A DNA stretch of 29,970 bases, from assembly GCF_006345805.1 (NCBI RefSeq), contig NW_021832669.1, positions 1 to 29,970 of the forward strand. Direction: 5' to 3'. Below the pieces are notes generated by a model. That model searched no databases, was not told the DNA's origin, and was given only the letters and a program-made list of their open reading frames with translations. Positions 1-29,970 of this stretch are shown here, piece after piece. Source of the DNA: Octopus sinensis (Eukaryota). The translations under genes and the position numbers were made by a program. Every line of letters starts with the position of its first letter. Position 1 is the stretch's first letter.

Positions 1-2820
1 GTGTTCGTTTTGCCACGTGAATAACCGGGTGGTGGACTAGCGTTGCTTGGAATTGTGAATGGAAGTGTAGTAGTGAGATAGGCATCGAGAATAGGTTTGG
101 GTTACTGCAAGTTGTTTGTTAGAGCTGCTTAGTGAGCTAAAGCTCATAATTGTATATAATGATTTTTCATGGTAGTTTTTTAAAGAATCCATTCATAATA
201 AATTTTTTAAGTAGTGTTGGTTTGCCACGTGGATATAGTTTTTAGTTCTATTTATTCTATTTCTCCATTCATAATTTAAATGACGTTTACTTTCCATGGC
301 GCGTATCTTTTTTTTTTTTTTTTTTTACATAAGTTATTTCTATGGTAACGTAATTTTGGTTTGATTTTTTTAACGGCTAAGAATTTAATTTCACTTCATA
401 ATTGAAACTGACTTGTAAGTATGTATTTTATTTATCCTTATGTCATATTGTTATTTTTGATATTCTGGTTAATTACGATGTATTTAATGTTGTTTTCATA
501 GGAGTGTTTATGTATATGAGATTGTGTGTGAGTTTTTAGTTGTATATTTATTTATCTGTATGAGTGTGGGTGTGTAAATATGTTGTATATATCGAGTTTA
601 GTGAGTATGTATATGCGTATATGTGAGGGAGTATATGTATTTGTTGTGTTTGTGTGTTTTGCGTGTGTGTGTGGTTGTGTGTGATGTGTATATGGGTTTG
701 TTATTTAGGTTTTGGGATGTATGTGTTAATATGTCTGTGTGGGGAGGGAGTGGGTTTTGGTGTATATGAGGTTTATAAGTTAGTATAGGTATGTGTATAA
801 TCGTGGGTCTGTGGTTTACGTGTGTGTATTTGTGTGTGAATGTTTAGGTTAGGGGGATTGCTATATAGGTTTGTTATAGAGTTTAGCAAAGGGAGATTTT
901 ATCGTTATATGTTTTTAAGAGTTTTGGTTTATCATGGTTTTTTTAGGGAATTCGTGGTAATTTGTCTACTTTCGATGTGGTTGTTTTATTGCATTGTTTC
1001 ATTCATAATTTTTGAGTGGTGTTCGTTTTGCCACGTGAATAACCGGTGGTGGACTAGCGTTGCTTGGAATTGTGAATGGAATAGTGTAGTAGTGAGATAG
1101 GCATCGAGAATAGGTTTGGGTTACTGCAAGTTGTTTGTATAAGCTGCTTAGGTGAGCTAAAGCTCATAATTGTATATAATGATTTTTCATGGTAGTTTTT
1201 TAAAGAATCCATTCATAATAAATTTTTTAAGTAGTGTTGGTTTGCCACGTGGATATAGTTTTTAGTTCTATTTATTCTATTTCTCCATTCATAATTTAAA
1301 TGACGTTTACTTTCCATGGCGCGTATTCTTTTTTTTTTTTTTTTTTACATAAGTTATTTCTATGGTAACGTAATTTTGGTTTGATTTTTTTAACGGCTAA
1401 GAATTTAATTTCACTTCATAATTTGAAACTGACTTGTAAGTATGTATTTTATTTATCCTTATGTCATATTGTTATTTTTGATATTCTGGTTAATTACGAT
1501 GTATTTAATGTTGTTTTCATAGGAGTGTTATGTATATGAGATTGTGTGTGAGTTTTTAGTTGTATGATTTATTTATCTGTGAGTGTGGGTGTGTAAATAT
1601 TGTTGTATATATCGAGTTTAGTGAGTATGTATATGCGTATATGTGAGGGAGTATATGTATCTGTTGTGTGTGTGTGTTTTGCGTGTGTGTGTGTTTGTGT
1701 GTGAATGTGTATATGGGTTTGTTATTTAGGTTTTGGGATGTATGTGTTAATTTGTCTGTGTGGGGGAGGGGTGGGTATTGGTGTATATTGAGGGTTATAA
1801 GTTAGTATAGGTATGTGTATAAGTCGTGGGTCTGTGGTTTACGTGTGTGGTATTTGTGTGTGAATGTTTTGGTTAGGGGGATTGCTATATAGGTTTATTA
1901 TAGAGTTTAGCAAAGGGAGATTTTATCGTTATATGTTTTTAAGAGTTTTGGTTTATCATGGTTTTTTTAGGGAATTTGTGGTAATTTGTCTATTTTCGAT
2001 GTTGGTTGTTTTATTACATTGTTTCATTCATAATTTTTGAGTGGTGTTCGTTTTGCCACGTGAATATTATTTTTAATTCCATTTATTCCATTTCTCCATT
2101 AATTAATTTAAAGATGTTCGTTTCCAGAGCGGTTATACTTTTTATACATATGTTAAGTTCCTTGGTAAAGTAATTTTGTTTGGTGTATATGTTGAGGCTT
2201 ATATGTACTTGTGGGTGTGTGTGAGTGGGGTGGGTGTTTGTATTTGTTATGGGTGTGTGGTTTAGTGTGTGTATTGTGTGTGAATGTATAGGTTAAAGGG
2301 ATTGCTATATAAGTATGTTATAGTGTTTAGTAAAGGAGGTTTTATCATTTCTGTTTTGTGAGTTTTAGCTTATCATGGTAGTTTATAAAAGAATCCATTC
2401 ATAATTTTGTGTTTATTTGTCTGTGTGGGGTGAGTGGGTTTTTTGGAGTATATGTTGAGGTTTATATGTATGTATTGGTATGTGTAAGTGGTTGGGTATT
2501 TGTATATGTCGTGGGTGTGTGGTTTACGTGTCTGTATTTGTGTGTGAATGTTTAAGTTAGGGGATTGCTATATAGGTTGTTATAGAGTTTAGTAAAGGGA
2601 GATTTTATCATTATATGTTTTATGAGTTTTGGTTTATCATGGTAGGTTTGTTAAGGAATTCGTAGTAATTTGTGTCTATTTGCGATGTCTGTTGTTTTAT
2701 TGCATTGTTTCATTCATAATTTTTAAGTAGTGTTCGTTTACCAAGTGAATATAATTTTTAATTCCATTTATTCCATTTCTCCGTTCATAGTTTTGAGTGA
2801 TGTCCGTTTTCTAGAGCGTG
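1..2820. repeat. ~1.02-kb G/T-rich tandem repeat: two near-identical units plus rearranged partial units
   Basis: The motif GTGTTCGTTTTGCCACGTGAATA starts at 1, 1019 and 2044, giving periods of 1018 and 1025. Units 1 and 2 align throughout with small indels. Shuffled sub-blocks continue to about 2820. The + strand is strongly depleted in C. Confidence 0.9.
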
Positions 2821-3221
2821 AATGTGGGTTGTATGTGTGTGTGTGTGGGAGTATGAATAAGTATTGTGTTTTATAGTTGCCTAGACGTTTTTATGTGTAT
2901 GTATAGGGATATATATATAGGTGTGTGATTTAGTGTATGTAGTTAGATATGGTTATATATAATAGGTATATGTGATGGGTGTATATATAGTTTATTATTA
3001 TATTATTATTATTTTTTTGTTTTGTTTTATATTTTATATTTTATATTTTATATTTAATTGTTGATAGGTTTTTTTTAGTTTATATATTGTTTATATATTG
3101 ATTATATATGGATTATATATAGGTTATATATGGATTATATATTTATATTTTTCATTCATACTTTAATTATTTAAAATTATTATTTTTATATTTTAAAATA
3201 TTGATATTTTAGATTGGAAGT

Positions 3222-3264
3222 CCACCTGAAGATTGTCGATCAAGACAAGAAACGATTGTAGTGG
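3222..3264 (+). ncRNA. Minimal type I hammerhead ribozyme motif (Penelope-like element type)
   Basis: Stem I CCAC(3222-3225)/GTGG(3261-3264); core CTGAAGA 3226-3232; stem II TTGTC/GACAA with a 6-nt loop; GAAA 3249-3252; minimal stem III C-GATT-G; cleavage triplet GTA 3258-3260. Confidence 0.75.
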
Positions 3265-3358
3265 CGGTTTTTTTGACTATTTATTAAAATTTTATGTATT
3301 GATTAAGTCTTTCCTTGTTTGTTTTGCAAAATAGTGGTTTTGTCTCTAATAATATTAT

Positions 3359-4087
<729 letters not shown>

Positions 4088-4144
4088 ATTTATCTGCCAG
4101 TTATGAGGAAACAAAGTAGTTGGTGGAGTTATCATATGTAAGAA

Positions 4145-4355
4145 TGCATAATCCTTTTTCTATTATTGGTACAAGGCCTGAAATTTTTTGGTGAGGGAAA
4201 TAGTCGATTAAATCAACTCAGCGCTTCACTGGTACTGGTTTTATCAACCCCGGAAAGATGGAATGTAAAGGCAACCTCAGAAGCATTTGGACTCAGAAAA
4301 TAAGGATGGACAAAATGTTGTTAGACATTTTGTCCGGCGTGCTGACCGTTCTGCC
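4145..4355 (-). mobile_element. Degenerate tRNA-derived SINE (family A), in intron 1 of the left TNF-like paralogue
   Basis: Alignable by eye to the family A copies at 6982-7945 and 14785-15448. Most of it is absent from the paralogous intron near 17845. Confidence 0.6.
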
Positions 4356-4394
4356 TACTTGGCACCTTTGTCGAAAGTAAATAAAAAAATGTAC

Positions 4395-4564
4395 CTGAGT
4401 TACTGCTACAACAATAGTAATGATCACTGCACATAATATTGCTATTAGTACACCGATGATAGATAATTTGTTTTCTTTATCTTCGATGTTAATGACTTTT
4501 TCCGATCTTTTCTTTTTTCATCAGCCTCTTGATCAGCTCCTCCAGTACCTCCACAAGGCATCAT
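4395..4564 (-). pseudogene. Exon 1 (cytoplasmic tail plus type II TM helix) of a second TNF-like paralogue; one 1-nt frameshift in an A run, so either a pseudogene or an assembly error
   Basis: Translates as MMPCGGTGGADQEADEKRKDR/KKVINIEDKENKLSIIGVLIAILCAVIITIVVAVTQ, followed by a CAG|GTACAT donor. It is 170 nt, one base short of 57 codons. Homologous to 17901-18061. No downstream exons were found in 1-4394. Confidence 0.7.
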
Positions 4565-4620
4565 TGTAATGTATCATTCACAATAGCTTGTCGAATGAAG
4601 CGAGATTAAGTTTAGTCAGC

Positions 4621-4626
4621 TTTATA
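4621..4626 (-). promoter_or_regulatory. Candidate TATA box of the left paralogue
   Basis: TATAAA on the minus strand, 57 nt upstream of the ATG, and conserved in the other paralogue at 18095-18100. Confidence 0.4.
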
Positions 4627-4659
4627 TAGTGCAATGACATGAATGAGACTTCATTGACA

Positions 4660-4950
4660 CACCTCCTGTCACTCCTCTCTTTCTAGTACTTTCTTACTAA
4701 CTCAACTGCGCTCTCTCCCCGTCTCTATCTTCTCTCTCCCCTCTTGTCTTTCACTTTCTATCTCTTCTCGTCACTCCTCTCTTTCTCTCTCCCTTTCTAT
4801 CTCCTCTCTCCCCCTCTCTATCTTCTCTTTCCTCTCTTAATCTTTCGCTTCTATCTCTTCCTGTCACTCCTCTCTTTCTTTCTCCCCTCTCTATCTCCTC
4901 TCGCTCTTTGTCCTTCTCTCTCTTTCTTTTCTATTCTTTTCTATCTCTCC
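4660..4950. repeat. CT-rich polypyrimidine low-complexity tract
   Basis: Degenerate (CT/CTT)n with internal duplications. The homologous, longer tract is at 18165-18545. Confidence 0.85.
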
Positions 4951-5039
4951 TCCAATCACATTTACTTAATTTACTTATATCCAGTTTTTTTATAATTTTT
5001 TTTTTTTTTTGCAATTGGCAATAGAAACAGTATCAATAC

Positions 5040-5229
5040 CCTTTCTACTATAGGCGCAAGACCTGGAATTTGGTGGGGAGAGGTTTCACCAGTGTTTCAC
5101 TGGTACTCATTTTTATGAGCCCGAAAGGACGAAAGGCAAAGTCAAGCTCAGTGGAACTCAGAACGTAGCAGAAAAATACCACAAAGCATCTTGCCTGCCG
5201 GGCTAACGATTCTGCCAGCTTGCTGCCCT
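5040..5229 (-). mobile_element. Degenerate SINE family A copy
   Basis: Contains GAAAGGCAAAGTC...GAACTCAGAACGTA...CTGCCAGCTTGCTGCC, as in the other copies. Duplicated at about 18640-18822. Confidence 0.75.
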
Positions 5230-5740
5230 AATAATAATAATAACAACAACAACAATTATAATGATAATAATAATAACAATTATAATAATAATAACAATAA
5301 TAATAATAACAACAACAACAACAACAACAACAACAATAATAATAATAACAATGATAATAATAATACTAATAACAACAACAAAAAAAATATTCAGACAAAT
5401 ACATAACAAAAACACCAGGACTTACAAACACATATAACATACAGAAAATTGCACTAGTAGGCACTGCACACATCCTACGCAGAACACTTTCCATACAATA
5501 ACCATCAGAGCATCACAACAAATCACAGCACATACCCAAGGCACACAGAGCTGTGCTCGGTAGTGAAGTGAAAGCACGCTATAAAAATAAAACTACTGAA
5601 TAATAATAATAATAATAATAACAGCAACAACAATAATAATGATAATAATAATAATAACAACAACAACAATAATAATCATAATAAAAATGATAATAATAAT
5701 AATAATGATAATAATAATAATAATAATAATAACAATGATA
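5230..5740. repeat. (AAT/AAC/GAT)n microsatellites at 5230-5380 and 5601-5740
   Basis: Direct inspection. These tracts explain the poly-N and poly-I ORFs in the track. Confidence 0.95.
5382..5600 (+). mobile_element. 5'-truncated R4/Dong-clade (RLE-type) non-LTR retrotransposon 3' end, embedded in (AAT)n
   Basis: 5382-5501 translates as KKYSDKYITKTPGLTNTYNIQKIALVGTAHILRRTLSIQ*, matching the 'QK.vLlGTAhILR' C-terminus of R4/Dong ORFs. A short 3' UTR follows, then an (AAT)n tail. An (AAT/AAC)n tract lies upstream. Confidence 0.75.
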
Positions 5741-6184
5741 AGCTTGTCAGTTGTTTGACCTTAACCAGTTGAGCATGTCCCTTAGTGGCTGACGATATGT
5801 GCATCTCTGATCACGAGCAGAAGTAGTGGGGGAGCATTATAGCCACGTGTTGAGAAGGATTCTTTGGGGTTTGAATAATTCACCTCTGGAAACATGGGTG
5901 TTTCGTTCAACGTCCTTAAACAAACCTTATTCAGGACCTTTTGAGCGGGATGGGTTACTCGATCTGAAGAAAATTCTAACTGGGCTCCACCTGCAAGGTC
6001 ATGTGCTGTTTATCTTGATATGAGATCACCATGTCGCGCACATATGGTTGTGATGCATGTGCCTGGTGTACCCTTATCAGACGGGTAGTCATGATGGGTA
6101 TACTGGGCTTCGTATATTTTACCCCAGTGTCACTTTGATGGCATGCTCTGCTCACTAACTCAATAATAATAATAATAATAATAA
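5741..6184 (+). mobile_element. 5'-truncated copy of a non-coding interspersed repeat with an (AAT)n tail
   Basis: Highly similar to 6316-6740. Ends in CTCACT(AA)CTC-AATAATAAT. Confidence 0.7.
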
Positions 6185-6185
6185 T

Positions 6186-6783
6186 GCCCTGATGCAGTAC
6201 CAGGCAGTGGTTCTCATGGTTTCTGATCTTAACTGATTGGAAGTGTTATCATGTACATTGTTTTGTCTTGGTATAAAGGATGGGCTACAGCAAATATTCT
6301 GCTCAATACCAGATTTGCTTATCAGTTGTTTGACTTTAACCACTTGACCAAGTTTTCTAGTTGCTGACGATATGTGCGTCTCTGATCACGAGCAGAAGTA
6401 GTGGGGGAGCATCATAGCCATGTGTTGAGAGGGATTCTTTGGGGTTTGAATAATTCACCTCAGGAAACATGGGTGTTTCGTTCAACATCCTTAAACAACC
6501 CTTACTCAGGGACCTTTTGAGCAGGATGGGTTACTCGAACCAGCAGAAAATTCTAACTGGGCCCCACTTGCAAGGTCATGTGTTGTTTATCTTGATATGA
6601 GATCATCATGTCGTGCACATATGGTTGTGATGCATGTGCCTGGTGTACCCTTATCAGACGGGTAGTCATGATGGGTATATTGGGCTTCGTATATTTTACC
6701 CCGGTGTCACATTGATGGCAGGCATTGCTCTCTCACTCAATAATGATAATAATAATGATGATGATGATGATGATGATGATAAT
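6186..6783 (+). mobile_element. Longer (~555 bp) copy of the same (AAT)n-tailed non-coding repeat
   Basis: Shares about 425 bp with 5741-6165 and has about 130 bp of extra 5' sequence. Flanked by (AAT)n and (AAT/GAT)n. No ORF or Pol III boxes were recognised. Confidence 0.7.
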
Positions 6784-6784
6784 G

Positions 6785-7945
6785 CTTTCTACCAAAGGCA
6801 CAAGGTCTGAAATTTGTAGGGAGGGAACCAGTTTATGACATTGACCCTGATCATTCACTTGTATTTCATTTATCAACCCCAGAAGAATGTAAGGCAAAGT
6901 AGACTTGAGCGGAATTTGAACTCAGAATGTAAAGATGGATGAAATATTGCTAAGCATTTCGCCTGGCCTGCTAACGTTTCTTATTTCTTTATTGCCCACA
7001 AGGGGCTAAACATAGAGGGGACAAACAAGGACAGACAAACGGATTAAGTCGATTACATCGCCCCCAGTGCATAACAGGTACTTATTTTATCGACCCCGAA
7101 AGGATGAAAGGCAAAGTCGACCTCGGCGGAATTTGAACTCAGAATGTAACAACAGACGAAATACCTATTTCTTTATTGCCCACAAGGGGCTAAACATAGA
7201 GGGGACAAACAAGGACAGACAAAGGGATTAAGTTGATTACATTGATCCCAGTGCGTAACAGGTACTTAATTTATCGACTCCGAAAGGATGAAAGGCAAAG
7301 TCGACCTCGGCAGAATTTGAACTCAGAATGTAACAACAGACGAAATACCTATTTCTTTATTGCCCACAGGGGCTAAACATAGAGGGGACAAACAAGGACA
7401 GACAAGGGATTAGTTGATTACATTGATCCCAGTGCGTAACAGGTACTTAATTATCGACTCCGAAGGATGAAAGGCAAAGTCGACCTCGGCGGAATTTGAA
7501 CTCAGAACGTAACAACAGACGAAATACCTATTTCTTTATTGCCCACAAGGGGCTAAACACAGAGGGGACAAACAAGAACAGACAAAGGGATTAAGTCGAT
7601 TACATCGCCCCCAGTGCGTAACAGGTACTTAATTTATCGACTCCGAAAGGATGAAAGGCAAAGTCGACCTCGGCGGAATTTGAACTCAGAACGTAACGGC
7701 AGACGAAATACCTATTTCTTTATTGCCCACAAGGGGCTAAACATAGAGGGGACAAACAAGGACAGACAAAGGGATTAAGTTGATTACATTGATCCCAGTA
7801 CGTAACTGGTACTTAATTTATCGACCCCGAAAGGATGAAAGACTAAGTCGACCTCGACGGAATTTGATCTCAGAACGTAACGGCATACGAAATACTGCCA
7901 AGCATTTCACACGGCATGCTAATGATTCTGCCAGCTCAACATCCT
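6785..7945 (-). mobile_element. Head-to-tail array of SINE family A: five ~184-bp units plus one degenerate copy
   Basis: Tail motif TATTTCTTTATTGCCCAC starts at 6982, 7166, 7350, 7529 and 7713. Only the rightmost unit keeps the tRNA-like head. A B-box-like GAGTTCAAATTCC is present on the minus strand. Confidence 0.9.
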
Positions 7946-8076
7946 AACAACAATAATGATATGACTGAGGAACAGAGAAATCTCAGGAAAAGACTCATGG
8001 ACGTAAGAATTGCATGAACAGAGACCAAGTCGGTGAATTTAAGTAACATGTGAAACACGTGTATAAGTATGTGTAT

Positions 8077-8117
<41 letters not shown>

Positions 8118-8120
8118 GCA

Positions 8121-8521
8121 TACTCTCTTTTACTTCTTTCAGTCATTTGACTGCGGCCATGCTGGAGCACCGCCTTTTTTAGTCGAGCAAATGGACCCCG
8201 GGACTTATTCTTTGTAAGCCCAGTACTTATTCTATCGGTCTCTTTTGCCGAACCGCTAAGTGACGGGGACGTAAACTCACCAGCATCGGTTATCAAGCAA
8301 TGCTAGGGGGATAAACACAGACACACAAACACACATACATATATATATATATATATACATATATACGACAGGCTTCTTTCAGTTTCCGTCAACCAAATCC
8401 ACTCACAAGGCATTGGTTGGCCCGGGGCTATAGCAGAAGACACTTGCCCAAGATGCCACGCAGTGGGACTGAACCCGGAACAATGTGGTTGGTTAGCAAG
8501 CTACTTACCACACAGCCACTC
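8121..8521 (-). mobile_element. tRNA-derived SINE family B (internal TA/CA microsatellite)
   Basis: The minus strand begins GAGTGGCTGTGTGGTAAGTAGC...CCGGGTTCAGTCCCACTG (A and B boxes) and ends AAATGACTGAAAGAAGTAAAAGAGAGTA. Homologous to 13677-14047. Confidence 0.85.
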
Positions 8522-8531
8522 AATAAATAAA

Positions 8532-8932
8532 TCTTTATATATAAAAGAGAAGTTGTGTGTCTGTCTCCTACGATTTAGATTCCTAACTACTCCCACATTT
8601 TGCGGTGCAGTTTTACCAAAACCGGGTATCTTATAGTCGTGATTCATATCGAGCCCTTCTGGGTATTAGCGCACATCTACAATGAGTCTATGATTTAAAA
8701 AAAAATTTACCATCATTTTTTTCCATTTTAATGCATTTTTATCGCAATTATATAAGGGAAGTAACTCTCTAAAAATGTCTACGATGAGTCAACAATTTAA
8801 AAAAAAAATTACCATCATTTTTTTTTTCCATTTCTAATGCATTTTTTTGCTATTTTTTGGCTATAACTCTCTAAAAATGCTTATTTAGTTATTTCCCTTA
8901 CAAACCCGAGCAACAACGGGCGATACTGCTAG
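8532..8932 (+). mobile_element. Non-autonomous Helitron
   Basis: A|TC 5' end (TCTTTATATATAAAA), subterminal hairpin CCCG-N8-CGGG at 8905-8920, and CTAG|T 3' end. Has an internal ~100-bp duplication. A second copy lies at 14331-14637. Confidence 0.85.
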
Positions 8933-9200
8933 TATTATATAAAAAAATGACCGACATGGTCTGATGGCAAAACCATACACTACTTAAACATAAGGGAAAA
9001 GCTGGATGAATAAATCTGACAGTATTTGCGGCGAGCATATAAAAATGCCACAGATATACGGTAGGGAAGAGAAAAAAGGTTAGAATCTACAATTGACTCT
9101 ACCACAAGTTGGCTGAACATTTTATGAAACACAGTGTGACAAAAGATCAAACAGAAACAAGGGACTTGATCAGACCCGCTTCAATTTTAGTAGGTGAACT

Positions 9201-9617
9201 GGATCTTTTCGGTTTGAACGGCAGTTTTTTCTAGCGGTGTCATATGAAATTGTCACCCATAATTATGACCCTAGTATCGATCTATTGCATTTCAATCTGT
9301 TTTAGGGTTAGGGGTGGGGGGAGAAGGGTATCTTTTTTTTCTTCACAAATGTAAATAAACTCAATCTGTTTCTTAAACGAGGGACATATTCATGCAGCAC
9401 AGAATGTTTTTTTACCTCAATAGACGTCAGTGATTGGTTGAAATTGCATAAATTGAAGAAAAAACAACAACAAATATCTTACAAACTATAGAATTTTCTC
9501 AATAAAGCCAAGAGAAAAAGATGTTTTATAAACACATTCTACCAGTATATGAAGTTTAAAAGTGTTTCGTTACGTGGACATTATTTTAAAAAACTGCCGT
9601 TCAAACCGAAAAGATCC
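9201..9617. mobile_element. MITE with perfect 30-bp TIRs and an 8-bp TSD (Merlin-like or hAT)
   Basis: TIR GGATCTTTTCGGTTTGAACGGCAGTTTTTT at 9201-9230, with its reverse complement at 9588-9617. TSD GGTGAACT at 9193-9200 and 9618-9625. Confidence 0.9.
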
Positions 9618-9951
9618 GGTGAACTGGTTGGAAAGAAAGAGAGGAATATAGGTGGACAGTAGGAGCCATGATGGAAGTGGGGAACTGAAGGTGACATTCT
9701 AACTCTGCGTAAAGATCTGAGCTGCATAGAAAAATTGTCAAAAGGGCAATGGAAAAATGGAAAAGAAAGTGCAAGGGTGTGTGGTACCAAATAGAAAAGA
9801 AAGGGTTCAAAACTGTCATCGAAACCCTAAAACGAGTCCATCATGGTTTGAAAATTACTTGTATTTTATATACTTATCAAAATTAAAACGAACCTTCCTA
9901 TATTGTTGGGATTATTGGGTGTGTACATGTGTGTGTATGTGTGTGTGTATG

Positions 9952-9983
<32 letters not shown>

Positions 9984-9990
9984 AACAACC

Positions 9991-10206
9991 AATAAGGGTG
10001 AGAAATTTTTATACTAATTTAATAGTACATCCATTTAACACCTAGTGACTTAGTGCATATAAGAAACCCGGATTTTCATACATTTTATATATAAATATAA
10101 GAGAGCGACCACTATGTAGTTGTGCTAATATTCACTGGAGACATTTTTTATGTGGCTGAAGCCCAATGGTCTATTTTTAGTGCTCATAGTGGTCGCTCTC
10201 TTATAT
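9991..10206 (-). repeat. Diverged fragment of the 28.3-30 kb repeat family, with a 22-bp inverted repeat
   Basis: AATAAGGGTGAGA...ATACTAATTTAATAGTA...TAGTG...AGAAACC...ATAAATATAAGAGAG matches 28634 onward and the reverse complement of about 29460-29605. A perfect IR lies at 10095-10116 / 10185-10206. Confidence 0.6.
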
Positions 10207-10259
10207 ATATATATCATCATCATCTATATATATATATATATACATACATACATATAGAT

Positions 10260-10290
<31 letters not shown>

Positions 10291-10716
10291 GATAATAATA
10301 TAAGTATATGCATATATATATTCATAAATATATGCATATATACATACATATATTTATATACCTACACATATATACAAGCACATATGAGTACAGGACATAA
10401 AAATAACGTTGAACACAATGAGAAACGAAAACATAGAAAACGAACTTTTTTTCAAACAACAAAAAAACTAAACAGAGAAATGAGACATGCACCATAAAGA
10501 ATATTCCCCTTCATCAGTTGTCCCTGTTTCATCTACTCCGCGCTTCAAAGGTAATTTTTTTTGTTGATGTCCTGTACCCATATATGCATGTATATATACA
10601 TATATATGTAGGTATGTACATATATGTATGTATATATATGCATATATTTATACATTATTTATAGTATATAATCGAACGCCGTGCACCCTTTTCCAAGTGA
10701 GTTTTATCTTTATATA

Positions 10717-11507
10717 CGAGGGACGTTCAATAAGTAATGCCTCTGACCCACTTGCAGTTGTTTGATCTAGCTGAAATTTTGCATGTGCAATTATTTATAT
10801 CTCTATAGAGTAAGTGGCAAATTACAGCTCTGAATTAATTGTGGTTTCTGATTTACAGGTGTTTGAACCGAGTCAAGTGTGAAATGGAGCCTGTTGAGTG
10901 TCGAGCAGTGATCCGGTTTTTGTATTTGAAAGGACGCACACCACGTGAGACTTTTGATGAAATGAAAGTAACTTATGGTGATGATGCCCCATCATATGAC
11001 CTTGTAAAACGCTGGCATCGTGAATTCAAACATGGTCAGAACTCTGTGGAAACAGCTCCCAGATCTGGTCGCCCCTTCTGCCATTGATGAGGCATCTGTC
11101 CGTCAAGTTGAGGCTGCCATTTTGGAAGATCAACGCATAATTATTCGCCAAATAGCCCATGAGGTCAAGATTAGTACCGGGTCTGTGGAAGCTATCATTC
11201 ATGACCATTTGCATATGCAAAAGGTGTCTGCCAGATAGATTTCCAGGTTGCTCACGCCTTTCCAGAAGCAAGAACGCGTCGAGTGCTCGAGGGTGAATTT
11301 GGAGATGTGCCAAGAAGATGAGTCAAAATTTTTCAAAAGACTGATTACACAGGATGAAACCTGGGTCCATCACGATGATCCAGAGACCAAAGCCCAGTCA
11401 ATGCAGTGGAAGCACCGTGACTCACCCCCTCCAAAGAAGGCAAGGGTACAGCCCTCCGCTGGCAAGGTCATGCTCACAGTCTTCTGGGACCAGGACGGAG
11501 TAGTGAT
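10717..11507 (+). mobile_element. Mariner (DD34D-type) transposon, 3'-truncated, with a defective transposase
   Basis: TA|CGAGGG TIR start; ATG at 10884 (MEPVECRAVIRFLYLKG..., HTH region); PRSGRP then a frameshift; WIPRLL with W changed to TAG at about 11236; LITQDETWVHH (first catalytic D); KVMLTVFWD. Broken off by a SINE tail. Confidence 0.92.
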
Positions 11508-11509
11508 GA

Positions 11510-11600
11510 ATAAGTCCTGGGGTCGATTTCCTCGACTAAAAAGGTGGTGCTCCAGCATGGCCACAGTCAAATGACTGAAACAAGTAAAAGAGTAAGAGTA
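11510..11600 (+). mobile_element. SINE family B 3' fragment
   Basis: AATAAGTCCTGGGGTCGATTTCCTCGACTAAA...AAATGACTGAAACAAGTAAAAGAGTA matches the family B tail. Confidence 0.8.
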
Positions 11601-11900
11601 TATATATGTATGTATCTCTATCTATCTATATAAAGCGCTAACAATGTAAATGAGATGTAAATAAATAAATATAGATATAATCATCCAACATCTGACTACT
11701 TTATTACTCTAGATATGTGTGTGTGTGTGTGTGTGTGTGCATGCATAGTATACACATCACACATTTGATGCATCAAATTCCATAAGGCAAATCATTAATT
11801 CATTTTGATTTCTCTTTATTTCAAAATTTCATAATAAAATAATAGTAAAAAAAAAAAATAAAAAAAATACAATAAACATTATGTGTGTGTGTGTGTGTGT

Positions 11901-12004
11901 GATCATCATCATCATTATCATCATCGTTTAACATCCACGTTCCATGCTGGCATGGGTTGGATGGTTTGACTGTGAATGGCAAGACAGATGGCTGCACCAG
12001 GCTC
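11901..12004 (-). mobile_element. Short 3' end of the RTE LINE family
   Basis: (CAT)n followed by TTTAACATCCACGTTCCATGCTGGCATGGGTTGGATGGTT...GGCTGCACCAGGC, matching 19027-19112. Confidence 0.8.
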
Positions 12005-12240
12005 ATACATATATATATATGTTTGTGTGTGTATATTGACATTTCTGTGATAACGATCCCTATTGATCAATTTTGTTTCCTTTTCCTTTTTTTTATCCCC
12101 CCCCTTTTTTTGTCCTCTTTCTTTCCTTTTACGATCCCATTTAATCAAAAACCAAACCCCCTTTTTTATCCCCAAAAGAAAAGCTCTACCTTGTAATTTG
12201 TCCTGTCTGTGTGCAGCCCTGTGTGGCTAATAAAGAAACA

Positions 12241-12533
12241 GACCGACCAGTCCATCAGATGTTGTTACACATCGCTGGTCACAATGCGTTCGCATTGTTT
12301 TAGCCTTTGAATGACGCCACCCCACTTGCTAAGCGAGCAGGCCAACAGAAGAAAGAGTGGGAGAAAGTTGTGGCGAAAGAGTACAGCAGGGATCACCACC
12401 CCCTGCCGGAGCTTCATGGAGTATTTAGGTGTTTTCACTCAATGAACACTCATAACGCCCAGTCTGGGAATTGAAACCGCGATCCTACGACCGCGAGTCC
12501 GCTGCCCTAACCACTTGGCCATTGTGCTTCCAC
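12241..12533 (-). mobile_element. tRNA-derived SINE family C
   Basis: Minus-strand head GCACAATGGCCAAGTGGTTAGGGCAGCGGACTCGCGGTCGTAGGATCGCGGTTTCAATTCCCAG has A-box and B-box-like motifs, followed by about 230 bp of non-tRNA body. Confidence 0.75.
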
Positions 12534-13095
12534 ACATACATACATATATATATATACATATACATATACATATACATATATATATATATATATTTACATG
12601 CAACATGCAATACTAATTTATATATACATTGCATGGTATAGTTATAGAAACTCACAAACAAAACTCAAAGTTTCTGCATTAATGATATGATGATTGTGGT
12701 ATTTCCTCAGGTATTAGAAACTTGATGACAAAAACAAAACAAAAAAAAAACATCACTGCTGTTAGGAAAGATCCCCATTATACATTCAAGATCCACTGCA
12801 ACCACAAGGGAGCCAGCCACATGAATTCGATATCTAATTTCCCACCAGTAGCTCATCATAGTATTGTGGGAAGCAAATCTCGTGACTTTATTTATTTCTA
12901 TAACTCAAAGTTATCATGGAACATGGCAAGTTGTTCAAAACCCTTTCTTCTTCCCAGAAATCTTTATGAATCCTGTATACTCACTGTATACATTCATTTG
13001 TCGTTGTGTCTGAAAAAACCTTGAACATGAAGATACTCGCACTGAACGAGCGTTGTCATTATTTACTGCACAGTGGTATTTCATGGTAATTGGAT

Positions 13096-13255
13096 TTAAC
13101 CCTTTCGTTACTGTATTTAGTTTGAGATGCTCCATATTTCTTTCAATTATTTTAAATATAACAAAGAATTTAGTAAAATAACTTAATTATCATTAAACTA
13201 GTGTTTAGGAACATAAATTGGGACTAAGGTTGGGTGGAAGATTTTAGTTCAAAAC
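13096..13255. mobile_element. Probable DNA-transposon/MITE fragment beginning TTAA-CCCTTT (piggyBac-like end)
   Basis: TTAA at 13096-13099 followed by CCCTTTCGTTAC. Only one terminus is visible. It resembles a repeat I recall from octopus assemblies, which I have not verified. Confidence 0.4.
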
Positions 13256-13610
13256 GGTGATAGACAGGCTTCTGTGCTTGTCAGGACTGATGATTTTTAC
13301 CCTGTTCCTCTTCAGAAAGATTCTGTCATTAGCTTTCAATTTGGTGTAACTGATAATTCTATTGGCTCATGTTTTGTTATATGTGAGGAATGTAAAGTCT
13401 TTTTCTTAGATTCAATCTTTGTTTCATTCTTTGTGTACAAAGTTAGGAATAAATGAAAGTCAGGTGTATTTTCTGGAATATAAAGTTGCACTACACATTT
13501 TATGTCATAAACTCCATCTTGTGGTATAGTAATATAGGTTCCATTGATCAATTCTATGTCGCCTTCTTGCTGGTTCTCATCTTTCATCCACTGCAAATAA
13601 GTAATTTCCT
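13244..13610 (-). pseudogene. Last exon encoding a TNF-homology-like domain
   Basis: Acceptor TTTCCATTTCAG|. Translates as EEITYLQW...GDIELINGTYITIPQDGVYDIKCVVQL, resembling the THD 'LxW...NG.l.iP.dGvY.i...V' pattern. After a 1-nt frameshift it continues KLKANDRIFLKR...RSLSITVLN*, resembling 'L..GD.i.v' and the final strand. Confidence 0.75.
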
Positions 13611-13676
13611 CTGAAATGGAAATTAATAATAACAACAACAATAAATACATTTTAATTTTTTTCACACAGCAATATA

Positions 13677-14047
13677 GGCGCAGGAGTGGCTGTGTGGTAA
13701 ATAGCTCGCTTACCAACCACATAGTTCCGGGTTCAGTCCCACTGTGTGGCACCTTGGGCAAGTGTCTTCTACTATAGCCTTGGGCCGACCAAAGCCTTGT
13801 GAGTGGATTTGGTAGATGGAAACTGAAAGAAGCCCGTCGTATATATGTATATATATATATGTGTGCATGTATGTTTGTGTCTGTGTTTGTCCCCCCAACA
13901 TCGCTTGACAACCAATGCTTGTGTGTTTACGTCCCCGTAACTTAGCGGTTCAGCAAAAGAGACTGATAGAATAAGTACTAGGCTTACAAAGAATAACTCC
14001 TGGGGGTCAATTTCCTCGACTAAAGGCGGTGCTCCAGCATGGCCGCA
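13677..14047 (+). mobile_element. SINE family B, in intron 4 of the TNF-like pseudogene
   Basis: GGCGCAGGAGTGGCTGTGTGGTAA...CCGGGTTCAGTCCCACTG head, with a body matching 8121-8521. Confidence 0.85.
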
Positions 14048-14330
14048 TGTTGGAGGCTTGCATGCTTGTTTGCTTGCAAAGTACCCTTAAATCTGTAATT
14101 TCAGTTATTTAATGGGCATAATGCAAATTATGAGAAAAAATGTGCAATAAATCTGTATAAATTAACTTACCCAACTCTTTGTAACCCTTTGTGTTTAGGT
14201 AAAAGAACTGAAAATGGTGAACTGAAAATTAAGAAGAGAGAAAGCAGACAGTGAGAAGGATATATTTTAATATAGGTTCAATATCAACAGAAGACTATTC
14301 AAGGAAGAGTACCTCCTGATGTATTTCATA

Positions 14331-14637
14331 CTAGCATTATCGCCCCGCGGTGCTTGGGTTTGTAGGGAAGTAACTATATAAGCATTTTAGAGTTTTTTTC
14401 CCTTATATAAAACCGAGTGAAAAATGGACTAAAAACGGGGAAAAAATGATGGTAAATTTTTTTTTTAAATCGTAGACTCATTGTAGACGCGCACTAATAC
14501 CTAGAAGAGCTCGATATGAATCACAACTATAAGATACCCGCTTTTGGTTTTAAACTGCACTGCAAAATGTGGGAGTAGTTAGGAATCTAAATCGGAGTAG
14601 ACAGACACACACACAACTACAGTTTTATATATAAAGA
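14331..14637 (-). mobile_element. Non-autonomous Helitron (same family as 8532-8932)
   Basis: The minus strand reads A|TCTTTATATATAAAA...CCCAAGCACCGCGGGGCGATAATGCTAG|T. Confidence 0.85.
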
Positions 14638-14784
14638 TATTGAATACTTCAGATTAGCATCTAATAAACAATTATACAACATATTAACTGTTTTACAATC
14701 ATCATTAACCATAATGAAAATGATCTATATGGAGAACAAGTATTAACCATTAATGAAAGAGTGCCAAGACTAAGCATCCATTAA

Positions 14785-15448
14785 GGCGGCGAGGTGGCAG
14801 AAACGTTAGCACACCAGGCGAAATGATTTGTGGTATTTCGTCTGTCGTTACGTTCTGAGTTCAAATTCTGCTGAGGTCGACTTTGCCTTTCATCCTTTCG
14901 GGGTCCATAAATAAAGTACCAATTTCGCACTGGGGTCGATGTAATCAACTTAATACCTTTGTCTGTCTTTTTGTGTTCCCTCTATGTTTAGCCCCTTGTG
15001 GCAGTAAAGAAATAAGAAACATTAGCACGCCGGGCGAAATGCTTTGTGGTATTTCGTCTGTCGTTACGTTCTGAGTTCAAATTCTGCCGAGGTCGACTTT
15101 GCCTTTCATCCATTCGGGGCGATAAATAAAGTACCAATTTCGCACTGGGGTCGAGTAATCGACTTACTAATACCTTTGTCTGTCCTTGTTTGTTCCCTCT
15201 ATGTTTAGCCCCTTGTGGGCCGTAAAGAAATAAGAAATATTAGCACGCCGGGCGAAATGCTTTGTGTTTATTTCGTCTGTCGTTACGTTCTGAGTTCAAA
15301 TTCCACTGAGGTCGACTTGCCTTTCATCCTTTTGGGGTCGATAAATTAAGTACCAGTTTTGCATTGGGGTCGATGTAATTGGCTTAATCTGTTATCTGTC
15401 CTTCTTTGTCTCCTGTATGTTTAGCCCCTTGTGGGTAGTATAGAAATA
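14785..15448 (+). mobile_element. Tandem trimer of SINE family A
   Basis: Full head GGCGGCGAGGTGGCAGAAACGTTAGC at 14785. Units restart at GAAA(C/T)ATTAGCACG at 15016 and 15234, giving periods of 216 and 218. Confidence 0.9.
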
Positions 15449-16550
15449 TATAAGCATCCATATATTTCACACATCGCACAGTAGTTTCGTGAGCCTTAAC
15501 ATGGTCATCTAAAGCCATTGTCCAGTCAAATATTGTGCAGCATCTCTTTCATATATTTAATGATGGTGTATTTTTGCCATTTATTTCTTTAGTAGTATGT
15601 CTGTTTTTTTTCATGTTGAAGGTATTGCTATCTATTTTAAGACTGTAGTGTATTAAGGAGATGTTCAGTGATTTCATTGACATTACAATATGTTACAGTG
15701 TCATGATATTATGAACATGCAAAAAGCAAAATAATGGCAAAATATGTACTTACATTTAGAATCTGGTGTCTGATCTGTTGTCTGATCTGTTGTCTGATCT
15801 GGTACTTTACTTTGTGTCTAGAGTAGAGAGAAAAAGAAAATTAAGATAAGATTGTGTTAGCTGTTGTTTGTATTAATTACATCACATTGCTGTCCTTTTT
15901 AATGATTGTATCAAGACTGACACTGTCTTGTTATAATCTTGGATCAGACTTGATATTTGTACCAATACATTTAATGTTGTAGCTGATGTTGTCATCCTTT
16001 AGCTTCCAGATTAATGTGGAGAAGGTTGTTGCATGTCTCTTCTTGTGGTGTCTGAAGGCTGAAAGATGTTTGTTGTATCTGGATTAAATTTTTTATCTAC
16101 TGATTCAATAGAATACTTGGTCTTAGTAGTAACATCAGAAGAAAGATCCTAAGACAAAAAACTATATAAGATGTTTGTTTATGTTCCCTTGAAAAACGGG
16201 ATCTTTTAAAATTTAAGAACCTCCAATGACTGTAAAAATTACAGAGAAGGGATTTTTTCTTTGTGTCCACCTTTTATAAAATAATCTTAGTGGGGATTAA
16301 ATATAGACCACCTGACACATTATAACTATTCTAGTATGGTTTTGTGTAATTCTGATATCTATAAGACACTGGTTATATTTGCTGTGGAGGTGATTATCTT
16401 CCCTGTGTTTTTTATATATATATATATATATAATATATATAATATATATATAATATCAGTATAGCCCAGCATTGCTCAGGATTAAGTTAGGATTATTAAG
16501 TGATCAAGCGCTTTATTTCAAACCAAAATAAGTGACATCGACATCAAATT

Positions 16551-17450
16551 GTGACATATGACAGTATGTGTGTGTGCTTGCTGACTAGTTTTCTTTTAGT
16601 AATATACTAAATGACTGAAACAAATATATAAATGAAAATAAATACAAGACTTTTGGTACTTAATGGGAAAAAACTTTGGAGGACTCGTACACATTACATA
16701 TATGTACAGAATAGAAGTTTGTGACATATGACTGTATGTGTGTGTGCTTGTTGACTAGTTTTCTTTTAGTAATATACTAAATGACTGAAACAAATATATA
16801 AATGAAAATAAATAAAAGACTATCAGTATTTAATGGGAAAAAAACTGTGGTGGACTTGTACACATTACATATATCTACAGAATAGAAGTTGAAATTTCAA
16901 AAGCAGGTAAAAGAGAAATTGTGTTATATGACTGTATGTGTGTGTGTGCTTGTTGACTAGTTTTCTTTTAGTAATTTATTAATGACTGAAACAAATATAT
17001 AAATGAAAATAAATAAAAGACTATCAGTACTTAATGGGAATAAACTTTTGGTGGACTTGTACACATTACATATAACTACAGAATAGAAGTTGAAATTTCA
17101 AAAGCAGGTAAAAGAGAAATTGTGTTATATGACTGTATGTGTGTGTGTGCTTGTTGACTAGTTTTCTTTTAGTAATATATTAAATGACTGAAACAAATAT
17201 ATAAATGAAAATAAATAAAAGACTATCAGTACTTAATGGGAATAAACTTTTGGTGGACTTGTACACATTACATATAACTACAGAATAGAAGTTGAAATTT
17301 CAAAAGCAGGTAAAAGAGAAATTGTGTTATATGACTGTATGTGTGTGTGTGCTTGTTGACTAGTTTTCTTTTAGTAATATACTAAATGACTGAAACAAAT
17401 ATATAAATGAAAATAAATAAAAGACTATCAGTACTTAATGGGAAAAAACA
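16551..17450. repeat. ~200-bp tandem satellite, about 4.6 units, in intron 1
   Basis: Units start at 16551, 16721, 16921, 17122 and 17324 (170, 200, 201 and 202 bp). The last is cut off by a SINE at 17451. Confidence 0.92.
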
Positions 17451-17792
17451 GTCCCACTGCATGGCATCTTGGGAAAGTGTCTTCTGCTATAGCCCCAGGC
17501 TGACCAATGCCTTGTGAGTAGATTTGGTAGATGGAAACTGAGAGAAGCCTGTCGTATATATGTATATATATATATGTGTGTGTGTGTCTGTCCCCCTAGC
17601 ATTGCTTGTCAACCAATGCTGGTGTGTTTACGTCTCCTGTCACTTAGAGACTGATAGAATAAGTCCTGGACTTACAAAGAATAAGTCCCGGGGTCGATTT
17701 GCTCGACTAAAAAAGGTGGTGCTTCAGCATGGCCGCAGTCAAATGACTGAAACAAGTAAAAGAGTAAAAAAAGAGTAAAAAAAAAGAGAGTA
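17451..17792 (+). mobile_element. 5'-truncated SINE family B
   Basis: Starts at GTCCCACTGCATGGCATCTTGGG and ends with the AAAAGAGTAAAA tail. Confidence 0.85.
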
Positions 17793-17804
17793 AAACAAAT
17801 CCAT

Positions 17805-19027
17805 TTGACTGCAAGTTATGAGGAAACAAAAGTCGTTGGTGGAGTTCTGACCGTTCTGCCTACTCGGCACCTTTGTCGAAAGTAAATAAAAAGAATTTAC
17901 CTGAGTTACTGCTGCAACATGATCACTATACATAATACTATTAGTACACATAATACTATTAGTACTTCCTTTTTTGTTAATGGCATTTTAGTATAGTTCT
18001 AATGTTTTCTTTTTTGATCAGTCCCTTGATCAGCTGCTTCAGTACCTCCACAAGGCATCATTGTAATGTATTTTGAGATTTAATTTAAGTCGGCTTTATA
18101 CAGTTTCAAGGAAGTGAATGAGGCTTCATTGACACACCTTTCTCAGGTACTTTCTTGCTAACTCAACTGCTTCTCTTCTCTCTCTCCCCCCTCTCTGTCT
18201 TCCTCTCCCCTCTTGTCTTTCGCTTTCTATCTCCTCCTCCTGTCACTCATCTTTCTTTCTCCCCTTCTCTATCTCCTCTCTCCCCCTCTCTATCTCTTTC
18301 CCCTCTTGTCTTTCGCTTTCTATCTCCTCCCATTCTCTCTCCCCTTCTCTATCTCCTCTCTCCCCCTCTCTATCTTTTCTCTCCCCTTCTCTATCTTCTC
18401 TCTCCCCCTCTCTATCTTCTCTTTCCTCTCTTGTCTTTCGCTTTCTATCTCCTCCTGTCACTCCTCTCTTTCTTTCTCCCCCTCTCTATCTCCTCTCGCT
18501 CTTTGTCCTTCTCTCTCTTTTTTTCTATTCTTTTCTATCTCTCCTCCAATCACATTTACTTAATTTACCTATATCCAGTTTTTTTTATAATTTTTTTTTT
18601 TTTGCAATTGGCAATAGAAACAGTATCAATACCCTTTCTACTACAGGCACAAGACCTGAAATTTGGTGGGGAGAGGTTTCACAGTGTTTCACTGGTACTC
18701 ATTTTATTGACCCCGAAAGGACGAAAGGCAAAGTCAAGCTCAGTGGAACTCAGAATGTAGCAGACAAAATACCCCAAAGCATCTTGCCTGCCGGGCTAAC
18801 GATTCTGCCAGCTTGCTGCCCTAATAATAATAATAACAACAACAACAATTTAATGATAAATAATAATATCAATTATAATATAATAAACAATAATAATAAT
18901 AATAACAACAACAACAACAACAACATAATAATAACAATGATATAATAATACTAATAACAACAACAAAAAAATATTCAGACAAATACATAACAAAAACACC
19001 AGGACTTACAAACACATATAACATACA
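17805..19027. repeat. Segmental duplication of 4090-5441 (intron 1 start, exon 1, promoter, CT tract, SINE, (AAT)n and R4 stub)
   Basis: Collinear blocks, from GTTATGAGGAAACAAA at about 4101/17815 to CACCAGGACTTACAAACACATATAACATACA ending at 5441/19027. Confidence 0.92.
18095..18100 (-). promoter_or_regulatory. Candidate TATA box of the TNF-like pseudogene
   Basis: TATAAA on the minus strand, 34 nt upstream of the ATG at 18061, and conserved in the paralogue. Confidence 0.4.
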
Positions 19028-19187
19028 TCATCATTTAACGTCCACTTTCCATGCTAGCATGGGTTGGACGGTTCAACTGGGGTCTGGGGAGCCCGAAGGC
19101 TGCACCAGGCCAGTCAGATCTGGCAGAGTTTCTACAGCTGGATGCCCTTCCTAACGCCAACCACTCCAAGAGTGTAGTGGGTGATTT

Positions 19188-20306
19188 TATGTGCCACCGA
19201 CACAGGTGCCAGACGAGGCTGGCGAACGGCCACGCTCGGATGGTGTTTTTTATGTGCCACCGACACAGGTGCCAGACGAGGATGGCAGACGGCCACGCTC
19301 GGATGGTGTTTTTATGTGCCACCGACACAGGTGCCAGATGAGGCTGGCGAACGGCCACGATCGGATGGTGTTTGTTACGTGCCCACAGCAAGGAGGCCAG
19401 TTGATGCGGTACTGGCTACGGCCATGTTCGGATGGTTTTCTTGTGTGCCACCGGCACTGGTACCACAAAGATACAAATTCCATTGATGTTCATCTATTTC
19501 GATTTGTTTTGATTTGATTTGATTTTCACATGCCTCAACAGGTCTTCACAAGTGTCACAAGAAGGAAGGTATGCACAGGTGGACTGACTACGTCCCAGGT
19601 AGGGGCCACGGGTTATGGCCTGACTAGTCTTGCCGGGTCTTCGGATGGTGTTTTTATGTGCCACCGACACAGGTGCCAGATGAGGCTGGCGAACGGCCAC
19701 GATCGGATGGTGTTTGTTACGTGCCCACAGCAAGGAGGCCAGTTGATGCGGTACTGGCTACGGCCACGTTCGGATGGTTTTCTTGTGTGCCACCGGCACT
19801 GGTACCACAAAGATACAAATTCCATTGATGTTCATCTATTTTGTTTGATTTGATTTGATTTTCACTTACCTCACAGGTCTTCACAAGTGTCACAAGAAGG
19901 AAGGTATGCACAGGTGGACTGACTACGTCCCAGGTAGGGGCCACGAGTTATGGCCTGACTAGTCTTGCCGGGTCTTCGGATGGTATTTTTATGTGTCACC
20001 GACACAGGTGCCAGATGAGGCTGGCGAACGGCCACGATCGGATGGTGTTTTTATGTGCCCACAGCACGGAGCCAGTCAATGCGGTACTGGCTACAGCCAC
20101 GTTCGGATGGTTTTCTTGTGTGCCACCGGCACTGGTACCACAAAGATACAAATTCCATTGATGTTCATCTATTTTGATTTGTTTTGATTTTCACTTGCCT
20201 CAACAGGTCTTCACAAGTGTCACAAGAAGGAAGGTATGCACAGGTGGACTGACTACGTCCCTGGTAGGGGCCACGGGTTATGGCCTGACTAGTCTTGCCG
20301 GGTCTT
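19188..20306 (-). repeat. Tandem amplifications of the RTE 3' end: three ~330-342-bp units plus three 62-63-bp units
   Basis: GACTAGTCTTGCCGGGTCTT (the ORF stop region) occurs at 19622, 19957 and 20287. TATGTGCCACCGACACAGG occurs at 19188, 19251 and 19313. Confidence 0.92.
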
Positions 20307-21899
20307 CTCACGCACAGCATACTTCCATAGGTCTCGGTCTCTAGTCATTTCCTTGGTGAGACCTAAAGTTCGAAGGTCGTGCTTCACCACCTCGACCCAG
20401 GTTTTCCCGGGTCTACCTCTTCCACAGGTTCCCTCAACTGCTAGGGTGTAGCACTTTTGCACACAACTATCTTCAGCCATTCTTGTCACATGACCATACC
20501 AGCGCAGCCGTCTCTCTTGCACACCACAACTGACGCTTCTTAGGTTCAACTTTTCTCTCAAGGTACTTACACTCTGACGATTATGAACACTGACATTACA
20601 CATCCATCGGAGCATACTGGCTTCATTTCTTGTGAGCTTCCGCATATCCGCAGCAGTCACGGCCCATGTTTCACTACCATGTAGCATGGCTGTATGTACA
20701 CATGCATCATACAGTCTGCCTTTTACTCTGAGCGAGAGGCCTTTTGTCACCAGCAGGGGTAAGAGCTCTCTAAACTTTGCCCAGGCTATTCTTACTCTCG
20801 CAGTTACACTTTCAGCACACCCACCCCCGCTACTGACTTTGTCTCCTAGGTAGCGGAAGCTATCAACTACTTCTAGTTTGTCTACCTGGAACGTGGTAGA
20901 AGTTGGTCTCTGCACATTTCCAGTGTTTATTGCTCCTGAGCATCTGCCACAAACTATTTTCCTAGTTAGCCTTCCTTTGACATTGCTGCACCTCTTATGT
21001 GTCCATAGCTTACACTTGGTGCACCTTATAGAATTTCTACCTACACCTTTTTTACAGATCGAGCAGGGCCATCTACCTGAAGTCGTTTGTGATTGGTCCA
21101 CCTTCCTACTTATTAGGACTTTGGTTTTGGCTAGGTTGATTCTAAGGCCCTTCGATTCTAATCCTTGTTTCCACACCTGAAACTTCTCCTCCAGTTCTGA
21201 TAGTGACTCAGCAATTAGAGCAAGGTCATCAGCATAGAGGAGCTCCCAGGGGCATCCTGTCTTGAATTCCTCCGTTATTGCCTGGAGGACTATGATAAAT
21301 AGGAGGGGACTGAGGACTGAACCTTGGTGGACCCCAACCTCTACCCGGAATTCTTCACTGTACTCGTTGCCAACCCTCACCTTACTAGCTGCGTCTCTGT
21401 ACATGGCTTGCACAGCTCTCACTAACCATTCATCTATCCCTAGTTTCCTCATTGACCACCAGATAAGGGATCGGGGGACCCTGTCAAAGGCTTTCTCCAA
21501 GTCAACAAAAGCCAGGTACAAGGGCTTATCTTTGGCTAGGTATTTCTCCTGCAGCTGTCTTACCAGGAATATAGCATCAGTAGTACTTTTCCCTGGCACG
21601 AACCCAAACTGCATATCATCTAAGCTAACTCTCTCTCTAATTAATTGGGCTATAACCCTCTCCGTAACCTTCATTACCTGATCCAGCAGCTTGATGCCCC
21701 TGTAGTTATTTGTATCTAGGGCGTCGCCTTTACCTTTGTAGCAGTTGACTATTATGCTGCTACACCAGTCATTGGGTATGACTCCTTCGTGTATCACCTG
21801 GTTAACTATACGGGTGACTAAGCTATAGCCGACACTACCAGATATTTTGAGCATCTCTGCAGTAATTCCTGATGGGCCTGGGGCTTTCCCTGTTTTCAT
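20289..21899 (-). CDS. RTE reverse transcriptase portion of the ORF (536 aa open stretch)
   Basis: ORF track translation contains the RT motifs and C-terminal RRLRWYGHV...RGRP typical of RTE elements. It is the distal part of a frameshifted ORF starting at about 23386. Confidence 0.9.
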   Translation of the reverse strand: MKTGKAPGPSGITAEMLKISGSVGYSLVTRIVNQVIHEGVIPNDWCSSIIVNCYKGKGDALDTNNYRGIKLLDQVMKVTERVIAQLIRERVSLDDMQFGFVPGKSTTDAIFLVRQLQEKYLAKDKPLYLAFVDLEKAFDRVPRSLIWWSMRKLGIDEWLVRAVQAMYRDAASKVRVGNEYSEEFRVEVGVHQGSVLSPLLFIIVLQAITEEFKTGCPWELLYADDLALIAESLSELEEKFQVWKQGLESKGLRINLAKTKVLISRKVDQSQTTSGRWPCSICKKGVGRNSIRCTKCKLWTHKRCSNVKGRLTRKIVCGRCSGAINTGNVQRPTSTTFQVDKLEVVDSFRYLGDKVSSGGGCAESVTARVRIAWAKFRELLPLLVTKGLSLRVKGRLYDACVHTAMLHGSETWAVTAADMRKLTRNEASMLRWMCNVSVHNRQSVSTLREKLNLRSVSCGVQERRLRWYGHVTRMAEDSCVQKCYTLAVEGTCGRGRPGKTWVEVVKHDLRTLGLTKEMTRDRDLWKYAVREKTRQD

Positions 21900-24010
21900 G
21901 CTTCTAATTGCCTTATCTACTAAGGAACTGTTAACTCGGATTGCTGGTCCCTCTGTTGGGTCGACATTCGGCAGACTCTCTTTATCCTATTCATTTTCCT
22001 CATTCAGCAACCTTTCATAGTGGCGTCTCCAAGCCTCTCTCTTTGCATCCTCATTTAGCGCAAGTGAACCGTCATCCTTGCGAACACATTTCTCTCCTAC
22101 CACGTCACGATTCTCTCTCACACACTGTCTTGCAACACGAAATACCTCAAGTCTTTCATCCTCACGGCGCAGGACATTGGCAAATTTTTCCTTATCTGCC
22201 TCCCCTCTGGCTAGATAGACCTGTCTCCTAGCTTCCCTTCTGGCAGTCTGATACACTTCCCTGCTACCACCGTTCTTCCAGGCCTTCCAAGCCTGTTTCT
22301 TTTGTCTAATAGCCCTGTCAACAATATGTTCCACCACCACGTTATTTTGGGTCTTAAGGGGACTTTGCACCAGCCACAGATCTGGTCAGTGGCTTTCAGC
22401 AGGTTGTCCCTCAGAAGCGTCCAGTTGTCTTCTACCCCATGCGTAGCTATACCCCCTTCCATTTCGTCAAAGGCTTCAAGTAACATGTCTCTAAATCTCT
22501 GTCCATTCGCAGGGTCTTTAAGCTTCCAGACCCTTCTTCTCCATGTTGGTCGTCTTCTAGTCACCCTCTTAGTCCTGATCCTAAAGTCACTAACTACCAG
22601 TCTATGTTGTGGGGTGCATTCTTCGCCTGGGAAGGTTTTGGCATTTATAAGCAGCCACCTTTCCCTTTTTCTGGCAAGGATGTAGTCGATTTGGCTAGTA
22701 TGCCGGCCCGATCGCTAGGTGACCAGGTGGCTTGTCGGTTTCCTGAAGTTAGTGTTGCAAACCATAAGACTATTCGCATCGCAGAACTCCAGCAGCCTGG
22801 TTCCCTCCTCGTTGCGGGAACCATAACCGTAGCCTCCATGCACGCCATGGAATCCCCCAGCACATCGTCCAACATGCCCATTGAAGTCACCAGCTACAAA
22901 GAGAAGGTCCTGTCGTTCGTCAATGATGTGTCTGCAGTAGGGTGTCATAGAAACAGTCTTTCTGTCCATCAGGTAGCCCTGGCTGAGGGGCATAGGCCGA
23001 TATAATAGTTGCTAAACTATGATGGAGCACTACTAATCTTAATTATTCTGTCACATACTCTGACTACCTCGATTACCCTATCTACCCATTTTTCGGCGAT
23101 AAGCATGCCACACACCCCCGACCCCGTCAGTATTCCCAGCCCAGAAAATCTTGTACCTCTGTCCTTTGCCTGTGAGGAACCTAGCAGAACCTCCTCTCCA
23201 CCTCACTTCTTGAATGCAGCATATATCAACACACCTCCGTTCAAGCAATTCAACGATCTCGCCAGATCTGCCTTTCAGTGTGCCAACGTTGAGGGTGCCA
23301 ACCCTGAGGGTGGGGGTGGGTGGGGTGGTATTGGCCCTAGTAGCGTCATGGACCTGAAAAGAAAACTCGCGTTTGGCAGGATTCATAGACAAACAATAGA
23401 ACTTAAGTTCAAACCGCGTACACAACACTAAACATATCTTGCAATGAATGACCACTACCTTTTATGGAAGGAGGTGGGGTGGCGTAAGACTTTGAAGTGT
23501 ACAAGGGAGACAAGGATGGAAAATTCAGGACTTCCTGTACCGGTGGAGGGGGTGGGAGGGCGGGTGCACCGCGAAAACCGGCAGCCATTCCTTTCTTAGG
23601 AGAGAAATAGTTATTAGTTGGTATAAATACCTAAATTTTGCCTAATCTATGGGAGAAGCGTGAGTGATAAAGAGCTATAAATTATAAATACATTTATTCT
23701 ATATCTACGAGGCGTGAGACGGATCGATAAAATTAGGGGCAAGCTATAAGATTAAATATATATTTAACACAAGACATGAGACAACGATATATAATTAAGA
23801 TGAACTATAGAATTATATGTACACATTAAAAAACACGAGGCGTGAGGCTGCATTACACAAGTCATAACAATAATAATAGAGATAAAACAGGGCTAACTAA
23901 AAGATCAGATCAATTGCAGATAGATAAGTAGGTAGGTACGGGATGAAATTAAATTTAGATTGCTTAACTTGGATTCATTTTTCGTAGGAAGTCAGCAACA
24001 GTTTGAATTC

Positions 24011-24157
24011 GGGTTCAGCAAAGATATGCCTTACCACATACCAAAGTTTAGAAATAGCAGCCAAAAAACCTTAGCTATTTCTTCTACTTTAAAAAGAACT
24101 CCCAGAAAAACTATTTCCAAACTTCGGTATGTGGTAAAGCATATCTTTGCTGAACCC
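24011..24157. mobile_element. 147-bp MITE or hairpin element with 47-bp TIRs
   Basis: 24011-24057 versus the reverse complement of 24111-24157 gives 44/47 matches, all mismatches being transitions. A TA flanks the right end, while the left flank reads TC. Confidence 0.75.
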
Positions 24158-24669
24158 TAATTATAAAGTATTACTTAAGTTTACCGTGAAATGGTCCTTT
24201 TTCATGCTGAATTCTACTTGGTGAAATTATTGATTACTTCTTAATTAATTAATTTTACCCTTTGTTGGATAAGAACAGCAATGCAAAAAATGGAGGTCAA
24301 ATGGTAAGCCTGCATGATGTCCAACATCATGTTCTCCATCTTCATGTATTTTCTCCTTTCACCATAATCCTACTATCTCCTGATATGTAACCTTGAGCAC
24401 TACCTTTACAGCTTATTTCTCTAGCATATCATATACTCCCCATTTCCCATCTAGTTTTGGATTTTTTATTTTCCCTTTTCACCTATCTCTTTATGGTTCT
24501 GAAAACAGAATTAAACCTGAATCTTGTATCCTACAGAGTTGGATGTCACACATGGAATCTCAACATCATGTAATCTGTTCTATGGCAGGGACATAGATCA
24601 GAAGTCACAAAATATTTCCAAATCTAGGATGTAAATGGAATGAACTTTGCCTCTTATTACACATTATAT

Positions 24670-25125
24670 TTATCAAATGAGTAAACTATATATATATATA
24701 TATATATACATACACGCACGCATATACCTACATATACATACACATATATACCTACACCAGTCATATACATACCTACATACACATACATCCATATATCTAT
24801 ACATATACATACACATATATATACACATGCACATACTAATACACATACGCATATCTACGCACATACACGCACACACATCTATCTACATATATAAAAAAGA
24901 AACCCAACAAGTCCATACATATACACACATACACATACATACATATACACATATATACCCATACATATATACACACATATATACACACACACATATATAC
25001 ACACATGTATATATATATATATACACATACATATACATACACACACATCTACATACACATACATATACATCCGTACGCACACCCATATACATACATACAT
25101 CCACACAGAGGTATACAGGCATATA

Positions 25126-25168
<43 letters not shown>

Positions 25169-25466
25169 TATATATATATATACACACGCGAACGCACACA
25201 AATACACATATATATACCAATACACATACGCATACACACACGCGCATCTATATATACATAAATACATACATGCATACAAACATATACATATATACATACA
25301 TGCATACTCAAATAATAAATAATAAATATATATATGTGCAATTACCCATCATACAGACGGATACATACATATAAACATACACATGTATACCTATTTACAC
25401 ATATATACCTACATACATACACATACACATAAATCTACATACCTACATATACATAAACACACAAGC

Positions 25467-25506
<40 letters not shown>

Positions 25507-25645
25507 ACATACATATATATACACATATACATACATACATACACACACGTATGTAAATACACGCACACACATACATACGTATATCCATACCTACACCCAT
25601 ACATATCTATACATATATACATGTGTACACATACAATATGTGAAT
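24670..25645. repeat. Mixed (CA/TA/CATA)n low-complexity tract downstream of the Penelope-like ORF
   Basis: Direct inspection. It explains the many YIYI/CVCV ORFs. Confidence 0.95.
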
Positions 25646-25649
25646 AGTC

Positions 25650-27075
25650 TTAGGAGAGAAGGTAATTGGGGGTGTTGAGGGAACGGTGGGGTGGGGGTTG
25701 TGGGTGGGTGTCGTCAATCGGGTTGCCGGGTGGGTCTGTAGTTTTTGTAGTTTGCATAAATTTTGTGCATACAATTTGGGGAGTGTTCCGAGATCTTGTT
25801 GAGGAGAGGGCCTTTGGCGAACAAGATCTCCAGGCTCTCAGAAATGCAAAGGTCACAGCAGGTATGGCCTCCTGTGTACGAACGCGCCCTCTGTAGTAGT
25901 CTCCACGTGATCTTGAAGGGGATGGAGTTCCTTTTAAGGTACCAGATGTGGGCGGCGAGAGTAGTTTGGTTAGATTTGTCAGGTCGCCGGAACGAATGTG
26001 TGTGGGCGTACCAACGAGTCTTAAAGCTGTTTGACGTCATTCCGATGTACGATTTTCTTTCATCATCGGGGCCTGATCGTACCTCGCATGTGTAGACGAG
26101 TTGTTGTTGAGGGGGCAAGTGGTTTTATCAGGGCAGTTGCAATTGCTTTCGGATGTTGGATGGGCCTCGGAAAAAGTAGATTTATTAAGTTTTTTCACGT
26201 TATTGTTGGCTAGGTTCCTGGCTAGATTGGGCGTGGTGGAGTAGGAGAGTCTAATGGTGTTCTTATTTAGGATTGTATAGTACTTATGTTGGGTGGGGAA
26301 GTGTTTTTGTAGGAGAGTGAAGAAAATTTTAGCTACAGGTGTAGCGACCTCACGGTTGAAGGGGGGGGGGGGTTGTACCAGCTAATGTGTCTTCGCCTAT
26401 TTTTCCTGGGTTGGCTAGGGGCTATGCTACTGTAGGTGATCTTATCTTTAAAGCCACTGCGGGCCAGGGCCTCGTTGTAATAGGGGGCTGCGGCGTTAAA
26501 GATATCTTCAGTAGCGGACAGGCTAGATATTCTAATTGAGACACTTTTCACTAGGTTGTCTAATATATTTTTGGGGTGGTTAGAATTAATGTCTATATAT
26601 CTAAGGGATTCATTTGGTTTATGGTACGTGTAATAAAGTGAGGTTTTTAAGTCGAGGGTAACGTCAAGGAAGTTAGCTTTGGTTAAGTTGGATTCTAAGG
26701 TAATCCTAAGGCCTAAGTTTTTAAAAAAAGTGTAAAGGTTTTTCCAGAACCCATCCGTGGTCATGGGGTTTATTTTGTGGAGGGCAAAAAGGCCATCATC
26801 GCGGTAAAGACCACCGGAGAGGCCTGTGAATAGGGTTTTCAGCCTATGGAGGATGAAAAGGCCCACAAGGTCATTTATTTCAGCCGAGTCGCTAGCACCC
26901 ATGCTGACGTCGAAGGGGCTCACAGATTTTTTGTTGATCCAGTGGGATCCGTCGTGGAAAAGAAAAGTCTTACGTGCATGGAGGATCACATCTTGCTCGG
27001 CCTCGGTGATGGTGGAGAACGTCCTAGCGAAGTTAATCGCGTCGATCAGCAGGCTCTCCGATATGGGGCCATGCT
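25650..27075 (-). mobile_element. 5'-truncated Penelope-like retroelement (RT plus C-terminal GIY-YIG), probably Naiad-like, with two frameshifts
   Basis: RT: FDVSMGASDSAEINDLVG, LYRDDGL, FLDVTLDL, SNHP and WYNPP. The frameshift falls at the G12 run (26361-26372). The linker reads KHFP...NKNTIRLSYS...NCNCPDKTTCPL. The second frameshift or deletion is at about 26100. GIY-YIG: LVYTCEV...SYIGMT..FKTRW..H, CDLCISE. Stop at 25714. Confidence 0.92.
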
Positions 27076-27158
27076 GGGGCACCACCACTGAATGAGCTAC
27101 ACTAATTTGTGAACCCACCTCTGATACGTGGCACTTGATCATCAAGGGAGTTCGATGC

Positions 27159-27160
<2 letters not shown>

Positions 27161-27241
<81 letters not shown>

Positions 27242-27483
27242 TATAATATATACATATATATATATAATATAGATATATATAGTATACATAATATACATAT
27301 ATACATATATATACATATATACATATAATATACATATATATACATATATACATATATATATATATTAGATATATATATATACATATATATACTATATATA
27401 TACATATATATACATATATACATATCTATATATACATAATATATTATACATATATACCATATAAACATATATATTATATATAC

Positions 27484-27520
<37 letters not shown>

Positions 27521-27542
27521 ATATATATTATACATATATATA
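27161..27542. repeat. (TA)n-rich microsatellite
   Basis: Direct inspection. Confidence 0.95.
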
Positions 27543-27543
27543 T

Positions 27544-28306
27544 GAGGACAACAACATGCAGTTTAATGCAGGTAAGTTCCAGGCCCTGCCCTACTGGCAC
27601 ACAAAGGTAAATGACGTGAAGACTGGATACACTGGTCCAGGAAGAATTGCAATCCCTGAGTCAAAATCAGTGCGTGACTTGGGCATTGACATGAGCAATG
27701 ATGCATCTTTCCAAATGCATATTGCTAATCTGGTGATAAAATGCAGACGGCTAGCTGGATGGATTCTCCGAACTTTCAGAACAAGAGGAGAAGGAGACAC
27801 TGATGGTCCTATGAAAACATTTGTCCTCAGCCGTTTGGACTACTGCTCCCAACTTTGGTCACCACACAATATAAAACAAACAGCAGAACTCGAAGCAACT
27901 CAGAGAAGCTACACAAAGAAAATCGTCTCAATGCAAAATGTCAGCTACTGGGAAAGACTGAAGGTATTAAACCTCTTCTCCCTGGAGCGGAGGCGGGAGA
28001 GATATGCAGTGATATACATCTGAAAATCCTGGAGGGTCTTGTCCCAAACTTTGGCATTCAAAGTTACTCCAACCGCAGAACGGGGCGCCGCTGCGTGGTG
28101 CCAAGGATTCCAACATCACCATCAAAATACAGGTCCAGATACTGCAACAGCTGGGTTTCAGAGGACCACAGCTCTTTAACATCCTCCCTAAATGCCTGAG
28201 AGACTTACATGGTGTGGATGTGGGTTTCTTTAAAACTAAACTGGATCTCTTCTTGTTGGGAGTCCCAGATGAACCTACCTCACGACAGGAGACACGGATG
28301 CGGACA
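27544..28306 (+). mobile_element. CR1-group LINE fragment (RT thumb and C-terminus), truncated at both ends and defective
   Basis: NNMQFNAGKFQ, VRDLGI, LDYCSQLWSP, LEATQRSYTK and SYWERLKVLNLFSLERRRERY, then a disrupted W(K)I, and later FKTKLDLFLLGVPDEP. Confidence 0.8.
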
Positions 28307-28377
28307 CATGAAAGCCAAGTACGACTGTTAGCTCACACGGACAGGGCAAATAAAAAATAACAAAAATACAGATTATT

Positions 28378-28453
28378 TTGGGACAATTGTTTCGCTATCA
28401 ATGAATTAAATGTAATATTACTTCCAATAATCCATTTGTAGCTCGTCAGCCAA
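28378..28453 (-). ncRNA. Type I hammerhead ribozyme motif with an intact core
   Basis: Minus strand: TTGG-CTGACGA-GCTA..(~41 nt)..TAGC-GAAA-C-AATT-G-TC-CCAA. G10.1-C11.1 is canonical, the cleavage triplet is GUC, and helix III is the palindromic CAATTG. Confidence 0.88.
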
Positions 28454-29255
28454 GACTATCTGGATGAAATCCACTCAATCACACGCCAGGTTTTACCATA
28501 ACGATAAATACGCGTGTGGTTCAATTGATTACATCCGACGTTATAATTCAAATGCCCCAACCAACAGCGCACCAAACTCTCACGGAAACAAATACAGCAT
28601 TTAGAAATAAATGCATCATAATTATAATTAATTAATAAGGGTGAGAGAATTAGATACTAATTTAATAGTATATTTATTCCACACCAAGTGGCCTAGTGCT
28701 ACGAGAAACCTGATTATTATAATATTTTATAACATATTATAATTCATATTATAATTACATTTAATTCATTGATAGCGAAACAATTGTCCCAAAAAATCTG
28801 TATTCTTGTTATTTTTTATTTGCCCTGTCCGTGTGAGCTAACAGTCGTACTTGGCTTTCATGGGAACATTATTTTCGTGGTTGAGGTTGCTTGAACCTTG
28901 GATTAACTGGTGCTAGAGTGATCAATATAGTGGACCACTCTCTTATATTATTTTGTGAGAAAATATTATAATATGTCATAAAATATTATAATAATCCAGG
29001 TTTCTCGTAGCACTAGGCACTGATGTGGAATAAATATACTATTAAATTAGTATCTAATTCTCTCACCCTTATTAATTAATTATAATTATGATGCATTATT
29101 TCTAAATGCTGTGTATTGTTTCATTCCGTGAGAGTTGGTGCGCTGTGGTTGGGGCATTTGAATTATAACGTCGGATGTAATCAATTGAACCACACGCGTA
29201 TTTATCGTTATGGTAAAACCTGGCGTGTGATTGAGTGGATTTCATCCAGATAGTC

Positions 29256-29331
29256 TTGGCTGACGAGCTACAAATGGATTATTGTAAGTAATATTACATT
29301 TAATCATTGGATAGCGAAACAATTGCCCCAA
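29256..29331 (+). ncRNA. Type I hammerhead motif with a U16.1->C change (GCC instead of GTC), predicted inactive
   Basis: CTGACGA 29260-29266, GAAA 29316-29319, CAATTG, then CC at 29326-29327. Confidence 0.7.
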
Positions 29332-29786
29332 AAATAATCTGTATTTTTGTTATTTTTTATTTGCCCGTCCCCGTGTGAGCTAACAGTCGTACTTGGCTTT
29401 CATGGGAACATGTATTTTCGTGGTGAACTTTTGGATTAACTGCTGTGCTAGAGTGATCATATAGTGACCACTCTCTTATATTTATTTGTGAAAATATTAT
29501 AATATGTTATAAAATATTATAATATCCAGGTTTCTCGTAGCACTAGGCCACTTGGTGTGGAATAAATATACTATTAAATTAGTATCTAATTCTCTCACCC
29601 TTATTAATTAATTATAATTATGATGCATTTATTTCTAAATGCTGTATTTGTTTCCGTGAGAGTTTGGTGCGCTGTTGGTTGGGGCATTTGAATTATAACG
29701 TCGATGATGTAATCAATTGAACCACACGCGTATTTATCGTTATGGTAAAACCTGGCGTGTGATTGAGGGATTTCATCCAGATAGTC

Positions 29787-29864
29787 TTGGCTGACGAGCT
29801 ACATAAGATTGATTATTGTAAGTAATATTACATTAATTCATTGATAGCGAAACAATTGTCCCAA
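29787..29864 (+). ncRNA. Type I hammerhead ribozyme motif with an intact core
   Basis: TTGG 29787-29790, CTGACGA 29791-29797, GCTA/TAGC stem II, GAAA 29849-29852, CAATTG, cleavage after C29860, CCAA 29861-29864. Confidence 0.88.
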
Positions 29865-29970
29865 AATAATTCGGTATTTTTGTTATTTTTTATTTGCCCT
29901 GTCCGTGTGAGCTAACAGTCGTACTTGCTTTCATGGGAAACATGTATTTTCGTGGTTGAAACTTTTGGAT

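Follow-up and report, generated by a model that had tools for sequence, protein, structure and literature searches.

The split gene LOC115229433, on the minus strand of an Octopus sinensis contig (18061-13244), is very probably a pseudogene of the unprocessed type (duplicated, with introns kept) from a family of TNF-superfamily-like ligands that is restricted to octopods. The parental exon-intron structure was retained, an intact paralogue exists, and the disabling lesions lay in the homology-defined frame and outside homopolymers. Frameshifts were also present in the O. vulgaris orthologue, which comes from an independent assembly.

Exon structure of the locus

The window, that is, the whole stretch of DNA that was analysed, is the complete 29,970-bp contig. 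A minus-strand split gene had been proposed at 18061-13244 in the initial annotation, and this proposal was confirmed by exon junctions and phases that were the same as those of three intact paralogues (P0002-P0004) and of P0001, the NCBI model for this contig. In that model the locus is annotated as protein-coding and is spliced at the family splice sites to give a 146-aa product. Whether paralogues use these splice sites had been suggested as a check; all three intact paralogues did so, with the same phases. Every splice site of LOC115229433 was still intact, and P0002-P0004 were 77-79% identical to the conceptual domain of the window copy (79% for P0002). Homology to the paralogues gave four coding exons (18061-17901, 15817-15754, 14221-14171 and 13610-13244) rather than the five that had been claimed. 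The features of the locus, together with a second first-exon copy, were as follows.

17901-18061, minus strand: exon 1, aligned with five other exon-1 copies; ATG at 18061-18059, splice donor CAG/GT at 17901/17900
17999-18001, minus strand: in-frame TAG after codon 20, within an inserted segment (ATTAGAACTATACTAAA...)
17906-17920, minus strand: loss of 7 nt between 17920 and 17919, which creates a TAA
16014-16148, minus strand: 'exon 2' (mucin-like stalk) of the initial annotation; intron-1 sequence, no exon
15754-15817, minus strand: short stalk exon (64 nt; phase 0 in, phase 1 out), present in P0001
14171-14221, minus strand: 51-nt exon (labelled exon 4), encoding the first beta-strand of the TNF-like domain
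13244-13610, minus strand: last exon (labelled exon 5), encoding most of the TNF-like domain
13336-13344, minus strand: loss of 1 nt between 13344 and 13343, which creates the TGA at 13338-13336
13244-13269, minus strand: in-frame loss of 3 nt between 13269 and 13268; terminal TAA at 13246-13244
4395-4564, minus strand: another copy of the first exon, in the same orientation as the pseudogene and 8.7 kb downstream of it

The segment at 16148-16014 was rejected as an exon, since it was missing from the paralogue proteins and the same stops were found inside introns of the intact genes. Its sequence was 95-99% identical across all copies, the introns of the intact genes included, and the stop codons there were identical. 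With this extra stalk exon dropped, the unbroken protein would be approximately 210 aa in length rather than the 275 aa that had been estimated, and the stalk is short, without the mucin-like region. The claimed threefold DQT repeat from a 12-bp unit was found at 15801-15766, where three 12-nt units encode (P)DQTTDQTTDQT(P); it represents a 24-nt in-frame expansion that was seen in the window copy alone among the copies compared.

Lesions and probable decay of the window copy

Exon 1 was a hybrid, in which the usual first exon (TATA box, 5' UTR and MMPCGG start) was joined to an inserted segment. This segment supplies another in-frame ATG (17986-17984), after which comes the sequence that encodes the hydrophobic membrane anchor. 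In a first alignment the TAG at 18001-17999 had been read as a TGG/CGG-to-TAG point mutation; this reading was discarded when the alignment of more first-exon copies revealed the inserted segment. Since the segment that holds the TAG was also found in the 'type 2' first exons of O. vulgaris, the TAG is not a simple point nonsense mutation. The 7-nt deletion claimed in the initial annotation was confirmed against five other exon-1 copies. As a result of this deletion, an in-frame TAA (17908-17906) lay five bases ahead of the exon-1 splice donor and the membrane anchor was out of frame with every downstream exon. The type II membrane anchor that had been described was therefore present in the intact paralogues, but as encoded in the window copy it runs into the TAA.

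The 51-nt exon, whose sequence was identical to that of the O. vulgaris orthologue, carried a 3-nt in-frame insertion and read FHHFQFFYL compared to FHHALFYL. The replacement of AHL by FFYL, which had been taken as a trait of the family, stems from this insertion in the window copy and its orthologue; intact family members read FHHA(L/F)F.L at that strand.

At the protein level, the last exon was 91% identical to P0002 ahead of the frameshift and 78% identical beyond it. The 1-nt deletion, which reads ACAC-CAAATTG compared to ACACGCAAATTG, fell outside any homopolymer and gave rise to the TGA at 13338-13336. It placed the last 40 or so residues out of frame, which in the structural model make up strands G and H and the final part of strand F, and the final two to three strands that close both sheets would not be made. 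The terminal TAA was located seven codons ahead of the stop of the paralogues and cost only six residues; both this TAA and the diverged 3' end were common to the window copy and the O. vulgaris orthologue. The earlier claim of three stops was not supported in count or in nature: the TAG was located in an inserted segment, and the TAA and TGA each followed a deletion. The view that the lesions were not of the homopolymer type was upheld for both the 7-nt and the 1-nt deletions. Rescue by cephalopod A-to-I RNA editing was considered and rejected on reasoning, since editing could recode UAG or UAA but could not mend either of these deletions.

The orthologous copy in O. vulgaris (L001:21092-29346) was 96.4% identical to the window across 8.3 kb and had the FQFF insertion, an IPEN motif and the early TAA in common with the window copy. 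In its exon 5, insertions of 4 nt and 1 nt that the window copy lacked caused frameshifts at other sites; judged from these differences, it is decaying independently. In agreement with the earlier proposal that pseudogenisation is real, the indels were thus not homopolymer-type and the orthologue was broken in an independent assembly. None of the lesions shared by the two species was clearly disabling, and for this reason the timing of inactivation is uncertain. Identity between the species was 97.3% in exon 5, 98.6% in intron 3 and 97.8% in downstream DNA, a comparison of small numbers (Fisher p = 0.22). At the sequence level exon 5 appeared to be conserved no more strongly than the non-coding DNA that flanks it, which fits neutrality; intact copies also differed almost solely by nonsynonymous changes, and the contrast with the broken copy was not sharp.

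It is very improbable that the locus is still used, either to make a truncated soluble 146-aa protein that interferes with intact members or to make a regulatory transcript. The spliced NCBI model with family splice sites, the intact splice sites and the TATA-containing upstream region, which was kept at the window copy, favour such use, and the protein-coding annotation may have transcript or model support. However, the 146-aa product had no signal or anchor and an incomplete domain, in which strands G and H and the last part of strand F are missing, such that it should not be secreted, fold or signal. In addition, the O. vulgaris orthologue was broken elsewhere, so no particular truncated form was conserved, and no excess conservation was seen at the locus.

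That the gene is intact in the animal, and that the lesions belong to a degenerate haplotig or arose as errors in an unplaced long-read contig that was poorly polished, is very improbable. The window is a 30-kb unplaced, repeat-rich contig, and the second exon-1 copy is broken where a GG pair has been reduced to a single G, a change that might be an error. The main lesions, however, removed 7 nt and 1 nt at sites outside homopolymers, the first exon of the window copy was a hybrid and several indels in this copy were in frame, the conservation of exon 5 was not above that of flanking DNA, and the frameshifts of the orthologue (4-nt and 1-nt insertions) came from a separate assembly.

The pseudogene resembled unprocessed pseudogenes of tandem immune-gene clusters in that introns and splice sites were kept, there was an intact neighbour and several independent disabling indels were present. 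As in birth-and-death clusters, its divergence was neutral-like and its orthologue had decayed too. The only departures were the hybrid first exon and the duplicated first-exon array of O. vulgaris. In the proposed sequence of events, the family would expand by tandem segmental duplication in units of approximately 14-16 kb, and the window copy would have been freed from constraint and then decayed.

TNF-type versus C1q-type domain

The initial annotation had proposed a TNF-like C-terminus, to be checked against the Pfam TNF and C1q profiles. Pfam TNF (PF00229) was the only recurring match, just under threshold for the closest paralogues: against a cut-off of 23 bits, the window pieces scored 18.6, P0002 20.4 and P0003 22.0, and in the latter two proteins the match spanned profile positions 2-122 of 127. 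Four of the 14 family members matched at E≤0.01 (best 3.2e-6). Pfam C1q (PF00386) was not matched by P0001-P0004 at E≤10 or by any of the 14 members at E≤0.01. Searched against the PDB, the family profile gave lymphotoxin-alpha (7dov, E = 2.2e-5) as the only significant sequence match; no significant match was obtained in a single-sequence PDB search. Several O. bimaculoides members are named 'TNF family profile' or 'THD domain-containing' in UniProt.

An AlphaFold2 model of the intact paralogue P0002 was obtained from a 14-sequence input (an input of three near-identical sequences gave an unusable pLDDT of 51.9). The mean pLDDT was 80.6, with 10-residue blocks of 83-97, mostly >90, over residues 71-200, and a ten-strand TNF jelly-roll was predicted in the C-terminal domain of approximately 150 aa. 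The 50 Foldseek PDB matches listed were all TNF, RANKL, TL1A, FasL or TRAIL entries, plus antibody or scaffold complexes that we take to hold CD40L; these matches had a probability of 1.00, target-normalised TM-scores of 0.63-0.83 and sequence identities of 11-20%, and no C1q chain was among them. In P0002 a hydrophobic helix spanned residues 27-53 and a signal peptide was absent from the N-terminus, which indicates a type II topology, and the stalk (KQSKVQVQTPASK or TQSKVPDQTTDQTTDQTPDSK) had no collagen-like Gly-X-Y repeats.

The assignment of the domain as a TNF-superfamily-type ligand rather than C1q holds, with the recurring but sub-threshold Pfam TNF match, the lymphotoxin-alpha match and the Foldseek matches listed all pointing the same way. 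C1q-domain proteins belong to the C1q/TNF superfamily and have a ten-strand jelly-roll of the same fold class as TNF. Despite this common fold, the low identity to TNF ligands and the sub-threshold Pfam score, a C1q-type domain or another jelly-roll without a TNF homology domain is extremely improbable given the unmatched C1q profile, the lack of a collagen stalk or signal peptide, the type II topology, and the TNF-ligand content of the PDB match and of the Foldseek matches listed.

Conventional TNF-superfamily ligands (TNF-alpha, lymphotoxin-alpha, RANKL, TL1A, FasL, TRAIL and CD40L) were the best fold and sequence matches of the octopod family, which is likewise type II; common to both are a jelly-roll of roughly 150 aa at the C-terminus, the motif P.DG.Y.I...Q. 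in strand C and the motif H-A-x-F/L in strand A. The family differed in its identity of 11-20%, without orthology to any vertebrate member, in its very short stalk and in a hydrophilic S-I-T-x-L last strand in place of F-F-G-A-F; the window copy itself, unlike these ligands, is broken. Intact members are type II membrane proteins of approximately 210 aa, in which a short cytoplasmic tail is followed by a single membrane-spanning helix, a stalk of little length and, at the C-terminus, the TNF homology domain. By analogy, such proteins would form trimers and engage a cysteine-rich TNF-receptor-type partner.

Range and clustering of the family

An exhaustive homologue search returned octopod proteins only, plus two marginal, probably spurious matches, and a word-indexed search with the family alignment added a single Argonauta protein. 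All convincing relatives were octopods, in line with the lineage-specific subfamily suggested earlier. Single-domain type II TNF-like ligands are known outside vertebrates, in Drosophila Eiger and in bivalve TNFs such as those of oyster, and lineage-specific expansions are known in molluscs (general knowledge and PMC11869874). No direct sequence link between these invertebrate ligands and the octopod family was detected in the exhaustive search, and the literature search found nothing specific on a described cephalopod TNF-ligand family.

The birth-and-death cluster that had been postulated was evident on chromosomes. In O. vulgaris the broken copy was located 15.6 kb upstream of an intact copy, with a further family member 0.53 Mb from the locus, and in O. 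sinensis three divergent members lay head to tail within 70 kb on CM016882.1. Inside the window, by contrast, a tandem cluster rested solely on the second exon-1 copy.

In the O. vulgaris first-exon arrays, two domain units were preceded by seven copies with a splice donor; these duplicated exons could serve as alternative promoters or membrane anchors that are spliced to a shared ligand domain. Nearly all differences in the domain exon of intact copies were amino-acid-changing, and in one pair this exon diverged faster than its own intron. Because of these mostly amino-acid-changing differences and the first-exon arrays, the pseudogene might be read as a casualty of an undescribed, fast-diversifying octopod-only TNF-like ligand family, which is unlikely; the feature in the window is real, but as a by-product of gene duplication in tandem it is ordinary.

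The weight of the pseudogene itself is small and amounts to an annotation correction, in that LOC115229433, modelled as a 146-aa protein, is a decayed copy. More broadly, a highly divergent family of TNF-type ligands, private to octopods and expanding in tandem, is overlooked at standard Pfam thresholds. This family bears on the cataloguing of cephalopod innate immunity and cell-death signalling, and provides a birth-and-death system on a small scale, in which orthologous pseudogenes are dated.

That the window is short and unplaced was counted against the pseudogene reading. No second TNF-like domain was found in it with close or divergent family queries, and no downstream exons followed the exon-1 copy at 4564-4395 before the contig ended in satellite DNA. 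A tRNA scan of SINE-like arrays found no tRNA, and a 228-aa neighbour in L001 was rejected as a family member, as it had no similarity. The exon-1 copy at 4564-4395 had its own TATA-containing upstream region and had lost 1 nt between 4475 and 4474 (GG to G), as a result of which its ATG and membrane anchor were in different frames.

Exon structure and lesions of LOC115229433

When the conceptual C-terminal domain was used as a query, it returned the 146-aa protein of Octopus sinensis LOC115229433, which is encoded on the window contig itself, together with three intact O. sinensis and O. vulgaris relatives, 209-221 aa in length (77-79% identity over 97% of the query). LOC115229433 is located on the minus strand of the window, which is a complete unplaced O. 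sinensis contig of 29,970 bp. Exons were defined by mapping the paralogue proteins to their own loci (L001-L003) and to the window, followed by DNA alignment of each exon. Four coding exons, with intron phases 0, 1 and 1, were identified in the window pseudogene, and the junctions in the NCBI model (P0001) were exactly those of the homology-defined exons.

Coding exons of the window pseudogene
18061-17901, minus strand: exon 1, cytoplasmic tail and membrane anchor; donor CAG|GT
15817-15754, minus strand: stalk exon, 64 nt; paralogue mapping and DNA alignment
14221-14171, minus strand: 51-nt exon; paralogue mapping and DNA alignment
13610-13244, minus strand: last exon; paralogue mapping and DNA alignment

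A fifth, "mucin-like" exon (16148-16014), proposed in the initial annotation, was missing from every paralogue protein and corresponded to intron 1 sequence of the intact genes, where its counterpart was 95-99% identical and had identical stop codons. Since this segment is not exonic, an unbroken copy would encode a protein of approximately 210 aa rather than the 275 aa first proposed. The threefold DQT repeat noted at the same time was real (a 12-nt unit present three times at 15801-15766); exon alignment revealed that it was a 24-nt in-frame expansion found in this copy only.

Compared to five other first-exon copies, exon 1 carried a 7-nt deletion between 17920 and 17919, which shifted the anchor frame out of phase with the exon that follows and onto a TAA (17908-17906) immediately ahead of the donor. 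In the last exon a 1-nt deletion between 13344 and 13343 (ACAC-CAAATTG versus ACACGCAAATTG), outside a homopolymer, led to a TGA at 13338-13336; the 37 codons after this TGA were recognisable in another frame and were 78% identical to the intact paralogue P0002. A further 3 nt were deleted in frame between 13269 and 13268, and the terminal TAA (13246-13244) was seven codons ahead of the stop of the paralogues. Mapped on the P0002 model, the frameshift was at the end of strand F, so that strands G and H were lost. The annotated 146-aa product started at an internal ATG, lacked the anchor and stopped at the TGA at 13338-13336.

The TAG at 18001-17999 was ruled out as a point nonsense mutation, since wider alignment showed that the first exon was a hybrid. 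Its 5' part consisted of the usual TATA box, 5' UTR and MMPCGG start, and was followed by a segment (ATTAGAACTATACTAAA ATG ...) that was also present in five O. vulgaris first-exon copies. In those five copies the ATG after this segment started a short intact reading frame (MALTKKEV...AVTQ); the window equivalent of this second ATG was at 17986-17984, and its frame was also broken by the 7-nt deletion. The gene had been described as disabled by three stops and a 7-nt deletion; it is disabled, but the nature of the stops had been misread, as the TAG belongs to the inserted segment of the hybrid exon and the TAA and TGA result from deletions.

TNF-type fold of the intact family members

Pfam TNF (PF00229) was the sole domain match that spanned a whole profile. 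The scores for the window pieces (18.6 bits), P0002 (20.4) and a second intact paralogue, P0003 (22.0), were all under the cut-off of 23; the P0002 and P0003 matches covered profile positions 2-122 of 127. When 14 aligned members were scanned singly, Pfam TNF was matched at E≤0.01 by four (best 3.2e-6). Searched against the PDB, the 14-member profile matched lymphotoxin-alpha (7dov, E 2.2e-5) over the A' to C strands. AlphaFold2 modelling of P0002 with three sequences gave a pLDDT of 51.9; the model relied on was made with 14 sequences and had a mean pLDDT of 80.6, with blocks of 83-97 (mostly >90) over residues 71-200. It comprised a helix (27-53) followed by ten strands. The 50 Foldseek matches listed were all TNF-alpha, RANKL, TL1A, FasL or TRAIL entries, or else complexes with an antibody or scaffold which we take to hold CD40L, with a probability of 1.00 and target-normalised TM-scores of 0.63-0.83. 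Several O. bimaculoides members were already labelled in UniProt as 'TNF family profile domain-containing' or 'THD domain-containing'.

The Pfam, PDB profile, AlphaFold2 and Foldseek results all pointed to TNF, confirming the initial family call. TNF was preferred over a C1q-type domain, since no Pfam C1q match at E≤0.01 was found in any of the 14 members scanned singly and the family lacks both a collagen stalk and a signal peptide. By analogy with the TNF superfamily, the intact members would act as type II ligands that form trimers and bind cysteine-rich receptors.

Twenty proteins were recovered when a set of 1.84 billion representative proteins was searched exhaustively with a profile. 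The convincing ones were all from O. sinensis, O. bimaculoides, O. vulgaris and Argonauta hians, in agreement with the lineage-specific subfamily suggested earlier; two marginal matches look spurious, one being a chytrid repeat protein and the other a metagenomic protein of 1209 aa. The divergent last strand (SLSITVL region) was a true family trait, S-I-T-x-L. FFYL, which had been regarded as a divergent motif, was confined to the window copy and its orthologue, the family motif being FHHA(L/F)F.L. No published description of an octopod TNF-like family was found in the literature searched and, as far as these searches show, the family is undescribed. The pseudogene is ordinary and unprocessed; the family behind it is mildly interesting.

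Decay of the orthologous copies

Window 15232-7047 was 96.4% identical over 8.3 kb to O. vulgaris L001:21092-29346, a higher value than that obtained with any paralogue. The O. vulgaris orthologue had the 3-nt insertion of the window copy (FHHFQFFYL), and WMK, IPEN, the early TAA and the diverged 3' end were common to both. Its last exon was broken elsewhere, by 4-nt and 1-nt insertions at sites that differed from those in the window, and none of the lesions common to both species was clearly disabling. Since two independent sister-species assemblies each contained a broken orthologous copy, the lesions are considered to be real, as first proposed, and on this sequence comparison we take LOC115229433 as a real pseudogene. 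On small numbers, there was no sign of purifying selection on the last exon between the window copy and the orthologue (Fisher p 0.22), because its identity was 97.3%, compared to 98.6% for intron 3 and 97.8% for downstream DNA.

With its anchor out of frame, and lacking the final strands that complete both jelly-roll sheets, the window copy would be unable to make a TNF-type ligand. As O. vulgaris and O. sinensis break the gene differently, a dominant-negative or regulatory role, though possible, is unsupported. Rescue by RNA editing was rejected, since editing cannot repair indels.

Tandem cluster, first-exon copies and repeats

Within the window the proposed tandem cluster was reduced to one TNF-like domain, no further one being found there, and a second first exon with its own upstream region, 8.7 kb downstream of the pseudogene. 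A 1-nt deletion (GG to G) split the ATG of this exon from the anchor frame, and beyond it the contig ended in satellite and GT-rich repeats. The cluster was clear beyond the window. In O. vulgaris the exons of P0003, which are intact, followed 15.6 kb downstream of the broken copy, and another member was 0.53 Mb from this locus on the same chromosome. The spacers downstream of two intact O. sinensis genes were 98.3-98.6% identical to that of the window, one continuing towards the second first exon, and three divergent members were arranged head to tail within 70 kb of O. sinensis chromosome CM016882.1. These arrangements can fairly be described as birth-and-death evolution of a tandem family. 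One annotated member from O. bimaculoides, P0005 (LOC106872472, 315 aa), matched over two stretches, a partial TNF-like domain and a full one in series, and may be a read-through gene model joining two tandem copies.

Other features of the window
4564-4395, minus strand: second first exon
20289-21899, minus strand: 536-aa ORF with reverse-transcriptase domain (Pfam RVT_1, E 8e-33); broken ORFs on to ~23455
11248-11574, plus strand: mariner-type transposase fragment (Pfam Transposase_1, E 7e-12), within the spacer that separates the second first exon from the pseudogene
14799-15448, 6982-7895, 16549-17449, 13676-14047, 17449-17779, 8125-8521: repeats in introns and spacer
1-4087: left end of contig, 3 kb strongly GT-skewed (GC skew ~0.55-0.59), then a 16% G+C block
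18155-18760, 4711-4902: CT-rich low-complexity repeats (GA-rich on the gene strand), immediately upstream of each first-exon copy in the window

The O. vulgaris locus L001 (OX597837.1) had seven first-exon splice donors (8644, 10181, 12903, 15170, 17450, 31277 and 34020) upstream of only two TNF-like domain units. The usual MMPCGG start was present in two of the seven first exons; the other five were of a short 'type 2' (MALTKKEVLIVLCVLAVLCAVIIAIVVAVTQ), one with ATA for ATG, and were preceded by ATTAGAAAACATTAGAACTATACTAAAC repeats, in units of ~2.3-2.7 kb. These copies may simply reflect plain tandem amplification, or may serve as alternative first exons. Among the last exons of the intact copies (L002, L003 and L001:38354-38731), nonsynonymous to synonymous counts were 9:0, 14:1 and 7:1, and L002 and L003 differed by 2.1% in the domain exon and 0.37% in the adjacent intron (Fisher p 0.019); these small numbers hint at diversifying selection or patchy gene conversion.

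The RVT_1 ORF, which had a G+C content of 50% in its surrounding block, is upstream of the gene and probably represents a LINE-type retrotransposon. The introns and spacer were dense in repeats. Units of 216 bp, 184 bp and 202 bp formed tandem arrays, and dispersed elements of ~330-370 bp occurred many times, in both orientations, at all related loci; no tRNA was found in these repeats by ARAGORN. A 37-bp satellite was present in the 16% G+C block together with a long AT microsatellite, and the GT-skewed and satellite left end may account for the assembly ending shortly beyond the second first exon. CT-rich repeats were also present upstream of every O. vulgaris first-exon copy; they therefore belong to the duplicated unit, and perhaps to the promoter region.
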